This document shows, in pieces, positions 1-64,000 of a DNA stretch of 64,000 nt (positions within the stretch are counted from its first letter, which is position 1; every line of letters starts with the position of its first letter). Below the pieces are notes generated by a model. That model was not told where the DNA came from. It saw nothing but the letters and a program-made list of their open reading frames with translations, and did not search any database. Made by a program: the position numbers and the translations under genes. The stretch is from a virus: positions 32,001-96,000 of the IMG/VR virus record IMGVR_UViG_3300025137_000020. The stretch is one strand, 5' to 3'.

Positions 1-1455
1 TTTGTAAAGCATATCTTTTAGACTTATTTCATCAATATCTCCAAACGCTTCTGTAGATACAAACCAGCCAAACATAACTAGGTTCATCACCATATCATCG
101 TGAGCGCCTTTGTCTGCTTCATAGCTCGAGCCTTTTGGTACAAATGTAGATAGCTCTAAAATAGTATTACTGTCAACCAATTCTAGCCCACCCTGTTCTA
201 TCAAATCTTTCATATTAGAACACCCCATTCGTTTAATCTTTTTAGTCATGGTAACACCAATGCCACCTTTCTTAATAGCCGATTCAACAAAAGTGTTTTC
301 GTATTCTAATTCGTAGTAAACTCCATTGCACACCACTTGTCCAGCGTCATTACTTTCAATTACTACAATGGCTTCGTTATAGTAATTAGCTGCGTGGACA
401 ATAATGTCTGGAAATAACAAAGGTGAGATCATGTTATCTCTATACGCTGCCACCTGTTTAAATGGTCTTGACGACATATCAATTACAGTAAATGTAGAAT
501 AGTCTTGGCCTCGCCCCTTTGAAACGTCTACCATCATTATATACTCATGCCCCTCTTGGGGTAATTCATATAACTTAACATCTCTAATAGTTTTAATTGG
601 TTCTTTAGCTTTTAAGCCAAGAAGACAATCCGCTGTAATAAGTGTTGAAGAACTACCGACGAACTGATTTCCAAACTCTTGAATGAATTGAGTCTCTGAT
701 GTATTTGATATCGTTTGCTTTTTCCATGCGTCATCTCTGCCAGGCACGTCCCACCAATCAACTCTGAAGTTAGCAAAATCATTTGCCTTTTGTACCGCAC
801 CTTCCCATATCTTATAGAACATGTTGCCTACTCCATTTGGCGTAGATGTAATAATAACTTTGGTTTCTTTACCAGATGAAATTACGGGATAGGTCGAGGT
901 ATAGAAAGTTGTGGCATTCTCAACGAAAGCAAACTCGTCAAGGAATAGTAAATTGACTGATTGACCACGAATAGAAGATGCAGATGTAGCCGACGCAATA
1001 ATCTTTGAGTTATTGGAGAACTCAAGTGAACCTTTATTCAATACTCTACAACCGGGCTGTAAAAAGAACGGAAGATTCTCAAGAGCTAACGTAACTCGAG
1101 ATAACATTTCTCTTGCAGTAGCTCCTTTATTAGCAAGTACTGCAATAGTTTTTTCGGGGTGAAAGATCGCATACCAAAGAATATAAACGACCGACGAAAT
1201 AGATTTACCAGACTGTCGACATGCAAGAACAACACTAAACCGGTTATCGTTGAAATGCTCAAACATTTTTTCTTGGTATGGATATAAGTCAAACGGAACT
1301 AGCCCCTTATCAAGATTGATAACTTTCACATACGTTTTTGCGAAGTGCACAGGGTCACGCATACACTTTTGGTATTCGGTGATTTCTTCTTTGGTGTAGT
1401 TATGAGTTACACCGTCTCTCTTAACCAGAGAGTTTCCATTATATCCGTCAGTCAT
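1..1455 (-). CDS. gp17: Terminase large subunit (3' end runs off the window)
   Basis: Not in the ORF track; translated by hand from ATG at 1455: MTDGYNGNSLVKR..., Walker A LACRQSGKS, LLFLDEFAFV, nuclease motifs MMVDVSKGRGQDYS and GAHDDMVMNL; the same frame reaches position 1; overlaps the gp16 stop. Confidence 0.96.
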   Translation of the reverse strand, partial: MTDGYNGNSLVKRDGVTHNYTKEEITEYQKCMRDPVHFAKTYVKVINLDKGLVPFDLYPYQEKMFEHFNDNRFSVVLACRQSGKSISSVVYILWYAIFHPEKTIAVLANKGATAREMLSRVTLALENLPFFLQPGCRVLNKGSLEFSNNSKIIASATSASSIRGQSVNLLFLDEFAFVENATTFYTSTYPVISSGKETKVIITSTPNGVGNMFYKIWEGAVQKANDFANFRVDWWDVPGRDDAWKKQTISNTSETQFIQEFGNQFVGSSSTLITADCLLGLKAKEPIKTIRDVKLYELPQEGHEYIMMVDVSKGRGQDYSTFTVIDMSSRPFKQVAAYRDNMISPLLFPDIIVHAANYYNEAIVVIESNDAGQVVCNGVYYELEYENTFVESAIKKGGIGVTMTKKIKRMGCSNMKDLIEQGGLELVDSNTILELSTFVPKGSSYEADKGAHDDMVMNLVMFGWFVSTEAFGDIDEISLKDMLYK

Positions 1456-1852
1456 TATCTACCTTCTTCGCCAGCATTTTCTGAAGTTCAGAAGTCGAAC
1501 CGACAAAGAGGTTATTATTCGTGACGCCACTAGATTCAGTCGGTTCATTATTTAGTTTATCAAGTTCGTGTCTTTTCTTTTGTAAATCAATTAATTGTGT
1601 AGTTACATCAGCTGAGGTTTTAAACATTCCCGCAAGAACTTCAAAAGCTCTGGGATGCTCGGCTTCTACTGCAACCTGCATCATGTGGTCAAGAGCCTCG
1701 TCAGATTTGTCAAGTAGGCTTTTTAGATTATCTCTAGCTAAATTGTAATCTTCTTCTGCATCGTCAGTAAGATTAACTTCTTTTTGAATAGGAACTAGCG
1801 GTCTTGCGTTAGAAACCAATGCCTTATTTATTTTGTCAAGTTTATCACTCAT
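1448..1852 (-). CDS. gp16: Terminase small subunit
   Basis: DYNLARDNL...EHPRAFEVL...TNNNLFVGSTSELQKML motifs of T4-like gp16; directly upstream of gp17. Confidence 0.92.
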   Translation of the reverse strand: MSDKLDKINKALVSNARPLVPIQKEVNLTDDAEEDYNLARDNLKSLLDKSDEALDHMMQVAVEAEHPRAFEVLAGMFKTSADVTTQLIDLQKKRHELDKLNNEPTESSGVTNNNLFVGSTSELQKMLAKKVDND

Positions 1853-3941
1853 TTACTGTCATATTAAATACTGTTCTAGTTACTCCAGAGGTTAGTCCCG
1901 TAAGAACTTCTTCTTCAACAAACTTAGATTCTAACTCCTTTACCACTATTACGTTATTACTTGAAGATACAATAGTCGCTCGTCCTAACGTTGCATTTCC
2001 TGTTACGATTTCGCCTATTGTAAAATTTTGGTTGTCGGATGATGAAACGTTAAGAGTTTCGCCTCTTGAGCCAATTCTTATATTCCAGCCAGCTACAACT
2101 GGATTTACCGTGTCATTTACATTATCGGCAATCAACGTGCCATTTCTAAGTAATTGCCATTCATCACCACTGTATTGAATACTTACTGCAGCGTTTGGAC
2201 TATTACTTCCGCCAGACGGTGAATTCAAATCAAATTTTGGAAGGCCATTTACTTTACCATTTCTAATAAAATTACCGGATATAATCGTATCATTTACTGA
2301 ATCGATATCTATAACCAATGGGGTTGTAGGAGAATTAGCCGGGCTATCAATTTCTCCTAATTGCTCTGCTGGAATAGTGATTTGGTCAGTAACTAAATAA
2401 TCTACACCACCGTCAATAATTGTAATATTAGAAACCGAGCCAGTCTTGTCTAAATCAATGTCTAATGATAGACCACCACCGGTTCCGCCATCAACAGTTA
2501 TGCTACGAGTAAAGGTTGGATTATAATCTGCTATTGTATCAGCATTAGCAGAATCACCTGCAGTTACAGTAAATGTATTAACACCTCCTTGAGCCACACC
2601 CGTACCAGAAATACTAGCAGCGGTTATAACTCCACTATCGATTGTAGTAACTGTAACTGTTGCATCGTTAGCTGGACTTGCGCCACCTAAAGATGTACCA
2701 AGAACTGTAATTGTTTCGTTTTCAGCGAATGCAGTTCCGCCGTCACTTATAGCACTAATGCTATATACAGTGCCATCTTTTTGTATAGATAAATCAGCGT
2801 CTGTTCCACTAATACCACCATCCAAATCTGTAATATCATATACTATAGCTTCAGTAGAATCAATAGTATCTACATTTATCGTCAAACTTGTATTATGATA
2901 AGGCGAATCAGATATTGTTAATGTATCTGCTACAGTAAATTTGAGTCCCGCGAGTGAAGTTGCCACCGCAGTAGTTATTCCTGTTCTGCCGTCTATAGTA
3001 ACATCAAATGCAGCTCCTGTGCCAGTGCCGCCTGTCGCAGATAAAGATGAAATAGCAATATTAGTATTATCCGCAGCAATTCTATCTAAGTCAGTAGTAC
3101 CACTATTAATAGAAACACTATTAATATCGTTTAACGCAGCAATACCCGATAAAACTAAACTGTTAACTGCTAAATTCGCCGAGTGCTGGTTATCTGCATC
3201 AAACAATGAAGTAAACACGTCGATTGCACCCGATGGAGAATCTTGTGATACTTGTACAGTGCTTAATGTATTTGCTAACCCAACCGCCACCGATGTAAAA
3301 TCAGCAATTTCGGTTTCAACCTTTTTGATAATTGATACCCTTGAAGTATCGGGTGCGAATCTAATTCTTACAGTAAAGTCTAATGTATAAACTATGGTTC
3401 TTCTTGTTGCAACATCTGATTCATAATCATCTGTAAATGTAACGCTGTTTAGAATAAACGGGACGTCGGTAAGAGAGCCAGGTCCTTCAATGCCTTTAAT
3501 ACTTACTGTGTATTCTGGTGAAAATGTTGGAAGAATCTGCTCTACAATTTGTAACGCGTCCTCTTGGTTTCTAGCCATAATATTCAATTGCATACCCAGA
3601 GTATAAGGAACACTCTGATACATAGAATTTCTACTATTAGGCGAGTTAGAAATAGTATGTAGAGTCTTATTCAGTCTATTCAATTTTGTACTAGAGTCGT
3701 AATCAATAGAAGTAATTTCAAAAGACATTCTTGGCAACTTAATTGCTACCCGCTGCTGCTCTAGGTTCTCTTTCATTCTATCCAAGAATTTATTTCGAGG
3801 CCCATAAGATATAGGAACCCTTTGGATATTAGATATAGTATTTCCACTGTGTCGACCGACAACAATGTTATTAAAGATTGTACCAAATACTGATACAATT
3901 CTTTTTATTGTAGCGTGATAAAAATGTACTCCGTTAAGCAT
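1845..3941 (-). CDS. gp15: Tail sheath stabiliser/tail terminator gp15 with long C-terminal beta-rich extension
   Basis: N-terminal HFYHATIKRIVSVFGTIFNNI, VPISYGPRNKF, LPRMSFEITSIDYD, QIVEQILPTFSPEY match T4-like gp15; start placed at ATG 3941; about 450 extra C-terminal residues. Confidence 0.88.
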   Translation of the reverse strand: MLNGVHFYHATIKRIVSVFGTIFNNIVVGRHSGNTISNIQRVPISYGPRNKFLDRMKENLEQQRVAIKLPRMSFEITSIDYDSSTKLNRLNKTLHTISNSPNSRNSMYQSVPYTLGMQLNIMARNQEDALQIVEQILPTFSPEYTVSIKGIEGPGSLTDVPFILNSVTFTDDYESDVATRRTIVYTLDFTVRIRFAPDTSRVSIIKKVETEIADFTSVAVGLANTLSTVQVSQDSPSGAIDVFTSLFDADNQHSANLAVNSLVLSGIAALNDINSVSINSGTTDLDRIAADNTNIAISSLSATGGTGTGAAFDVTIDGRTGITTAVATSLAGLKFTVADTLTISDSPYHNTSLTINVDTIDSTEAIVYDITDLDGGISGTDADLSIQKDGTVYSISAISDGGTAFAENETITVLGTSLGGASPANDATVTVTTIDSGVITAASISGTGVAQGGVNTFTVTAGDSANADTIADYNPTFTRSITVDGGTGGGLSLDIDLDKTGSVSNITIIDGGVDYLVTDQITIPAEQLGEIDSPANSPTTPLVIDIDSVNDTIISGNFIRNGKVNGLPKFDLNSPSGGSNSPNAAVSIQYSGDEWQLLRNGTLIADNVNDTVNPVVAGWNIRIGSRGETLNVSSSDNQNFTIGEIVTGNATLGRATIVSSSNNVIVVKELESKFVEEEVLTGLTSGVTRTVFNMTVNE

Positions 3942-4830
3942 TGTCGTTTGGCTCTCCAAATGGATTTAATTCACTAAAGTCTAAGTAATTGTTATTGATT
4001 GCTTCAAAGTCTGCAGCGTCGTCAAACGCGTCATTTGAATATATTTCTGATGTCAAATCTTCTTCGGCCGCAACAGTCGCAGCTGCAGCTGATTTGGTAC
4101 CAACAATAGTATCACCGATTTTAATCTTATTGACAGTACCGTCAACAACTGACAGTGTGCCAAGGTTTAATACGATTGGGGTCTGGTCTTCATCAAAGCC
4201 AAGAACTTCTGAGGTTCCAACAGAAGAATCTGCAAACGTAATGTTAACCTCTTCGCCTATCTCAAATTTAGTCGTGGACGTATAAGTAATCCCAATACTA
4301 GTTGTAGCTTCGTGAATTGTTTGAACATCATCAATTAAACCAAGTCCCGTGTCAATATCTTCGCCTCGGTATTCGAATAGTTCACATTGAAGTTTATATA
4401 CGACAAGATTGTTTAATTGATAAAAAGGCTGTTCGTGTTCAACAAATTTCAATTCAAATAACGACTTTGACAGTGGAATATAAATTAAGTCACCTTCTTT
4501 AGGTCTTATCATATCCGACCCTCGGGTGGCTCTTGAAAAGCTTCTTCTTGCTACGATAAGGCTAACTTGGTCTCTTATCTCTAATCCAAATTTACCGAGC
4601 AAATCGCCATCACCATCAAAGCCATCAGTATTTTCGATATACATTTCAACAAGGTATGAATCCGTAAATTTAGACTCGATGGTTTCATTGATTATATCAT
4701 CAGAGCTAATAATATCACGAGGAATATAATACACATCTTGACCGTAAATACCCAAAGCTTCTACGACCATATCCTCGTAGAGGTCTTTCTCTCCTACAGA
4801 GCCCTGTGAAAAATAAGTATTTCTTGCCAT
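3934..4830 (-). CDS. gp14: Neck protein gp14
   Basis: EALGIYGQDVYYIPR, KFGLEIRD, RPKEGDLIYIP, FVEHEQPFYQL, LDFSELNPFGE; gene order 13-14-15-16-17. Confidence 0.93.
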   Translation of the reverse strand: MARNTYFSQGSVGEKDLYEDMVVEALGIYGQDVYYIPRDIISSDDIINETIESKFTDSYLVEMYIENTDGFDGDGDLLGKFGLEIRDQVSLIVARRSFSRATRGSDMIRPKEGDLIYIPLSKSLFELKFVEHEQPFYQLNNLVVYKLQCELFEYRGEDIDTGLGLIDDVQTIHEATTSIGITYTSTTKFEIGEEVNITFADSSVGTSEVLGFDEDQTPIVLNLGTLSVVDGTVNKIKIGDTIVGTKSAAAATVAAEEDLTSEIYSNDAFDDAADFEAINNNYLDFSELNPFGEPNDNA

Positions 4831-4842
4831 AATATCATCTCG

Positions 4843-5655
4843 TTATCCTACATAGAAAGCCGGAGGCATTTCGTATTTAAGTTGAGCCTCTTCTTCGATC
4901 TTTATGATTTCTTCATTAGCTTCATCATAAATCTGTTGACCGTTCATTGTAACTCCACCGGGCAATTGCATCCCATCAAACTTTTTGATATTAGTACCCC
5001 ACTGCTTTTTAACTAATGCAGTTAAATATTTTTTTAAGAACATATCGTTATATACTTTAGTTGATGTAGCTTCTGTTGTTGCCGATACGTCTGCGCCGGA
5101 ACCATAAGTATCTCCGGTCGAATTTGTTTTTGGTACAACTGCTTCATAACCCTCAAACACTATGTATTGGTCTAATCTTAAGTCAGTGCCCCATCGGGTC
5201 TCAATATAAAGCCTATTTATGTGTCTGTTAAATCTTACTGTTTGGTCTTTGCCATCAAACATTTGATCTATCAAAGCTAGGTGTTGTTGTGTCATTGAAT
5301 ATTGCAGCATATTACCTGCCCCCTTATTCAAATCATATAAGCCATTTAACATCATTTGATATTCTATATTAAAGTCGCCGGTACCACCAGAATTAGAATT
5401 AAATGGTAACACTCTAGACACGGTAAGATAGGTATCTGGTATAGTAATATACTCGTTGTCGATATCCGCCTGGGTTATCTTATATTTTCGAAATCTTTTA
5501 ATTACAGCGTCTGAATGATACTCTTGGTAAAATTGCAGCGCTTCATCTAGACGATCACCTAGTTGGTCATCATCTACATTTATTTCAATCACTGGAGCTC
5601 CTAAAGCTCTTAAACAATAATCAACTAATGTTTGTCTAGAATATGGTTTCGACAT
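4843..5655 (-). CDS. gp13: Neck protein gp13
   Basis: YCLRALGAPVIEINVDDDQ, KKQWGTNIKKFDGMQLPGGVTMNG; late promoter directly upstream. Confidence 0.94.
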   Translation of the reverse strand: MSKPYSRQTLVDYCLRALGAPVIEINVDDDQLGDRLDEALQFYQEYHSDAVIKRFRKYKITQADIDNEYITIPDTYLTVSRVLPFNSNSGGTGDFNIEYQMMLNGLYDLNKGAGNMLQYSMTQQHLALIDQMFDGKDQTVRFNRHINRLYIETRWGTDLRLDQYIVFEGYEAVVPKTNSTGDTYGSGADVSATTEATSTKVYNDMFLKKYLTALVKKQWGTNIKKFDGMQLPGGVTMNGQQIYDEANEEIIKIEEEAQLKYEMPPAFYVG

Positions 5656-5660
5656 ATATC

Positions 5661-5668
5661 TATTTATA
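5661..5668 (-). promoter_or_regulatory. T4-type late promoter (TATAAATA) for gp13
   Basis: Exact TATAAATA on the minus strand 5 nt before the gp13 ATG. Confidence 0.85.
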
Positions 5669-5701
5669 AGAAACGACTAGTCGGAATGGCAGAAACTACA
5701 T

Positions 5702-7897
5702 TTAACTATTTGGGCCACTTGATTTATACACCTGCCCCGCATCTATTAATTGAGATTCATCTATTCGAGGTGGCCAACTAGTAGTACCGTATGTTTCATA
5801 CGGTGCTCGTGATGTACTTCTAAGATCACCTTGAGGTTCTACGACAGAAGTAATATGAATCCCGCGTCTCATTCCGTAGTTCCCCTCTTTTACCCATGAA
5901 ATCTCGCCATTCTGTTTTCCTTTCCACCCAATTAAATAGTATCCGTGACCTCCATGGCCACCGCCGCCACCTCTGTTACCTCCACCCCCGGTACTACCGC
6001 TTTGCCCGCCATAAGTTCTAATAGTTGGATGACCATATAAAGTATTATATATTACGACTACACTTCCGCCGGCCCCACCTCCGCCAGATGCGCTACCACC
6101 GTCGCCAGACCGCGTTCCATTAAGAGAGTTACCATTTTGGCCTCCTCCAACGCCTTCCTCATAGCAACTCGAAGAGCCTGAGCCGGGTGTATAAGCATTA
6201 CTGTTATCACTCGACCCTCTACCTTGTCCCCGCGCGTATAAAAGGGTCGCATCTGATTGATAATATGCTGAGTTAGTACCACCACTAGCACCACTGCTTT
6301 GATCCGATCGCTTACCCATAGGAATTGGTGCTAAATAGTAACTATTGGATACGTCGCCAGCTGATTCGACTGCAACCCCGCCCGTCTTTAAGTTTGGCGC
6401 GTCTGCAAATCTTATAATAGGCGCTACTAAGACAATACAACCGGCTCCAGTAGCATTTTTGCCACCCGGCACCCCGTCATATGTAATGGTACTCCGCCGC
6501 CAGCTACTGCCGCTGGAAACCGATGTACTGACGATGCCACCCTTGCCGCCGGCACCGCTCACTCCACCATAAAGAACTGGAAAATCATCGTTGTTGGCGT
6601 AGGGATCGGCCGCTAAACCATATTTACCTTTCATAGTATACCCAAAAGATTTCATAAATGATACAGCAGTACCATCCGCGCTTCTGCCACTGACTCCGTT
6701 GGCCCCTGAGCTATTGTTTCCGCGGTAGCCTCCACCTGCGCCACTCGCGCTTTGTACTACGCTGCCTGAAACGTTAGCGCCTTCGTCTATAGTGCGCTTA
6801 TAGCTTAATGCAGTGCTCGTGCCACCGGTGGCGGTGAGGGATCTGCTATTAGCACCACCACCACCGCCGCCACCACCAGTGCTAAAAATCTGGCTATATG
6901 CTGCGGCCGACCCAAAATCTGAGGTGGTGTTCGCTCCTGTTCGCGTTCCTGTGGGGTTTGCATTTATTCTTACCCCAGCTCCGAATGTAATAGACTTAGT
7001 AGCAAATATAATAACACGACCAGGATACCCAGTAGGAACCAGTTCTGTGTTATCTCGTATGACTACATCAGTAAAATTTTTAGTGCCATTGATTTTAGCA
7101 TTTATAAATTTGCCAATCCCTGCACTTGAATAATAACTACAATTTTCATCTGTGGAGCCGCCGCTGCGCGGTCTTCCTTCAAAATAAATGTACTCGAAAA
7201 AGTTATCTGCGAATAACTTGCGGACGGCGGAGGCGGGGTCACTCGTGTAAAACGGGTCTTCATACCAAATTCCACGGTAAGAGTATTCACTAGCGACGGA
7301 CGCCGATACCCTATCTGCATAAGGATACAGATTCTGACCTGACAGATACATTCTAGTAAATGGTGTTACACCAAATGGTACTTTAGATTCTCTTGAGAGC
7401 ATCCGTCGGTAGAAGGAGGTTCCACCTGAGGTGTATAGTGTTACTAATTCCCACCCGCCCCAACGCCTTCCAGCGCTTAATACACCATTATTATAAGTGG
7501 TAGATTCATTCCAAAGAAAAAAGTAGTCCAAGCCCAAAGGCGTATTATCATAAATTGATACAGCAACCCAAGCTTTTTTACCAACAAAAAAACCAGCGCT
7601 TTCAATTTCTGAACCGTCCAAACCTGCGTGGTAAGTTGCCGTTGACATTGTACTACGGTATCCTGGTGAAGCTGTATCAGTAGCAGTTATGGTAGTTTCA
7701 ACCCATTTAACACCATCTTGAGATGCGGGGTCGAAGTGTGGAAAGCTACTTGCGATGATCCCACTTTTAGGTTGGCCAGGATTGTATGTTTGTTTTACTT
7801 CATACTCGATTGGCCCATAAACGTGAGAGCCATCAGATCCGTCACCCCAGCGATACGGCTCGGGTGTTGTTATTTCAACTTGACCGTGTCTACTCAT
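5702..7897 (-). CDS. Glycine-rich virion/fibre-associated protein
   Basis: 731 aa, poly-Gly tracts (GGGGGGGG, GGGGAGGSVVVIY) in the C-terminal half; co-oriented inside the structural operon after a fibre gene. Confidence 0.6.
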   Translation of the reverse strand: MSRHGQVEITTPEPYRWGDGSDGSHVYGPIEYEVKQTYNPGQPKSGIIASSFPHFDPASQDGVKWVETTITATDTASPGYRSTMSTATYHAGLDGSEIESAGFFVGKKAWVAVSIYDNTPLGLDYFFLWNESTTYNNGVLSAGRRWGGWELVTLYTSGGTSFYRRMLSRESKVPFGVTPFTRMYLSGQNLYPYADRVSASVASEYSYRGIWYEDPFYTSDPASAVRKLFADNFFEYIYFEGRPRSGGSTDENCSYYSSAGIGKFINAKINGTKNFTDVVIRDNTELVPTGYPGRVIIFATKSITFGAGVRINANPTGTRTGANTTSDFGSAAAYSQIFSTGGGGGGGGANSRSLTATGGTSTALSYKRTIDEGANVSGSVVQSASGAGGGYRGNNSSGANGVSGRSADGTAVSFMKSFGYTMKGKYGLAADPYANNDDFPVLYGGVSGAGGKGGIVSTSVSSGSSWRRSTITYDGVPGGKNATGAGCIVLVAPIIRFADAPNLKTGGVAVESAGDVSNSYYLAPIPMGKRSDQSSGASGGTNSAYYQSDATLLYARGQGRGSSDNSNAYTPGSGSSSCYEEGVGGGQNGNSLNGTRSGDGGSASGGGGAGGSVVVIYNTLYGHPTIRTYGGQSGSTGGGGNRGGGGGHGGHGYYLIGWKGKQNGEISWVKEGNYGMRRGIHITSVVEPQGDLRSTSRAPYETYGTTSWPPRIDESQLIDAGQVYKSSGPNS

Positions 7898-7903
7898 ATT
7901 TTA

Positions 7904-10900
7904 TTAGCTAGGTTGTAAATCGTATGTGATTGCTGCGTAGAAGATACCTGATACATATACACCAGATAGAATATCAACTCCGTCGGGTCCAGGTGTTAAT
8001 GTTGGATCACCGCCTGCAAAGTGCATATTGCTTGGAAAATCAATGTCGTAACTACCAGCGTTTTTGATGATCATTGTAAATGCTCCACCGGTGTCTCGAG
8101 TACTGTTCGCGGACAATGTCATAGTAGAATTACCACTTACATTAATAACATGAACATTAGAATCTCCTAGATATATTGTAAATGCACCATTAGCAGTAGT
8201 TGTCTTAATGTTATTTGTGACAGTACCTTGAAATTTTACATGATTCGAATCGTGGTGATAGCTAAACACTCTGTGCTCGGCACCACCAGAGCTATTACCA
8301 GTTTCCTCTGGTCTTGACGTACCGCTGATTTGAGTTGTGCTAGCAGATTTTCTAAAGAATGTTATTTCGTCCTCACTTCCAACAACTGAAGGGTTGTTGT
8401 CGCCGTTGTATAAGAAACCACCACCGTGAGTACCCGATTGGCCAACGTAAATTCTACCAGTTCCTTGGGAGGTACCCATAAGTCGAAGCTCTGCGACTTC
8501 GGTATCTGGTGCGACTATATCAATACCCTCGCCATTGGCGTAGTGACCACTAGGAGAAGCTGTACCAATACCAAGTCTCCGTCGTGACTGGTCGTATACC
8601 ATACCATTGGTATCAATTGTCAAATCTCCACTTGCTACAATTGGCTGGCTGAATGTAATATTACTAGAATTGAACTGCGCCACTGTAGAAGAACCACCTG
8701 GCTGTAGTTTAATATTTTTAGCCGCTGCAGCAGTTGCAGTAGTTCTAATTTCAAGACCTGAAGAGCTGGCTTTAATAGCATGAAGGGAACCACCACCAGA
8801 GCTTTCAAATCTAATATGGTCACCCACATCAGTAGTTCCAGTTTTTGTAGATTTTAAACTTAACACCGCATCTGGTGTGATGTCCATTGCGGTGGCATTG
8901 CCAGAAATGAATAGAGCATTTTCAAATATGTTCGATCCATTTCTGCTGATTTTATATCTATCTACTTTAGTTGCACTATTGGCTCTACGTGTTGTAATAG
9001 AGAAGATTCGATCGTCGGCAGTACCTACTTTAATAGTAGCTTGCATTACCCCGCTTCTATAAAAATCAAGAACCGAGGAATCGGCATTTACATTAAACCC
9101 ACCACATGCATTAGTTTTTCGCGAGAACATGAAAAATGGACTTCCGCTATTGTGATTAAACGAAAATCCTTGGTCTGTATTGTTTAAACCAGGTACGCCA
9201 GTGCTGTCAGTAAGTGCGCCAGTTGAATCAGTCTTAAACAAGATAAGCCTGGTTGTGGTCATATCAAGCGCGTAATCTGTATCAGCTGACGAGCCAGATT
9301 GGGTTTGCAAATCGTTATCGGCTAGATTTTGAGCCGTCCTTGCCATTAATCCTAACCTATTGTATGAAGTGTTAATATTGTTTCTAAAGGTAGTACCCGT
9401 TGTGTGCCTAACTACAAAGTGGTCGCCACTGCTGTTATCGCAGAGGTCTAAAACAAGACTACCGTAATCAGTGGCGTTGGTCGTCGCGGAGGAGTCTTTA
9501 CTGTTTTCAGCATATAATCTTGCGCCATCTGTACCATCTCCAGCAGCTTGCTTATCGATGGCTGGAAACTGTAAGTATTCTTTTCTATTCAGATAACTGC
9601 TACTATCACCGGAAGATGCGAAGGTCCCAGCCGTTCCGCGTATACGTACTGTCCCTTGTACATCCAATGCTTCAGCTGGTGTTGTAACACCTATACCAAT
9701 CGAATCCGATTCGATCGTGGGCACTTTGAACTTAACTAAAGATTCGACTTCAGTACTATTCCAATCCATAACCCTGGTACTATCAGAATATAGGGCGAGG
9801 TCTTCGGAGTTATTTCCATGTGTTCTAAAATAATGGCTTTTACCAGTACCAAAAGTGCCTTCTATCTTTAACGCAATATTGTTCTCGAAATCTCCTTTTA
9901 AATGAAGTTGGGCATCTGGATTAGTAAGGCCTATGCCAACCTTACCATCTGTATCGATAGCTAATCTTTCTTTGCTATCAGTTTGATCATAAATTCTAAA
10001 TACTCCAGCATCAGTAATAAGTCTAAAGTGACCTTCAGAGTTCTGTAAGTCGTAGCCAGCTTGGCCAGCGCCTGTTGTCTTAACCAAGACTTTAGCACTC
10101 CCCACAGTTGTGTCAGTTACATCTAGAAGTGCAGTAGGAGCGGTGACTCCTCCAATACCAACTTTTCCATCAGTATCAACTACGAACTTTGTTTGTGCTG
10201 GACGAGCCGTGTCAATGCCATCTGCGGCATAACCAAGCATAAAGGTAGATTGAAGATAGCCGCTTCCCGCAAACCATTCACGATCATTGGCACTAACTGC
10301 GCTATTTAAGCTATCTTTAATATAAATCCCTGCGGCTCTACCTTCGAATCCTATTAGGTTTATGACTGCAGTATCCAACGGCGCAGCGCCGTCATCGGCT
10401 ACATCTACCACTAATCCGCCATGACTAGTCGTCCTAATCGTTCCGCCGGCGACGATGGAACCTACATCAGAAATATTACCAGATGCATCAACATCAAAAT
10501 TACCATTAGCGGCCTGTATAGTTCCGTCTGCATATATGTTACCACTAATATGAAGATTGCTACCGACATAAAGCTTCTTGGTCACGGCTAATCCGCCAGA
10601 TAAAGTATTTGCTCCACCGTCTGCTGAGCTTGTTGCGTCTGTTGTTAAAGTATTAGTAAATATACCATTCATTGATATACCACCAACCTCATCCAAATCT
10701 ACTTGGTTAAACTCTACAGTAGCTGAACTTCCCGTTGATGATATTCCAGTAACATTCAAATTACCAGTGATATTAACATTACCTTTTAATTTAGCGTCTC
10801 CATCGACCTGAAATTTGTATGGTCCGTAAGTCCGGCCATCTAAATCTACAGTAGCATCAGCCGAAGTTGCGTTTATTCCTACAAAACTATTGTCGGAGTC

Positions 10901-13219
10901 GATGGTTAGAGCGGTGTGCGTCGCGTCAACTTTTCTAAAGAAGTGCTTCGACGCGTCATAATAGGCTTTATTCTGTTGAGAGGCTTCGCTCCAAGTTCCG
11001 CTGTATAATTCTATATTTGCTCCACCGACGTTCAAAGCGTCACTCTGTAATATTAACTTCCGAGCTGTATTAGTGCCAAATGCACCTATGGTTCCACTAT
11101 TTAGGAATATTCCTGCGGTCGCAAATCCGACATCGTAAGCACTAGTTGCACCAATACTCAGCCGTTGATTCGATGGGTTATAAATTAATTTATTGCTAGC
11201 GGTACTACCAATTTCTAAATTGCCGAGACCTACAATTGAACTAGTTGAAAGTAGAGAACCACCAGTGACCGCCGAGCTAGCAGTAAGCGCTCCAGTTACA
11301 GTTGTTGTTGAATCTGTAATTGTAAGTCTATTACTGTTAGCAATTTTAAATTGGTGTTCTGTAGAGCCGGTAGAATCTTTTTCTATTCGATAATCATTGG
11401 ATACAAAAGTACCATCACCATCACGGGTTTGGATTTCAAATGTATGGTCATTGCCAATAGTTAAATTAGTCTGATTATATCCAGTAGTAGTACTATCACC
11501 ACCTGTAGGTGAGTTAGACGTATCAAAAAGTTTAAACGATGGATTAGTACTTTTAGCGATGATCTGACCGATGGCAGTGATACTCCCCGTAGTACTAAGC
11601 TCTCCACTACTAGTAAGTGTCATCTTAGTAGCAGCACCGTGGATACCGCCTATGCCGAATTTAATAGAACCCGTACCAGCATTTGACATATAAAATGCTT
11701 CATCTCTATGCCCTTGGATACCGTATCCATTAAATCGAGCATTTTGGTCACCCGGGTCACCATTTGTCCCTGTACCATCGCTGAAGAAGTCATTAACGCC
11801 TTTAATTGTTCCACCGACGTGCAATGTCGAAGATGGGGTGACGCCAGTACCAAGATTAATACCAACTCTATCATTGCCGGCATCTACAAATAGTGTGTCG
11901 TCATCGACATTCAAATCTGCCCCTGTTGAAATTAATACATCTTTTCTAAAATCAAATTTTCTATCGACGATAACCGTATTACCAGCTACTCCCAGCGAAA
12001 TAGTATCGCCTTGCAGCTGGCTAAACAGAGTTCTTAAATCTTGGAAATCAGATTCCCGTGGAATCTGCATATCGAATGAACTGCTTCCAGTATATCCACT
12101 GGACAATGGGCTATTCAACCCATAAGTTAAATTCTGTTTAGATATTGAATCAACATGACCATAAGCATCAAATCCAATATTAGATAAAATCTCTACTTCT
12201 CTATGTCCGACTTCAGAATTTGCTGGAGAAGAAGACGTAAACGTCTGGTCAGATTGAACACTAACCGCAGCATGATTAAGTGTAACCGTCTGATTGACCC
12301 CATTATTAAGAAAGAAGTTTCCGCCATCAGTTAAATGATTACCAGCAGTGACTGTAACAAGTTTATTATTAGCTGAGTTGACTTCTAATTCACTGACTAC
12401 GGTCAGCTGACCATATTGATTATAAGTAATTTGTGGTACTAATACCTTTCTTATTTTACCAGATGTGTGGGTGTAAGCTTGAGCTTCTTCTTCATCTGAT
12501 ATTGCACCTTTGGTGGCTGCGGTAATTAAACTAGTAAGACCAACTTCGGCTGCACCACCATTATTAACAACACCATTTGTTACAGTAATATTTCCGCCAG
12601 AAGCACCAGCTAAAGTCTTTACGTAGTTTCCGTGAGTTTTAACTCCAAGCTCAAGTGAATAATCTTTTACCGTAACTTTACCACTAGAAGAGTCTATATC
12701 TAACGGCCCTTTCTTTTCGTTTCCTGCTCCTAGCTGGTCGTTTCCATCAGCTCCAAATGTTTGATTGGTGTTAGAAAGTATACCACCTAATTCATTATCT
12801 TTAGCTGTAAGCAGGTTGATTGTTCTATCGGCTTGCAGATTGCCCGTTCCGTCTAACCCTATTCCAGCTGTTATAACAATAGTATCCCAAGCTTTATTTG
12901 ATAAGTCAGTAGCAATAGCAGATAAGTCTTCTGCATGTTCGGTAAGATTAACATCTATTTCAGAAATATCACCATCATTCTTAGTAATTTGACTTTGATG
13001 ACTTACAATTGCAGTATTAAAGTCTGATGCCAATTGATTTAAATTCTTACGAAGTTCTTCAATCGTATTTGTATTTTTAACACCACCACTTGGGAATGCC
13101 GATAAATCAGCTGCGGAGTACGCGGCTGCATATGGACTACTTAACGCAGTCGGCGAATCAGCAGAGATTGTTCTGGCAGTATATGCTGGAGATTGGTGTG
13201 TTTGAGTTCCTGTTGGCAT
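7904..13219 (-). CDS. Long tail fibre / receptor-binding protein
   Basis: 1771 aa; N-terminal coiled coil; repeated (V/I/L)GIG-x-T-x-P...L(H/D)V beta modules (RVGIN, KVGIGG, KVGIGLTNP, IGIGVTTP, LGIGTASP); located in the tail operon. Confidence 0.8.
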   Translation of the reverse strand: MPTGTQTHQSPAYTARTISADSPTALSSPYAAAYSAADLSAFPSGGVKNTNTIEELRKNLNQLASDFNTAIVSHQSQITKNDGDISEIDVNLTEHAEDLSAIATDLSNKAWDTIVITAGIGLDGTGNLQADRTINLLTAKDNELGGILSNTNQTFGADGNDQLGAGNEKKGPLDIDSSSGKVTVKDYSLELGVKTHGNYVKTLAGASGGNITVTNGVVNNGGAAEVGLTSLITAATKGAISDEEEAQAYTHTSGKIRKVLVPQITYNQYGQLTVVSELEVNSANNKLVTVTAGNHLTDGGNFFLNNGVNQTVTLNHAAVSVQSDQTFTSSSPANSEVGHREVEILSNIGFDAYGHVDSISKQNLTYGLNSPLSSGYTGSSSFDMQIPRESDFQDLRTLFSQLQGDTISLGVAGNTVIVDRKFDFRKDVLISTGADLNVDDDTLFVDAGNDRVGINLGTGVTPSSTLHVGGTIKGVNDFFSDGTGTNGDPGDQNARFNGYGIQGHRDEAFYMSNAGTGSIKFGIGGIHGAATKMTLTSSGELSTTGSITAIGQIIAKSTNPSFKLFDTSNSPTGGDSTTTGYNQTNLTIGNDHTFEIQTRDGDGTFVSNDYRIEKDSTGSTEHQFKIANSNRLTITDSTTTVTGALTASSAVTGGSLLSTSSIVGLGNLEIGSTASNKLIYNPSNQRLSIGATSAYDVGFATAGIFLNSGTIGAFGTNTARKLILQSDALNVGGANIELYSGTWSEASQQNKAYYDASKHFFRKVDATHTALTIDSDNSFVGINATSADATVDLDGRTYGPYKFQVDGDAKLKGNVNITGNLNVTGISSTGSSATVEFNQVDLDEVGGISMNGIFTNTLTTDATSSADGGANTLSGGLAVTKKLYVGSNLHISGNIYADGTIQAANGNFDVDASGNISDVGSIVAGGTIRTTSHGGLVVDVADDGAAPLDTAVINLIGFEGRAAGIYIKDSLNSAVSANDREWFAGSGYLQSTFMLGYAADGIDTARPAQTKFVVDTDGKVGIGGVTAPTALLDVTDTTVGSAKVLVKTTGAGQAGYDLQNSEGHFRLITDAGVFRIYDQTDSKERLAIDTDGKVGIGLTNPDAQLHLKGDFENNIALKIEGTFGTGKSHYFRTHGNNSEDLALYSDSTRVMDWNSTEVESLVKFKVPTIESDSIGIGVTTPAEALDVQGTVRIRGTAGTFASSGDSSSYLNRKEYLQFPAIDKQAAGDGTDGARLYAENSKDSSATTNATDYGSLVLDLCDNSSGDHFVVRHTTGTTFRNNINTSYNRLGLMARTAQNLADNDLQTQSGSSADTDYALDMTTTRLILFKTDSTGALTDSTGVPGLNNTDQGFSFNHNSGSPFFMFSRKTNACGGFNVNADSSVLDFYRSGVMQATIKVGTADDRIFSITTRRANSATKVDRYKISRNGSNIFENALFISGNATAMDITPDAVLSLKSTKTGTTDVGDHIRFESSGGGSLHAIKASSSGLEIRTTATAAAAKNIKLQPGGSSTVAQFNSSNITFSQPIVASGDLTIDTNGMVYDQSRRRLGIGTASPSGHYANGEGIDIVAPDTEVAELRLMGTSQGTGRIYVGQSGTHGGGFLYNGDNNPSVVGSEDEITFFRKSASTTQISGTSRPEETGNSSGGAEHRVFSYHHDSNHVKFQGTVTNNIKTTTANGAFTIYLGDSNVHVINVSGNSTMTLSANSTRDTGGAFTMIIKNAGSYDIDFPSNMHFAGGDPTLTPGPDGVDILSGVYVSGIFYAAITYDLQPS

Positions 13220-13225
13220 CTTTGT

Positions 13226-13441
13226 TTAACCTATTTTATTTATTAAATTTTTTACTAAATCTTTTAGTTCATTTACTTCAGCTCTTAAATTATTCATATT
13301 ATTTTTTTCTTCTAGAATCCTCTGTTTCTTTATAATATACTTTTCGTAAGCTTCACTGTCTGTATTTATAATAGCTTTAGAGTAATTATTCCTAAGCAGT
13401 TTAGGATTATCCTTAATTTGATGAAAATTACAATCGCTCAT
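13226..13441 (-). CDS. Small conserved T4-like coiled-coil protein
   Basis: Start placed at ATG 13441 (MSDCNFHQIKDNPKLLRNNYSKAIINTD...LRAEVNELKDLV); resembles the small ORF that follows vrlC in marine T4-like phages. Confidence 0.7.
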   Translation of the reverse strand: MSDCNFHQIKDNPKLLRNNYSKAIINTDSEAYEKYIIKKQRILEEKNNMNNLRAEVNELKDLVKNLINKIG

Positions 13442-13442
13442 T

Positions 13443-16400
13443 TTATTGGGTTGCGATTGCTCTAAAGTTTTTAATCTCTGGTACAATAGCGCTATCTGCA
13501 GTTGTACCATCGGATGCCACAGACCTTAGTATAATTTTTATCTGAAATTTAGTAAATAGATTTATGTCATCAGAAGTTGATGTTCGAAAGTGTACTTCTC
13601 TGAAGTTCCCGCTGACTGGTATAGTTGCCGATTCTAATTTAACGTATGCGCTTGATCCAGTGATGTCATCAAATCTAGCATACACATCTACATTACATTG
13701 TGGCAAAGGCCTTTTAATGTCCATATATACGTCTAGCCTATCCGCCGAGTTGTCTAAAACTACTGGCTTCGTGATATATCTTGCATCTGCATTGCCATGT
13801 GTCTCTCTAGTTTCATTAGTCAAATCATTGTCAATGTTATTCTTAATTGACAATAATGATAATCTTTGAACATCTAATTGTGGAGTTACGTATTTATTGT
13901 TAGACTTTAGCGTTGCTGTTAAAGCTAATCGATTTGCATATAAATCTACTGTAGAATGTAGATTTAGAACTCTACCCGGCGATATGGAATACGTTTCACC
14001 GGCTACAGTAAGACTATATGAAATCGAAGTTCCTGGTAGTTCAACTGAGTTACCTGCATTCAGATTAATCGCGTCACACTTTACTGGATTGCCCGAAGTC
14101 GTACCTGCAGGAAAAATTTTAGTAAATGAAGAATATCCACATGTAGTAGATGTTTTAGTTACAGACGATCCGCTTTCAAAGAATTGCATATAATTGATTT
14201 TCATCTTGAAATCTTTATTTTGATCAGGCGTCCAAGTTGAAGCATTAGCTGATTTGAGAGATACACCAGTATAAGGATTCTTTGTAATTCTTTGAGAACC
14301 TGCTCCTACATCAATTCCACCAACTTCAGAATGCCATAATGTCCAATCTGGCGAGTTACTCATTACTACGATAGCATATTCACTTCCGCCTTTGAGATGT
14401 ACTGGAGAGTCAAACACAAACTTAGTGGCTAATGAAGCATTGGTTGGGTCGACTTCTGCAATTGTTTTAGTCCCCACCGCTGCAGCGGCAGCGAGAGTTG
14501 CAGAAGCTCCGGCATCAACTGCGGCTTGAGCATTTGGGTATCTTTCAACTCTACTAAATGGAATCATTTTTTGGGTTGGAATACCATTCTCTGTTGGTAC
14601 CAAGTGTATTGAAACTGGTAATTTACTATGAGATTTAGCAAAGTATAAATCAATATCTTTTAGTGTTATGCCAGCTGGGTATAAATCTCCATCTATTAAG
14701 AAGGTTTGTGCAAGAGGGTCAACGTGTCTAATTCTGCCAGTAGCTGCTACCTGAGTAGTTGTTAATGTTCTATTTGATTCAACTCGTCTTTCGTCAATTG
14801 CGACTCTTCTTGTAGTTAAAACTTGCTCTTCAACTGTCTGCAATAGGCCTCTAGCTGCGTATGTAGCTTTAGCATATGTTGTAGCAGCAGTCAAATCATT
14901 ATTAGAATCGTCTGAAAATATTACTTCTCTTTCACCAGTTCTAAATCTGAGCGCGTCGTTATTTGGAATAACCAAATAACCTGTCAATGTGCCAGCGTCA
15001 TTACTCACTAAAGTGTCTGCTGAGATATCACCTGGAGAATCGTTAGTGTGGTCTTGACGGGTCGAATCGTCTCTAAATTCGACAAACGCAGTAGATTTAA
15101 CATAACCACTAACATCAACGCCATCAAAGAACGGATATATTGTAGTGTTAGGTTTTAATCCGGTAGCTCTAAAATACACTCTCCTTGAACGGATAAATGG
15201 TACAAAAGATACATCAACAACTTTGTCTCCTAAACTTTCTCTAATTGTTTCGAGTTCAGCAAACTGTTGCATGCCGTCTCTAGTTTGAATAGTTGATGTA
15301 GTTCTCGCCTCTAGTTCAATCTGAGCGCGTCTTTGGTTTACTGCTGTTACAGTACCACCATTAAATGTTGGTACCTCTAAAGTGTTTCTATGCCCGCATC
15401 TGCAATTTCTAGTATGGGTTGTCCCGCCATGCTGCCTCATAATATTTGCGGTCGAGGTCATGTTATTCCAACCCAAACTCCTAGTTTCGGTTACTCCACT
15501 CCAAGTTGTGTTCCAATCGTTCCAACGAGTACCTTCTGATGCTAATTGTTCATTTACTAGATTTAAAATAGCTTCAGAATTACCATCTTGTGATATAATT
15601 ACTTCTGGTCTGCGATTAGTATCTCTCCATTCATCATTGTCAGGCGAGAGCTTAACTTCACCCACCCAAGATGCTACATCAAATGGATTAACACTTATTG
15701 CAACTGATGCGAATGGTTGGTCAATCAACGTACCGATTGAGCTAGAATTTAATCTAATAATATCTTCTTGGCCGATTGGTGAAGGGTCATCCACTATGCC
15801 CCCGGTGGTTTTTAGTTTGTCGTCTGCTTTATTGCCGGCTCCTGGTGTCCCAAGAGTAATTCCGATATTGGTAGTACGAAATGATGGCCTTAAGATTCCT
15901 TTTTCAGGCTCTATTGATATTCTATAACCAGGGTCACTCGGCATGCCGATTGCGTGACCTTTAAATTCATCGACCATAATTCCATGCTTAAATCTGTCAA
16001 TGATAGTATCATCGTCAAGCACTTTTTGATCTTTTGTAATCTGCTCTAAAAGGGATAATGAAGAATAGTACTCTAAGTTCTTAACGCGTCGGTCAATCTT
16101 ACCGATGTCTTTCATCGTATAACGACGATTGTCATGGTAACCTATCTCGATACCCTGTACGGAATTTGTGTAAGCTGGTACATCTAAATCATAGAGCAAC
16201 ATTGCGTTATCTGGTATAGATTGAGGACCATTTGCTTCTGTATCGCCTTCTAAATATTCAAACTCGCCATTTGTTTTTAAAACTATTCTGTCGTGTCGAG
16301 GAATAAAAAATTCAATATTACCAAACTCAATAATACCATTGGGGTCAATAGAAACATTTGAGCCTCTAAAGTCAATCATATCTAATAAATGTCGACCGCT

Positions 16401-18641
16401 GAAATGTGATACCTCAGCTCTTTGAACATTGGTAGCATCTCCGGCTGAAACGTCATCACCAATTGTATATGAGTCAACCCAAAAAGCATCATTGCCAGTT
16501 TGGGCATGTTCTAAATATCTATAAGCGACTGTCAATGTCTGTGTTGTAGTCACTGCTTTAGTGCATTTTAGTTGGCCTACACCATAATTAGTAGGTGTCT
16601 GGCCGTTCACTAAAATAAAGCTATCGGCTAAATCTCCATCAACACTACCTACAATAGTATCAATTCCAATGACATCGGTCTTTACTAAATTGGCGGTTTG
16701 ACCTCTAGTATATGTAGATGTACTAATCACTTCGCCTGATATAAATGTTTTTGTTTTTGTTTTTAGTGTAGCAGTTCGCTTAAAAGAATATGTCGCCTTG
16801 GCGGCGGCAGCATTTGCAAATCCGTGGCCAGACGCTAGAGTTAAAGTACAATCTTGGGCTGAGTTCGTAATACTTACATTACTCACCTGTTTGAAGGCGC
16901 CAGATGCATTAACTACAATATAATCATTTGGGTTATCTTGATAGTACTGACTTCCGCTCAATTGTGGTAATGCGATAGTTGCAACACTGCCAGAGACCGC
17001 TACAGTCCTGGTAGTTGAAGTTTCTCTAATAGGAATTTTAATTGTATTGAGCGAACTGGAGGGTACTTGAGTTAGACTCTTTACCACATTTTGTGGAAGT
17101 GGGAATACTAAATCACCTGAACTGATATCATTTAGCTGAAATCCGCCAGCAAATCCATTAGTACCTGTAAATGTACTAGTACCATCTGCGGCAGTACCAA
17201 AAATAAATTTAGCCGCAGATAATTTATTAGCGCCCATCGTCACAGCGCTAATATAAAGTCTAAATCTTCGTCCAGTATATTCTATACCTCGAATGGTACA
17301 TGTTCCTAGAGATGACCCGCCAGATGTTGCTGATAACGTATACGATGTAGGTGAAGAGGCATTAGCATCGCATTTGGGTAAATTAGCAATACTAGTCAAT
17401 TCAATATAGTTACCTTGTCTAGCTTGAATAAATTCACTGGTGTGAACTTCAGTGTCTCGTGCTTTATCAACAATGATTTCTTGTTTCTTTATAATTTCAA
17501 TCCGCTTACCTTTTACGTAGGCGGTAGAAGGTTCTAGAGCTGCAATAAATTTAGCGCCGTTACCTGCAGGAACCGCACCAGCAGCGTATTTTCCTCGATT
17601 GAAACCGGTGTTCAAATGTTCTCTTAATTCAAGTTGGAACGGCTGAAGAGCGTAGTCTCCACTTTCTTCGAATGTTCTTGTGGCTAAAGTTTCTCCTAAT
17701 TTATTGTACTTTGTTTGTACTGGCTGAGTAACTTGAGCCTGATTTAATGTTATGACATCAATTGCATTGGCTGTCGATGTTCCAACTACATGAGCGGGTG
17801 TACTAATTATTTGTGTGTCATCTGTAATTAAACAGAGAGTCAGGCTCATCGTAAATCTATCTGCGCCAGGAGCACTTTGATTTGTAGTTCCCGCTGCATT
17901 ATCATAAAGAGTATTATCATTGACCGCACTAACTGTGCTCTCATTGACTAAAAAGCCTACTTTACCATCTAAGAGAGTGTACGGGGTTGATTGATCAACA
18001 TCTATATATTTGGTTTGCGCGTTTGCAATAACAAAATATCCTTTAATGAAATATACGCCCTTATTATTATGCAGCTTTATTGCGAACCCACTTTTTACTA
18101 TATCAGTACCATCACCAAGTACACCATTCACTGACAAAAATATTTCACCACTATCTTGTAACTGAGTAGATATTTTAATGTCAGTTTGGATGCGAGTCCC
18201 GTTCTCAAAAGCTGTGGTTTGAGAATCATAACGGACATAGAATCTATACTTATCGCCAGATACTAATTCGTAATCCATAATGGTGGCAGAGACTGTTGCT
18301 GAGGCTAAGGCAGTCCCAACATAAATTCTTTTACCAATAAGCGGTCTATTTGCATTTGCTGCTGCGCTTGCACCACCACTAGATAATGTGATATCTACCC
18401 ATTGTACTTTATTATCAACATCAATTTCACCTTCAAGAACTCTCGTTCCGTCTACAAATATGTGCTGACCAAACTTATCAATCTGATCTTGAATAGCAGA
18501 CTGCATTTGATTCAATTCACGAACTTGGACTGACCGCCCCGCCTGAAATAGAACCTTTAAGTAGTTTTTGTCTGAATTGCCACTGGCCGTATAATCGTCG
18601 AAATACGGTTGGCCTGCAGTTGATGATGTGTCGATTGCCAT
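13443..18641 (-). CDS. vrlC: VrlC-like (DUF4815-type) virion structural protein
   Basis: PYFDDY...YLKVLFQAGRSVQVRELNQMQS, APGADRF, RTFEESGDY, RRYTMKDIGKIDRRVKNLEYYSSLSLLE, DPLAQTF, KSANASTWTPDQ. Confidence 0.88.
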   Translation of the reverse strand: MAIDTSSTAGQPYFDDYTASGNSDKNYLKVLFQAGRSVQVRELNQMQSAIQDQIDKFGQHIFVDGTRVLEGEIDVDNKVQWVDITLSSGGASAAANANRPLIGKRIYVGTALASATVSATIMDYELVSGDKYRFYVRYDSQTTAFENGTRIQTDIKISTQLQDSGEIFLSVNGVLGDGTDIVKSGFAIKLHNNKGVYFIKGYFVIANAQTKYIDVDQSTPYTLLDGKVGFLVNESTVSAVNDNTLYDNAAGTTNQSAPGADRFTMSLTLCLITDDTQIISTPAHVVGTSTANAIDVITLNQAQVTQPVQTKYNKLGETLATRTFEESGDYALQPFQLELREHLNTGFNRGKYAAGAVPAGNGAKFIAALEPSTAYVKGKRIEIIKKQEIIVDKARDTEVHTSEFIQARQGNYIELTSIANLPKCDANASSPTSYTLSATSGGSSLGTCTIRGIEYTGRRFRLYISAVTMGANKLSAAKFIFGTAADGTSTFTGTNGFAGGFQLNDISSGDLVFPLPQNVVKSLTQVPSSSLNTIKIPIRETSTTRTVAVSGSVATIALPQLSGSQYYQDNPNDYIVVNASGAFKQVSNVSITNSAQDCTLTLASGHGFANAAAAKATYSFKRTATLKTKTKTFISGEVISTSTYTRGQTANLVKTDVIGIDTIVGSVDGDLADSFILVNGQTPTNYGVGQLKCTKAVTTTQTLTVAYRYLEHAQTGNDAFWVDSYTIGDDVSAGDATNVQRAEVSHFSGRHLLDMIDFRGSNVSIDPNGIIEFGNIEFFIPRHDRIVLKTNGEFEYLEGDTEANGPQSIPDNAMLLYDLDVPAYTNSVQGIEIGYHDNRRYTMKDIGKIDRRVKNLEYYSSLSLLEQITKDQKVLDDDTIIDRFKHGIMVDEFKGHAIGMPSDPGYRISIEPEKGILRPSFRTTNIGITLGTPGAGNKADDKLKTTGGIVDDPSPIGQEDIIRLNSSSIGTLIDQPFASVAISVNPFDVASWVGEVKLSPDNDEWRDTNRRPEVIISQDGNSEAILNLVNEQLASEGTRWNDWNTTWSGVTETRSLGWNNMTSTANIMRQHGGTTHTRNCRCGHRNTLEVPTFNGGTVTAVNQRRAQIELEARTTSTIQTRDGMQQFAELETIRESLGDKVVDVSFVPFIRSRRVYFRATGLKPNTTIYPFFDGVDVSGYVKSTAFVEFRDDSTRQDHTNDSPGDISADTLVSNDAGTLTGYLVIPNNDALRFRTGEREVIFSDDSNNDLTAATTYAKATYAARGLLQTVEEQVLTTRRVAIDERRVESNRTLTTTQVAATGRIRHVDPLAQTFLIDGDLYPAGITLKDIDLYFAKSHSKLPVSIHLVPTENGIPTQKMIPFSRVERYPNAQAAVDAGASATLAAAAAVGTKTIAEVDPTNASLATKFVFDSPVHLKGGSEYAIVVMSNSPDWTLWHSEVGGIDVGAGSQRITKNPYTGVSLKSANASTWTPDQNKDFKMKINYMQFFESGSSVTKTSTTCGYSSFTKIFPAGTTSGNPVKCDAINLNAGNSVELPGTSISYSLTVAGETYSISPGRVLNLHSTVDLYANRLALTATLKSNNKYVTPQLDVQRLSLLSIKNNIDNDLTNETRETHGNADARYITKPVVLDNSADRLDVYMDIKRPLPQCNVDVYARFDDITGSSAYVKLESATIPVSGNFREVHFRTSTSDDINLFTKFQIKIILRSVASDGTTADSAIVPEIKNFRAIATQ

Positions 18642-18652
18642 AGTTTATTCCT

Positions 18653-20485
18653 TTAAAATTGTATAATAAGTCTTACTTCTTCTGTTTGCTGTGCGTTTCT
18701 TCTAATTGGTGCTCTGTTATCAACAAATAAAACATCGCCAGTATCTTGATTATATTCTCCTTGCTTTAAATTAACGTATCCAATCGCAGCACTGCCCTGT
18801 TGAACACCATTACTGTTAAATATTTTAACATTACCACTACTATTAAATGGTTTTTGGTTAATAGATTTATGGCTATTCTGGTGAAAGTAAATTCTGTATC
18901 CGCCGGATTGTGTGCCAGCCGTATTAGGGTCTCCGTCTATTGGGTCTAGTGCTTCGTACTCAGATACCTTATCAAGCCATGCAAGAGGATTTGTCGCAGT
19001 GCCGGCATCCATTTCTATATATGCTCCAGTTCCTAAGTTTTGAATTTCATTAGGAACTGAGTTCGCGAATACCTGAAGATACTGTAAACAGTTCATCGCT
19101 TTCTCCGCGGGAAGATTTTCTTCGTCTGGATATGTCCCGCCAGGACTATTCAAATCATCTTCAGCTGTTCTCATATCTTTTAGCGAGTCTCTAACTAATG
19201 ACACCTGTCTAAAGTCAATGCCTACTAATGATTCTGCAATATATTGAGGTGGACTATTGTTAACACTTTCTGCAGATTCATTACCCACAGTTCCAACAAA
19301 GTCAGAAGAAATACCACAATAATAACTTGGAAGGTCCAATAGCGGACTCCAGCCAAAACCATTTTCGGGTGCAATTAAAGGTTGAATATCAGCTTCAACG
19401 AAGGTCGCTGAACTAATAAATAGATTCGCGGAATCAATTACTTCAATACTGACTTCTCTCATCCCGCCGCCGTTTACTACAGATTGTGTCCAATTAGGTC
19501 CACTACTAGTACCTCCAGTTGCGGAAGATGCTGGGACAGATGCTATTCCATATCCGAGCGCTTTAGCTTTGTCTAAATCCCATACAACTTTGGTAACTTG
19601 GCCACTCGCATTAGTTTCTAAAGATATATCAATTGCGGCCGTCTCATTACCTTGAAGTATTGTTCCATCTAATCTCCGACCTGTAAGTCGTGCCGGCAAC
19701 GCATTACCATTAGCAACACTTCGATTTTCAGGATACCCAGTGCCTGGAGTCTCAGCACCAATTCTAAATCCATATACTAAACCAGCTGTAGCTCTAGCGG
19801 CTCTCTGACGACCATTTTCATACGCGCCACCTTCGCCATGTCCTGCAATATTATTTAATCTACCGTCTACTAGTGCGTTTGGAGTAACATTTACAAATGT
19901 CTTTGAATCGCCAAACAGATTTGATAAACTTTCTTTATTATAATAGTCAATATATCCCCAAATATAACCATCAGTATTTTGTACTACACCAAATGGAAAG
20001 TTTTCTCCAGCTGGCATTGTAGGAATTCGTGCGGTTGTGGCTAATCCACCATTGTTGCCTAAACAAACATAGAGCTTTGAGTGACCTAAACTATCTGTAT
20101 ACATTACATAACAAGGAAGTTCTTGTAAATTAATATCGGCATCAAAACACCCGGTATTTGTAGGATCATATACTTTATACATGGCCCCAACTTTAAATTC
20201 AATTTGTGGTACAAGTCTAAGAACATCAGTAGCATCGATCTTCATAAGAGTCATAAGATTCTTTTTGATGTCTGCCTTTTCTAAAACATTACCTTCTGGC
20301 AACGGAACAATAAATCCGGTTTCTGCCTCGGTTCGGCCGTTATCATCTCTGTCCCAAGGGTCCGTTTTACCGATACCTACATAATAATTGACCGCTGTTG
20401 AAGTCGGTGATTGACTAGAACTAACATCTTCAATAAACCTCTCAATGTTACTTTTTCTAAAATCGTCTGTGATAATTGCTGCCAT
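18653..20485 (-). CDS. gp8: Baseplate wedge subunit gp8 (enlarged)
   Basis: MAAIITDDFR, YYVGIGK, LYVCLGN, DGYIWGY and C-terminal GDVLFVDNRAPIRRNAQQTEEVRLIIQF typical of marine T4-like gp8. Confidence 0.88.
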   Translation of the reverse strand: MAAIITDDFRKSNIERFIEDVSSSQSPTSTAVNYYVGIGKTDPWDRDDNGRTEAETGFIVPLPEGNVLEKADIKKNLMTLMKIDATDVLRLVPQIEFKVGAMYKVYDPTNTGCFDADINLQELPCYVMYTDSLGHSKLYVCLGNNGGLATTARIPTMPAGENFPFGVVQNTDGYIWGYIDYYNKESLSNLFGDSKTFVNVTPNALVDGRLNNIAGHGEGGAYENGRQRAARATAGLVYGFRIGAETPGTGYPENRSVANGNALPARLTGRRLDGTILQGNETAAIDISLETNASGQVTKVVWDLDKAKALGYGIASVPASSATGGTSSGPNWTQSVVNGGGMREVSIEVIDSANLFISSATFVEADIQPLIAPENGFGWSPLLDLPSYYCGISSDFVGTVGNESAESVNNSPPQYIAESLVGIDFRQVSLVRDSLKDMRTAEDDLNSPGGTYPDEENLPAEKAMNCLQYLQVFANSVPNEIQNLGTGAYIEMDAGTATNPLAWLDKVSEYEALDPIDGDPNTAGTQSGGYRIYFHQNSHKSINQKPFNSSGNVKIFNSNGVQQGSAAIGYVNLKQGEYNQDTGDVLFVDNRAPIRRNAQQTEEVRLIIQF

Positions 20486-20515
20486 AAGTGTTCCCGTTAA
20501 TTTAGATTTTAATCT

Positions 20516-20523
20516 TATTTATA
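20516..20523 (-). promoter_or_regulatory. T4-type late promoter upstream of gp8
   Basis: Exact TATAAATA in the gp7-gp8 intergenic space. Confidence 0.82.
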
Positions 20524-20551
20524 TGAGTTGCTGTGTAATTTATTTAGTTAT

Positions 20552-23500
20552 TTAAAAATCAAAATCACCAGACTCAACTCCACCGTCTGTAATTTCTATT
20601 GATTTACCTCCACCCGAAACTGCTGTTACTAATAGTGTTCTGGCATTAGAAACTATGTTTGTCGGTGTAGTGTCATTAGGAGAATCATATTGTGCTCCTG
20701 CAAAATATTTTGTACTGCCCATAGTAAATTTGATGTCTGACGTATCAGTATCATTAAACGTAACAGCATTACCACTTACTGGATTCACTGCTATATCAAC
20801 AATTGGGTTTTGTTGGTCTGATGCATCAACTACTTTAAATGTGCCACTCCTGCCTGTGCCAGTTACCCGCATTCCATTTACTATAGTGCCTGTTGGTGCT
20901 CCGGCTAATCTAATTGTAGTTTCTTTAAATATAATAGATTTACCATTCCCAATGTCGCCCGTAAGAGGACTACTTAATTCAATTGCACTCTGTCCAATAC
21001 TAACAATTGTAACAGTTCCTGTTGGAAAATTAGCATTTGTTGATGTTACCACCATTCCGGTCGATAAGCTACTCATACTATTACCGCTTTTGCCAGTTAT
21101 AGTATGCACTCCCAACTTAGTATCTCCATTTATATACGGTCTTTTTATTACTACATTATTTCCTAAATTTCCTGTAGGAGCTGAACTTATAGTTATCTGA
21201 CTATTTGGTACATCAATATTGGTAATTGTAATTGTACCAGATGGCCAAGTCGATGCGGTACAGGTTAACACATCGCCGATATTTAAATCTGCAATTGTAT
21301 TTGTATAGCCATCTCTAAATCCATCGATTGCAAATGTAGCAGATGCTGCAGCAGTTTGATTTCTATCAAAGGTGAATACAGAACTTTTAGCAGTAGGTGC
21401 TACTCCAAATGTTCCAGTTGCATCTTCAATAGTACCAGTAGGTAATGTAAAGTACGCGTTATTCGCCCAAGATACATAGCATCTACTTAGTTCATCGCTA
21501 TTAAATGTGGTTCCTGCAAAATCTATTTCCGGTCCAACCGTCGCTCTACTTAAAGAACTTAGATTTAATTTATGAAATCCAATTAGCTTAACTCCACTTC
21601 CAATATTTTTAAACGCAGCATTCAATGTAGTTACATTAGTCGTATCCAAACCTCTTACATCAATATGTCTAAGACTTGAACAATTTTCAAACAGTGTTCT
21701 TAAATTAGTAAGATTTGAAGTATTACTAATTCCTTTAATAGAAATGAAGTCGGTTAGTCCGGTACAACCTTTTAGTGATAATGATGCACTAGTACTACCA
21801 CCTTGTACTAACGCCGAATTACCCAAATAGAATTTTCTTAAGTGTGTTTTGAAATTAGCTCGAGCTGCTGTTAATTGTATTGCAGTGATTCCAGTTACCG
21901 CCGCGGATGGACCTGAACTATTAATAGCCCCCACATTAAATTTGTGGTATGTACCAGCCACTTTAATTATAAATCGTTGTGGTGATGCAGTTTCAGTATA
22001 CACGTGATACAAATCGCGGTCTCTCGATGTGTCTACTTGATTTGAGGTGCCGTCACCCCAATCGATTGAGATGTTATGGCCATTCGACGACTGATCTTTT
22101 TGGAATGGCAATATAATCATATTAGTATTAGTACCACCAGAAGCTGGAATTTCAATTTCTATCAGAGTTTCGACTGGTGCGCCAGTACTTATAAGTGAGC
22201 CATTAATTTCATCTGAATATTCAATACCATTTTTAATTTCGTCAATTGTCACTGAAAAGTCTTGGCCTTCAATAATATGACTGTAATTGCTAATAGCTTC
22301 ATCTGCATTTAATATAGGTGTCTTCCAATTAATAATTTGAATTTTCTTTTCATAATCATCTGCACCTAATTTATACTTAGCTTTGCCACTAGTAAGTTCT
22401 TCAATAGATGGTTCTAAGCCATTAACTTCATCGATTCGTGGAGCATAGAATTGTACTGGGTGTTCGGCATCTAATGGATTAGCATTCTGAAGAACAGTCA
22501 GCTGAATCTTAGTCATAGCAGAATTAAATTTCCAATCTCCACGACTTGTAGAAGCTGGTAATGTACGAACTTTCAGTGGATTAGTACTTGGAAGATAGAT
22601 ACCACTATCTTCGTGGTCTGTAGTTCCTACATGCCCGAATGGTCTAATATGTCCGACTACTAAGAACCATTGATTTTCATTCAGTGGGTTTCCATCGGGC
22701 GATGAGGTTGTAGTTGAATTTAATCCAAAGTCAAAGTCATCTATAAATGTTGGTGTATTTATTTCATCACCGCTGGTAATGTTTATAGCTTCAAGTGTCG
22801 CACCAGAATCATTAAGTCCTTTCCATCTAAATACTTTAATACCACCGTCTGTAGTGTCATAAGGATTTACTCCTGCAGCGTATCTAACATCAGAAGCTTT
22901 AACCCATACTGACATTCGATATGTTTTACGTGTATCTACATCTACTTGTGGGCTTATAAATCCACCATCAGCAAAACTTATTACTTTACCGCTACTTGTA
23001 TTAATAGTACCACTTACTAAATTTGCCCTGCCTATAAATTCTGTGCCGGAGGTAGTTAATGTTTGACCGGCTTTAATCTTAACTAAAATATTTGCTGTTT
23101 CATATACACCCGCTGCAGTAGTTTTACCATAATTAACTCCACCATCCGTAATAGTAATTGATGTTGGTTTACCACCGCTTACTACAATCGTAGCTTTAGC
23201 TCCAACACCCACGGCATCTGAATCATTCGGCGAATCGGTTATTTCTACATTAGTGTATGTTCCATTAGTATATCCACTACCAGCTACATATCCTGTGCCA
23301 CTTAAAAATATACTAGAAAGTTTTGCCCAGTCACCATCTTTATTTCTGGCCTCCCATAATACATCTGTACTTCCAAATGGTGTTACACCTTCGAGCTGAA
23401 CGTTTTCTTGCGTTGTTCTAAATGGAGAGTTACTTCCACTATTAAAGGCAATTGGGTTACCTAGAGCTTCAAAATTATTATTGGTTCCGGTACCGACTGT

Positions 23501-26500
23501 AAATGGTAAATTACCAGCTAGTAGATTTGATTCTATTATCGGCAGCGCGTTTAAATCAAAGTCGCCTAAATTAGTATTCTTATCGCCTTTTACATTATAG
23601 AAATTAGTATCTGCGGGATGTTTAATATCAATTGCAACACAAGCCTCATCATTTGTTTTAAGTGTATTTAACGAAATATCATAGTCTACATTATCTTTTA
23701 AGTCAATAATAGTTTCTCTTCTTTCGTCAATCTCGTCTTTGCCTTTTACTATATCAGAATCAAAACCTTCTTTAATATTAACGTCTTTGATATAGAAATA
23801 TTCTCCGCTAGCATCACCAGTATACCCAGCATAACCACGAAGTGCATTATCCTTTAGTGTAGTAACAAATCTAACTATAGGTCTAGGGTCTTGTTGAACA
23901 GAAGGTGCAATAAATTTATGAGTAAATGGTATCCAATTGCCCTTTTCTGTCACAACTACTGGTTCAGTTCCATACGCGTCATAGCCGGCAAGATCGCCCG
24001 TCATAATCTGAAACTCGCCTGATAGATTTGAGAACAAAGGATTTCCAGTATCGTCATACACATATTGACCACTAATTTCGTCCGTAGCTCTTTGATTGAT
24101 TCCTGCCATAACATGAATCTGTTCTAGTTTAGTATTTGTTGACGGTATATAAATCTTTCCGGTGACCTCATAAATCTCGCCTGGATTATATAATTCGCCT
24201 ATTCCAAATCCACCAGACTCGTCACCGAGTGAAACATAATGTAATACTGAAGAAGACGCAATATATTTTAAAGCACCATATTTACCTTTAGGTACGCCCA
24301 AGTATGGATTTCCGCTTGAATGATATTCTTGACCAACATCCGCAGAATCTAAAGTTCTGTTCTCTAATGCAGGTACAATTAGAGTTCCGCCGTATTTAGT
24401 TGCGCCATCTGTGGCTGCAATACTGCTGAAATCTACGGGTCTGTAAAATTCTGTATAAAAATTGGGGTGTTGATTTGTTCTTCCTATAAACCCAGCATCT
24501 GGAGCATCGGCGACTATACATTGGAAATTCCCTTGGTATACCCTCTTTCTTTTCTCGCGAACTTTAAAATTCTCAAGCTTCCAATTGTATTCATACAGTC
24601 TTTCGAGATCAGCGATTGCGGTATTAATTGCTAAACTATTACCAGTCCTAGTTTGGTCTCTATCAACAATATGGTCAATTAGAATTTTAGGGTCATTCTC
24701 ATCTGCGGGAATGTAAAGCTTATGTGTATTAGCGCCTTCTACAATCAGACCATTGTCTAATGGCTCTACTTTAACAAATCCACCGCTTCCGCTGATCCCA
24801 TCGCCCGAATCTCTATTATAAAGTTGAAGTATATTTTCGCCAATAGATAGAAATTCTGATTCAAATACGAATAGGCTATAAAATTCACTCTCTGAAGTAA
24901 TATTATTCAGCTGATTATTCTGGTCAGGTACTACTCTAACTGCCGTAGTAGATTTGTAATAGTCTACTGGAGTTCTTGTCCTACTTATCGAGTCGGCGTT
25001 AGTGTCATCAACTCTTAACTGGTGACCATTATGTGCAAAAGAGTATCCACCTTCAGCGTCTCCAATGTACAGATATATTCTACATATGCCTTCTAATGAT
25101 GAGTTGAATTTAAATTCGTGAGGGCCTGTTCCGTGGTGTCCAGTACCACCCAAATCTGCATTTGGATTTCCAACACAAGAACTCGGGCTCGACCGACGTA
25201 TTGGAAAATACTTTCCAATTTTACCGGCAGACAAGAATAGATTCGCAGGAATATTTTTATCATTAATTTTAGTGGCATTAAACGAAATTTCATATGCCCG
25301 GTCTGATTCCCATCTAAAGTCATCCGATACATATGCACCGAGCTCTCCTTTATTCACCGGTTCATTCGTAGAGAACTTAACATCTCTTGTTAAGTACAAG
25401 GGTCTGTCGTGAGTATTGCTTGCAAGCGCATTATGTTCAGTATTAATTTCACCATTACCTACAGTATCAACTATCAATGTTATGTCGGATAAACCTGAAA
25501 GATTTCCAATTTCAGCATTTGGAATGACAAATCTGTCGTATTCGTCAAAACCAGTTATATCAGTCAATAAGTCAATTTGACCATAGCTTCCGCCAATGCC
25601 CGCTCGATATGCTAATTCTAAACCACTACCAAACGAGCTTGTGATATCAACGCCATCTTTATCGGTTATAGTAAATTGGCCGTCAGTAAGTAATGTGTGC
25701 TCACTTATTGTACCAACAAGCGCTGACCTGCTAGCAGCTCCAGTTCGCCTAAAGCTTCGAGGTGTTGTAGCCTTAAGAGCTTGTGCGGAGTCTCCGCCCA
25801 ATGATATAGTATTATTTAATTCCAATACTTCAATACCACCGTTATATGTGAGTGGCGTGTAGTCAGTACTGGTTTCGGTCGCAGGAATTGGATTATGAGC
25901 AGGACTGTCAGAGGTTAACCTATCAAACGAAATACCAACTTTATCTGTTTCAGTAATTAAATATTTAACTTCTTCTTCGTCGCTTTTATTGGTTGAGTAG
26001 ATATCTCTTACATCAATATTTGTAGGATATTTTGACAACTGGTGAGGCAAAACATTATTGTGTAATAATGAATGTACACTCGGCGCTTCATTATTTTCAT
26101 CTAAGTAATCAATTCTCGGTCTTGCGAATTCAATTTCATTGCCGGTAGTAATAGCTCTATACAAAAAACTTCTAATTAGAACCGCATTGGTGTCAGTGCC
26201 CAGCGAAAATTCTTGGATAGTTATACTAGAAATTTTATTTTTAGTTTCAACAGAGTATATTCCGCCATCACTGTAATCATTATAGCTTAAGCTTTCAGCT
26301 TCCGTTCTTTTAAAGAAATTTTTATTATACGTGCCGTTACTGCCATCAGCTTTAGTTATATATCCAACTGCCATATACCATTTGCCTACTTCAATCCCAT
26401 CTGGCAGAGAACTCAAATCAAAACTGAAAAAGTATGGATTATTAGTAGTAATTGTGTTATTCCGTTTCGACGCTACAGTTCCTCTTACACCACTACTTGT

Positions 26501-29500
26501 GCTGGTATATGGATAAGCGCCAAAATACAATTTGCCATCGACCGCCTCATTAATTTTAAAAAATTGAATAAATCTGTAATCTTTAATCGCGGATTGGGTA
26601 GCTATAATCGGTGACTTGTATCCGCCGTTAGACCTTATGCCCTCTACTGCATTTTTACTCGCGGCCCATACTACATCAATGTCTCCAAAGGGTCCAGTTC
26701 TAAATTCTCTAACCGACTCAGCATCATCTTTACTAACACCATTCAAGCCAGTCCGATTCCATCGCCCAGTAACGCCATTCGCAGTAGTGTTAAAGTCACC
26801 GATACCCGGTCTCCACGGCAAATAGCTGGAAGATTTGAGTAGATTGGTTTCTACTTCAGGCGCAATATCCATTGAATGAACTCCGCTCAATTTAGAATCT
26901 TTCACTAAAGTGCCGACTGCAAATGTATTAGGATATGTTTTGTTTGAATCAGTTGCTGGTGTAGGAACTACTGGAAGTGAGCTATTAGCAATTTTATTAA
27001 ATCCAAAATTTGGGTCATGTTTTAAAATCGCATTGTTATAAACTGGTTTACCGTCAGCTCTTTCAATTTTTAAATTCTTAAATAGTGTACTAGGTACGTG
27101 TCCCTCTACTTTATTGGTAGTCGCGGGGCTGTAATGTCCAATAAGAACTATTCTAAACTTAGTTGAGGTTGGGTCAAACTTTGTAGACGAACGGCCAGTT
27201 TGATTTACGGGATATTTATTATATGAATATGGTGCGGTTCCAATTCGGGTATCAGCTCTGCGTGGATTAAATCCACTAAAGTTAGCAGTAAACGTTCTCG
27301 ACTGCCCTCCAGTTAGATTGACACCACCGGCTATTCCGTAATTAAAGATCTGCTGCTCGTCAGAGAAAATTCTATTACCAGCATCATCAATACTGCTAAC
27401 GCCGGCAAAAACCCTATTAGTTTTATCTGGCAATAAATTTTCAATCTCTAATGATATATTGTATGTAGCATCTTCATCAATAGGTATTTCTAAAGGAATT
27501 TCTAACCATTGAGAATTACCATATAATACTAATCCGCCAAAGGCTTCGTCGTAATCATACCCGCCATGGTCAGCTCCGGTTTGCGCGTAATCGTTATAAG
27601 CAGTCACATATGGTGACCAGTCGTATCCAGTGAAATCAATTTTACTGAGATACTTTGGATCGCTAGCTTCTAATTCGCTTCTGTGCTCCACCCAAGCACC
27701 ATTTATATATTCTGAAACAGCTCCATTTGCATTAATTCTTAATTTTTGATAGCCTGATGTGGGGTGAGCAATAACTACCGGATTACCCGTCAATACAGGT
27801 GTGTCAATACTAATTCTTTCTGTGCCGATGAATGGATAATGTTCACATTTATCTGATGTAGTATATCTCAGTGATAATGACGGACTCACTTGCTGAGCAT
27901 TGAGTGTCGACGTTAAAGTCGAGCTCGTCACTGTTTGAGACTTTTCAAATATTCTGTTATGCCTTTTGTCGTATACGATACATTGCGCAGTTCGCTTTCT
28001 GCTCCATGTAGTAGTCGAATTGCGATACTGAACACTGCCTTTGCTCTTTAACCATTCTCTTAAAAATGGTTCTCCTTGACTATTATTTCCTAATCTACAA
28101 GAAGATGCATCCTGAGTATATACAATAGCAATCTCATTAGCTGAAATATTATCTAAGTGATTTACTAACTGCGATTCGGCGGCTTCGCTTTCAATGGTAC
28201 TGTTGCCATACGTATCGTATGCTGCAGCCGAATAAGTTTTAGTAGTTGGATTGAATACTATTATGTTATGTCCGCGATTTACTTGGCCATAATTATATGT
28301 TGTAGCCGAACTGGTGGCTACTAATGTTGCGGAGCCAGATGCATTTTGAGTGGTAAGGTCTGGAAATATACCAGTACCTAGATTTGTGCCCGATAGCAAT
28401 GTATTACCATCAGCTCTAAGACGGGCAATGTGCCAAGTTCCGTGTGTCGCTCCAGTTACCACCTCAGAAATATTTTCTTTCTTTATAACGTAAGTAGAAT
28501 CACCGTCAGTGTGTCTGTAACTACCAAGCTTATTGGCAGAATATGCTCTATCAAAATCAGAGTTTGTTGCACTGCTTATTGTAATAGCCGACAATAAATC
28601 AAAAGTAGTACTAGGTCTTGCGACAGTTCTATCTGTAAAAGTAACGCCCCTAGCATACTCATCCTTTGAATCTAATTGTGTTCCCACAACTCTGAATACT
28701 GTATCTACAGCCTTTTGTTCTGCTGTAGCTGTTACGCCATTATCTGTAACCAATACGGAAACCTGTTTCTGACCATTTGGCAAATCATCAATTTGTTTAA
28801 TTGATAATTCTCTTTCGTAGCCATCTTGACCTGTCCATTTTGTACCAGCTACATATTTATCACTACCAGATTCCTTTAATTTAAAAGACAATTCAATTTC
28901 GGAATCTTTAGTAATCCTTGCGCCAGTACGTATACCGGTTCCATTACCATCTAAAGAAATATATTTGTCTTCGTATGCTAATGAATTAATACTGTTCAAA
29001 ATAGCGTTATTGGTGTGTCCTTTTAGCGTAAAGCCGGCTGAATCACCATTAGTATCGATACCACCGTCACCGATTTGTTTTATTCTTAGTCCACTGTCGT
29101 GGTCATAGAACGTATCTTTTTTGCTATTAAAGTTAGGTTGAGTCGTTTTGTAAAATGCTGAGAATTTCTCATATAGAATAATTTCTAACAATACATTAAA
29201 GAAGTATTCCAACCAACCCGGCTGCCATTTTGGTGAGTGTTGGCCCTTTGCGACAGTCTGTTGAATAGCAGAAAGCCATACGCGTACACCATCAGCAACA
29301 TTAATTCTTAATGGATCGCTATCTTTAGCTCGTCTAGATTCTAGTTCTAAGTACAACGCAGTAAAGAACTTTAAACCAGACGGGTGAATAAGTTTATTAT
29401 AATCAGTATCCCATCTATCAACAGATAGGTTTGTTCTGATTACATATGAAAATTCTTGAAAGTAATCGCTATCGTGAAGTTTATTTACATCAGATAAAAA

Positions 29501-31585
29501 TCCTTTTGTTCCGGCCCAAGATATTTTTCTAGGGTATGAACTTCCACTGGAAGAAAGCCCAAAATTAGTTTCTACTATCGGGCTGCTAGCACTTCCAAAC
29601 CCCTTTAACGCTGACGCGATAATCAGGTTCCGTCCCTTATTTGTAAAGTTAGTACTTCCATTATTATTAAAATCAATATCAATTATCTTGTTTAAGCCTG
29701 GTAATGACTTAGCGTTAACGTAATTTTTCAGCTCGGTGTCAGTACATACTCTATCATAAAAAGCAAACTGGTAAAAATATAATTCGCCATCTGGGTTTAA
29801 ACCCTTTTCGCCACTTGTACCTGTTGAACCACTATTATGGCAATACCCAAGCATCGATGGATATAGTGACATTTGATGATCGTTACGATCAATATTTCCG
29901 TTAGTTGTTGGCGTTATAGATTGCGGGCCGTTATCGGTCACGCCCGAATTTGTCATTGCAATTTTAACTACATCAAATGTAGTCATGATTCCGTTAGCTA
30001 TTGTTGATTCTACAGTAATAGCTAATCTAATTCTCTGTCTACCTAAATTTGCGGTTTCTTGGAATGGAAATGCGCCTACTCCCGTTACATAGTTGTTAAA
30101 TGTTTTACTAAAATCATTTTGATGATTACCAAACCGGCCAGCAATATTAAGATTATTGCTACCATCGATTTTAATAGAAACCCCACCGTCTTTACCTGCG
30201 TCTAGGCTTAGCTCATTTGCGCTTGCAAAATGAAGATTGCTCGCGGCGAAAAGCGGGGAGTATTTGTGTGCATTTTGCTGGTTAGAATTATATCCAGCGG
30301 GTGGAGTAGGGTCTTTTCTATAATTATTTCCAAATTTAAAATCGATAAAGTATGTTGCTTTATTAACTTGCGAGTATGCACCCTGTTGGTAAAAAGCAAT
30401 TCGTCTGTAATCCTCAAACCCCTTCTTATACCAGTATTTTTCTAGTGTTGAAGATTCATCTGCAGTACCTTGGTATATGCCATCAGATGGTTTAAACAAT
30501 ACCTCTTTTGGATAAAATATAGAAGCAATCTCGTCAAAAAAGATTTTAAAGAAAGATTCGAGTGAAGCTTCACTACCCCGTGTATTATAATATTCTACAA
30601 CCTTTTTATATAGTGAATTTCTATCTAAATTTTTAGCTTCGGGTATGCCTTTAGCAATTTCTTTTGATATTCTTCCAAGATAGTCATCTGTAGTTTTATC
30701 GATGTCGTGCTCTTCTAAAATTCTTTTTACCACATTAGTGGGTGAAGCAATAACATCACTGACTGTAAATATAGTAGTACCAAGAATATCAATTTCAATA
30801 ACATCATCAATCCTGTATCCTTGCCCTGGTTTATTAGGAAAAACTGATACCGTTTTTCCCGTATCAACTACGATGTCTAATGTTAGGCCGGATCCGTGTC
30901 CGCCTATAGTTGGAACATTAGAAAAATTAATTAAATCAGTTTTTGTCGGTGTAATCGCGGTGGTTAATGCAATAGGATTAATTGTCCCTTTTGAATACGC
31001 AGCTGACGTTGTGATGTCTGCAGTAATAGTCGATGCACTTACGTGCTCAGACCACAATACATTTTCTAAATTGTCAATTTTACTACCAATTGGGTCAACC
31101 AACCAATCTCTATCATAAAAATCATATTTAACTTTACCATCGAGTATTGATAGCATTACCCAAGTATCATTATAAGCAGTTCGACTAGAGTCGAGCCTCA
31201 TTATAAAATACTCTGGCTGAATAAGACCTCTATAAACTATAGTTCCTTTCGCTGATTGAGGAAAATTGCTCGCTACAATTTCTTCATCTGTCAATTTACC
31301 ATATTGCTGATTATAAGTCGACGGGACAAATGATTTTACATCAAGTCCAAGTCGTGCATCAGATTCTTTTAAATCTGCATATTGAAGTTCTTCGCCAGAG
31401 CCAGTATTAATAATACTAATTCCGTTAACGACCCCATCAATATTCATATAATCGTAATACTCTGTCAAAAGAGTAATAAGATTACTTGCATTACCTCTCA
31501 ATTGCTCGGGTATGAGCGATTCTACGCGAGAAGACTCGTTATTATGTGGCTGAATTGCAAATGATTCAATGGCTTCGTGTGACAT
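20552..31585 (-). CDS. gp7: Baseplate wedge initiator gp7-like giant multidomain protein
   Basis: 3677 aa between gp6 and gp8; LLTEYYDYM, YYNTRGSEASLESFFKIFF, LHDSDYFQEFSYVIRT, LIHPSGLKFF are gp7-like motifs; long accessory C-terminal region. Confidence 0.8.
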   Translation of the reverse strand: MSHEAIESFAIQPHNNESSRVESLIPEQLRGNASNLITLLTEYYDYMNIDGVVNGISIINTGSGEELQYADLKESDARLGLDVKSFVPSTYNQQYGKLTDEEIVASNFPQSAKGTIVYRGLIQPEYFIMRLDSSRTAYNDTWVMLSILDGKVKYDFYDRDWLVDPIGSKIDNLENVLWSEHVSASTITADITTSAAYSKGTINPIALTTAITPTKTDLINFSNVPTIGGHGSGLTLDIVVDTGKTVSVFPNKPGQGYRIDDVIEIDILGTTIFTVSDVIASPTNVVKRILEEHDIDKTTDDYLGRISKEIAKGIPEAKNLDRNSLYKKVVEYYNTRGSEASLESFFKIFFDEIASIFYPKEVLFKPSDGIYQGTADESSTLEKYWYKKGFEDYRRIAFYQQGAYSQVNKATYFIDFKFGNNYRKDPTPPAGYNSNQQNAHKYSPLFAASNLHFASANELSLDAGKDGGVSIKIDGSNNLNIAGRFGNHQNDFSKTFNNYVTGVGAFPFQETANLGRQRIRLAITVESTIANGIMTTFDVVKIAMTNSGVTDNGPQSITPTTNGNIDRNDHQMSLYPSMLGYCHNSGSTGTSGEKGLNPDGELYFYQFAFYDRVCTDTELKNYVNAKSLPGLNKIIDIDFNNNGSTNFTNKGRNLIIASALKGFGSASSPIVETNFGLSSSGSSYPRKISWAGTKGFLSDVNKLHDSDYFQEFSYVIRTNLSVDRWDTDYNKLIHPSGLKFFTALYLELESRRAKDSDPLRINVADGVRVWLSAIQQTVAKGQHSPKWQPGWLEYFFNVLLEIILYEKFSAFYKTTQPNFNSKKDTFYDHDSGLRIKQIGDGGIDTNGDSAGFTLKGHTNNAILNSINSLAYEDKYISLDGNGTGIRTGARITKDSEIELSFKLKESGSDKYVAGTKWTGQDGYERELSIKQIDDLPNGQKQVSVLVTDNGVTATAEQKAVDTVFRVVGTQLDSKDEYARGVTFTDRTVARPSTTFDLLSAITISSATNSDFDRAYSANKLGSYRHTDGDSTYVIKKENISEVVTGATHGTWHIARLRADGNTLLSGTNLGTGIFPDLTTQNASGSATLVATSSATTYNYGQVNRGHNIIVFNPTTKTYSAAAYDTYGNSTIESEAAESQLVNHLDNISANEIAIVYTQDASSCRLGNNSQGEPFLREWLKSKGSVQYRNSTTTWSRKRTAQCIVYDKRHNRIFEKSQTVTSSTLTSTLNAQQVSPSLSLRYTTSDKCEHYPFIGTERISIDTPVLTGNPVVIAHPTSGYQKLRINANGAVSEYINGAWVEHRSELEASDPKYLSKIDFTGYDWSPYVTAYNDYAQTGADHGGYDYDEAFGGLVLYGNSQWLEIPLEIPIDEDATYNISLEIENLLPDKTNRVFAGVSSIDDAGNRIFSDEQQIFNYGIAGGVNLTGGQSRTFTANFSGFNPRRADTRIGTAPYSYNKYPVNQTGRSSTKFDPTSTKFRIVLIGHYSPATTNKVEGHVPSTLFKNLKIERADGKPVYNNAILKHDPNFGFNKIANSSLPVVPTPATDSNKTYPNTFAVGTLVKDSKLSGVHSMDIAPEVETNLLKSSSYLPWRPGIGDFNTTANGVTGRWNRTGLNGVSKDDAESVREFRTGPFGDIDVVWAASKNAVEGIRSNGGYKSPIIATQSAIKDYRFIQFFKINEAVDGKLYFGAYPYTSTSSGVRGTVASKRNNTITTNNPYFFSFDLSSLPDGIEVGKWYMAVGYITKADGSNGTYNKNFFKRTEAESLSYNDYSDGGIYSVETKNKISSITIQEFSLGTDTNAVLIRSFLYRAITTGNEIEFARPRIDYLDENNEAPSVHSLLHNNVLPHQLSKYPTNIDVRDIYSTNKSDEEEVKYLITETDKVGISFDRLTSDSPAHNPIPATETSTDYTPLTYNGGIEVLELNNTISLGGDSAQALKATTPRSFRRTGAASRSALVGTISEHTLLTDGQFTITDKDGVDITSSFGSGLELAYRAGIGGSYGQIDLLTDITGFDEYDRFVIPNAEIGNLSGLSDITLIVDTVGNGEINTEHNALASNTHDRPLYLTRDVKFSTNEPVNKGELGAYVSDDFRWESDRAYEISFNATKINDKNIPANLFLSAGKIGKYFPIRRSSPSSCVGNPNADLGGTGHHGTGPHEFKFNSSLEGICRIYLYIGDAEGGYSFAHNGHQLRVDDTNADSISRTRTPVDYYKSTTAVRVVPDQNNQLNNITSESEFYSLFVFESEFLSIGENILQLYNRDSGDGISGSGGFVKVEPLDNGLIVEGANTHKLYIPADENDPKILIDHIVDRDQTRTGNSLAINTAIADLERLYEYNWKLENFKVREKRKRVYQGNFQCIVADAPDAGFIGRTNQHPNFYTEFYRPVDFSSIAATDGATKYGGTLIVPALENRTLDSADVGQEYHSSGNPYLGVPKGKYGALKYIASSSVLHYVSLGDESGGFGIGELYNPGEIYEVTGKIYIPSTNTKLEQIHVMAGINQRATDEISGQYVYDDTGNPLFSNLSGEFQIMTGDLAGYDAYGTEPVVVTEKGNWIPFTHKFIAPSVQQDPRPIVRFVTTLKDNALRGYAGYTGDASGEYFYIKDVNIKEGFDSDIVKGKDEIDERRETIIDLKDNVDYDISLNTLKTNDEACVAIDIKHPADTNFYNVKGDKNTNLGDFDLNALPIIESNLLAGNLPFTVGTGTNNNFEALGNPIAFNSGSNSPFRTTQENVQLEGVTPFGSTDVLWEARNKDGDWAKLSSIFLSGTGYVAGSGYTNGTYTNVEITDSPNDSDAVGVGAKATIVVSGGKPTSITITDGGVNYGKTTAAGVYETANILVKIKAGQTLTTSGTEFIGRANLVSGTINTSSGKVISFADGGFISPQVDVDTRKTYRMSVWVKASDVRYAAGVNPYDTTDGGIKVFRWKGLNDSGATLEAINITSGDEINTPTFIDDFDFGLNSTTTSSPDGNPLNENQWFLVVGHIRPFGHVGTTDHEDSGIYLPSTNPLKVRTLPASTSRGDWKFNSAMTKIQLTVLQNANPLDAEHPVQFYAPRIDEVNGLEPSIEELTSGKAKYKLGADDYEKKIQIINWKTPILNADEAISNYSHIIEGQDFSVTIDEIKNGIEYSDEINGSLISTGAPVETLIEIEIPASGGTNTNMIILPFQKDQSSNGHNISIDWGDGTSNQVDTSRDRDLYHVYTETASPQRFIIKVAGTYHKFNVGAINSSGPSAAVTGITAIQLTAARANFKTHLRKFYLGNSALVQGGSTSASLSLKGCTGLTDFISIKGISNTSNLTNLRTLFENCSSLRHIDVRGLDTTNVTTLNAAFKNIGSGVKLIGFHKLNLSSLSRATVGPEIDFAGTTFNSDELSRCYVSWANNAYFTLPTGTIEDATGTFGVAPTAKSSVFTFDRNQTAAASATFAIDGFRDGYTNTIADLNIGDVLTCTASTWPSGTITITNIDVPNSQITISSAPTGNLGNNVVIKRPYINGDTKLGVHTITGKSGNSMSSLSTGMVVTSTNANFPTGTVTIVSIGQSAIELSSPLTGDIGNGKSIIFKETTIRLAGAPTGTIVNGMRVTGTGRSGTFKVVDASDQQNPIVDIAVNPVSGNAVTFNDTDTSDIKFTMGSTKYFAGAQYDSPNDTTPTNIVSNARTLLVTAVSGGGKSIEITDGGVESGDFDF

Positions 31586-31591
31586 ATTTTA

Positions 31592-33451
31592 TTAATCTCG
31601 TGAGACTGTAGTATAACTAGCTAAACCAGAAGAACCAGCAATACTGATATTATCAATATCCCCTTGTATATTAGTTCTTTCCACGTCTATTTGTAAAATT
31701 TTCTTTCTTTGTGAAATGATATCATCGGCTGCCGGTCTAACTTCTACTCGTAATGATTCGTTAACATCATTCTGTAAATCTGATAAATCGACTAAACCTG
31801 TATTAGGATAAAGATAACCGACATTTGCATTAATAATAACAACTCGACCAGTGGAGTCTATTTGGTACGCATAGATTTGTCGTTTTTCGCTATCACCTGG
31901 AATGTGTTTATCCGCAAGAATTGCTTCCTTTCCTCCAATTATAATTGAAGACGTTGCAATCATTGATTCAGACTGGTCTAGCTTTCCATCGATAGTAAAT
32001 CCAAAATCCACTTGAGCGGTATCTAAAGAACTCGCTGTAATGTTTACTAATTTATATGCGTATACTCTAGCGATATTGTTCAAGATAGCCGGATTAGCTG
32101 CGTCGATTGAAGCTAATAAATTGGAGTGTCGGTATACACCGTCAAAATTGTTTAGTTTCGATTGATTGTAATTAATTAGTGTTTGCTTAATAGTAGAAAT
32201 TAATCCGCCTAAAGATGTACTAGTACCACTTGGGTCGTATTTAAAGAAAACTTCAAAATATATATATGTGTATTCGGGGTCAACAATAACTGGAGTTATA
32301 CCAACCATCTTTTTAGACTCAAGCAATGAAAGAATTTCGGCTTTCTGTAAAGTAGTTAAATACGGAGCGGCGGTCGGTTTAGCTGAAATATAAACTTTAC
32401 CGAATTGTGGAATAGGTTCTGTTTCGCCGCCCCATGCCGCAACGTTGTCAAGCCCTGAAAAGCTTTTCATAATGATTGACTTATAGTCATCAGATGTTAC
32501 AGCTCTTTCCTGTGAGATAAAGGATAATGGGGCGTTATATTTAATTGAATTAATATCTTCTACCTGATTACCTCCAGCTGCTTTTGCTGTAGTAGTAACT
32601 ATCGCCGAGCCTGATTCATATTCTAATCCACTTTGACCATCGGTAAAATTGAATAGAGAAGCTCCATTTGTTAAAGGCCCTTCGGAAACCAAATATGTAA
32701 GTCTAACTAGACCCGAGGCTGCAGGTCTTGCACCAAAAAGATTATTACCAAAGCGGATTTCAAAATTGCCATCTGCATTTTCATCTACAAAATAAATTTT
32801 TGAAGTACCATCTACGTTTGGAAATTCGGTAAATTTATTATAGGCTTGCTGAGTACCATTGACCGCTGCAATTGTTGGAAAGACTTCTACTTTTAATGTT
32901 GAGGTATCTGCATTCTGCGCGTTAATAACAAATCTTTGGTCATAACTATTATCGATTGTATAATTCTCTACTCGAGTAGTACCCTGTTTAATAATTAGAT
33001 TATTAAACGTAAAGGTTTCTTGAGATTCGTCTTTTTGAGCAACTGTAATCTCGGCTGTTTCAAATGAATAAGTTGTAGAATCAATACTAGTAGTAAATTG
33101 AGTACCTTGAGGAAGGGTGAGTGTGCTATTACTAGCTCCTTGTTTCGAACTCAATACTAATTTTATTGATGCTGATGGCGCAGTTACAGACTTAGGAGTA
33201 TATCCAAGGAGCTTCGCGCGGGAAACAACATTACCACGAACTTGAGCGGAATCAAGAAAAGATTCGTTCATTGCCATGTGAGCATTAACCGCATTATAAT
33301 GTGTATTATATGCAAGAATGTCCATTATGTGATCAAGGCCAGAGCCTGTAAAATCATAGTCCGTAAATGGGCCCCCGGTGCGTTTAAAATAATCAATAAG
33401 ATTAGCTTTAATCTTATCAAAATCTAGTTCTGTTGTATTAAATTGTGACAT
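31592..33451 (-). CDS. gp6: Baseplate wedge subunit gp6
   Basis: LDFDKIKANL, DYDFTGSGL, LAYNTHYNA, ESFLDSAQVR, QERAVTSDDY, WGGE..P.FGKVYIS. Confidence 0.95.
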   Translation of the reverse strand: MSQFNTTELDFDKIKANLIDYFKRTGGPFTDYDFTGSGLDHIMDILAYNTHYNAVNAHMAMNESFLDSAQVRGNVVSRAKLLGYTPKSVTAPSASIKLVLSSKQGASNSTLTLPQGTQFTTSIDSTTYSFETAEITVAQKDESQETFTFNNLIIKQGTTRVENYTIDNSYDQRFVINAQNADTSTLKVEVFPTIAAVNGTQQAYNKFTEFPNVDGTSKIYFVDENADGNFEIRFGNNLFGARPAASGLVRLTYLVSEGPLTNGASLFNFTDGQSGLEYESGSAIVTTTAKAAGGNQVEDINSIKYNAPLSFISQERAVTSDDYKSIIMKSFSGLDNVAAWGGETEPIPQFGKVYISAKPTAAPYLTTLQKAEILSLLESKKMVGITPVIVDPEYTYIYFEVFFKYDPSGTSTSLGGLISTIKQTLINYNQSKLNNFDGVYRHSNLLASIDAANPAILNNIARVYAYKLVNITASSLDTAQVDFGFTIDGKLDQSESMIATSSIIIGGKEAILADKHIPGDSEKRQIYAYQIDSTGRVVIINANVGYLYPNTGLVDLSDLQNDVNESLRVEVRPAADDIISQRKKILQIDVERTNIQGDIDNISIAGSSGLASYTTVSRD

Positions 33452-33452
33452 A

Positions 33453-33887
33453 TTATCTTAATCTTTCTAAGTAAAAATCTATGGTTTGATCGCCCGGTGT
33501 ACCAATAATATTAAAATGTACACTAACGGCCATGGCATTCAATTCTGCGTTGTCCTGTATGTTAACTTTTATCTTACCTACTCTAGGCTCTAGGCTCGAG
33601 ATCATATCTTTAATTTTATTTCTAATAGACTCGAATGTATAGACATCTACATTATCAAACAATTGTTCAAATATACCACTGCCTATATTTGGGTTAAACA
33701 GTCTTTCACCTCTTTGGGTTAGTAGCAAATTTTTAACAGACTGTTTAACTGCATCAATATCAGTAATAGGCCGGATATCATTATATGCGGGATGTGGCTT
33801 AAAAGATAAATCTAAATCGGCAAAAACCCGATCTTGCTTGACCGAGATATTCGACGCGCCATTGTTATTATAATCCGAATAAGCCAT
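33453..33887 (-). CDS. gp25: Baseplate wedge subunit gp25
   Basis: DLDLSFKPHP, AVKQSVKNLLLTQRGERLFNPNIGS, LEPRV, LERLR. Confidence 0.94.
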   Translation of the reverse strand: MAYSDYNNNGASNISVKQDRVFADLDLSFKPHPAYNDIRPITDIDAVKQSVKNLLLTQRGERLFNPNIGSGIFEQLFDNVDVYTFESIRNKIKDMISSLEPRVGKIKVNIQDNAELNAMAVSVHFNIIGTPGDQTIDFYLERLR

Positions 33888-33893
33888 ATCAAC

Positions 33894-33901
33894 TATTTAT
33901 A
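33894..33901 (-). promoter_or_regulatory. T4-type late promoter upstream of gp25
   Basis: Exact TATAAATA 6 nt before the gp25 ATG. Confidence 0.85.
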
Positions 33902-33907
33902 AGACTT

Positions 33908-35515
33908 TTAGTAGTCTTCGCCCAAGAAATCGCGTAGCTCTGGACTAATTCTTATGGGCTGTGTGGCTCCTTTAGGCACTTCGTGCACAAACCCAAAGGA
34001 AGCCAAATCTTTATGAGCTTGATAAGTGTCTGCGAATTGTGTGACATATCTTTTACCATCCTCGCTCGTCGAATACATGAAGTGCGGAATAAATGAAGAT
34101 TCGGAATGCTTAGATACTTGACTAGTATCTTCTTCAGTTGCATTTCCCGAAAGTACGGATTCCCACGGCTCAAGTTTTCCACCGACTGAATTTGGTATAA
34201 AGTTTCCTGCGGATGGAAAGTCTTCTAATTCTTTGACTGCGGTATTTGTTGTCCAAGAAATCATTGTTAAAAAGGCCAAGCGACTTTCTTTACTAATTAT
34301 TACTTTAGCGTTAAATAAAGTATTTACATAGTCGTGTATCATATTGGCATAATCATTATCTGCTTCTACATGAGTACTATTTCTTATGCTCGTGATAGTA
34401 TAAAAATGTGGAATAAAATTTGCTCGATAATCATTATATTTAAATTTAAATGCTGGTGGTATTCTTATCTTAGCTTCATCCGTACCACACAATTGCCTTA
34501 AGCCATATCCATACTCTGGATTATATTCTTTAATGCCGAAACCCACTTCATTATATACCTGTCGCTGGAGTTGGGGTTTGTATTGCTCATCAAATTTTCC
34601 ATCATACCACCGGTTATTACCCCGAACGTCAGGTCGTCTACCGAGAGTAAGAAGCACCTTGCTCCCATAGTTCGATATCGCAGACTCCATATTTGCATAT
34701 GCTGTTAGCTTTGACTTATATAAAACCCAACGGTCTAATGCAGGTGGAACTCGTATGTCTGGGTTTAATAAATAATAATCAGCCACTTGGCCCTCTGGGT
34801 TTCTTATTTTCCACGCAGACGGTAGGTTGTGAAACATAGTGGATGCCTGAGTTTGGTCGCCTTGTTGAGTCATTCCGCGGGTCGTCTCTTCCATCTTCTC
34901 GCGAAGTGATTTCATAAATTCTTTCTCGGCTTCAACTATTACGGCCTTCGCTGCTTTAGCTTGAGTTACAGAAAATCCTGACTGCGATATTATTTGGTCT
35001 ACCTTCGGATCTGCCGGCATCTCCGCAGCAGTAGGTTGCACTGGCTCTGGGTCTTCTTGCTCTGGATTACCATCAATATTTTCTACTACATCAATAGTAG
35101 TAGGTGTTGGTTCTAATTTACCATCTGCTCCAACCTTAGCTTCTACTTTAGGAACGTCTTTACATATATCAAAGTCCAATAACGCAAGTGGGTTTTTTAC
35201 TATATCCAGTACATCTTCAATATTATCGACGAGGTCACCCCATGCGTTTTGTATTTTCTGTAAGTCTTCTAAAAGCTCAGGTGCACCGGCCTTAGCTTTT
35301 GCGATTAGTTTATTAATTTCATCTTGAAAATTAGGAATTTCTGGCAACTTCGGTATACTTAGATTCATCGCATCTAGTTGCTCTTGGGCAGCTGCCTTTA
35401 TGTCGGCCAATGCGTCTTTGCCAAGAGTGTCTAATTGAGCAAGCTTATCAGCCAATGCTTTTTTCTTTTCTTCTAAGCTCGCTAATAATTTATTCTTTCC
35501 ACAATCTATTGCCAT
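33908..35515 (-). CDS. Hypothetical protein between PAAR and gp25 (probably virion-associated)
   Basis: Start placed at ATG 35515 (MAIDCGKNK), 4 nt after the PAAR stop; helical N-terminus, acidic Pro-rich linker, unassigned globular C-terminus. Confidence 0.6.
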   Translation of the reverse strand: MAIDCGKNKLLASLEEKKKALADKLAQLDTLGKDALADIKAAAQEQLDAMNLSIPKLPEIPNFQDEINKLIAKAKAGAPELLEDLQKIQNAWGDLVDNIEDVLDIVKNPLALLDFDICKDVPKVEAKVGADGKLEPTPTTIDVVENIDGNPEQEDPEPVQPTAAEMPADPKVDQIISQSGFSVTQAKAAKAVIVEAEKEFMKSLREKMEETTRGMTQQGDQTQASTMFHNLPSAWKIRNPEGQVADYYLLNPDIRVPPALDRWVLYKSKLTAYANMESAISNYGSKVLLTLGRRPDVRGNNRWYDGKFDEQYKPQLQRQVYNEVGFGIKEYNPEYGYGLRQLCGTDEAKIRIPPAFKFKYNDYRANFIPHFYTITSIRNSTHVEADNDYANMIHDYVNTLFNAKVIISKESRLAFLTMISWTTNTAVKELEDFPSAGNFIPNSVGGKLEPWESVLSGNATEEDTSQVSKHSESSFIPHFMYSTSEDGKRYVTQFADTYQAHKDLASFGFVHEVPKGATQPIRISPELRDFLGEDY

Positions 35516-35519
35516 AATC

Positions 35520-35810
35520 TTAACCTCCTGCAAATACGTTTGATGAACCAGACGCGACTGAAGTACATCCACTAATACCATCACCAACTCTTCCGCATCC
35601 TAGTCCATTTACTTTTACTGTGCTTGAACCTGCAGCGATCGGTGCAGAGTGCGATGGGCAAGGAGAACCAGGAAGTAAGTGCCCTGTGTTATTATCGCCT
35701 TGGCGAGACACAGCAATTCCATTAGCGAAAACATTTCCACTTCCGGCTGCTCTCACCATTCCACTACAATGAGCCACATCTGCGTCTCCTATTCTTGTTA
35801 CTGCTGGCAT
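35520..35810 (-). CDS. gp5.4: PAAR spike-tip protein (gp5.4-like)
   Basis: MPAVTRIGD...HC, GSGNVFANG, VSRQGD..TGH, GSSTVKVNG..CGRVGD, GSSNVFAGG. Confidence 0.95.
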   Translation of the reverse strand: MPAVTRIGDADVAHCSGMVRAAGSGNVFANGIAVSRQGDNNTGHLLPGSPCPSHSAPIAAGSSTVKVNGLGCGRVGDGISGCTSVASGSSNVFAGG

Positions 35811-35815
35811 ATCTC

Positions 35816-35823
35816 TATTTATA
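35816..35823 (-). promoter_or_regulatory. T4-type late promoter upstream of PAAR
   Basis: Exact TATAAATA 5 nt before the PAAR ATG. Confidence 0.85.
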
Positions 35824-35825
35824 CC

Positions 35826-37409
35826 CTAAGTGGCGGTTTCCATATAAGTCTTTAACCACGTTAAAGCTGGTCTTTCTCCCGTACCATCACGATTAATTAA
35901 TCCAGTCTGATGGCCCTGGTCGTATCTCCAATTCTCTGTGTTAATATATCCCCAAATCGTTACCCGTTCTACATTAGGGTGATTCCATATCGCTGGAAAA
36001 ATAACTTGATATCTATCGAGTTGCTTTTGATCTATATCGATACTATCGCTGTTTGTACCTGAGATATCAAGCTCTGTAATGTGGATAGGTAATCCAGTTT
36101 GACTATGTACATCGTCAATGGCTGCAGTGATTTGAGCTGCGGTCAAATCATTAATATTAAAATAATGAGATTGCATACCAACTCCGTCAATTAAATTTGG
36201 ATTATGATTTTTAATTGCATTGACTGCAGCACAATTTTCATCACGAACTGTTTGATTACTCATCATACCAAAATCGTTTATCCAAATTTTTGCATTTGGA
36301 AAATAATTTCTTACTGTCTCGAAAATATAAATCGCCCAATCATAACCACTCGTACCAGCTCCACCAAATTGATTTATGATTCGAGTAGTACCAGCGTCTT
36401 GGTGACCTGTAGCGATTTCATTAAGCGCTGCGATACCATAGATATCATCTCCATATCGTGTAGATATTGCACTACACCAAGTTTCAAAGGCCGACTTACT
36501 TTCAGCAACACTTAAACCTTCCCACCAATCGGGTGTACCTTGATCAGCTCCCCAAATTAATGTATGCCATAACATTTTAATCCCATTTCTCTTACAATGA
36601 GCATGTAATATATCAGCTCCACTAAAATCGAATGTACCACGAACCTTTTCTACTGGTTGCCATTTACAAAGATTGCCAGCGGCCGCACTATTCCATAAGT
36701 CGGCATAATTTGCAGCATTTTGCTCAGTAACAAAAGGTTGAGTGGATTGTATCTCACTCATCTGAGCAGTATTAATATTTCCAAGCAACTTACTCTTTTG
36801 ATATGCTAATGCACCTATATTATCTGCAACTTGTACACGTTGTGCAGTAGCTCTACCTATAAGTTGAGCAAAAATATTTTGGTTTAAAACAGTATGAGTA
36901 AATGAATAAGTTAATCCATCAGTCGCACCACTGTCATATTTTATTGCAAATTGTACTTGATACGTAACATCAACTTCACTGGAGCCCTCTTCGGCCTTAA
37001 ATAATTCAACGTTGTCGGGCAAAGCAGTTATATTGTTTCCTATAGTGGGGGTTTCAATTAAATCACTTGAACCAGCCGAAACGTGTTTTACTACGTCGTC
37101 TGTGAATGCCCCATCGTATTGTCCGACTAATCTTATTTTATATTCTCCACTGGTATCTACATCATGTGGATATGTTACAGCTGTTCCGCCTAGCTCAAGA
37201 GTGATTGTTATAGTATCATTCGTGCTTATGTTTTGACTGATGTCAATAAAAGGCGAACCCGTCATGTGGGTCAATCCTGTTATTTCGGTGATATTACCAT
37301 CGGGGCTAGAGTCTAAGTTTTTATTAACAGTAATTAGCTTTGTAAAATTAAATGCTTTGCCACGAGCTTTATCTTGGGAATTAATATCTGTGATTTCAAT
37401 ATCTGACAT
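35826..37409 (-). CDS. Fusion protein: N-terminal beta-rich domain plus C-terminal glycoside hydrolase family 10 (endo-xylanase-type) domain
   Basis: Residues ~200-523 carry GH10 motifs in order: GNLCKW, WHTLIWG, AALNE (E331, acid/base), KIWINDF, IDGVGMQSH, LPIHITELDI (E446, nucleophile), HPNVERVTIWG, RPALTWL. Confidence 0.88.
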   Translation of the reverse strand: MSDIEITDINSQDKARGKAFNFTKLITVNKNLDSSPDGNITEITGLTHMTGSPFIDISQNISTNDTITITLELGGTAVTYPHDVDTSGEYKIRLVGQYDGAFTDDVVKHVSAGSSDLIETPTIGNNITALPDNVELFKAEEGSSEVDVTYQVQFAIKYDSGATDGLTYSFTHTVLNQNIFAQLIGRATAQRVQVADNIGALAYQKSKLLGNINTAQMSEIQSTQPFVTEQNAANYADLWNSAAAGNLCKWQPVEKVRGTFDFSGADILHAHCKRNGIKMLWHTLIWGADQGTPDWWEGLSVAESKSAFETWCSAISTRYGDDIYGIAALNEIATGHQDAGTTRIINQFGGAGTSGYDWAIYIFETVRNYFPNAKIWINDFGMMSNQTVRDENCAAVNAIKNHNPNLIDGVGMQSHYFNINDLTAAQITAAIDDVHSQTGLPIHITELDISGTNSDSIDIDQKQLDRYQVIFPAIWNHPNVERVTIWGYINTENWRYDQGHQTGLINRDGTGERPALTWLKTYMETAT

Positions 37410-37606
37410 TACATAGTTTCCCGTTCTAGTAATTCTTGTAACTTACCTTCCCACTGTTCCATTTCCTCATGCTGTTCATCAGTATGAGGTGGGTCAGGCA
37501 TCTCTGGTACAAATGCAATTACGTTCTCAAATGACTCTGGTATTTCTTCAAAATTCTGATATACCTTAGTTCTACCACCTATTAAAATTTTAAAATAGTG
37601 TGCCAT
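37409..37606 (-). CDS. Small conserved protein of the gp5/PAAR region
   Basis: 65 aa, IPESFENVIAFVP..P.PPHTDEQHEE motif; start and stop overlap both neighbours (translational coupling). Confidence 0.75.
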   Translation of the reverse strand: MAHYFKILIGGRTKVYQNFEEIPESFENVIAFVPEMPDPPHTDEQHEEMEQWEGKLQELLERETM

Positions 37607-38958
37607 TAGTTTAGATTAATCCGCGAACCGTCGATATCTGTAATTCCTGCTGCGTGTAAGTCCATCGCATCTGGTGTATCTACAGTAATCTTTCCGGTCG
37701 CGTCAATATCTAAAGTCGATGTCACATCAATCTTATATGTAGTATCAATAACATCTGTTCTTGCACCGGTATTTTGTTTAAGCGTACCAATAACTGACCG
37801 CGATTCATTACCCATAATTACACTCTTTAAATTTTTACCAAATGTGATATTCCCGCTTCTCTTACATTCAAACTCAAACGCTCTTGGAGAATCATTTGCT
37901 GATGGAGATTGGTGACTAGCGTGAATAGTTCTTTTTTCGAATTCGCCAATACTAGAAATTAAATTTCCTTTTACATTCATCATTTGGTTTTTATCTACTT
38001 CAAGGAAATCAGACATCACGATCTTTTCATGCTTATTGCCACGAACTAAAAGGTGATAATCTTTTTCTACTTCCATATAATAATCGCCTTTAACCAATGT
38101 TCTTGCATCACCGTTAATAGTTACATTGCAATTTCCTTTAATAGAAACATTATTATTTTCAAGTACAACCTTATATTCATTTCCATTTACAACGATAGTT
38201 TTATCTCCACTAGCATCAATTTCACTATAAGTACCTGAAGTGTGTTGTACTAAAATTCTTTCGTTATTGGGAGTTTCATCAAATTCTACAATATGACCAC
38301 AGCCGTATTCTTTAGTATGGCAATTAGGATACGTAGGATTTGTAATATCTTCTTGGCTTTCTTGTAACCATCGTTTTCTTTCAAAGAATTTGGCGTCTTT
38401 CTGCAAAGTATTCTTAAGTGTGTCTGTGCTAGGCGGAACCGCCATTGGTATATTTACTTTCTTGCCGTCTTTATCGAGCGCGCGAGAATCATTCCGTAAA
38501 CTACTTTTATCAATATAAGACTTAGACTCCCTATATTCACTGGTAGCACCTTTAGGTTGGTCATTCGCGTTTGCAGTTCTGGGATTTTCTCCAAATGGGT
38601 CCGCGAACCCCTTTTCGTAATCAGAACCCATGGGTGTTCTAGATGGTAATGTTCCTAATACTAATGGGTCTTGGCATGCCTCGCCATCTCTAAAGAATCC
38701 AACTACCCAGCTACCTTGAACAACACCAGTAGCAGCTTCACCAATACCAGAGCATGACCCAGAAGTAATCGGTGTCATCACATTCGCCCACGGCAAATCA
38801 ATAGTACGAATACCGTCTTCTTTATTTTTATTTGAGGTGTGATAACCAAAGCATCTTACTCTCACTCGTCCTTGTTCATACGGGTCGTGAATATCTTCTA
38901 CTACACCAATAAACCAATGAAACCCCGTTGATAGGAAATTATTATTTTTATAATCCAT
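37606..38958 (-). CDS. gp5: Baseplate hub/central spike gp5 (OB-fold plus beta-helix, no lysozyme domain)
   Basis: WFIGVVED..DP..QGRVRVRCFGYH, LPWA, WVVGFFRDGE..QDPLVLG, YPNCH...GHIVEFDETP..ERI, VxG beta-helix repeats, ends GSRINLN. Confidence 0.93.
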   Translation of the reverse strand: MDYKNNNFLSTGFHWFIGVVEDIHDPYEQGRVRVRCFGYHTSNKNKEDGIRTIDLPWANVMTPITSGSCSGIGEAATGVVQGSWVVGFFRDGEACQDPLVLGTLPSRTPMGSDYEKGFADPFGENPRTANANDQPKGATSEYRESKSYIDKSSLRNDSRALDKDGKKVNIPMAVPPSTDTLKNTLQKDAKFFERKRWLQESQEDITNPTYPNCHTKEYGCGHIVEFDETPNNERILVQHTSGTYSEIDASGDKTIVVNGNEYKVVLENNNVSIKGNCNVTINGDARTLVKGDYYMEVEKDYHLLVRGNKHEKIVMSDFLEVDKNQMMNVKGNLISSIGEFEKRTIHASHQSPSANDSPRAFEFECKRSGNITFGKNLKSVIMGNESRSVIGTLKQNTGARTDVIDTTYKIDVTSTLDIDATGKITVDTPDAMDLHAAGITDIDGSRINLN

Positions 38959-38961
38959 AAT

Positions 38962-40332
38962 TTAAATTTCGGAAAAAACTGAATCCTTTTTGCATTCTAC
39001 GTCACATGTATATTTATCTTCTTGATCGTTAAATTCAAATTTGTGTAGAACTGACGTTATTAAATAATTACCAGAAAGCAATTTGTCGAGATGCCCGGTA
39101 TCAGCATCTTCGCTGTTATACCCGCGGTATGCTATAGCTTCCATAGATTTAGGAAATAACAATTTGATTTTTCTACCAGCCTGTAAATTAAAATCGCCAT
39201 TCAATGTAATATTTTGGGTCATTGTATTTAATTTAGAATTAAACGCGTTTATTGTAGCAGCCCCGTGTCGCATATCATTTCCATAGTTCTTATTTGCGCC
39301 ATACGCTAATTCATTGATAGAAAAATATTCTGTATGGGCATCAGGCAAAGAATTTAAAGGTCTACTGTTATTTCTTCCAATCTTAAAAGACTGCGATAAT
39401 AGTGTATGGCCTCTGTCTGATACAGCAGTCTTTCTAACATTCGAACCGCTATCACCACCATAATCAAATTCTTTCTGTTTAAATGTTTTATTTGACAAAT
39501 CTAGAAAATTATTTTTCGAGGCATAGCCGCCACGTACTGATTGCGCAACCTTTGACATACCTAAATTAGAAGAGAAATCTAGTATTCTAGTCTGTCTTTC
39601 TACATAATCATCTTCGGTATGAGGTGCTGCAGTGTATCCTTTTAAATAGACATATGCATTGTAATTTTTATTTAGTTCCGAATCCATTAAATACGACAGT
39701 GAATATAGTCGTACCATGTTATCAATGCTCTGGAAGAAAAAGAATGGTGCTCCGTTTTCATCGTGAGCAGATTTTCTAAAATACTCAATTGCGGATAATG
39801 GTTCTTGCATATTAATTATACCTTTATGCCTAGAAACATCAGTTCCTTTAATAGACATACTATCATAAAATAAATCATTTTGTACAATTCTTCTAATCTG
39901 CTCACTAGCACTACTATTATATGCCCGAGAGATTTTCATAAATTTAGAATTATACGCATGATGCGAAATTCCCTTTAAAACGTATGCTTGCTGATTAGCA
40001 TTAGTATGGGATTTTGCAAAGTCAGAGTATTCTGTAATCACAAATTCCATAGTTCTATTAACCGGCGTGTCACTTACAAACGGCCATTTCTCAAACTCAA
40101 TACTTAAAGTCTCTTGTCCAATAAGAGCAAAAGACTCAAAGAAATTAACTGAATCCGCAATAGTAACTTCGATTATAATTGAAGGTAAGTATATACTTTC
40201 ACGAATTACAATATTAGAAATCAATTCGTCAATTACACGGAAGTCTCCTGTGTGATTATATAATTTAGCACTTACTAAACTGAAATGCGAAGGGTCTAAG
40301 CTTTTTCCACTGCTCGATAATGTTGTTGCCAT
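38962..40332 (-). CDS. Baseplate hub protein (gp27-like)
   Basis: IRESIY..., IGQETL, FFFFQS, LNGDFNLQAGRKIKL, DKLLSGNYLITSVLHKF; lies between gp53 and gp5. Confidence 0.72.
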   Translation of the reverse strand: MATTLSSSGKSLDPSHFSLVSAKLYNHTGDFRVIDELISNIVIRESIYLPSIIIEVTIADSVNFFESFALIGQETLSIEFEKWPFVSDTPVNRTMEFVITEYSDFAKSHTNANQQAYVLKGISHHAYNSKFMKISRAYNSSASEQIRRIVQNDLFYDSMSIKGTDVSRHKGIINMQEPLSAIEYFRKSAHDENGAPFFFFQSIDNMVRLYSLSYLMDSELNKNYNAYVYLKGYTAAPHTEDDYVERQTRILDFSSNLGMSKVAQSVRGGYASKNNFLDLSNKTFKQKEFDYGGDSGSNVRKTAVSDRGHTLLSQSFKIGRNNSRPLNSLPDAHTEYFSINELAYGANKNYGNDMRHGAATINAFNSKLNTMTQNITLNGDFNLQAGRKIKLLFPKSMEAIAYRGYNSEDADTGHLDKLLSGNYLITSVLHKFEFNDQEDKYTCDVECKKDSVFSEI

Positions 40333-40342
40333 AATTTATTTC

Positions 40343-41842
40343 CTAATAACCTCCACCGCCACCAGAAGGAGCACCGCCACCAGAAGGAGCACCGCCACCA
40401 CCAGCAGAACCACCTGATGAAAAACCTCCACCACCACCAGTAGAAGCAGTAGATATGATTCCATTAGTACTTCCTACCCGAGTAAGACCTTGATTGAGTT
40501 TCCGTTTAAATTCTTTTACAAAATCTTCAATTAATTCAGGCCGGACAATTTTAATTCGACTTTTTTCATCATTCACACGTATTGCTGATTGATAATTACT
40601 AACATAATTCATTGGTTCTTGACCTTCTACTGCAAGTTCATTTCCATATGTTAAGTATTTGTATTCGCCATCAGCGTCAAGATATTGTTTTCGCTGAATA
40701 CCGTTTAGCATATCATGCGCATTAATTTTATCGTCAAGATTTGCTGGGTCACCGCCTTGTCTGTAATAATATGCAGGGGCATTTCTTGCTGAAACAAATG
40801 AATGTTCTTTACCATCGGCTTGGCGTCTATACGGCTGAAGACCATACCACTTCATGTTTCCGTTAACGTACCAAGGAGTAAAATAATTTCTAAAAACGTT
40901 TAATGCAGCTTGAGTTCTTCCAATAGAAACATCTCTCGTCTGGTCTTGAAATTCTCTTAGAGGTAAATTATTATAGGCTAGTATATTACCGTCTACAGTA
41001 GTTTGGTTAGCTTGGCCAATAATTTGTGTTTCGAACCACTCAAATAAATGTTCACACCATTCAACTCTTTCTGCCGTCATAAGATTCTTATAAAACGGAC
41101 CCGGTTCCATGTGATTCGCACCGTCGCCTTCCCTATAACCATTCTCCGAATTTTCTCCTATAATTGGCCAATCGTTAAACGTAAATGACATCGTACCTTG
41201 ATGTGCCTCGCTAGCCCATGTTCCTAACGCGTTTTGCTGAAAATTTAAAACGGGGGTTTGTAATAAAGTGTTCTTTAACTCTAATTTAGCATCACCCATG
41301 AACAAATTTCTATTAGAAAAATCTTTTAGGTATAATTGATTTAGCCCTTGGTCCCATTTTACAATTGAAGCCGTGGAAAAATTTCTATAAACTTTTAAAT
41401 CTTCGTAAGATAAATCTAAACCCGCTAAGCTATTTGATATATGCTCGTATTCTTTAGTTTCGGGGTCATTGTCTTCTTCTAATTGTCCCGTCGCTACAAC
41501 AATCTTATCTCTAATAACTGGGTTTAACGTAAATACGCCAATATTATCATACTCATTTGTAAATTCTGTTTCAATAGAAGAAGAGGCTTGAGGCCAATCA
41601 TCTAAACCAGCTTTTAAACTTTCATTTATAATAAAGAACGTCCAATAATAATCTGGTGTACCATATAGCCTTTGCGATAAATTGTCTGGTCTTTCACCAT
41701 CTCCGACCGTTATCAATCGATACGATGCAATATCAGAAGCGAGAATGTCATTAACGTCTACGTGGCGGAATAAATCAACAATCGCTTTAGGCTGATTGCC
41801 TATTTGTAATTGTGTAAATGGAAATTGGCTGAAAAAACTCAT
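40343..41842 (-). CDS. gp53: Baseplate wedge subunit gp53 (enlarged)
   Basis: FFSQFP, GERPDNLSQRLYGTPDYYWTFFIIN...DWP, VSNYQ...NDEKSRIKIVRP. Confidence 0.88.
   Translation of the reverse strand: MSFFSQFPFTQLQIGNQPKAIVDLFRHVDVNDILASDIASYRLITVGDGERPDNLSQRLYGTPDYYWTFFIINESLKAGLDDWPQASSSIETEFTNEYDNIGVFTLNPVIRDKIVVATGQLEEDNDPETKEYEHISNSLAGLDLSYEDLKVYRNFSTASIVKWDQGLNQLYLKDFSNRNLFMGDAKLELKNTLLQTPVLNFQQNALGTWASEAHQGTMSFTFNDWPIIGENSENGYREGDGANHMEPGPFYKNLMTAERVEWCEHLFEWFETQIIGQANQTTVDGNILAYNNLPLREFQDQTRDVSIGRTQAALNVFRNYFTPWYVNGNMKWYGLQPYRRQADGKEHSFVSARNAPAYYYRQGGDPANLDDKINAHDMLNGIQRKQYLDADGEYKYLTYGNELAVEGQEPMNYVSNYQSAIRVNDEKSRIKIVRPELIEDFVKEFKRKLNQGLTRVGSTNGIISTASTGGGGGFSSGGSAGGGGAPSGGGAPSGGGGGY
40353..40400. 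repeat. 18-bp tandem repeat encoding the Gly-rich gp53 tail (GGGAPS x2)
   Basis: accgccaccagaaggagc occurs twice in tandem, followed by a partial third copy. Confidence 0.8.
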
Positions 41843-42999
41843 AGTACTCTTTGGTCCTTGTTATATGCTTTGTCGACCCCACCACCACCTTTGACCAGTC
41901 CGACATCCGTTTCAACAAATCCTTCTCCATAATTAAGAGCGGTGGCACGGGATGTTCCTTTATTACTAATGCCCCTTGCATTCATCATATCGTCGTCATC
42001 AGCACCTTCAGTACTATATTTTTCAATCATATTGTGAAGGTTATCGATATCGGTTCTTTCTAGAGCTCTTGCTTCTTGGAATGTCATTGATATATCGACT
42101 TCAAGTGGTGCACCATCTACGTGCCATACAGGCGCAGTAGTATTGAACGTAGAATTAAAATTTTGAAGGTAGCATGCCATGATACCAGGCAAAAATTTAT
42201 TTGTCATAACACCCTTATCATTAATTCCTGTTAAAAATTCAATTTCCCATATAGCAGGATATTGTAAAAAACCAGCAGAATCTGATTTACCTTGATTTAA
42301 TCTTCCGGCGTACATATATCTTCTAAATCTATGATGTATATGTCTAATTGCCAATGCTTCTTCTTGACTATCTGCAATCATTTTGAAATTAAAGGTAAAA
42401 GAACGAATACCAGACCCTTGGAATGCAGTATTTTGAAATGGATTAGCAACGATTCGATTTGCAAATGTAACTTTATCTACAAACCCTTCAGCTCCTGCTA
42501 ACTTAGCTCCAGCAATTCCTAATTTACCTAAGGCCTGAACAATAGTACCACTTTTAGTAAAATTGCCACCAAGTGAAGCAACACCAGCATCTTTGTTACC
42601 TTCTGTTCTATTTAATCCATCACTCAATCCCGCACCGAACATTCCTAAATCAATAGTAGAAAGCGCTGCATTATCAGCAAATGCGATATTAGCAGGACAT
42701 GGAAAATATGTAGCTCTTCGTACTAAATTAAATATTTTTTCTCCACTTTTTTTAATGTCTTCTCGTTCAAAACAAGTAAAGCGAACCTGCGGCCGGGCAG
42801 TATTAGAATTTAAATTTAGAGGATATCTTAAGTCCTCTCTAGATACTACGGTCCTGTCTGGTATTAGAGCGTCAGCTCCTTGGCCTAAAAGATTTCCTTT
42901 AGTAATTGCACCTTCTCCAGTTGGTTTGACAGAGGTTTGCTTGTTCTGGCCAAGCCCGAGTACATCTGAGCCGAAGCTTTGGGAACTCCAACCAGCCAT
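41839..42999 (-). CDS. gp48: Baseplate tail-tube cap gp48
   Basis: LRYPL, NPFQNTAFQGSGIRSFTFNFKMIADSQEEA, FLQYPAIWEIEF, DGAPLEVDISMTFQE. Confidence 0.88.
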   Translation of the reverse strand: MAGWSSQSFGSDVLGLGQNKQTSVKPTGEGAITKGNLLGQGADALIPDRTVVSREDLRYPLNLNSNTARPQVRFTCFEREDIKKSGEKIFNLVRRATYFPCPANIAFADNAALSTIDLGMFGAGLSDGLNRTEGNKDAGVASLGGNFTKSGTIVQALGKLGIAGAKLAGAEGFVDKVTFANRIVANPFQNTAFQGSGIRSFTFNFKMIADSQEEALAIRHIHHRFRRYMYAGRLNQGKSDSAGFLQYPAIWEIEFLTGINDKGVMTNKFLPGIMACYLQNFNSTFNTTAPVWHVDGAPLEVDISMTFQEARALERTDIDNLHNMIEKYSTEGADDDDMMNARGISNKGTSRATALNYGEGFVETDVGLVKGGGGVDKAYNKDQRVL

Positions 43000-43022
43000 C
43001 AGATTATACCCCTTTTAAACGT

Positions 43023-43030
43023 TATAAATA
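43023..43030 (+). promoter_or_regulatory. T4-type late promoter for the gp4 operon
   Basis: Exact TATAAATA on the plus strand upstream of ATG 43060. Confidence 0.85.
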
Positions 43031-43042
43031 CCATCATAACTC

Positions 43043-43050
43043 TATTTATA
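43043..43050 (-). promoter_or_regulatory. T4-type late promoter for the gp48-gp53-gp5 operon
   Basis: Exact TATAAATA on the minus strand upstream of gp48. Confidence 0.85.
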
Positions 43051-43059
43051 AAAAATGTT

Positions 43060-43506
43060 ATGGCATACCGCGGAAAATATAAAGTTAAGAAACCAGAAAA
43101 ATACGAAGGTGATTTTAAAAATGTAGTGTACCGTTCTCTTTGGGAAAGACAGTTCTTTAGGTGGTGTGAAGATAATAGCGAAGTAGTTCGTTGGGGTTCT
43201 GAAACTGTTGTAATTCCGTATAGATGTAAAACCGACAATAAAATGCATCGATATTTTATGGACGTTAAGGTCAAATTTAAAGATGGTAGAACAATACTGG
43301 TTGAAATAAAACCTGAAATACAGACAAAACCACCCAAAAAGGGTTCTCGTAAAACAAAAAAGTATTTGAACGAGGTCATGACTTATATAAAAAATACTTC
43401 TAAATGGAATCAGGCCGAAAAGTATTGTGATGCCCGTGGGTGGGAGTTTAAAATCTTCACAGAAAAAACACTTAAATCGCTTGGTATACGCTTGCTAAAC
43501 TCATAA
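43060..43506 (+). CDS. gp4: Head completion nuclease gp4
   Basis: Start placed at ATG 43060: MAYRGKY..KKPEKYEGD...VYRSLWER, WGSE, HRYFMD, LVEIKP (TnsA-like PD-(D/E)xK). Confidence 0.93.
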   Translation: MAYRGKYKVKKPEKYEGDFKNVVYRSLWERQFFRWCEDNSEVVRWGSETVVIPYRCKTDNKMHRYFMDVKVKFKDGRTILVEIKPEIQTKPPKKGSRKTKKYLNEVMTYIKNTSKWNQAEKYCDARGWEFKIFTEKTLKSLGIRLLNS

Positions 43507-43509
43507 ATA
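43502..43509 (+). promoter_or_regulatory. Variant late promoter (CATAAATA) upstream of gp2
   Basis: 7/8 match, 5 nt before ATG 43515, the same spacing as other late promoters here. Confidence 0.6.
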
Positions 43510-43514
43510 GAGTT

Positions 43515-44105
43515 ATGGCAACGTCTTTATTAAAAAAGTTTGAGGGTGGATTATCTTATAATGAGATTGAATCCTATACGTCTAAAGCCCGCACTTGGTA
43601 TTTAAACGAATTACAAGGTATGCGGATGAATAGACAAGCTCTGATTAGAGACCCCGAAACAATTAAAAAAGCGAGGCCATTGCCAGGAAGAATGTTCATG
43701 TTTTTTTATGACGCTAAGCATAAAGCTACTTTGCCATACTACGATCGTTTTCCGCTAATTCTTATGGTTGAATCCGCAGCACCTAAAAAAGGTTTTTACG
43801 GTTTAAATTTTCATTACTTAGATTATAGAAAAAGAGCAATTCTCCTTTCAAGACTTTTACAGTATTCAAATAACAAAAAATACGACGAATCAACTCGATT
43901 GAGATTGAGTTATAAATTATTAAAGGGCGCATCTAAGTTGGCCGCATTCAAACCATGCTTTAAGCACTATTTACCTAGCCAAATAAAAAGCCAAATAAAA
44001 ATGGTTCCGGCTGATTATTGGGAAACCGCACTATTCTTTCCGAGTGAACAATTTAAAGGAGCATCAAAAAATGCAGTATTTTCTGATAGTAGGAGACAAA
44101 TCTAA
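43515..44105 (+). CDS. gp2: DNA end protector protein gp2
   Basis: PGRMFMFFYDAKHKATLPYYDRFPLI, GLNFHYL, KPCFKHYL. Confidence 0.93.
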   Translation: MATSLLKKFEGGLSYNEIESYTSKARTWYLNELQGMRMNRQALIRDPETIKKARPLPGRMFMFFYDAKHKATLPYYDRFPLILMVESAAPKKGFYGLNFHYLDYRKRAILLSRLLQYSNNKKYDESTRLRLSYKLLKGASKLAAFKPCFKHYLPSQIKSQIKMVPADYWETALFFPSEQFKGASKNAVFSDSRRQI

Positions 44106-44800
44106 TGGGATTATTTGATTCAATAAAAAAATTAGCTAGTAATGGCGGACAGGGCCATCGGGTTGATGACTTAAAAGCTGTTATTGGTAAAAGAGGCGGT
44201 ATCGCAAAAACCAATCGGTTTGTTGTGATCATGACCCCACCAGCAGCTACGTTGCTCAATAAAGATTTTAAAGGACTTCTTTTTCAAGGTCTTACTGGTA
44301 ATTTAGGACTAAATGATTTCTTTAACGACCCACGAGATATAGCGATGCTTTGCAGGAGCTGTACATTACCTGGACGCTCAATAAATACTCTAGAATTTCC
44401 AAAAGAAGGTTATAAAAATCAGGTAAAATATCCAACCTCATATGTAAATGAAGACGTGAGTTTTAATTTTCTGCTAACAAATGATTATTATATGAAAAAG
44501 GTTTTTGACGATTGGCAAGCTTTAGTTTTTGACCAAACTAATCATACTATTTCTTATAAGACGACTTATACGTCTGATGTTATTATTCAACAATTAGATC
44601 AAGATAATAATGTAGTATTTGGCGTAAAATTAAGTAATGCATATCCAACAGCAATTAATAGTATTGCATTAGACAATAATCAATCAGACGCGGTTCAAGA
44701 ACTCCAAGTAACAATGACATACGATGACTTTGCACCTGAAGGCGCACTAAGTTCTATTGTATCAGGTCTAAAAGAAGTATTAGACTTCAAATTATTTTAA
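44105..44800 (+). CDS. gp54: Tail-tube initiator (gp54/gp19-like fold)
   Basis: GIAKTNRFVV, CRSCTLPGR, KKVFDDWQ, IQQLD, LSNAYPTAINSIAL, LQVTMTY. Confidence 0.75.
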   Translation: MGLFDSIKKLASNGGQGHRVDDLKAVIGKRGGIAKTNRFVVIMTPPAATLLNKDFKGLLFQGLTGNLGLNDFFNDPRDIAMLCRSCTLPGRSINTLEFPKEGYKNQVKYPTSYVNEDVSFNFLLTNDYYMKKVFDDWQALVFDQTNHTISYKTTYTSDVIIQQLDQDNNVVFGVKLSNAYPTAINSIALDNNQSDAVQELQVTMTYDDFAPEGALSSIVSGLKEVLDFKLF

Positions 44801-44832
44801 CAACAACTAAATTATAAAAGAAAAATTAAATT

Positions 44833-45540
44833 ATGGCACTACCTAAATTAGAAACCCCTACCTATGAGACAACTATTCCGTCTACAGGTAAGACGATTGA
44901 GTATCGACCTTTTCTTGTAAAAGAAGAAAAAATATTGATGATGGCTCAAGAATCGCAGGACACTGCGCAAGCAATTGGAGCATTGAAAAAAATTATTAGC
45001 TCTTGTACGTTTGGAAAGGTCGACCCTAACGAGTTGACTACATACGACGCGGAGTTCTTATTTCTTCAATTGCGAATTAAAAGTGTTGGAGAAACTGTTG
45101 AATTTCAAATTAAGTGCAGTGATCCAGATTGTGACGGAATGACTGACGTTATTGTAGACTTAACTCAGGTTGACGTAATAATGCCTGAGGAACCGCCAGT
45201 AACTAATATTAAGTTAAATGATAACATCGGTATGACACTTAAAGAAGTTACGCTTAAAGATGCAATAGGTTTATCTGGCAAAGAAATGGAGGATATTACC
45301 GGCCTTGTTGCGACAGTAATTGACACAATATACGACGACGAAAAGGTCTATAATGTTAAAGACGTACCAAAGAAAGAACTGGCTACATTTATTGATTCGC
45401 TTAATCACAATCAACTAGAGCTCGTAACAGAATTTATACAGAAGCAACCACAAATTAAAAAGGAAATAAGATATACATGCGTAAAATGCGGTAAAGAAAA
45501 TGTTATAGTGCTAAGCGGCCTACAGGATTTTTTCGCCTAG
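44833..45540 (+). CDS. gp26: Baseplate hub assembly protein gp26
   Basis: MALPKLETPTY..TIPSTGK.I.YRPFLVKEEKILMMA, LFLQLRIKSVGE, two Cys pairs (CSDPDC, CVKC), ends LSGLQDFFA. Confidence 0.92.
   Translation: MALPKLETPTYETTIPSTGKTIEYRPFLVKEEKILMMAQESQDTAQAIGALKKIISSCTFGKVDPNELTTYDAEFLFLQLRIKSVGETVEFQIKCSDPDCDGMTDVIVDLTQVDVIMPEEPPVTNIKLNDNIGMTLKEVTLKDAIGLSGKEMEDITGLVATVIDTIYDDEKVYNVKDVPKKELATFIDSLNHNQLELVTEFIQKQPQIKKEIRYTCVKCGKENVIVLSGLQDFFA
45528..45534 (+). promoter_or_regulatory. Candidate -1 ribosomal frameshift heptamer T_TTT_TTC
   Basis: gp26 frame reads CAG GAT TTT TTC GCC TAG; the X_XXY_YYZ heptamer is correctly phased and the -1 frame is open into gp51. Confidence 0.7.
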
Positions 45541-45728
45541 GCCTTTCACATGATTCATTAACTAATCATTATCAAACTAACTTTTCTATGATGCAGCATC
45601 ATAAATATAGCTTGACAGAATTAGAAACCATGTTACCGTGGGAAAGGCAAATTTACACAACCCTACTCATTCAACACATTAAAGAAGAAAACGATAAAAT
45701 AGAACAGCAAAATAGAAGCTCTGCCTAA
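45528..45728 (+). CDS. gp51: gp51-like hub assembly catalyst frame (probably reached by -1 frameshift from gp26)
   Basis: Hand translation: FFRLGLSHDSLTNHYQTNFSMMQHHKYSLTELETMLPWERQIYTTLLIQHIKEENDKIEQQNRSSA*; first ATG only at 45588; stop overlaps the next ATG. Confidence 0.8.
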   Translation, partial: FFRLGLSHDSLTNHYQTNFSMMQHHKYSLTELETMLPWERQIYTTLLIQHIKEENDKIEQQNRSSA

Positions 45729-47866
45729 TGGATATAGACAATATAATCAAAAATAGTAAAACGCTATCGCAATTGACGAAAGATATTTCGAAAATTGCTA
45801 AAAATGGCGGCGGTGGCGGTGTGGGTGGAAAGGTCGCTCAAGGCGCGACAGGAATTAATCGAATTGACCAAAAGATTGATGATGTCAAATCTGCGCTTGG
45901 TAATAATACTACGGTTCAGTTTTTTAAAGACCCCGCCGCAGTGTTAGGGAAAGGAATGAGAGGAGTTATACAACCTTTTACTGACTTTTTGCCAAATATG
46001 GTAGATCAGCTTAAAAAATTTAATCCATTTGGTAATGGAAGTAATAAAGGAGTAGCTAAATCATTAAGTCGCTTATCAGAAGCTACTGAAAATAATACAA
46101 GATTGCTTGAAATCATATCTGGTAATACTTTAAGTGGAGATGAAATTGCGGGTGGTATGCAAGAAGCATTAGGCCAGACCGTAATGAGAGATTCGGTTAA
46201 GCAATTGAATTTACAAGATTCTTCGTTAAAAGAACTTTCGCTGCTGAGAACGCAATTCGCTGTATTGCCAGACCAAATGATAGGTGTATTAGCTAAACCA
46301 ATCAATAGTGCTATCGGCGCTTCGATGAAGGGTGTAAAGAATTTTGGTAATATGCTGTTCAAAAAAGATAAAGGCGAGGAGCAAGTTAAAGGCCTATCGC
46401 AGGTTCAGCATGAGCTAGCTCAATTTGGTAAAGTGTCCAGCAGTGATACTGAAGCAGAAATGCACCAAAAACAATCTCATCACAATGAATTATTGCAGGC
46501 TAACAATTCACTTCTTAGTGGTTCAATGGCAGATAAACTATCGGCAGAACACCTCCACAATATCGAAAACATTCTATTAGGAGATACTGACGTTAGCCAA
46601 GAAAAATTAAAATTTGATATTCGCGAGAGAAGACGAATGTTGGCTCAAGACCAAGCGATGGCTGAGTCAAAGCGCGATGATATGACTCGCCAAACCGAGC
46701 TGTTCGAGGGCATCGGCGCTAAACTAGAAGCTATTGGTGATGCTTTAGGCATGGGTGGTGAGAATGGTAAAACCTCTAAAAAAGCAGGCGGTATATTTGA
46801 TTGGATTAAGAAAAACTTTATGGGCATTGGCGGCGGATTACTTGCTGGTGCTACAATTGGCGGTGGTGCTATCAGTGGATTATTCTTAGGAATGATTAAT
46901 GTACTAACTGAAGGCTTTAGGATTTTGGGACGAAGACGAGTAATGGTTACTCGAGGAGCTGGTGTATTAGCTATTATGGGGCTTTCTCTTCTTCCATTCG
47001 CGGGGTCTTTAGCTGTATTAAATAAAGCAATGAATGGATTTACTTTAAAGAAAGTGGGAGTCTTCGCTGCGATGTTAGGAGTCTTAGGAGCAACTATAGC
47101 TGGATTCGCGATTGCTATTGCGACTGGCGTTGGTGGCGTTGCGGTGGCGGGAGCAATTGGTTTATTAGCTCTTTTAGGCGCGGCTTTGCTGCCATTTGGC
47201 AAAGCTATTAGTATGGCAGGAGATGGTATTGAACCTGCAGCCGACTTATTCTCAGCGCTTGCAGCGGTTAAATGGAGTTCTTTCTTTTTAGCTGGCCCAG
47301 CATTAAATGCATTAGCTTCTTCTTTAAGAGCCTTTAAAGGATTGCCCGATATTGCAGGTGATAATTCTTCCGCATTTGGTATGATCGGTGGAATTAGTGA
47401 CAAAATTACTGCATCATTGCCCAATGCGGCTAAGCCAATTCAAGATTTTAATACAGCTCTTGCCGGACTCTCTTCTATAAAACTTGACAATAGTATTGGC
47501 AATGCTCTAAGTGGAATATATAAAGCTGTAGATAAGCGAGACTTTCAGAAAAGACTAGAAGCTGCTGGTAAAGGTATGAAATCACTACTAGGTTCTATTA
47601 ATTCAGAGCTTAACAAGATGGAAGGTCGAGCACTTGATAAAGTCATGCAACTATTAAATAGTGGTGAAACGTCTATCGATTTGATTGGGTCAACTAATAC
47701 TACTGGTGCACAAATGTACGCTGGAAGTGCTATGGGCCCTAATGGAAATGGAGGGTCATTTATTAATGTTGATAATTCTACTGGTGGTACTAGTACAAAT
47801 ATTCAAGTTACTCAACAGACTCTACCGCACGTTAATGATACTACGATGTCATTATTACGCGCATAA
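45728..47866 (+). CDS. Tape measure protein candidate (gp29-like)
   Basis: 712 aa, mostly helical, Ala/Gly-rich hydrophobic segment in the central to C-terminal part; follows tube initiator, gp26 and gp51. Confidence 0.68.
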   Translation: MDIDNIIKNSKTLSQLTKDISKIAKNGGGGGVGGKVAQGATGINRIDQKIDDVKSALGNNTTVQFFKDPAAVLGKGMRGVIQPFTDFLPNMVDQLKKFNPFGNGSNKGVAKSLSRLSEATENNTRLLEIISGNTLSGDEIAGGMQEALGQTVMRDSVKQLNLQDSSLKELSLLRTQFAVLPDQMIGVLAKPINSAIGASMKGVKNFGNMLFKKDKGEEQVKGLSQVQHELAQFGKVSSSDTEAEMHQKQSHHNELLQANNSLLSGSMADKLSAEHLHNIENILLGDTDVSQEKLKFDIRERRRMLAQDQAMAESKRDDMTRQTELFEGIGAKLEAIGDALGMGGENGKTSKKAGGIFDWIKKNFMGIGGGLLAGATIGGGAISGLFLGMINVLTEGFRILGRRRVMVTRGAGVLAIMGLSLLPFAGSLAVLNKAMNGFTLKKVGVFAAMLGVLGATIAGFAIAIATGVGGVAVAGAIGLLALLGAALLPFGKAISMAGDGIEPAADLFSALAAVKWSSFFLAGPALNALASSLRAFKGLPDIAGDNSSAFGMIGGISDKITASLPNAAKPIQDFNTALAGLSSIKLDNSIGNALSGIYKAVDKRDFQKRLEAAGKGMKSLLGSINSELNKMEGRALDKVMQLLNSGETSIDLIGSTNTTGAQMYAGSAMGPNGNGGSFINVDNSTGGTSTNIQVTQQTLPHVNDTTMSLLRA

Positions 47867-47873
47867 TATAAAA

Positions 47874-47950
47874 TGGTACTCCGAGCAGGACTCGAACCTG
47901 CGACCCACGGTTTAGAAAACCGTTGCTCTATCCAACTGAGCTATCGGAGC
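47874..47950 (-). tRNA. tRNA-Arg (anticodon TCT)
   Basis: Reverse complement GCTCCGATAGCTCAGTTGGATAGAGCA-ACGGT TT TCT AA ACCGT-GGGTCGCAGGTTCGAGTCCTGC-TCGGAGTACCA; cloverleaf with encoded CCA. Confidence 0.95.
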
Positions 47951-47951
47951 A

Positions 47952-47980
47952 TAAAAAAGGCCACCCCGAAAGATGGCCTT
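47952..47980 (-). terminator. Rho-independent terminator after gp32 (UUCG loop)
   Basis: Minus strand AAGGCCATCT-TTCG-GGGTGGCCTT followed by TTTT. Confidence 0.85.
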
Positions 47981-47997
47981 CTCGTTAATTATTCATT

Positions 47998-48891
47998 TTA
48001 CTCTTGAGCGAGCTTCGCGAAGAACGACATTGCGTCATCATCTTCACTCTTAGCTGCTGCTGGAGCGGGAGTCGAGGGTGTATCCGTATAAGGTACATCT
48101 TCGTCTAGAACAACAGACTCAGCTGTTGTGTGAGTGTTTGATACTTCAGTCTCACCGATTACTTCGAAGAGTTTCTTCTTCAGATCGCCATAAGACTTGT
48201 ATTGCTCTGGGTCAATATACTCACCAAGATTGTGAAGACCACCATAGACAGATTCAAGCTTAGCATCTTCAGCACCAAGGAACTCTGACGAATCAGCGAA
48301 CTCAGATTTATCGTAGTTACGATAACCTTCTACTTGGCGGATCTTCAACTTGAAGTCTGCACCACCCCAAAAATCGAAAGGATTTACAGGTGTTTCGTCT
48401 TGAAACTGTGGTTGCATTACATCCATAATCTTGTCAAAGATTTTCTTACCATACTGGTAAAGGAATACTTTACCTTCATTTTCTGGTGCAGATGGATCGC
48501 TTACGACATAGATGTTAGATACATAGTGCAAACGACGCTTACGGTCACGAGCAACTTGTTTATCTTCTTCTCTGCCTGAGTTCCACAGTTGTGAGTTCAT
48601 TTCTGATACAGGATCGTCTTTACCAATAGAGGTAAGTGACTTCTCGATGTACCAACGACCTGTTGGCCCTTTGAACCCGTGGTCCCAGTATCTAACCCAA
48701 GGTACATCTTGACCTTCGGCTGCTGGAAGAAACCGAATAACGGCATATCCGTTACCAGCCTTATCGACTGTTGGTTTCCATTCACGTTCGTCCTTGTAGG
48801 ACTTCTTCTCTCCACCTCCTGCTGTTTCCGCCGCAGCCAACAATTTTCCAATTGTGGTGTCTCTAGCTGCCTTCATATTTTGGAATGACAT
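47998..48891 (-). CDS. gp32: Single-stranded DNA-binding protein gp32
   Basis: WKPTVDKAGNGYAVIRFLPA, HGFKGPTGRWYIE, YGKKIFDKI, NPFDFWGGADFKLKIR, acidic C-terminal tail. Confidence 0.96.
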   Translation of the reverse strand: MSFQNMKAARDTTIGKLLAAAETAGGGEKKSYKDEREWKPTVDKAGNGYAVIRFLPAAEGQDVPWVRYWDHGFKGPTGRWYIEKSLTSIGKDDPVSEMNSQLWNSGREEDKQVARDRKRRLHYVSNIYVVSDPSAPENEGKVFLYQYGKKIFDKIMDVMQPQFQDETPVNPFDFWGGADFKLKIRQVEGYRNYDKSEFADSSEFLGAEDAKLESVYGGLHNLGEYIDPEQYKSYGDLKKKLFEVIGETEVSNTHTTAESVVLDEDVPYTDTPSTPAPAAAKSEDDDAMSFFAKLAQE

Positions 48892-48936
48892 ATTATTTTA
48901 TCTTTCTGTTTGTTATTATTATTTTGTATATACAAT

Positions 48937-48965
48937 ATATTACACTGTATGTTCTAAGTTGTAAA
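48937..48965 (-). promoter_or_regulatory. Sigma70-type promoter upstream of gp32
   Basis: TTTACA-17 bp-TAATAT; shares an identical 15-mer with the uvsX promoter. Confidence 0.7.
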
Positions 48966-49574
48966 GACTTTAATTGCAATCTTTTTCAACTTCTCTGTAT
49001 TTATCCATTGGGACAAAAATGTTTTGTTGTTTTTATAGTGAACCAGTTTTTGTGGCCACTGTAAAGTTTCTTCGCATACCTTCTCTGCTCGAGATACAAA
49101 GTCAGTCATTAAATCTAAGGCTACAATCGTAGACATAGAAGTATGTTTAAATACTGGTGGTATACTATTAGTGTCTGCTGTCAGAAGTTCATCAAACGAC
49201 TGCACCTCTTTAGTTGCTTTCTTTAATTCTCTTTCAAAGTTATATGCTTGAGATTGTAACCAAGATTGTAGTTCTTCGTACAGGCTCTCGTCATACTCTC
49301 TAATGAAATAGTTTCCTACATTAGCATTAACATATGCTAATTTAATTACTGCATCTTGAGTAGGATAATCTCTAGCTATCTTTTTATATAGCCATTGATT
49401 CTTATCTGCTGCAAACTTGTTATGGTTAAACCAAGGCATCTTATATCGATACTTGACTGCATCATAGCTCTTTGTTCTAAAGTGGTGATTCACTGCATTG
49501 CAGATACACCAAGCTGCGTATGGGTCTGATTTAACCAAAGGGTAATTCGTTTCCGTTCGTATTTGGGATAACAT
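48954..49574 (-). CDS. gp59: Helicase loader gp59-like
   Basis: AVNHHFRTKSYDAVKYRYK resembles the gp59 N-terminus; gene order 33-59-32; start uncertain. Confidence 0.72.
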   Translation of the reverse strand: MLSQIRTETNYPLVKSDPYAAWCICNAVNHHFRTKSYDAVKYRYKMPWFNHNKFAADKNQWLYKKIARDYPTQDAVIKLAYVNANVGNYFIREYDESLYEELQSWLQSQAYNFERELKKATKEVQSFDELLTADTNSIPPVFKHTSMSTIVALDLMTDFVSRAEKVCEETLQWPQKLVHYKNNKTFLSQWINTEKLKKIAIKVFTT

Positions 49575-49785
49575 TGAACTTCATTGCTTCAGCTTCCAAC
49601 TTAGCCTTGAGTGGTCCTTTAACTAATTTTGCAATGTCATGCGGATCAATAGCAAATTCTTCGCATACATCGAGTAAAGCTTCGGAGTATTTCATACCAT
49701 CTGTATGTACTAATAAGCAGACTTTTTCTGCTAATGATTTTTTCGTAAATGCCACAGGCACCTGTGGAGTTTTTTGTTTTGCCAT
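49531..49785 (-). CDS. gp33: Late transcription coactivator gp33
   Basis: Start placed at ATG 49785; MKYSEALLDVCEE..ID...IAKLV...LKAKLEAEA. Confidence 0.85.
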   Translation of the reverse strand: MAKQKTPQVPVAFTKKSLAEKVCLLVHTDGMKYSEALLDVCEEFAIDPHDIAKLVKGPLKAKLEAEAMKFNVIPNTNGNELPFG

Positions 49786-49809
49786 AGTTTGTTTTAAAAA
49801 TATAATATT

Positions 49810-49838
49810 ATTATACCATTTCTGGTGTAAAGTGTCAA
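49810..49838 (-). promoter_or_regulatory. Consensus sigma70 promoter upstream of gp33
   Basis: TTGACA-17 bp-TATAAT with an extended -10 TG. Confidence 0.85.
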
Positions 49839-49939
49839 CTCTTATTGCCGTAAATGGTAACATATATCAATCGGCATATAGCATAGACACTCACTACACC
49901 AATCACAACAGTTCCGAACTCGGCTAGTTTTGATAACAT
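49835..49939 (-). CDS. Small membrane peptide (34 aa)
   Basis: Hand translation MLSKLAEFGTVVIGVVSVYAICRLIYVTIYGNKS; fills the gap, 4 nt after the upstream stop. Confidence 0.5.
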   Translation of the reverse strand: MLSKLAEFGTVVIGVVSVYAICRLIYVTIYGNKS

Positions 49940-49943
49940 GTAA

Positions 49944-50228
49944 TTACTCATCTGGTAGAAGCCCTCTAATTTGCGAAGGTGTATAACCTTCTGATTCTAG
50001 TAACTCAATAACAATATCTTTATCGACATTACCGTACACCTGGTCTCCGTTCATACCAAGCTCTGGAATCTTCCCAAAGGTATTACCTTCAAAGTAAGCT
50101 AGCTCATAACTAAAGTATGGACCTTGGTCGTGCTTAGGCGAACAATAGTGGAACTCACTCGCCTGCACTGAAAGCTCTCCGTCGCGGAATGGTATCGTTG
50201 GGTTTTGCGGTTTCATTTTAATATTCAT
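49944..50228 (-). CDS. Hypothetical protein
   Basis: 94 aa, LSVQASEFHYCSPK motif; AAGGAG upstream. Confidence 0.7.
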   Translation of the reverse strand: MNIKMKPQNPTIPFRDGELSVQASEFHYCSPKHDQGPYFSYELAYFEGNTFGKIPELGMNGDQVYGNVDKDIVIELLESEGYTPSQIRGLLPDE

Positions 50229-50385
50229 CGATTTCTCCTTTGTAGCCCGCGTGAACTAATACGCTTGGTGTGACTTCGTCTTTGATAGACTCGACAAACT
50301 TTGAGTCGAGTTCTAATAGCTTTTTGACAATCTTGACCATCAGTTGTTCTGATAGTGTTAGTTTCTTTAATTTAGTTATTTGCAT
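50218..50385 (-). CDS. Hypothetical protein (55 aa)
   Basis: Hand translation MQITKLKKLTLSEQLMVKIV...GYKGEIDEY; overlaps both neighbours. Confidence 0.55.
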   Translation of the reverse strand: MQITKLKKLTLSEQLMVKIVKKLLELDSKFVESIKDEVTPSVLVHAGYKGEIDEY

Positions 50386-51494
50386 AATATAATTTTACAG
50401 TGTTCATTTACTCTGCCATTCACTGGCTGTTTGTTACCTTTTAGTTTATCCCAACCCTTTACCAAATCAGCTGTAGACAATATTGTTTCTACTTGATTAG
50501 CTCGGATTGTGAATTGTTGACTCTTATCTTTATCAAAGTCTTTGATAGACGTACCTCGTACAGATAATCCATTTCGCGTAAGAGCAGAATACTTTTGTAA
50601 TTTTCTGGTCTTTTGATTGAATAAGACTACATGGCTTGAACCAGGAATCTTAACCGCTGACACATCGGAATTTTCTTTATCGTAATTCATGTCACGAACT
50701 TGAGCGCCCGCGGGCTTCACTTTCTTGACTCGAACAATGGTTTTTGCGTTCGCCTTTTCGTACTTTGATACGTCGGCTTTCATCTTTTCTAAAGTCTTAA
50801 CCCATTTGTTCAGTTCACGTCTGCTGAGGAAAGAATAACCTTCTACCATTTGGTCGCAGGTTTTCTCGTATGCTTCTTTGGCATCACTAATATGTCTGTC
50901 TAAGAAGTCATGTACAAACTTGCAGCCTCTAGACGGAATACTTGCTCCGGCTAAGAGTGTTGCGATATGTACCGATGCAATATTACTTGCATCTTCAGAC
51001 CAATCATCAAGTGCGTAATCAATGTGCGAGATAACTTCAGCATCTACTTTTTGCTCCAATCGTTTCATTGGTGAAATAGCTGGTGCTTTTGGTTTATCAT
51101 TTGCTACATGGCCATCTTCACTAGATATAAAGTCTAGATTCTTAGCCTTTATAATGCATGTACCAATATTGTTCTTTAAGTACGGATTAGCATAAGGCAT
51201 TCCACGATTAATCATTCGAGCAATCTTTCCTAGGGTGGTCACGCCAACCTTTTCTCCATGCTTCTTAATGAGTTTAATGTCACTCTTTGAATAGCTGTTA
51301 TCAGCCATGTATGCCAATAGGTCTGGTATCAAATCTTTTGCAGAGGTGTAATAGGCATAAAATCCTAGTGCACTACTGAATTTCTTCTCAACCGCTTCTG
51401 GTGATAATAGACTAACATCGTCCCAAGTTGGTTCGGTGCCAGTGTAATTAGCATCATCTGCTTTTACTTCGCCTGTTCGTGTGAATACTCCCAT
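50376..51494 (-). CDS. Conserved hypothetical T4-like protein
   Basis: 372 aa; DQMVEGYSFL, LFNQKTRKL, GLSVRGTSI, NGRVNEHCKIIL resemble a family seen in marine T4-like phages. Confidence 0.65.
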   Translation of the reverse strand: MGVFTRTGEVKADDANYTGTEPTWDDVSLLSPEAVEKKFSSALGFYAYYTSAKDLIPDLLAYMADNSYSKSDIKLIKKHGEKVGVTTLGKIARMINRGMPYANPYLKNNIGTCIIKAKNLDFISSEDGHVANDKPKAPAISPMKRLEQKVDAEVISHIDYALDDWSEDASNIASVHIATLLAGASIPSRGCKFVHDFLDRHISDAKEAYEKTCDQMVEGYSFLSRRELNKWVKTLEKMKADVSKYEKANAKTIVRVKKVKPAGAQVRDMNYDKENSDVSAVKIPGSSHVVLFNQKTRKLQKYSALTRNGLSVRGTSIKDFDKDKSQQFTIRANQVETILSTADLVKGWDKLKGNKQPVNGRVNEHCKIILCK

Positions 51495-51688
51495 TATAGA
51501 TATGTCCCCATTAGTGATAGTTCATCTTGAATGTCATCGTCGGTAGTTGGTAACGCATCATATGCGAAAACACCTTCGTTGACGTTAATTTTGTTGCCCT
51601 TCGGGTCAGCTACCGGTTCACCAGTAGTGTCATTGTACCAGCCGATCTCGTCGTCATACAATATTTTATCTTTTTTTGGTCTTGCCAT
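51494..51688 (-). CDS. Hypothetical protein
   Basis: 64 aa, coupled to the downstream ORF; promoter upstream. Confidence 0.65.
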   Translation of the reverse strand: MARPKKDKILYDDEIGWYNDTTGEPVADPKGNKINVNEGVFAYDALPTTDDDIQDELSLMGTYL

Positions 51689-51726
51689 AATATATATTTT
51701 TTTCCTAATTGATTGTTATAATATCT

Positions 51727-51755
51727 AATTTACACTATTCTTCGTCATCTGTCAA
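51727..51755 (-). promoter_or_regulatory. Sigma70-type promoter
   Basis: TTGACA-17 bp-TAAATT upstream of ORF 51494-51688. Confidence 0.6.
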
Positions 51756-51932
51756 CAAAAATCTGTCAATAAATGGATTTAAAAACGGGAATGCACATCG
51801 AAAACTCAAATACAGAATTTGCAATGGAACCACCGCTAGCACAATAATAAATTCTAAAGATACCTTCAGTAGTACACTGATGCTAGCTTCAATAGAAGCA
51901 TCTAAGTGTTCAAAGTATTCTCTAGTTGTCAT
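51735..51932 (-). CDS. Hypothetical membrane protein
   Basis: 65 aa with one hydrophobic segment. Confidence 0.55.
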   Translation of the reverse strand: MTTREYFEHLDASIEASISVLLKVSLEFIIVLAVVPLQILYLSFRCAFPFLNPFIDRFLLTDDEE

Positions 51933-52149
51933 TTATAATTGCATTAATAGTCTCGCCCATGCATTTTAGCTCATTGCGAACATCATCTTTATGTGATGCG
52001 TAATGACCCATTGCCTCATCTAATCTTTCGACTGCTACTTTAGCAACCTTCGCGCGATCTTCTATAATAGCCGCGGGTTTTGTACTTGAGGTATTACCAC
52101 CTACTATTTCTAGGATAACCTCAGTTTGTGTTTTAGTTGTATTTTCCAT
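51922..52149 (-). CDS. Hypothetical protein
   Basis: 75 aa in the tightly packed early cluster. Confidence 0.6.
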   Translation of the reverse strand: MENTTKTQTEVILEIVGGNTSSTKPAAIIEDRAKVAKVAVERLDEAMGHYASHKDDVRNELKCMGETINAIINDN

Positions 52150-52158
52150 AATAAATTT

Positions 52159-52443
52159 CTATCCAACTGCTTGGTTTGAGCCATAGTCATCAATTTCGTA
52201 ATAATAACCATCAGCGTGTGACGCGTCTTTTAGTGAAATACAAACACAATATGGCCACCTGCCAGATTTAGTAAGATACTTATATCGATTTGGATTGTTC
52301 TTTCCAAGTCGACCTTGTAACTTTAGTCGTATTCCAGTTCCACGAATAGCTTTACGGATCGCAGCCACTGCTTCCATATCTTTGACACTATCCATATTGA
52401 ATGTTCCAGCGTAACCCGGTACTCTACCATTTTTTATTTTCAT
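52159..52443 (-). CDS. Hypothetical protein
   Basis: 94 aa, basic, RLKLQGRLGKNNP motif. Confidence 0.62.
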   Translation of the reverse strand: MKIKNGRVPGYAGTFNMDSVKDMEAVAAIRKAIRGTGIRLKLQGRLGKNNPNRYKYLTKSGRWPYCVCISLKDASHADGYYYEIDDYGSNQAVG

Positions 52444-52654
52444 AATCTATTTAATACTATTTTGATAATTCTGTTCTATTTTTTCGAGTCCATCTTGCTT
52501 TCACGACAAGAGGATTATTTTCACAAGCCGGTAACATTCGCTTAAATGTTTCCCAACTCGGCTTTGGCGGAGGTAAGTCCGTCCACATTTTCATTCTTGC
52601 TTTATCTTCCATAATTTACTTAATACTATTTTGATAATTCGCTTCTAATTTTTC
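52441..52654. repeat. 45-bp imperfect direct repeat (52441-52485 and 52610-52654)
   Basis: Manual alignment gives 40/45 identity with an identical 21-bp core ttaatactattttgataattc. Confidence 0.85.
52457..52612 (-). CDS. Hypothetical protein (51 aa)
   Basis: Hand translation MEDKARMKMWTDLPPPKPSWETFKRMLPACENNPLVVKARWTRKNRTELSK; lies between the repeats. Confidence 0.5.
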   Translation of the reverse strand: MEDKARMKMWTDLPPPKPSWETFKRMLPACENNPLVVKARWTRKNRTELSK

Positions 52655-52798
52655 AGCAGTCTCTTTGCCGAATACTTTATCCATACCTTTGTATGGGCAA
52701 CCTAATTTACCACGATTGTGATTATAATTAGCTTGGGTCAATGTGTCAACCAAAGACTTTGTCTCAGCTGAGTTTGTTGGTAAATTAATGCTATACAT
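52616..52798 (-). CDS. Hypothetical protein
   Basis: 60 aa, GGAG upstream. Confidence 0.6.
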   Translation of the reverse strand: MYSINLPTNSAETKSLVDTLTQANYNHNRGKLGCPYKGMDKVFGKETAEKLEANYQNSIK

Positions 52799-52895
52799 TT
52801 TTTGATTTCTCCAATTCTATTAGTCCTAACTTATAAAGAACTTTTTGTACAATTGTCGCTTTGCGATATAAAAGACGCTGATATCTTGCTGTCAT
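52791..52895 (-). CDS. Hypothetical peptide (34 aa)
   Basis: Hand translation MTARYQRLLYRKATIVQKVLYKLGLIELEKSKNV; GAGG upstream. Confidence 0.45.
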   Translation of the reverse strand: MTARYQRLLYRKATIVQKVLYKLGLIELEKSKNV

Positions 52896-52897
52896 AA

Positions 52898-53392
52898 TTA
52901 GTACCTCACTCCTGTCCAACGAACTGATTTGACCCGTAAGTCTTCGACTGAATCGTCGATAACATTTCCTCGAGCGAAGTTTCGAGCGGGAGCGTTATAA
53001 CCTGCTGCCTTTAGAAGGTCGCCGTATTTAAATTTCTTATCTTTCTTAGTGTTAACGATGAATCCCCAAACTCCACTACCAGTCATAATCTTGATGTATT
53101 TGGAGCCTTTCTTTTCGCTGATCGTTGTAGCAAACTTGTGATACATATTTTCGGCAATCACATCAGACTCGCTAGGCTGACATTCATAAGCTGTCTTGTC
53201 TTCTGGTATTTTAGACCAAGTTTTGTAATCTTCTGATATTAGACATTTAATCAAATCTACCGCGTCATACATTTCACGGCCTGCTTTAACTAGATGATGA
53301 TCGGCAGGTAAATCCCCACCTAAAATCCTAACCGCGGCCGGTTCTGATTTGTTTACCTTAGCGTTGGTCGCTACCCAATTTACTAAACTCAT
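52898..53392 (-). CDS. Conserved phage early protein
   Basis: Start placed at ATG 53392 downstream of the promoter; GSKYIKI...VWGFIV...GDLLKAAGYNAPARNFARGN motif is widespread in phage early genes. Confidence 0.7.
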   Translation of the reverse strand: MSLVNWVATNAKVNKSEPAAVRILGGDLPADHHLVKAGREMYDAVDLIKCLISEDYKTWSKIPEDKTAYECQPSESDVIAENMYHKFATTISEKKGSKYIKIMTGSGVWGFIVNTKKDKKFKYGDLLKAAGYNAPARNFARGNVIDDSVEDLRVKSVRWTGVRY

Positions 53393-53419
53393 ATTTGATT
53401 TTCCCTCTTTCATATGTAT

Positions 53420-53448
53420 ATTATACCATATTTGGGCACAGTTGTACA
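53420..53448 (-). promoter_or_regulatory. Early sigma70-type promoter heading the small-ORF cluster
   Basis: TGTACA-17 bp-TATAAT with an extended -10 TG. Confidence 0.72.
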
Positions 53449-53474
53449 CGGCTTTGTAAGATAAATGCATCTAT

Positions 53475-53554
53475 AAGTCGTTGATATGCAATGACTTGCG
53501 ATTACGGCGAAAAAACCCACAAAAAATGTATAAGTGATACAGCCGCAAGGACTT
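53475..53554. promoter_or_regulatory. Pair of 23-bp AAGT-N15-ACTT palindromic boxes
   Basis: aagtcgttgatatgcaatgactt (53475-53497) and aagtgatacagccgcaaggactt (53532-53554). Confidence 0.5.
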
Positions 53555-53819
53555 ATGAATTATACACAATATCGGCCAGATGGCTTTCGAACTTTTCGAT
53601 TACCTGTACCCTATTCGGCCAAAGAATATACTCTTTATCGGGGTTTTGTTTGAGGTTAGCCAATAAAGGCTTTACTGCATTGTGCAGTTTCTTTAATTTC
53701 TCTTCGTTTTCTGTAGCAGTTGATGCTGAGGCGGTGGCTTTTTGAGCTACCTCTAGTTCACTCTCATTAACTGCAGTGAACCCGAAGTCATCTATTGTCC
53801 AAAATTCGTCTGATGCCAT
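53553..53819 (-). CDS. Conserved hypothetical T4-like protein
   Basis: Start placed at ATG 53819; DFGFTAV..., PLLANLKQNPDKEYILWPNR. Confidence 0.72.
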   Translation of the reverse strand: MASDEFWTIDDFGFTAVNESELEVAQKATASASTATENEEKLKKLHNAVKPLLANLKQNPDKEYILWPNRVQVIEKFESHLADIVYNS

Positions 53820-53823
53820 AATA

Positions 53824-54111
53824 TTAATCCTCGTCACTGCCTAGACTACTACGATGTTTGTCTGTGATATGTCTTTCTTGTATAAGAATCTTTAGTTTCA
53901 TATCCAGGCGAATCATGTCGTTATCTAGCGCTTGAACCTGTTTCTTTAGTTTACCTAATGATGAACCTGCAGAATTAAGAGCTGGTTTAACTTCTCTTGT
54001 TACCCATTTCCATATATACCAGATAAAATATCCGCATAACAATAATGCAATAACGGGAAACCCGTAAGTTCCTATTGTATCTGCCCAAAAACTAAAATCT
54101 CTTCCACTCAT
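53824..54111 (-). CDS. Small membrane protein (TM plus coiled coil; holin-like candidate)
   Basis: IGTYGFPVIALLLCGYFIWYIWKW then coiled coil LDNDMIRLD. Confidence 0.6.
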   Translation of the reverse strand: MSGRDFSFWADTIGTYGFPVIALLLCGYFIWYIWKWVTREVKPALNSAGSSLGKLKKQVQALDNDMIRLDMKLKILIQERHITDKHRSSLGSDED

Positions 54112-54112
54112 A

Positions 54113-54397
54113 TTAATCGTCTCTGCAATCTTCTTTGCCTTCGCTTGCTGCGACTCGCGCGAGATTTGGTTCTACGTTGAATGCACTAGAGAATAAACAA
54201 TCAATCTTTACAATATCGTTATTCATTACATCACATTTGTTTTCAAGTGCGAGTAATGATTTTGATATACCATCTACCTGATCTGTAACTTGTGCTAAAA
54301 TAAACTTTAGAATTAGAAATAGGAATCCACCACAGGCTAATGCTACGGTAATTGGTACTCCTACTTGGTTGATAAAATTGAGTATATCTCCAGTCAT
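54113..54397 (-). CDS. Small membrane protein, paralogue of the downstream gene (holin-like candidate)
   Basis: INQVGVPITVALACGGFLFLILKFIL then MNNDIVKID; late promoter directly upstream. Confidence 0.6.
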   Translation of the reverse strand: MTGDILNFINQVGVPITVALACGGFLFLILKFILAQVTDQVDGISKSLLALENKCDVMNNDIVKIDCLFSSAFNVEPNLARVAASEGKEDCRDD

Positions 54398-54402
54398 AAG
54401 TA

Positions 54403-54410
54403 TATTTATA
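54403..54410 (-). promoter_or_regulatory. T4-type late promoter
   Basis: Exact TATAAATA 5 nt before ATG 54397. Confidence 0.85.
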
Positions 54411-54411
54411 C

Positions 54412-54446
54412 AAAAAGACCCCTACAACACAAAGTTATAGGGGTCT
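54412..54446 (-). terminator. Rho-independent terminator after the beta-barrel gene
   Basis: Minus strand AGACCCCTATAAC-TTTGT-GTTGTAGGGGTCT followed by TTTT. Confidence 0.82.
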
Positions 54447-54464
54447 AAGTGATATTTAATTAGA

Positions 54465-55175
54465 TTAGAAGCTGAAAGCTACACCAAAATCGAGGGTTCC
54501 TTCCCACGCATCGTTGGTTCCAGCGTATCCGCTTAGATCATTATTCAAGTAATTATACTGCGCGTACAGAGCTTTATACTGAGCTCTTACGAATCCTAGT
54601 GTATAACTATAGTCATCTGCGTATCCAAATGACTGGCCTAAGCCTCCACCGACATATAGGTCAAGTGAATTCTTTGACACCAAGAGTTGAGCAACTGAGG
54701 CTTCAACAACTCCTGCTTGATCTTCATCAATAGAAACGTCAATCTGTGTGGTAAACACATCAAGCACGTTAAGATCGTATACGGCATAAAGCTCATACAC
54801 ATCGTCACTACCATCAGCTTGTGATAATAGTACTCCTGTACCTAGTGCACCGATTGGTGTACTTAGTGTAGTTCCAACTGAAACATACAGCTCAGAAGTG
54901 TCTGAATCAACATACTCTAGATCGCCTCGTAGACCGATTGCCTTAAAGATAGGCAGGTCTGCACCGACTTTATAATATAGAGAATCTTCTGAACTCGCAT
55001 AAGAGCCAGAATCGATCCGTTTTTCATATTGACCCACTTCTACATCAACGAAAGTCTTAGCTGCAATTTCTTGAGCTTCAGCTTTACCTGAGAAGAATAA
55101 TAGGTATCCGACGATCACCACGATAGCAGCGATAGTCCATTTACATGTTACTAGTTTTGTTAGTATTTTTTTCAT
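54465..55175 (-). CDS. Outer-membrane beta-barrel (porin-like) protein
   Basis: Start placed at ATG 55175; basic/hydrophobic leader ending AEA-Q; alternating amphipathic strands rich in Y/G/D; C-terminal LDFGVAFSF beta-signal. Confidence 0.72.
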   Translation of the reverse strand: MKKILTKLVTCKWTIAAIVVIVGYLLFFSGKAEAQEIAAKTFVDVEVGQYEKRIDSGSYASSEDSLYYKVGADLPIFKAIGLRGDLEYVDSDTSELYVSVGTTLSTPIGALGTGVLLSQADGSDDVYELYAVYDLNVLDVFTTQIDVSIDEDQAGVVEASVAQLLVSKNSLDLYVGGGLGQSFGYADDYSYTLGFVRAQYKALYAQYNYLNNDLSGYAGTNDAWEGTLDFGVAFSF

Positions 55176-55250
55176 ATTTACTTTTGTGTTAAACGAAGAC
55201 ACACCCGTGTCCTCTTTTAAATTTTTTGTTACTCCCAAATGGCTCTGTGC

Positions 55251-55736
55251 TTATCTCTTCCCGCCGGGTGTAAAATAGAACCCGATGATTGCCCCCAAAG
55301 TGGTAATCGAGATGAGCGAGATGTGCCCTGTTGTAATTGATGTGGTGACTCCACTGTCGAGCGGCACTTTGAACAGTCCCCACAAGACGCTGATTTCTTT
55401 GAATTGTTCTGGTGGAACAAAGGTGACGAGGTCAATGCTGGGGTAACATGTGCAGAGTATGGAGATGGTTGCAAAGTTGAGCATCCCAATAAGTGCGATA
55501 AGACGACGAGTAGCACGAGTAAATAAAGAAGATTCTGTATCAGTTGCTTCTCCAAAAACAGCCTTTTGAAATGCCAGGTTTGAGTTACCCATTTGCATGT
55601 CTCTAACCAGTTCTCTTTTTGCTTTTGCTTCTTTGTTTTCATTTGCGCTTTGTATAAATCCACCAACTATCTTGAGCATTGAACCCATTCCGGTTGCTCC
55701 TAGAGTTGATAGTAACATTGTAACCAATCCGAACAT
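55251..55736 (-). CDS. Three-TM membrane protein (holin-like candidate)
   Basis: 161 aa, three hydrophobic segments, C-terminal LGAIIGFYF..GGKR. Confidence 0.55.
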   Translation of the reverse strand: MFGLVTMLLSTLGATGMGSMLKIVGGFIQSANENKEAKAKRELVRDMQMGNSNLAFQKAVFGEATDTESSLFTRATRRLIALIGMLNFATISILCTCYPSIDLVTFVPPEQFKEISVLWGLFKVPLDSGVTTSITTGHISLISITTLGAIIGFYFTPGGKR

Positions 55737-55745
55737 AAAATTTGT

Positions 55746-55770
55746 GGTGGTTTATACGGCCCACCTACCG
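55746..55770 (-). promoter_or_regulatory. Predicted H-type pseudoknot in 5' leader
   Basis: CGGT-A-GGTGG-GCCG-TATAAA-CCACC, ending 9 nt before ATG 55736. Confidence 0.5.
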
Positions 55771-55771
55771 G

Positions 55772-55945
55772 TTATTTGCCTAGATGTTTCTTCCACTTAG
55801 CGGGAAGGTCTTCAATCTTAGCTTCTAGTTCCTTAGCCGTCGATTCAGCTTCAGCCACTAACTTATTTACCTTTTTGATGTTATTGCGTACGACTAATGC
55901 GCCGACAACAAAACCAACGATGAATATAATTATTGTTGTAATCAT
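55772..55945 (-). CDS. Small TM plus coiled-coil protein (57 aa)
   Basis: Hand translation MITTIIIFIVGFVVGALVVRNNIKKVNKLVAEAESTAKELEAKIEDLPAKWKKHLGK. Confidence 0.65.
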   Translation of the reverse strand: MITTIIIFIVGFVVGALVVRNNIKKVNKLVAEAESTAKELEAKIEDLPAKWKKHLGK

Positions 55946-55957
55946 TATTTAGTTTAT

Positions 55958-56146
55958 TTAGTTTATCATGCCATGGCTACATGCGCCAGAGCAGATATGT
56001 TGCATTGTAGCATGTTCAGTACTGCATTCTTCATCTTGATGACCACAGCCACAGCCATTCAAGGAATTTAGGATTATTAGTCCTGCGATAATAAGAGCGC
56101 CAATAATGACTTTCTTATTCTTTAGGTATTTTACATATTGTTCCAT
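55958..56146 (-). CDS. Small Cys/His-rich putative lipoprotein
   Basis: Start placed at ATG 56146 after the late promoter; KNKK, hydrophobic stretch, LNG-C lipobox-like. Confidence 0.6.
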   Translation of the reverse strand: MEQYVKYLKNKKVIIGALIIAGLIILNSLNGCGCGHQDEECSTEHATMQHICSGACSHGMIN

Positions 56147-56153
56147 AGTATAT

Positions 56154-56585
56154 CTATTTATAAAAGATGTGCCGTCCAATGACCGCGGTTTTTCTCATAC
56201 TTTTAGTCCAATAAGGACTCTTAATATAATTAGCGTGATAGTGATCAGCTCCGTTAACATAATTGCTTTCTCTGCCCAATGCTCTTTTGGCGATTTCCCA
56301 ACGAGGGTGTGACTTGGCTTTTGTGATTCCGTCTTCTACTGAAATTTCATTCCAACAAGAAAATTGTTTTCTCTGTAAACATACTTCCGCTGGAGTTAAA
56401 TTTCTTTTCATTGCTCTATTCACTATCACCTCGTGAACTGCTTCAATCGCGCCGACATAATATTCACCACCTGCTTCTAAGATGATAGTTGCAATAACTA
56501 CATCTTGTTCATAAGTACTGCCCTCACAACTTTTGCAACCAATGATTGCAGCCATCATAACTAACCATGCTAATATAATCTTCAT
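56154..56585 (-). CDS. SleB/Hydrolase_2-family cell-wall hydrolase
   Basis: IILEAGGE (catalytic Glu), [29 protein letters not shown]; N-terminal signal/lipobox-like IIG-C. Confidence 0.88.
56155..56162 (-). promoter_or_regulatory. T4-type late promoter within the last codons of the SleB gene
   Basis: Exact TATAAATA 8 nt before ATG 56146. Confidence 0.75.
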
Positions 56586-57721
56586 AATAAAATCTGTGTA
56601 ATCTTTTCTGCTAAATCCTTAAACCATTCTACTCCATGGCCTCGAGTTGTTTCAGCCGCGGTGCCGATACGAATACCACTTGTTTCAACAAACGATCTTT
56701 TATCATTAGGTACTCCATTCTTATTTACGGTGATGTCATTCTCTTCTAATAAGTCAGCGGCGTGTCTTCCGCTATAGGGTTTATCGCTTAGGTCGATTAG
56801 TACAATGTGAGAATCTGTACCTCCACACTGTACTTTAAATCCGTTCTTAATAAATACTTCAGCCATCGCTTTAGCATTATCTATAACTGCTTGAGCATAA
56901 TATCTGAACTCTTTAGTGTCTGCCTCAACGAACGCTTGAGCTTTCCCTGCAACGATATTCATGAGTGGACCACCTTGAGTGCCAGGAAAGATTGCACTGT
57001 TAATCTTCTTTGAGTAAGATTCGTCGTTCCAAAGAATAATACCACCTCGTGGACCTCTTAGAGTTTTGTGAGTAGTTGACGTAACAACATCAGCATAAGG
57101 CACAGGAGATGGATAAGCATTACCCGCAATCAAACCTGAGTAGTGAGCCATGTCGACTAAAAGATATGCCCCAACTCTATCAGCGATTTCTCTAAACGTT
57201 TTAAAGTCAATTACACCAGGATAAGCACTTGCTCCTGCAATAATCATTTTTGGTTTAACGTCTTCTGCTTGTTTTTGAATCGCATTATAATCTAAAAAGC
57301 CATTTTCATCTACACCATAGTGATGTGATTCGTATACTTTACCAGATATATTCACTTTAGCTCCATGTGATAAGTGGCCACCACTCGCTAAATCCATTCC
57401 GAGAATCTTATCACCTGGCTTTAATAGCGCTTGATAGACCGCAGTGTTTGCATTAGCACCACAATGAGGTTGAACATTAGCAAACTTACACCCATAGATA
57501 TCCTTTAGCTTTTCAATAGCAAAAGTTTCAATAGTATCCATGTGTTCACAACCATTATAGTAACGCTTACCTGGATAACCTTCAGCATACTTATTTGTAA
57601 ATATACTACCAGCTAATTCCATTACAGCATTACTAGCAAAGTTCTCACTCGCAATAAGTTCAATCGTCTTTGATTGGCGTAGCTGTTCTTGTACTAAAAT
57701 TTCTTTAATTTCTTTGTTCAT
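56582..57721 (-). CDS. glyA: Serine hydroxymethyltransferase (auxiliary metabolic gene)
   Basis: [44 protein letters not shown]-lysine motif [21 protein letters not shown]. Confidence 0.96.
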
Positions 57722-57725
57722 CGTT

Positions 57726-59183
57726 TTATCGTATCATATTGTCCAAAAACTCGGTGTGGTCATCGGCCTGTAATAATAATTTATTAATAGTTTCTTTGTA
57801 TTCTGATGGTGATGGACTTAATTGTTCATAGCCGTGGAGGTTAAATTTATTATTGTTAATTTCTATACCATTTATTACCTGTAAATATTGATAAAGACCA
57901 AAATCATCGTCGATGTTATAATCTAAGTTTCTTAGATTATTTTCTTTAATATTGTCTAACATAGTTTGTAGTTTAGAAGGAATGGGGTAATCATCTCTGA
58001 AGTTTTTCCAAAATTTACTTGTATTTCTTTTTGTCATATAATGAAGATACAGAAAATTCAAGACATCGTCCATCCTGTCTCCCATAATTTCATTAAACAG
58101 ATCTAAACTTTTTTGATTAGGGTTCTCAGTCTCATTTATAAAATGTTTAAACGTTTCTAGTTGACCTATAGTCAACATTAAAGAAGTGGCTTCGAGAGGC
58201 TCTACAAAACCGGTAGATAAGCCTACAGCCATGCAGTTTTTTATCCATACGTTTTGCTGTCTACCTGCTTTGAATGGTATAACTTTTCTAACAGTCAAAT
58301 CTCTTTTAAAATAATTTTGTGCCTCGTCAAGTGCTTGGTCTTCGTCAATATAATCGCTATCAAAAACATAACCAGAGCCTGTTCTATGTTGTAGCGGTAT
58401 TTGCCATATCCACCCGTGATCTAGTGCTACGGCGGATGTGTAAGGATTAATCTTTTCATCGCGATCAATCCAAAAGGCTATTGACTTCTTCATGGGCAGG
58501 TGTTTTGAATAAGAAATCCATTTTCCATTAAACACTTTATCTATAAGTAGTCTTGCAAAACCAGAACAATCGAAGGTAAAATCGACATCAAGTTTAATGC
58601 CATTAGTCAGATTAATATTTTTGATATAGCCGTTATCTGATTTTTCTACATGACTAAAATCGCCAGTTACAACTTCAATACCTCTTTCTTCTCCTACCTC
58701 TTGTAAATATTTAGATAGGAGTTGTGCATCAAAGTGTAATGAATACGAGGTCTTACTTAAATCAATTAATTTTTTATACGACAATTTAGAAGTATAGATG
58801 TATTCATTGAAATCTAAACCGTTTTGCATTAAATGTTTAATATAATACTCTTCACACCCGCTGTGAAAAATATTTTTAATGCCAAAATTAGAAATTGTAT
58901 CGCTAAAGCCATGGAAGTATTTTTTTCCATCACCATTCCAGTTTTCAAAGGATATGCCATGTTTTATACTACCTTTTGTGTTTCTTAACACGGCGAATGG
59001 ACAAATATCTAATTCGCGTAAGAAGTCAACTACGTTAGGGGTAGTGCCTTCGCCGACACCAATGGCTCCTATTGTTTCTCCTTGAACTAATTTAATGTTG
59101 GCTAAAGGAAATAGTTTTTTTATATACAGCGCAGTAAGCCAACCAGCGGTGCCTCCACCTAAAATGCAATAATTTTTCTTCAT
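57726..59183 (-). CDS. Flavin-dependent halogenase (tryptophan halogenase family)
   Basis: GGGTAGW FAD motif, [21 protein letters not shown] (catalytic Lys position), DCSGF, GWIWQIP (WxWxIP), [10 protein letters not shown]. Confidence 0.92.
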
Positions 59184-59192
59184 ACCGATAGA

Positions 59193-59366
59193 CTATTTTT
59201 CTGGCGGTTTCGCGAAGAATTGTGATCCCGCCTGCATAAGCTCTGTCAAGTCTTTATTAAATTTGACCGTAAGCTCATCGGTTTGAGCCTCAGCATGTTT
59301 AAGAACATTGATAGTACCAAGCATCGCAAAACACTTTTCCTGTAGGTTGTCGATAACATCATTCAT
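59193..59366 (-). CDS. Hypothetical protein
   Basis: Start placed at ATG 59366 (MNDVIDNLQEK...). Confidence 0.55.
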   Translation of the reverse strand: MNDVIDNLQEKCFAMLGTINVLKHAEAQTDELTVKFNKDLTELMQAGSQFFAKPPEK

Positions 59367-59368
59367 TA

Positions 59369-59494
59369 TTATAGTAAACTTAACCACATGAAAAGGGCAA
59401 TGGTGAAAGCTCCACCAAATACTCCTATTATAATTTTATCGGCGGTCGTGAGAAATCCGCGATCAGCGTTCCTTTGATTCATTGATTTTTTCAT
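59369..59494 (-). CDS. Small membrane protein (41 aa)
   Basis: Hand translation MKKSMNQRNADRGFLTTADKIIIGVFGGAFTIALFMWLSLL. Confidence 0.5.
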   Translation of the reverse strand: MKKSMNQRNADRGFLTTADKIIIGVFGGAFTIALFMWLSLL

Positions 59495-59501
59495 AATAAA
59501 T

Positions 59502-59578
59502 TGGCACCCCTACACGGATTCGAACCGTGGTTGACGCGATGAAAACGCGGTGTCCTAACCAGACTAGACGATAGGGGC
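59502..59578 (-). tRNA. tRNA-Glu (anticodon TTC)
   Basis: Reverse complement GCCCCTATCGTCTAGTCTGGTTAGGACA-CCGCG TT TTC AT CGCGT-CAACCACGGTTCGAATCCGTG-TAGGGGTGCCA; encoded CCA. Confidence 0.93.
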
Positions 59579-59604
59579 ATAAAATTCTTAATTTTCATAT
59601 GTAT

Positions 59605-59633
59605 ATATTACCCTATTTGGGCCTTATTGTCAA
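59605..59633 (-). promoter_or_regulatory. Sigma70-type promoter upstream of tRNA-Glu, halogenase and glyA
   Basis: TTGACA-17 bp-TAATAT. Confidence 0.72.
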
Positions 59634-60102
59634 CTACCAATTCTCGTAAAAATTGGACCTCCACAGTCTTCCTAAACTTACACCCTATGAAGGTTGTTTC
59701 AAATAGGGATCGTTTATCATTGGGTATTTCGTAAAGGGGCACTAAGGTGTACTCAGAGGTGTCAGATAGGGCATTTTCAGCCTTTGTAGCCAGCACACAG
59801 TCATCATATTTTACCATATATTCCCACCAATCGTCGATTGATTCCCACTCTTTTCCTCGAGCTCGTTCGAACACTTCGAACCTGGAAATTGTGTGTGCTC
59901 GGTGAATTCCCTTTAAATCACTGAAATCCTTTGATATTAGAAGATTCATAGCATCTTCAGTTATGCCACGTGGTCGCCAAGCACCTTTCCACGCCGAGAA
60001 ACATGATGCCCATGCTCTAGTGATATACGACGCAGGTATTTCTTTACTATTAGCAAAATGCTTAAATATACCAAATAATTCTTGTTTCAGGTTTTCGTTC
60101 AT
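59608..60102 (-). CDS. Hypothetical protein, possibly HNH-like
   Basis: 164 aa; HRAHTISR...CVLATKAEN is a weak His-Me-finger-like pattern. Confidence 0.55.
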   Translation of the reverse strand: MNENLKQELFGIFKHFANSKEIPASYITRAWASCFSAWKGAWRPRGITEDAMNLLISKDFSDLKGIHRAHTISRFEVFERARGKEWESIDDWWEYMVKYDDCVLATKAENALSDTSEYTLVPLYEIPNDKRSLFETTFIGCKFRKTVEVQFLRELVVDNKAQIG

Positions 60103-60109
60103 AAAATAA

Positions 60110-60137
60110 TAAGCAGTTTAAACTCGTGCTTAGGAGT
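60110..60137 (-). promoter_or_regulatory. Predicted H-type pseudoknot in 5' leader
   Basis: ACTC-C-TAAGCA-C-GAGT-TTAAAC-TGCTTA, ending 7 nt before ATG 60102. Confidence 0.58.
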
Positions 60138-60160
60138 ACCCTATTAGATAAATACGATTA

Positions 60161-60325
60161 ATGAGAATAGCAAAATACTGTTTAGATATAACTGAATTTG
60201 AATGGCTCCCATGGTATAGAGCAGAGTTTGAGTTTGAAGACGCCCGCGAAGAAAAAGGATATGCTTATGTACATCGTGGGTGGTTGTGGTTTGTATTATC
60301 GCACCGCGTTAGTTTTGGCCAGTAG
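60161..60325 (+). CDS. Small Trp/aromatic-rich protein on the opposite strand (54 aa)
   Basis: Hand translation MRIAKYCLDITEFEWLPWYRAEFEFEDAREEKGYAYVHRGWLWFVLSHRVSFGQ; GATAAATA at 60147-60154 upstream. Confidence 0.55.
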   Translation: MRIAKYCLDITEFEWLPWYRAEFEFEDAREEKGYAYVHRGWLWFVLSHRVSFGQ

Positions 60326-60476
60326 AGATATCTTTTATTTCTACTTTAATCAAATCTTCTTTTAACTCGTCTTTCAAAACTTCAATATAATGTTCGCATT
60401 CTTCTTTTGGCATATCAATTGTAGTTCTAGGATGAAGAGTTCTGCCGTCTTTCTTTCTTGTGTAAGTTACTATCAT
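60309..60476 (-). CDS. Hypothetical protein (55 aa)
   Basis: ATGA overlap with the gp41 stop; MIVTYTRKKDGRTLHPRTTIDMPKEECEHYIEVLK... Confidence 0.55.
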   Translation of the reverse strand: MIVTYTRKKDGRTLHPRTTIDMPKEECEHYIEVLKDELKEDLIKVEIKDISTGQN

Positions 60477-61849
60477 ACCGTAAATGTGCTGAAGTCTTGA
60501 GTGTTAGAAGATGCCGATTCACCAATTGTATATTCGTGAACGTCTGGCATTATATCTTCTTGAGCACTTTCGTCTAATTCATATAATCTCATCTTTGGTC
60601 GGTCGATGCCAACTACGAAGCGTTTGTTCTTTGTTGGGTCATTGTAACGGTTCTTTAATTGTTTGAACATTACTTGATTCATACCTTCGAGTTGCTCGGT
60701 AGATATCATCGCCAACATTAAGTCAGCTGTTGCCGGCAAACCAAATGATTCTGAAGTATCAGTTAGTTCTACATCAGATGAATTAAATCCACCACGAGTG
60801 ACTTGAGTCGCTGACCAAATAGGAACATTGAACTCTGCCGCCAAACCGCGGACTTCTTCGGCGATTGCTTTTACCATGTGATAAGTATTTACTGAACCAC
60901 TAAGACCTTTGATTCGAGCTGAACCACAGATGTTTAGATAGTCGATGTAAATCATATCTGGCTTGAAGTCTTTCTTTAATTCTAGTTCATTCAATAGAGC
61001 ACGGAAGTGACCAGTATGAGCTGATGCAGTTGGGTACTCTTTGATAATCAATCGACCTCGAGTCTTTGCTTTGATCTTGTCAATGTGAGATTCGAATTGA
61101 TTCTTACTTAGAGCATTCAATTGGTCAATCTCAACATCCATAAGATTCGCATCAATACGTTCAGCGATTCTTTCTTCAGCCATCTCAAGAGTAATGTATA
61201 GAACATTCTTACCTTGGTCTAATGCGGCTGCAGCAAAGTGACACATCGCGAGAGATTTACCAACACCAGTTCCTGCAAGAATAATGTTCAATGTCTTCTT
61301 AGTGATACCACCATTGGTGATAGTATTGAGCATTGGTATGTCAAACGGAACCTTCTCTTCAACCCTATGATAGAAATCAAATCGGCCAGAGAAGTCTTCG
61401 ATGTAATCGTGACCTACATTCCTGTCAAATGAAACTTGAAGAGCTTTCTGTAGTATATCAGGTATTGCTCCTGTATCTAGCTCTGGCTCTTTTCCGTCTA
61501 TAATCTGAATAGACTTCATAATGCCAAGGAAGACTGATCGCTCTTTACACCAAGCTTCAGTGTGTTCTAACATCCACTTATCGTCAATCTTCTCATCGAC
61601 AATACAGTCATTAATAATATCAAGAACGTCTTGATTGTTTTCTGTATTCTTGGCGGAGTTTACGAACTCGACCTGAAGAGTTGATTTAGACGGTAATGAA
61701 TTATAGTCTGTAATGAACTTTAGAATTAAGTCATAAGCAATTCTGTCTTGACCTTCAAAGTATTCGGGCTTTACAAATGGTAATGCTTTACGAGCAAAGT
61801 GCTCATCATTACATATCTTCTTTAATATCAGTCGTTGTATGTTTGTCAT
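60473..61849 (-). CDS. gp41: Replicative DNA helicase gp41
   Basis: LAGTGVGKS Walker A, LEMAEERIAERIDAN, IKEYPTASAH, IDYLNIC, SATQ, TSESFGLPATAD. Confidence 0.97.
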   Translation of the reverse strand: MTNIQRLILKKICNDEHFARKALPFVKPEYFEGQDRIAYDLILKFITDYNSLPSKSTLQVEFVNSAKNTENNQDVLDIINDCIVDEKIDDKWMLEHTEAWCKERSVFLGIMKSIQIIDGKEPELDTGAIPDILQKALQVSFDRNVGHDYIEDFSGRFDFYHRVEEKVPFDIPMLNTITNGGITKKTLNIILAGTGVGKSLAMCHFAAAALDQGKNVLYITLEMAEERIAERIDANLMDVEIDQLNALSKNQFESHIDKIKAKTRGRLIIKEYPTASAHTGHFRALLNELELKKDFKPDMIYIDYLNICGSARIKGLSGSVNTYHMVKAIAEEVRGLAAEFNVPIWSATQVTRGGFNSSDVELTDTSESFGLPATADLMLAMISTEQLEGMNQVMFKQLKNRYNDPTKNKRFVVGIDRPKMRLYELDESAQEDIMPDVHEYTIGESASSNTQDFSTFTV

Positions 61850-62135
61850 TATCTGCGAATTCTTCTTCCAATATGTATTTTAATATTCTACTAATGTAGT
61901 CTTTGAATTTTCTACTTTCTTTTAGCTCGTCTGCGGTATATCTATTACACCCTTTGTTAACAAAGAACTGAAATTCTAAGCCTAGTTGGTCATTACCTTT
62001 ATCCTCTTTCAGCGATACTTTGCCATATGTAAAGATTGTTCCTTTGAACCTGCCCTCTTTAAGGTTGATGGCATATAGTTCTTGAGAATCTTTTTCTACA
62101 TAGCTAAATGAGTTACTAGTTATCTTCTTCTGCAT
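61809..62135 (-). CDS. gp40: gp40-like protein (head vertex assembly chaperone position)
   Basis: 108 aa between uvsX and gp41, the T4 gene 40 position; G.F.GTIFTYGKV motif. Confidence 0.6.
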   Translation of the reverse strand: MQKKITSNSFSYVEKDSQELYAINLKEGRFKGTIFTYGKVSLKEDKGNDQLGLEFQFFVNKGCNRYTADELKESRKFKDYISRILKYILEEEFADNDKHTTTDIKEDM

Positions 62136-63171
62136 CTTCTACTTCTTCGGTTATCATTTGAACATGGCCTACAGAGAACTTGTCTTTGATAGCTTTAGCT
62201 AAGTCTGTCTTAGCAAAGATACCAGACCAAAATTCTTCAGTCAATGTTTCTTTCATTCGTTTATTACCAGTTAGTTCTTCTCCTGTCGCAGGATTAACTG
62301 CTTGATACCAGCCAACCTTTGGCTTCTTAACGTATCCTAATTGAAGAGCAACATCTGTAAGACCAGACCATTGTGCGATACCGCCTTCCCAAGTTACTGA
62401 GATAGGAATCTTTGACTTCTCTCGTACGAAACGAGATTTCTCAACATTGATTACGAAGTTGTAACCTTTGATTTCTGTACCTTCTTTTTCTTGTTGCCTT
62501 CCGATAATCCATACATTGTCGGCTGAGTACATAATACCAGTACCGCCTGAAACAATAGCTTTAGGGAATAGACCAATTTCTTGATACGTGTGATTAACTG
62601 CAAGAAGCGGAATGTTTTTCATTGTAAGATAAGGAGTAACCATACGGAATAATCCTTTCAATGCTTTTGCACGAGTCATGTCCGCGACTGATTTTTCATT
62701 GATTGCATCATCAAGCTCTTTCTTCGAAGCAAGGTTACCAACCGAATCAATCATAACAATCACTTTATCACCACGCTCAATTAATTCTAACTGACCAACT
62801 AAATCAAATTTAAGTTGCTCTACATTAGGAATTGGAGTGTGAAGAACTCTGTCTGTATCGATGCCGAAAGCTTCGAAGTAAGACTGAGGTGAACCGAACT
62901 CAGAATCATAGAAGAGCAATACTGCATCTTCGTGTTTCTTGAGATAAGCAGCAGCCATCAACAATCCAAATGATGTTTTGAAATGCTTTGATGGGCCAGC
63001 GAGAACCGTAAGACCAGATGTTAGACCACCATCGATTGAACCCGATAGCGCTACATTAATCATTGGAACAGATGTTTGACATACATCTTTTTTTGAATAC
63101 AGGGCTGACTTCGATAGAATATCAGTACCTGCGATTTTTGAGTTTTTCTTTAATTTATCTAATAGGGACAT
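62116..63171 (-). CDS. uvsX: RecA-like recombinase UvsX
   Basis: INVALSG, LAGPSKHFKT, FYDSEFG, IDSVGNLASKKE, VSGGTG, VEKSRFVREKSKIP. Confidence 0.97.
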   Translation of the reverse strand: MSLLDKLKKNSKIAGTDILSKSALYSKKDVCQTSVPMINVALSGSIDGGLTSGLTVLAGPSKHFKTSFGLLMAAAYLKKHEDAVLLFYDSEFGSPQSYFEAFGIDTDRVLHTPIPNVEQLKFDLVGQLELIERGDKVIVMIDSVGNLASKKELDDAINEKSVADMTRAKALKGLFRMVTPYLTMKNIPLLAVNHTYQEIGLFPKAIVSGGTGIMYSADNVWIIGRQQEKEGTEIKGYNFVINVEKSRFVREKSKIPISVTWEGGIAQWSGLTDVALQLGYVKKPKVGWYQAVNPATGEELTGNKRMKETLTEEFWSGIFAKTDLAKAIKDKFSVGHVQMITEEVEDAEEDN

Positions 63172-63198
63172 AATTTATATTTTCTTAATAGTTATACT

Positions 63199-63227
63199 AT
63201 TATACATGATTCTTGCTAAGTTGTAAA
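63199..63227 (-). promoter_or_regulatory. Sigma70-type promoter upstream of uvsX
   Basis: TTTACA-17 bp-TATAAT. Confidence 0.8.
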
Positions 63228-63232
63228 GACAT

Positions 63233-64000
63233 TTATGCAAGGAATTGTTCTAAACTGTTCTCCTCAAGCTCGTGAGAAGTATTCGTATTGTTTTGTCTTA
63301 TGAATTTAGTTTTCATAGTATCAAGCTTACCATCAAGATAGTCTTTAACTGACTGAGCCATATCTTGCGCAGTAGTAACTGGTACATTTTGACAAATCAT
63401 ATTGATGTTCTTCTTACCGCCAACTAATTGAAAGTCTTTCGGCATCCTCATAATTGACAGCGCTTCACGAATAGAAATGAATCTATCTTCGTCGGGGTGT
63501 ATTAATGAAGTAGCAAAGTGTCCAACGAATGCTGAGGTATGACCTTTACCAAACTCAATTCCTCGTTTCATAATGTTTCCGCCTGCTTTATACTTAGCCT
63601 CAATTCTTAAACACTTAGCAGCTTCTTTATCAAATCCATTCGCAGTCATCCATTCAGCGACTTGCGGGTAAGGAATCTTTTTATCTTCAATATAGTTTAG
63701 GGTGTTAGTTGACTTCTCGATCTTAGCAAAGAACTCTTTATGGGTAATCCCGCCTTCGATTTCTTCAAGTATGTATCGATACCAAGGATCGTCACTCGGC
63801 TTCTTGTCATTAACCAATGCATTCATTGGGTCGTCATCAGATACAAAAGCATTGCGAATTGTTTCTTCGATTGGCTCTTTCTCTTTACTAAAGTACGGCA
63901 TATAAGGAACGTTCTCCGCGTTCCAAAAGAAGTAGAAAGAACGATTACGAACTTGACCTAATCCGTGAAGAGTCGACTTAGTCTTATAAAGAGTCATCGT
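63233..64000 (-). CDS. DNA (cytosine-5) methyltransferase, C-terminal part (5' end outside the window)
   Basis: HGLGQVRNRSFY (motif VIII-like), IHPDEDRFISIREALSIMRMPKDF (motif IX), ICQNVPV (motif X). Confidence 0.78.
   Translation of the reverse strand, partial: TMTLYKTKSTLHGLGQVRNRSFYFFWNAENVPYMPYFSKEKEPIEETIRNAFVSDDDPMNALVNDKKPSDDPWYRYILEEIEGGITHKEFFAKIEKSTNTLNYIEDKKIPYPQVAEWMTANGFDKEAAKCLRIEAKYKAGGNIMKRGIEFGKGHTSAFVGHFATSLIHPDEDRFISIREALSIMRMPKDFQLVGGKKNINMICQNVPVTTAQDMAQSVKDYLDGKLDTMKTKFIRQNNTNTSHELEENSLEQFLA

Follow-up and report, generated by a model that had tools for sequence, protein, structure and literature searches.

A GH10-family glycanase barrel fused to a putative T4 gp5.1-family domain in the spike locus of an uncultured marine T4-like phage

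Introduction

Gene 5.1 of phage T4 (PHROG 1168) is a late ORFan situated between gene 5 and gene 5.4, which encodes PAAR; its conservation extends throughout the T4 superfamily. The only late-promoter ORFans of T4 are 5.1, 5.3 and 5.4 (PMC12407873), and in an AlphaFold3 model by others gp5.1 sits on one lateral face of PAAR (PMC13611949). In the cyanophage P-HM2, the PAAR gene PHM2_082 and its neighbor PHM2_081, a homolog of the N-terminal domain described below, are classified as Late (D), whereas the auxiliary metabolic genes (AMGs) of this phage are all middle genes (PMC5082946).

Here we analyzed a 64,000-nt stretch of DNA (the window; positions 32,001 to 96,000 of IMG/VR record IMGVR_UViG_3300025137_000020) from an uncultured marine T4-like phage. 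The spike locus, on the minus strand, encodes a 527-aa protein in which a glycoside hydrolase family 10 (GH10) barrel follows an N-terminal domain that we place in the gp5.1 family; this placement is new here.

Organization of the spike locus

An initial annotation of the window had proposed the order gp5, a 65-aa ORF (p65), the 527-aa fusion protein and PAAR, with the first three genes translationally coupled. All of these ORFs were recovered on the minus strand (Table 1), and TAATG stop/start overlaps were present at both the gp5/p65 and p65/GH10 junctions. The absence of a lysozyme domain from gp5 was confirmed by Pfam, which assigned Gp5_OB and Gp5_trimer_C and no lysozyme family; the tblastn alignment of this protein with gp5 of an Aeromonas phage splits into two pieces. 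Residues 1-30 of the 527-aa protein contained no hydrophobic signal sequence, in agreement with the claimed lack of a signal peptide. Downstream, the module ends with gp25 and gp6 (31592..33887). For the gene after PAAR, the TTG at 35587 is probably not the true start; the ATG at 35515, preceded by AGGAGG, is the likelier one.

The operon had also been described as late. Lateness is here read from the T4-type motif at 43043..43050 and the tight packing of the genes. The gap holding the motif is the sole sizeable one upstream of the gp48-gp53-gp27like-gp5-p65-GH10 block. It is this position alone that is suggestive, not the motif count, since motifs of this type are not enriched in the window (9 observed against approximately 10 by chance).

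Table 1. Features of the spike and baseplate block, in window coordinates.
Feature	Coordinates	Strand	Evidence or remarks
Motif TATAAATA	43043..43050	-	T4-type late-promoter-like; divergent intergenic region upstream of gp48-like gene
Hub/tail protein, 456 aa, gp27-like position	38962..40332	-	phrog_350 'tail protein' 3.1e-44; directly upstream of gp5
gp5 central spike, 450 aa, OB domain and C-terminal beta-helix	37606..38958	-	Gp5_OB 1.1e-27, Gp5_trimer_C; phrog_430 2e-80
p65, conserved 65-aa protein	37409..37606	-	phrog_24555; homolog of P-HM2 PHM2_080
GH10 fusion protein, 527 aa	35826..37409	-	ORF and translation
Putative gp5.1-family domain, residues 1-178 of the fusion protein, two beta-sandwiches	36876..37409	-	hhalign, phrog_1168, Foldseek BFVD, slot
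Helix and low-confidence flexible linker, residues 179-207	36789..36875	-	AF2 pLDDT
GH10 (beta/alpha)8 barrel, residues 208-527 and stop	35826..36788	-	PF00331 4.8e-49; Foldseek 4pmy_A
G245-N-L-C-K-W250, -2/-1 subsite motif	36660..36677	-	Translation; alignment
E331 codon, acid/base Glu of NE motif	36417..36419	-	Invariant in alignment A1
E446 codon, nucleophile Glu of TE motif	36072..36074	-	Invariant in alignment A1
Motif TATAAATA, second copy	35816..35823	-	Inside 15-nt GH10/PAAR spacer
PAAR spike-tip protein, gp5.4 type, 96 aa, conserved His/Cys	35520..35810	-	PF05488 (PAAR_motif) 3.8e-09; phrog_281 3.9e-22; alignment A4
535-aa protein between PAAR and gp25	33908..35515	-	Without match to a known family; in window clade, absent from L085/L086
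gp25 baseplate wedge	33453..33887	-	PF04965 3.8e-14 for gp25-gp6 pair entry
gp6 baseplate wedge	31592..33451	-	phrog_219 8e-148 for gp25-gp6 pair entry

The GH10 barrel and its active site

The full GH10 barrel described in the initial annotation was recovered at residues 208-527. The Pfam scan suggested there matched Glyco_hydro_10 with 167.7 bits (cut-off 22.1) over residues 223-519 and profile positions 19-308 of 311. By Foldseek the fold is that of Xanthomonas XynB (E 8.3e-23, TMt 0.88, 32% identity), and the top matches listed were all GH10 entries or proteins on a GH10 scaffold. AF2 pLDDT was mostly 80-98 across the barrel and below 50 at residues 190-199 and 220-233.

Both proposed catalytic glutamates could be read from the translation (N330-E331 and T445-E446). 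In alignment A1 these four residues, together with N246, K249, W250, H282, Q413, H415, W486 and W494, were invariant across 17 sequences; we take K249, H282, Q413, H415, W486 and W494 to form the -1 subsite, as in the Cex/Xyn10A structures. The reported replacement of ENxxKW by GNLCKW was also present, changing the -2 subsite Glu to Gly. This Glu, which is typical of GH10 and does not define the family, is missing in 18/18 phage-clade loci, whereas ENxxKW is found in nearly all GH10 loci of cellular origin. These observations support the 527-aa protein as a genuine GH10 member whose catalytic apparatus is intact and whose -2 subsite is changed; recognition at that subsite is probably non-canonical.

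Relationship of the N-terminal domain to gp5.1

The N-terminus had been proposed to occupy the slot of a small conserved gene beside PAAR. This proposal holds and can be extended, as in loci L085 and L086 and in P-HM2 a stand-alone homolog of 163-169 aa is found there, in the conserved order p65-like gene, stand-alone gene, PAAR. A search for stand-alone homologs beside PAAR recovered such forms (150-169 aa, between a p65 homolog and PAAR) in related phages, including P-HM1 and P-HM2, which are cultured phages of Prochlorococcus. Gene 5.1 directly precedes PAAR in T4, Acj133, AbTZA1, AS-sw and Vibrio D486.

In hhalign comparisons the fusion proteins matched the marine stand-alone proteins (97.9%, E 4e-13), and the whole N-domain family matched a five-phage gp5.1 profile with 93.5% probability (E 2.3e-7). 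The stand-alone forms alone matched this profile at 87.7% (E 3.4e-6). The link between the N-domain and gp5.1 is transitive, through the stand-alone proteins, because the fusion proteins alone matched the gp5.1 profile weakly (34%, E 4e-4). With hmmscan, 1/14 members of the N-domain family matched phrog_1168 (6e-6); T4 gp5.1 itself scores 5.5e-67. Foldseek searches of BFVD returned P-HM1 E3SMR3 (1.5e-5), Henu6 (6.8e-5), Aeromonas 65.2 (1.8e-4) and gp5.1 of Acj133 (Acinetobacter phage 133; 9.2e-4), with TM scores of only 0.34-0.45, and against the PDB the domain resembled a generic beta-sandwich at background Z. Judged by profile matches and gene position, residues 1-178 fall within the T4 gp5.1 family, though as a divergent member. 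The domain is phage-specific and tied to the PAAR locus, and is not a bacterial carbohydrate-binding module (CBM). Among the N-domain proteins searched, GH10 was the only kind of cargo recovered.

A phage GH10 clade and exchange of the cassette

The barrel belongs to a phage-only GH10 clade in seawater of approximately 29 protein clusters, none of which keeps the -2 Glu; the position is Gly throughout, or Asn in a sister clade. Identity to cellular GH10 is at most 38%, with a difference of at least 60% from every cellular GH10, the nearest being secreted xylanases of polysaccharide-degrading Bacteroidota. Purifying selection was evident in both parts of the fusion, with omega of approximately 0.09 for the barrel and 0.16-0.24 for the N-domain.

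Compared with locus L002, dS was 0.03-0.09 for the backbone, 0.83 for p65 and 0.89 for the N-domain; compared with L003, it was 1.5-1.9 for the backbone and 0.69-0.77 for p65, the barrel and PAAR. Because synonymous-site divergence of the cassette differs from that of the backbone, the comparison shows a p65/GH10/PAAR cassette that moves independently of the phage backbone. In this way p65, the gp5.1-GH10 fusion and PAAR pass between backbones in the manner of a host-range module. Structural-type cargo was found near relatives' loci in the form of Ig-like C-terminal domains, a tail-fibre-like ORF and a beta-helix protein, the last only beside the sister-clade GH10 in L019. In four seawater/virome runs, PAAR-matching contigs continued upstream into several unlike sequences.

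Possible roles of the fusion protein

About half of our confidence lies with a glycanase that is carried on the virion, held close to the spike tip and used to cut a sugar polymer of the host surface. The 527-aa protein would be made late with the hub and spike proteins, lacking a secretion signal, and its gp5.1-like domain would dock on PAAR and/or the gp5 helix in the central spike complex, with p65 as a possible helper. Docking would in turn bring the linker-tethered barrel, a predicted retaining beta-glycanase, to the contact point when the baseplate meets the cell. There the enzyme may cleave a xylan-like, beta-1,4-linked polymer that belongs to the host envelope or the matrix around it, its -2 subsite probably recognizing the substrate in a non-canonical way, and so let the spike reach the outer membrane.

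The initial annotation had read the gene as a component of the virion and not as a metabolic gene. Gene context agrees with it in so far as the protein resembles a late structural-module gene, given the gp5.1-family fusion, the coupling to gp5, the late P-HM2 homolog as opposed to the middle AMGs, and the missing signal peptide. Several observations count against a spike-borne protein. Identity with L003 is 48% for the N-domain and 94% for PAAR, and so much faster evolution of the N-domain is odd for a conserved docking interface. We know of no GH10-cleavable bacterial surface polymer in any candidate host, and a 60-kDa protein on the piercing tip may hinder penetration. Furthermore, p65 has a P-HM2 homolog that is transcribed with the middle and not the late genes, and T4 cryo-EM maps have no density for gp5.1 (as stated in PMC13611949).

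We consider it unlikely, though deserving of attention, that the protein is a soluble late enzyme outside the virion, which would be cytoplasmic, be freed at lysis and degrade host capsule, EPS or the surrounding gel, so that progeny are freed or re-adsorption to debris is stopped in the manner of a receptor-destroying enzyme. The lack of a signal peptide and late timing fit release at lysis equally well, and the N-domain, a glycan-binding or oligomerization module under this explanation, is a pair of Ig-like sandwiches like accessory or adhesin domains of glycosidases and evolves fast, as a ligand-binding module might. However, the tight gp5 coupling and the invariable pre-PAAR slot of the gp5.1 family across the T4 superfamily are expected of assembly partners, and the cassette co-transfers with PAAR. 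An improbable variant keeps the protein on the spike and has it act inside the envelope. It would enter the periplasm along with the spike tip and replace the missing gp5 lysozyme by cutting a glycan of the cell wall or periplasm; the spikes of T4/P2 do pass into the periplasm (PMC12407873). The lack of a lysozyme domain in gp5 and the altered -2 subsite are in line with this variant, but related marine phages with neither gp5 lysozyme nor GH10 keep just the small gp5.1-like protein. In addition, by established GH10 structure-function relations N330 contacts the 2-OH, and its retention with all other -1 subsite residues argues against a 2-acetamido sugar (GlcNAc, MurNAc) at -1. To our knowledge, no clan GH-A enzyme cleaves peptidoglycan.

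An AMG that helps infected hosts to exploit algal or plant xylan is very improbable. Viral genes of GH families do often receive AMG annotations, and the nearest cellular relatives are, as noted, secreted xylanases. Yet the protein lacks a secretion signal, the T9SS sorting domain found in those relatives has been lost from it, and its clade is set apart from every cellular GH10 by the divergence and -2 motif given above. Where an AMG would lie outside structural operons with early or middle expression, this gene sits in the baseplate block, coupled to gp5 and fused to a structural-locus protein whose P-HM2 homolog is late, unlike the AMGs of that phage (PMC5082946). We give hardly any credence to a GH10 turned non-catalytic, lectin-like receptor-binding module. 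Loss of the -2 Glu and a position among host-interaction genes would suit such a module, but a binding-only protein would be expected to lose catalytic residues, and here neither the two glutamates nor any -1 subsite residue varies among sequences of 42-98% identity, at the low omega of the barrel.

Returning to the spike-tethered glycanase, a broader version can be offered tentatively, and we regard it as less likely than not. The gp5.1 family would be a fourth, long overlooked part of the T4-type puncturing device, an asymmetric PAAR-docking adaptor that in one clade of abundant marine myophages has turned into the carrier of a GH10 glycanase with a rebuilt -2 subsite at the puncture point. 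Among phages it would parallel the adaptor-loaded effectors of T6SS. It would also be the first case of a TIM-barrel polysaccharide hydrolase mounted on the spike of a contractile tail, and its substrate would be a glycan of the bacterial surface, not plant xylan. The natural enzyme fusion is the first functional clue for gp5.1 and points to a structural, carrier-type role, which predicts that the protein binds PAAR or gp5 and occurs in virions. If virion-borne, the fusion would add a new enzyme family and mounting point to virion-borne glycanases, and the substrate of this phage-specific clade could reveal an unrecognized polysaccharide on the surface or in the matrix of an abundant marine bacterium. 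The locus also cautions against scoring viral glycoside hydrolases as metabolic genes.

Comparison with known systems

The N-domain shares with T4 gp5.1 the slot directly before PAAR, the profile-profile match, late expression in the case of the P-HM2 homolog, and, in its stand-alone marine forms, a similar size. It differs in being joined to a 320-aa enzyme and in a sequence identity of only ~20%; T4 also lacks a counterpart of the 65-aa gene (p65 against T4 gp5.3, hhalign E 0.47). A similar layout is that of the trio PHM2_080-081-082 (T4-GC 503/504/505) of P-HM1, P-HM2 and MED4-213, with p65, a gp5.1-like gene and PAAR upstream of gp25-gp6. PHM2_080 is 36% identical to p65 of the window, and PHM2_081, annotated as 'putative RTX toxin', is 42% identical to the stand-alone protein of L085. 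However, PHM2_081 is stand-alone without an enzyme domain, and gp5 is not adjacent in P-HM2.

With bacterial GH10 endo-beta-1,4-xylanases (Xanthomonas XynB 4PMY and T9SS-secreted enzymes of Bacteroidota) the phage protein has in common the fold, both catalytic Glu and a complete -1 subsite, but it lacks their signal peptide, CBM and T9SS domain. Surface-polysaccharide clearing at adsorption is proposed here as for tailspike and tail-fibre depolymerases, which as a rule are right-handed beta-helix trimers located at the edge of the baseplate, whereas here the enzyme lies in the hub/spike gene block. Its catalytic domain is a TIM barrel by Pfam and Foldseek, not the right-handed parallel beta-helix of a tailspike depolymerase.

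The comparison with T6SS VgrG-PAAR-cargo modules is an analogy. Like VgrG-PAAR-adaptor-effector modules, the locus has the order spike, small protein, cargo, PAAR, and it undergoes modular cassette exchange; it differs in having one kind of cargo on the N-domain and in p65, which gave no Pfam match, neither to the adaptor families DUF4123, DUF1795 and DUF2169 nor to any other, and matched only phrog_24555, of unknown function. As in T4 gp5 lysozyme and in phage PAAR/gp5-hydrolase fusions, an enzyme is genetically tied to the central spike complex. Those enzymes are peptidoglycan hydrolases carried on gp5 or PAAR itself, whereas here a polysaccharide hydrolase family is carried on a third protein of the spike locus.

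Gene order and timing of the spike block

The window comes from a 105-kb IMG/VR virus record with an estimated completeness of 59%; psbA was not found in these 105 kb, and at this completeness the virus could still be a cyanophage. The nearest cultured relatives of its gp6 belong to Methylophilales phage Melnitz, pelagiphages and cyanomyophages, at 32-36% identity only. The initial annotation had placed a GH10 xylanase within the gp5-PAAR spike locus, and this gene order was borne out: a tight minus-strand block runs from a gp48-like tube cap through a gp53-like protein, a hub/tail protein, gp5, a 65-aa ORF (p65), the 527-aa fusion, PAAR (a gp5.4-type spike tip) and a protein of about 535 aa to gp25 and gp6. 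The translational coupling described for gp5, p65 and the fusion gene agrees with TAATG overlaps at both junctions, and a domain search of gp5 gave no match to a lysozyme family, as had been claimed. The gp53-like protein is much longer than T4 gp53 and carries a glycine-rich C-terminal tail (GGGGAPSGGGAPSGGGGGY).

Features of the spike block and of related loci
Feature	Source	Position	Strand	Length	Remarks
gp53-like protein	window	40343-41842	minus	499 aa
Hub/tail protein	window		minus	456 aa	phrog_350
gp5	window		minus	450 aa	OB domain, C-terminal helix
p65	window		minus	65 aa
GH10 motif site	window	36660-36677			G245-N-L-C-K-W
TATAAATA ahead of PAAR	window	35816-35823	minus
PAAR	window		minus	96 aa
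ORF after PAAR	window	33908-35587	minus		TTG start at 35587
TATAAATA ahead of gp25	window	33894-33901	minus
Extra ORF	L002	7661-9289		542 aa	phrog_9158; between GH10 and PAAR
Extra ORFs	L006, L007	3902-4792, 2460-3467		296-335 aa	tail-fibre-like N-terminus (MANxKISELxxLTGANL..DLLPIVDSS); between GH10 and PAAR
Extended GH10 variants	L007, L012	595-2451, 1094-2896			recurrent C-terminal peptide
Beta-helix protein	L019 (sister clade)	1660-3705		681 aa	right-handed, PF13229 3.5e-12; follows GH10 (NNPMKW, different N-terminus)
PHM2_080	P-HM2			73 aa	p65-like
PHM2_081	P-HM2 (L087)	4929-5438		169 aa	annotated 'putative RTX toxin'
PHM2_082	P-HM2				PAAR

With its TTG start, the ORF after PAAR overlaps PAAR by 68 nt; judged by sequence, an ATG at 35515 behind AGGAGG, giving 535 aa, is the likelier start. 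The product matched neither Pfam nor PHROG, shares just 28% identity with its counterparts in the related loci L003 and L008, and is missing from L085 and L086, where gp25 directly follows PAAR.

The fusion gene and PAAR are 15 nt apart. Their spacer contains TATAAATA, 6 nt ahead of the PAAR ATG; a second copy lies 6 nt ahead of the gp25 ATG and another ahead of the gp48-like gene, in the intergenic region between divergent genes. The copies before PAAR and gp25 may be internal late promoters yielding almost leaderless mRNAs; the total count across the window is not above chance. Since a promoter-like motif lies upstream and no convincing terminator was found between the gp48-like gene and gp6, a late operon is a reasonable inference by analogy with T4 biology. 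No RNA dataset containing the stretch was listed among public runs. Among the ORFans of T4, late promoters drive only 5.1, 5.3 and 5.4 (Mattenberger et al., PMC12407873). In Prochlorococcus infected with P-HM2, PHM2_081 and PHM2_082 were classed as Late (D) and PHM2_080 as Mid (C) (PMC5082946).

An intact GH10 domain with a clade-specific motif

The full barrel and both catalytic glutamates described initially were recovered. Pfam Glyco_hydro_10 matched residues 223-519 (4.8e-49), and an AlphaFold2 model of the whole protein (mean pLDDT 79; barrel mostly 80-98) matched Xanthomonas XynB in Foldseek (4pmy; E 8.3e-23, TMt 0.88), followed by many further GH10 structures. Invariant in an alignment of 17 relatives are N330-E331 (acid/base) and T445-E446 (nucleophile), together with N246, K249, W250, H282, Q413, H415, W486 and W494, and a barrel omega of about 0.09 indicates strong purifying selection.

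The unusual reading of the canonical ENxxKW motif as G245-N-L-C-K-W also held. When the motif was scored in all fetched loci, the phage-associated clade (18 loci with at least 42% identity) was without the Glu throughout, having GN[LV]CKW or, in a sister clade, NNP[FM]KW or GNVSKW, and nearly all cellular GH10 loci retain ENxxKW. This distribution argues that the lost Glu is a fixed character of the clade, not a lesion. In the core phage clade, C248 (GNxCKW) and C272 (HxxCK) are without counterparts in the cellular relative P0034 (alignment A1 of GH10 relatives). The two cysteines might form a disulfide pair, which would suit an extracellular enzyme.

The closest cellular GH10s, most of them from Bacteroidota or other bacteria of the FCB group, share only 31-38% identity; several carry T9SS sorting domains, whereas the phage protein has neither a sorting domain nor, as first noted, a signal peptide. 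Against cultured phages, megablast with the 8-kb region gave no match, and tblastn with the fusion gave two weak gut-phage GH10 matches and nothing else. Literature searches returned no phage spike locus described as carrying a GH10 enzyme or a gp5.1 fusion of any kind.

The N-terminal domain resembles gp5.1

The proposal that the N-terminus takes the place of a small conserved gene beside PAAR was confirmed by stand-alone homologues. A phmmer search with residues 1-205 against 1.84 billion representative proteins returned only ten, mostly GH10 fusions or their fragments, with three stand-alone proteins of 150-163 aa. In the IMG/VR loci L085 and L086 the order is gp5 (325-327 aa), a p65-like protein (71 aa), a stand-alone form of 163 aa, PAAR, gp25 and gp6. 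The trio of p65-like protein, stand-alone form and PAAR recurs ahead of gp25-gp6-gp7 in three cultured phages of Prochlorococcus, P-HM1, P-HM2 and MED4-213. Naming PHM2_081 a 'putative RTX toxin' and phrog_23903 a 'toxin' looks mistaken, as these are gp5.1-family proteins encoded beside PAAR.

Modelled alone (pLDDT 74), the domain consists of two beta-sandwiches followed by a helix, and in BFVD it matched the P-HM1 protein and small, uncharacterised proteins encoded by classical T4-like phages, including the product of the Acinetobacter phage 133 gene that lies between 5 and 5.4. One member of the domain alignment matched phrog_1168, to which T4 gp5.1 belongs, at 6e-6. In hhalign, the whole family matched a profile built from five diverse gp5.1 sequences (93.5% probability, E 2.3e-7), to which the stand-alone marine forms scored 87.7% and the fusions alone just 34%; fusions and stand-alone forms matched each other at 97.9% (E 4e-13). 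With T4 gp5.1 as a lone sequence in place of that profile, the match to the domain profile fell short of significance (E 0.08). The gp5.1 gene immediately precedes PAAR in T4, Acj133, AbTZA1, AS-sw and Vibrio phage D486. We conclude from these profiles and models that the domain is a divergent gp5.1-family member, by a transitive link with modest fold scores.

PDB fold searches with the domain returned generic Ig-like sandwiches and nothing else (Foldseek TM about 0.33; best VIA Z of 7.8, at background level), and it is therefore not an identifiable bacterial CBM, although this search neither names nor excludes a specific CBM family. PDB sequence searches with the domain and p65 profiles gave chance-level matches only. 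A homology of p65 to T4 gp5.3 was rejected (hhalign E 0.47). A profile search for longer proteins joining the domain to other cargo found GH10 fusions only, a weak result given word-index limits. Co-prediction of PAAR, p65 and residues 1-180, each as an alignment, reached a score of 0.10, below the mark of 0.32, which is no evidence either way.

In RB43 a gene of about 690 codons replaces the 5.1-5.4 locus and may encode the spike tip (PMC12407873). An AlphaFold3 model in a 2026 paper places gp5.1, to which no cryo-EM density is assigned, on a lateral face of gp5.4 (PMC13611949); the statement there that particles without gp5.4 also lack gp5.1 was not found in its cited preprint and carries no weight here.

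A recombining cassette in marine phages

The phage clade comprises some 29 protein clusters (P0001-P0029), every one of marine or seawater origin, and the stretch itself is present in seawater and viral-fraction metagenomes of several independent studies. Gene order is conserved, with variations, in the related loci L002-L010. In some relatives the GH10 protein is extended at its C-terminus by Ig-like or LamG regions. Extra ORFs stand between GH10 and PAAR in L002, L006 and L007, and the slot ahead of PAAR seems to take variable cargo. Extended variants (P0006, P0015 and those of L007 and L012) share a recurrent C-terminal peptide, DYDYI(V/I)LEQV or LILEQV, a possible docking motif that is missing from the 527-aa protein. 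In the sister clade, one GH10 gene is followed by a protein with a right-handed beta-helix, the usual fold of tailspike depolymerases, and the sole phage hint in L014 and L015 is one weak tail-fibre match.

Synonymous divergence is mosaic. Against L002, dS is 0.03-0.09 for the backbone, 0.83 for p65, 0.89 for the N-terminal domain, 0.41 for PAAR and 0.18 for the barrel; against L003 the values are 1.5-1.9, 0.69, 2.4, 0.76 and 0.77, respectively. This pattern argues that the cassette, and even its two halves, recombines independently of the backbone. All cassette parts are under purifying selection, and the N-terminal domain diverges much faster than the barrel (74% vs 98% identity with L002; 48% vs 89% with L003). 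In four runs, PAAR-matching contigs continued upstream of the start codon into several unlike sequences. This agrees with a slot whose content varies in natural populations, and host-interaction modules are expected to behave in this way. Contig joints jumping from the PAAR start to p65 were set aside, their sides being short (27-34 letters) with 85% likeness.

Possible role of the fusion protein

In the 527-aa protein a flexible linker connects a gp5.1-family domain to an intact GH10 domain maintained by selection, a predicted enzyme with an altered -2 subsite; the gene lies in the hub/spike block, overlaps p65 and is thereby coupled to gp5, and moves together with p65 and PAAR. The initial annotation read it as virion-mounted rather than metabolic, which is supported in part: architecture and placement stand. 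Our confidence is evenly balanced for a mechanism in which the gp5.1-like domain would dock the enzyme onto the spike complex, where it would cut a candidate xylan-like polymer on or around the host during adsorption.

A soluble enzyme, made late and released at lysis, is unlikely but carries real weight among the alternatives. Delivery by the spike into the envelope, where the enzyme would replace the gp5 lysozyme, seems improbable, as the xylose-type -1 subsite is intact. A metabolic role as an AMG is weaker again: secretion signals are absent, the gene sits among spike genes, and its homologue is timed late, whereas all P-HM2 AMGs fall in the middle class (PMC5082946). The invariant catalytic residues make a non-catalytic lectin the least probable reading. 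A docked GH10 enzyme would be of a known kind, that of virion- or spike-associated enzymes; beyond this, the fusion offers a first clue to what gp5.1-family proteins do.

Follow-up and report, generated by a model that had tools for sequence, protein, structure and literature searches.

In the genome of an uncultured marine T4-like phage, the genes known as '26' and '51' are very probably one tail-assembly-chaperone (TAC) gene that is decoded in two ways by programmed -1 ribosomal frameshifting. The locus lies in a stretch of 64 kb, referred to here as the window. In the proposed model, in which the slippage, how often it happens and what both protein forms bind are inferred, most ribosomes would read 44833-45540 and stop at the TAG, yielding a 235-aa short form (TAC-N). 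In a minority, the two Phe-tRNAs on UUU UUC (45529-45534) would move back by one base and re-pair on UUU UUU (45528-45533). These ribosomes would then read 64 codons in the -1 frame, up to the TAA at 45726-45728, and would produce a 298-aa long form (TAC-NC) whose first 234 residues are common to TAC-N. By analogy with lambda gpG/gpGT and T4 gp26/gp51, both forms may act on the hub and on the tape-measure-like product of the following gene, and neither would be part of the finished virion. We show the signal with its reading phase and its conservation, coding conservation in the -1 frame that starts at the slip site, a colinear long form in T4-type phages and a TAC-like fold.

The gp26-like ORF extends over 44833-45540 on the + strand (235 aa, TAG at 45538-45540), and its 3' end (45520-45540) reads ...CTA CAG GAT TTT TTC GCC TAG. 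Counted from the ATG at 44833, the relevant codons are GAT (45526-45528), TTT (45529-45531) and TTC (45532-45534), which places the slippery heptamer T_TTT_TTC at 45528-45534 on the + strand in the X_XXY_YYZ phase, with the 0-frame stop one codon further on. An earlier reading of the window, made from the sequence only, had pointed to a correctly phased heptamer just before the gp26 stop, and it is borne out. The -1 frame is open from 45498, ten codons 5' of the heptamer, to the TAA at 45726-45728. Past the slip it comprises 64 codons, reads FFRLGLSHDSLTNHYQTNFSMMQHH... and reaches the start of the next long gene. The predicted transframe product is thus 234 + 64 = 298 aa, the very size (~298 aa) proposed for gp26-51 in the sequence-only reading, and its predicted junction peptide is ...QDFFRLGLSHDSL.... 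The + strand of the window, which has a G+C content of 38%, contains 33 runs of at least six T. The junction is nevertheless more than a chance occurrence, because its T run is correctly phased and only one codon away from a stop, and because the same layout recurs in 67 of 67 distinct homologous junctions.

Conservation of the heptamer was established with a scan of IMG/VR, which gave 80 loci at 38-69% gp26 identity. All 79 loci that reach the stop carry NNT TTT TTY in phase, and wherever the contig is long enough the -1 ORF runs 176-194 nt past the 0-frame stop. Together with five cultured phages (the cyanophages S-RIM8 and S-H9-2, the KVP40-like Vibrio phage phi-pp2, Stenotrophomonas phage Ps15 and Rhizobium phage RHph_I1_18), the IMG/VR loci provide 67 distinct nucleotide contexts. 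Every one of these has NNT TTT TTY/A in the same phase, and NNV TTT TTT occurs in none. The heptamer is spelt TTTTTTC in 40 junctions, TTTTTTT in 26 and TTTTTTA in 1. The codon before Phe-Phe is AGT, AAT, GAT or TCT, so that across the 67 junctions the amino acid varies and the third base is always T. The 0-frame stop follows the heptamer at a distance of 0 codons in 18 junctions, 1 codon in 48 and 9 codons in 1, that is, within 0-1 codon in 66/67. The same arrangement was seen by eye in six further phage records, including Aeromonas phage P19, Sf-FR1, S-BM3 and Pseudomonas phage Milchi. Retention of the heptamer and of the -1 phase, which had been put forward as a check of the frameshift proposal, is thus true of every homologue examined outside the Tevenvirinae and the Ackermannviridae.

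The Phe-Phe dipeptide is itself kept at the protein level, and this explains some of the T run. Elsewhere in the same gp26 genes, Phe is encoded by TTT in 72% of codons, and 60% of Asp, Asn and Ser codons end in T. Because codon usage outside the junction is this much more relaxed, the T run is held invariant at the nucleotide level, beyond what conservation of Phe-Phe in the protein would require.

This invariance also bears on the machine that slips. RNA polymerase could slip on the T6 run and add one U to some transcripts, with the long form then being translated normally from the edited mRNA; such a process would agree with a signal that is a homopolymer of 6-7 T and with the absence of the RNA structure that often accompanies ribosomal -1 shifts. 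However, polymerase slippage needs no reading phase, and a T6 run encoding Phe-Phe could equally be written NNV TTT TTT, a spelling that is never used at the 67 junctions. The invariant phase therefore favours tandem re-pairing of tRNAs over polymerase stuttering. Bacterial polymerase slippage usually needs runs of 8-9 or more, and a run of 6-7 T is short for efficient slippage. Editing by the polymerase is on this evidence very unlikely. An error of assembly or sequencing in the homopolymer, with a single in-frame ORF of 298 aa as the real gene, would have to be considered on the ground that such runs are error-prone on some platforms, but the same two-frame layout, with a 0-frame stop close to the run, recurs at 67 distinct junctions taken from independent metagenomes and from cultured isolates, and an artefact is extremely improbable. 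Other routes to a longer product were considered and rejected. Stop-codon readthrough would end quickly, the 0 frame meeting a TAA six codons past the TAG; the +1 frame is closed within a few codons at all loci checked; and reinitiation past the stop would find no start codon there at most loci.

The remaining rival concerns the -1 frame itself, which gene callers represent as a 46-aa ORF, the small 'gp51' (45588..45728, + strand), starting at ATG 45588. According to this view, which is the one taken in GenBank, the small ORF is an independent gp51 of 46 aa that is initiated at this ATG and is not fused to gp26. Cyanophage records indeed annotate a 'baseplate hub assembly catalyst' of 45-60 aa, and the Met-Met at the position of ATG 45588 is conserved. 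Yet conservation of the peptide does not begin there. The 47 distinct -1 peptides align without gaps and are conserved from the first residue past the slip, following the pattern FF-x-x-x-LSHDSLxNHYxTNFxMMQHHxYSLTEL..MPWER. In the window, 18 conserved residues (LSHDSLxNHYxTNF) sit 5' of ATG 45588, which is the first ATG, GTG or TTG of the -1 frame, and they are as well conserved as those 3' of it. The sequence preceding this ATG is AACTAACTTTTCT, and its inspection revealed no purine-rich element that would qualify as a Shine-Dalgarno sequence. As the sequence-only reading had claimed, the HDSL part therefore lies upstream of the first ATG, and this ATG is without a Shine-Dalgarno.

Start codons are no better placed in the relatives. 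In 46 of the 66 complete junctions, the -1 frame has no ATG, GTG or TTG before offset +60, and in the remaining junctions the starts are scattered at offsets 9, 12, 15, 30, 33, 36, 39 or 51. A conserved start upstream of the HDSL motif, which would have spoken for a separate gene, was thus looked for and not found in these junctions. Annotated starts also differ among records, S-BM3 has no such annotated gene at all, and T4-type gp51 runs colinear with gp26 followed by the extension. A small gp51 with a start of its own does not explain why the 18 residues 5' of the Met-Met are conserved, and we consider it most improbable. Judged from the sequence, the 46-aa ORF is most likely not an independent gene, and the earlier suggestion to this effect is supported by the 18 upstream residues and by the startless junctions.

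Frameshifting in this gene has consequences for annotation, and this is the practical value of the finding. The GenBank records inspected, some of them from 2025, carry either a 'baseplate hub assembly catalyst' of 45-60 aa or nothing, and a joined CDS in none; metagenomic gene catalogues therefore miss the long form of ~298 aa. In Synechococcus phage S-BM3 and Aeromonas phage P19 the conserved -1 extension is present, yet no gene is annotated 3' of gp26.

Family assignments were obtained for both parts of the gene and for several of its neighbours. Directly 5' of the gp26-like ORF, a tail-tube-fold protein of 231 aa is encoded at 44105..44800 on the + strand. It matches phrog_45 'tail tube' (E 4e-38) and scores 29.7 bits against PF06841 Phage_T4_gp19, for which the cut-off is 28.2. 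The syntenic gene of Vibrio phage phi-pp2 is annotated as baseplate-tail tube initiator, and in position the product of 44105..44800 is equivalent to the baseplate tail-tube initiator of T4, gp54. The gp26-like ORF, encoding the predicted TAC-N (44833..45540, + strand), matches PF12322 T4_baseplate (E 1.2e-58; 198.8 bits against a cut-off of 24.5) and phrog_150 'baseplate hub' (E 2e-65), where it covers 5-232 of the 282 profile positions. The -1 extension, or 'gp51' part (45534..45728, + strand; 64 codons and TAA), is the C-terminus of the predicted 298-aa TAC-NC. It matches phrog_634 'baseplate hub assembly catalyst' (gp51) with E 6.8e-29 and phrog_150 at positions 231-281 with E 2.5e-7, so that the gp26-like ORF and the extension sit end to end on one and the same profile. 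When the 105-kb record of the phage was searched in all six frames, phrog_150 positions 3-236 were recovered in one frame and positions 230-281 in the frame -1 to it. Each part occurred once, and the search found no additional gene for a long paralogue in the record, which is only ~59% complete, so that the rest of the genome might still encode one. The first three members of the gene order that had been read from the sequence, namely a tube-like gene, then gp26, then gp51, agree with the phrog_45, PF12322/phrog_150 and phrog_634 matches; the tape measure that completes this order is a putative one.

Downstream, the ATG of a 712-aa gene (45728-47866, + strand) overlaps the TAA of the extension (TAATG). 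The gene occupies the position of the tape measure (T4 gp29), and its product has no PHROG, Pfam or phage-database match (tblastn against 50,697 phage records; PHROG hits at E up to 10 were noise only). By its position, its length and a long Gly/Ala-rich hydrophobic middle part, it is a candidate tape measure gene. At the homologous locus of a Rhizobium phage, one extra small gene separates the gp26/gp51 pair from the gene annotated as tape measure. Neighbouring genes of the window include gp48 (41839-42999, - strand) and gp2 (43515-44105), and a gp32-like ORF was found beyond the 712-aa gene. Two tRNA genes are encoded by the phage, tRNA-Arg(TCT) at 47874-47950 (- strand), which separates the 712-aa gene from the gp32-like gene, and tRNA-Glu(TTC) at 59502-59578 (- strand). 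A megablast search of the four-gene block against the 50,697 phage records returned no match and hence no close cultured relative; the best gp26 identity among these records is 42.5%, to cyanophage S-H9-2.

The Tevenvirinae provide a natural control for the frameshift. In the three phages compared (Karamvirus KMB20, Tequatrovirus PD112 and Roskildevirus Cronus), gene 26 (~209 aa) is distinct from gene 51 (249-250 aa), and the two are transcribed divergently. On phrog_150, Tevenvirinae gp51 covers positions 14-282 and gp26 covers positions 5-234. The N-terminal part of gp51 aligns with gp26 of the window (E 8e-6), and residues 200-244 of Karamvirus gp51 (F|KLLINPDEIF...) align with the window extension from its second residue (F|RLGLSHDSL...; BLASTP E 1e-5). 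The gp51 junction ...VF|KLL... is thereby aligned with FF|RLG of the window, at the slip site. From the profile coverage and the junction alignments, T4-type gp51 is therefore equivalent to the predicted transframe protein and colinear with it. Tevenvirinae gp26 keeps the G-L-x-E-F-F ending, spelt GAA/GAG TTC TTC or TTC TTT, which is non-slippery, and the -1 frame at the end of this gene is gene 25.

A variant of the arrangement was noted in relatives from the Ackermannviridae (Salmonella phage SP1, Klebsiella phage T765, Dickeya phage Ds25CZ, Serratia phage KNP4 and Vibrio phage Kuja). These have a homologous -1 extension (...FHLIFEIDLLSYF...MPWHLD...) but no classical heptamer, and the extension is either unannotated or annotated as a small hypothetical protein. 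Their gp26 genes end in ATT/GTT TTC ATY TRA, or in CTT TTT CAA TAA in Kuja. Going by these endings, a single-tRNA slip on U_UUC or U_UUU would be the sole possible one in this family.

To place the short form structurally, an AlphaFold2 model of the 235-aa protein was built from a 27-sequence alignment (mean pLDDT 87.5). In an exhaustive VIA-align search of 48,161 PDB representatives, the top three matches were tail assembly chaperones, all matched over residues 1-94: 3FGX (Z 7.5, 85 aligned residues, rmsd 3.7), the HK97 tail assembly chaperone 2OB9 (Z 7.0, 83 aligned, rmsd 4.2) and YqbN, 3KLU (Z 6.3, 85 aligned, rmsd 4.3). The next structure, at rank 4, is unrelated and has a Z of 4.6. These three structures are exactly the three named as TACs in PMC9603447. 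Foldseek against the PDB gave no match at E <= 0.001, and a profile of 27 gp26 sequences searched against PDB sequences gave nothing credible, the best hits being capping enzymes at E 0.05. The Z values of 6-7.5 are moderate and concern residues 1-94 alone, but the three chaperones form a group clear of all other matches, and by this measure the modelled N-terminal domain is TAC-like. The proposal that gp26 and gp26-51 are the equivalents of lambda G and GT thereby gains structural support, as the best N-terminal fold matches are three solved TACs. The remainder of the gp26-like protein has weak fold matches to zinc ribbons. Four Cys (95, 100, 216 and 219) lie on two beta-hairpins of the protein, and three of them are conserved at 90% or more. 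The protein thus has a probable zinc-binding domain that has no counterpart in the short solved TACs, whose match is confined to residues 1-94.

A search for a stimulatory RNA structure 3' of the heptamer found none. RNAalifold on 27 junctions predicted 0 pairs, and in 31 single-sequence folds of the 60 nt 3' of the heptamer, z-scores were scattered around 0, with folds no more stable than those of shuffled sequences. Many relatives carry a Shine-Dalgarno-like, GG-rich element 8-10 nt 5' of the heptamer; over the 60 related junctions compared at this position, the median is -5.8 kcal/mol to the anti-SD, which lies in the top 5% of the background. The window's own element (AAGCGGC, within 45510-45523) is weak, at -2.3 kcal/mol, the 31st percentile of the background. 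The signal from this element is confounded, as it overlaps a conserved Gly-Leu motif that is also present in T4-type gp26. Because no conserved downstream RNA structure was found, the likely helpers of the slip are the 0-frame stop 0-1 codon past the heptamer and the SD-like element, the latter in many relatives though scarcely in the window. It is conceivable, although we hold this generalization only tentatively and lean against it, that several phage families share a minimal signal consisting of a U-rich heptamer 0-1 codon before a stop, in which slow termination is the stimulator and no downstream structure is needed, with the Ackermannviridae using a shorter U_UUC or U_UUU. Should this be true, and should it be absent from the 2022 work discussed below, the -1 signals of tail chaperones would include a distinct class that is assisted by the stop.

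Among known systems, E. coli dnaX undergoes tandem -1 slippage on a homopolymeric heptamer that is accompanied by a strong downstream stem-loop. The gene described here resembles dnaX in its homopolymeric heptamer and, in many relatives of the window, in the SD-like element ~8-10 nt upstream. It differs in that the dnaX stem-loop has no counterpart seen here and in that the SD-like element of the window is weak. In lambda, the slippery heptamer is G_GGA_AAG, whereas that of the window is U-rich and lies in a T4-type baseplate hub context. The likeness to lambda gpG/gpGT consists in a short and a long form with a common N-terminus and, according to the structural model, in an N-terminal domain with a TAC-type fold. 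There is no detectable sequence similarity between the two systems, and the short form of the window, at 235 aa, is about twice as long and includes an additional domain with four Cys. According to papers citing Xu, Hendrix and Duda (2004), tail assembly genes of the lambda gpG/gpGT kind share a conserved -1 frameshift.

The closest comparison is with T4 itself. T4 gp26 (208 aa) and gp51 (249 aa) are homologous to the two forms through PF12322, phrog_150 and phrog_634, and as in the window the long form consists of the short-form fold with the same C-terminal extension. Both T4 proteins are hub assembly chaperones, and gp51 is required for hub assembly and is absent from the particle (Leiman et al. 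2010, PMC3004832). Unlike the window, where one gene is very probably read in two frames, phages of the T4 type have two separate, divergently transcribed genes and a non-slippery Phe-Phe. As cited in PMC12846349, Vladimirov, Gautam and Davidson (2022) described slip sites made of poly-T in TAC-N genes of T4-like phages, and as far as these citations go their work concerns the same gene family and the same idea as presented here. According to the PRFect paper (PMC10274946), the same 2022 work reports a short gene and a longer, fused one in some T4-like phages, in place of frameshifting. Both halves, the slip in T4-like phages and the two-gene solution of T4, thus appear from the citing papers to have been published already. 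Together they resolve what had looked like a 'T4 exception' among long-tailed phages, in which a frameshifted tail chaperone gene is near-universal. This point is already in the literature, as is the conclusion that T4 itself has a duplicated gene in place of the slip, which its marine and other relatives retained.
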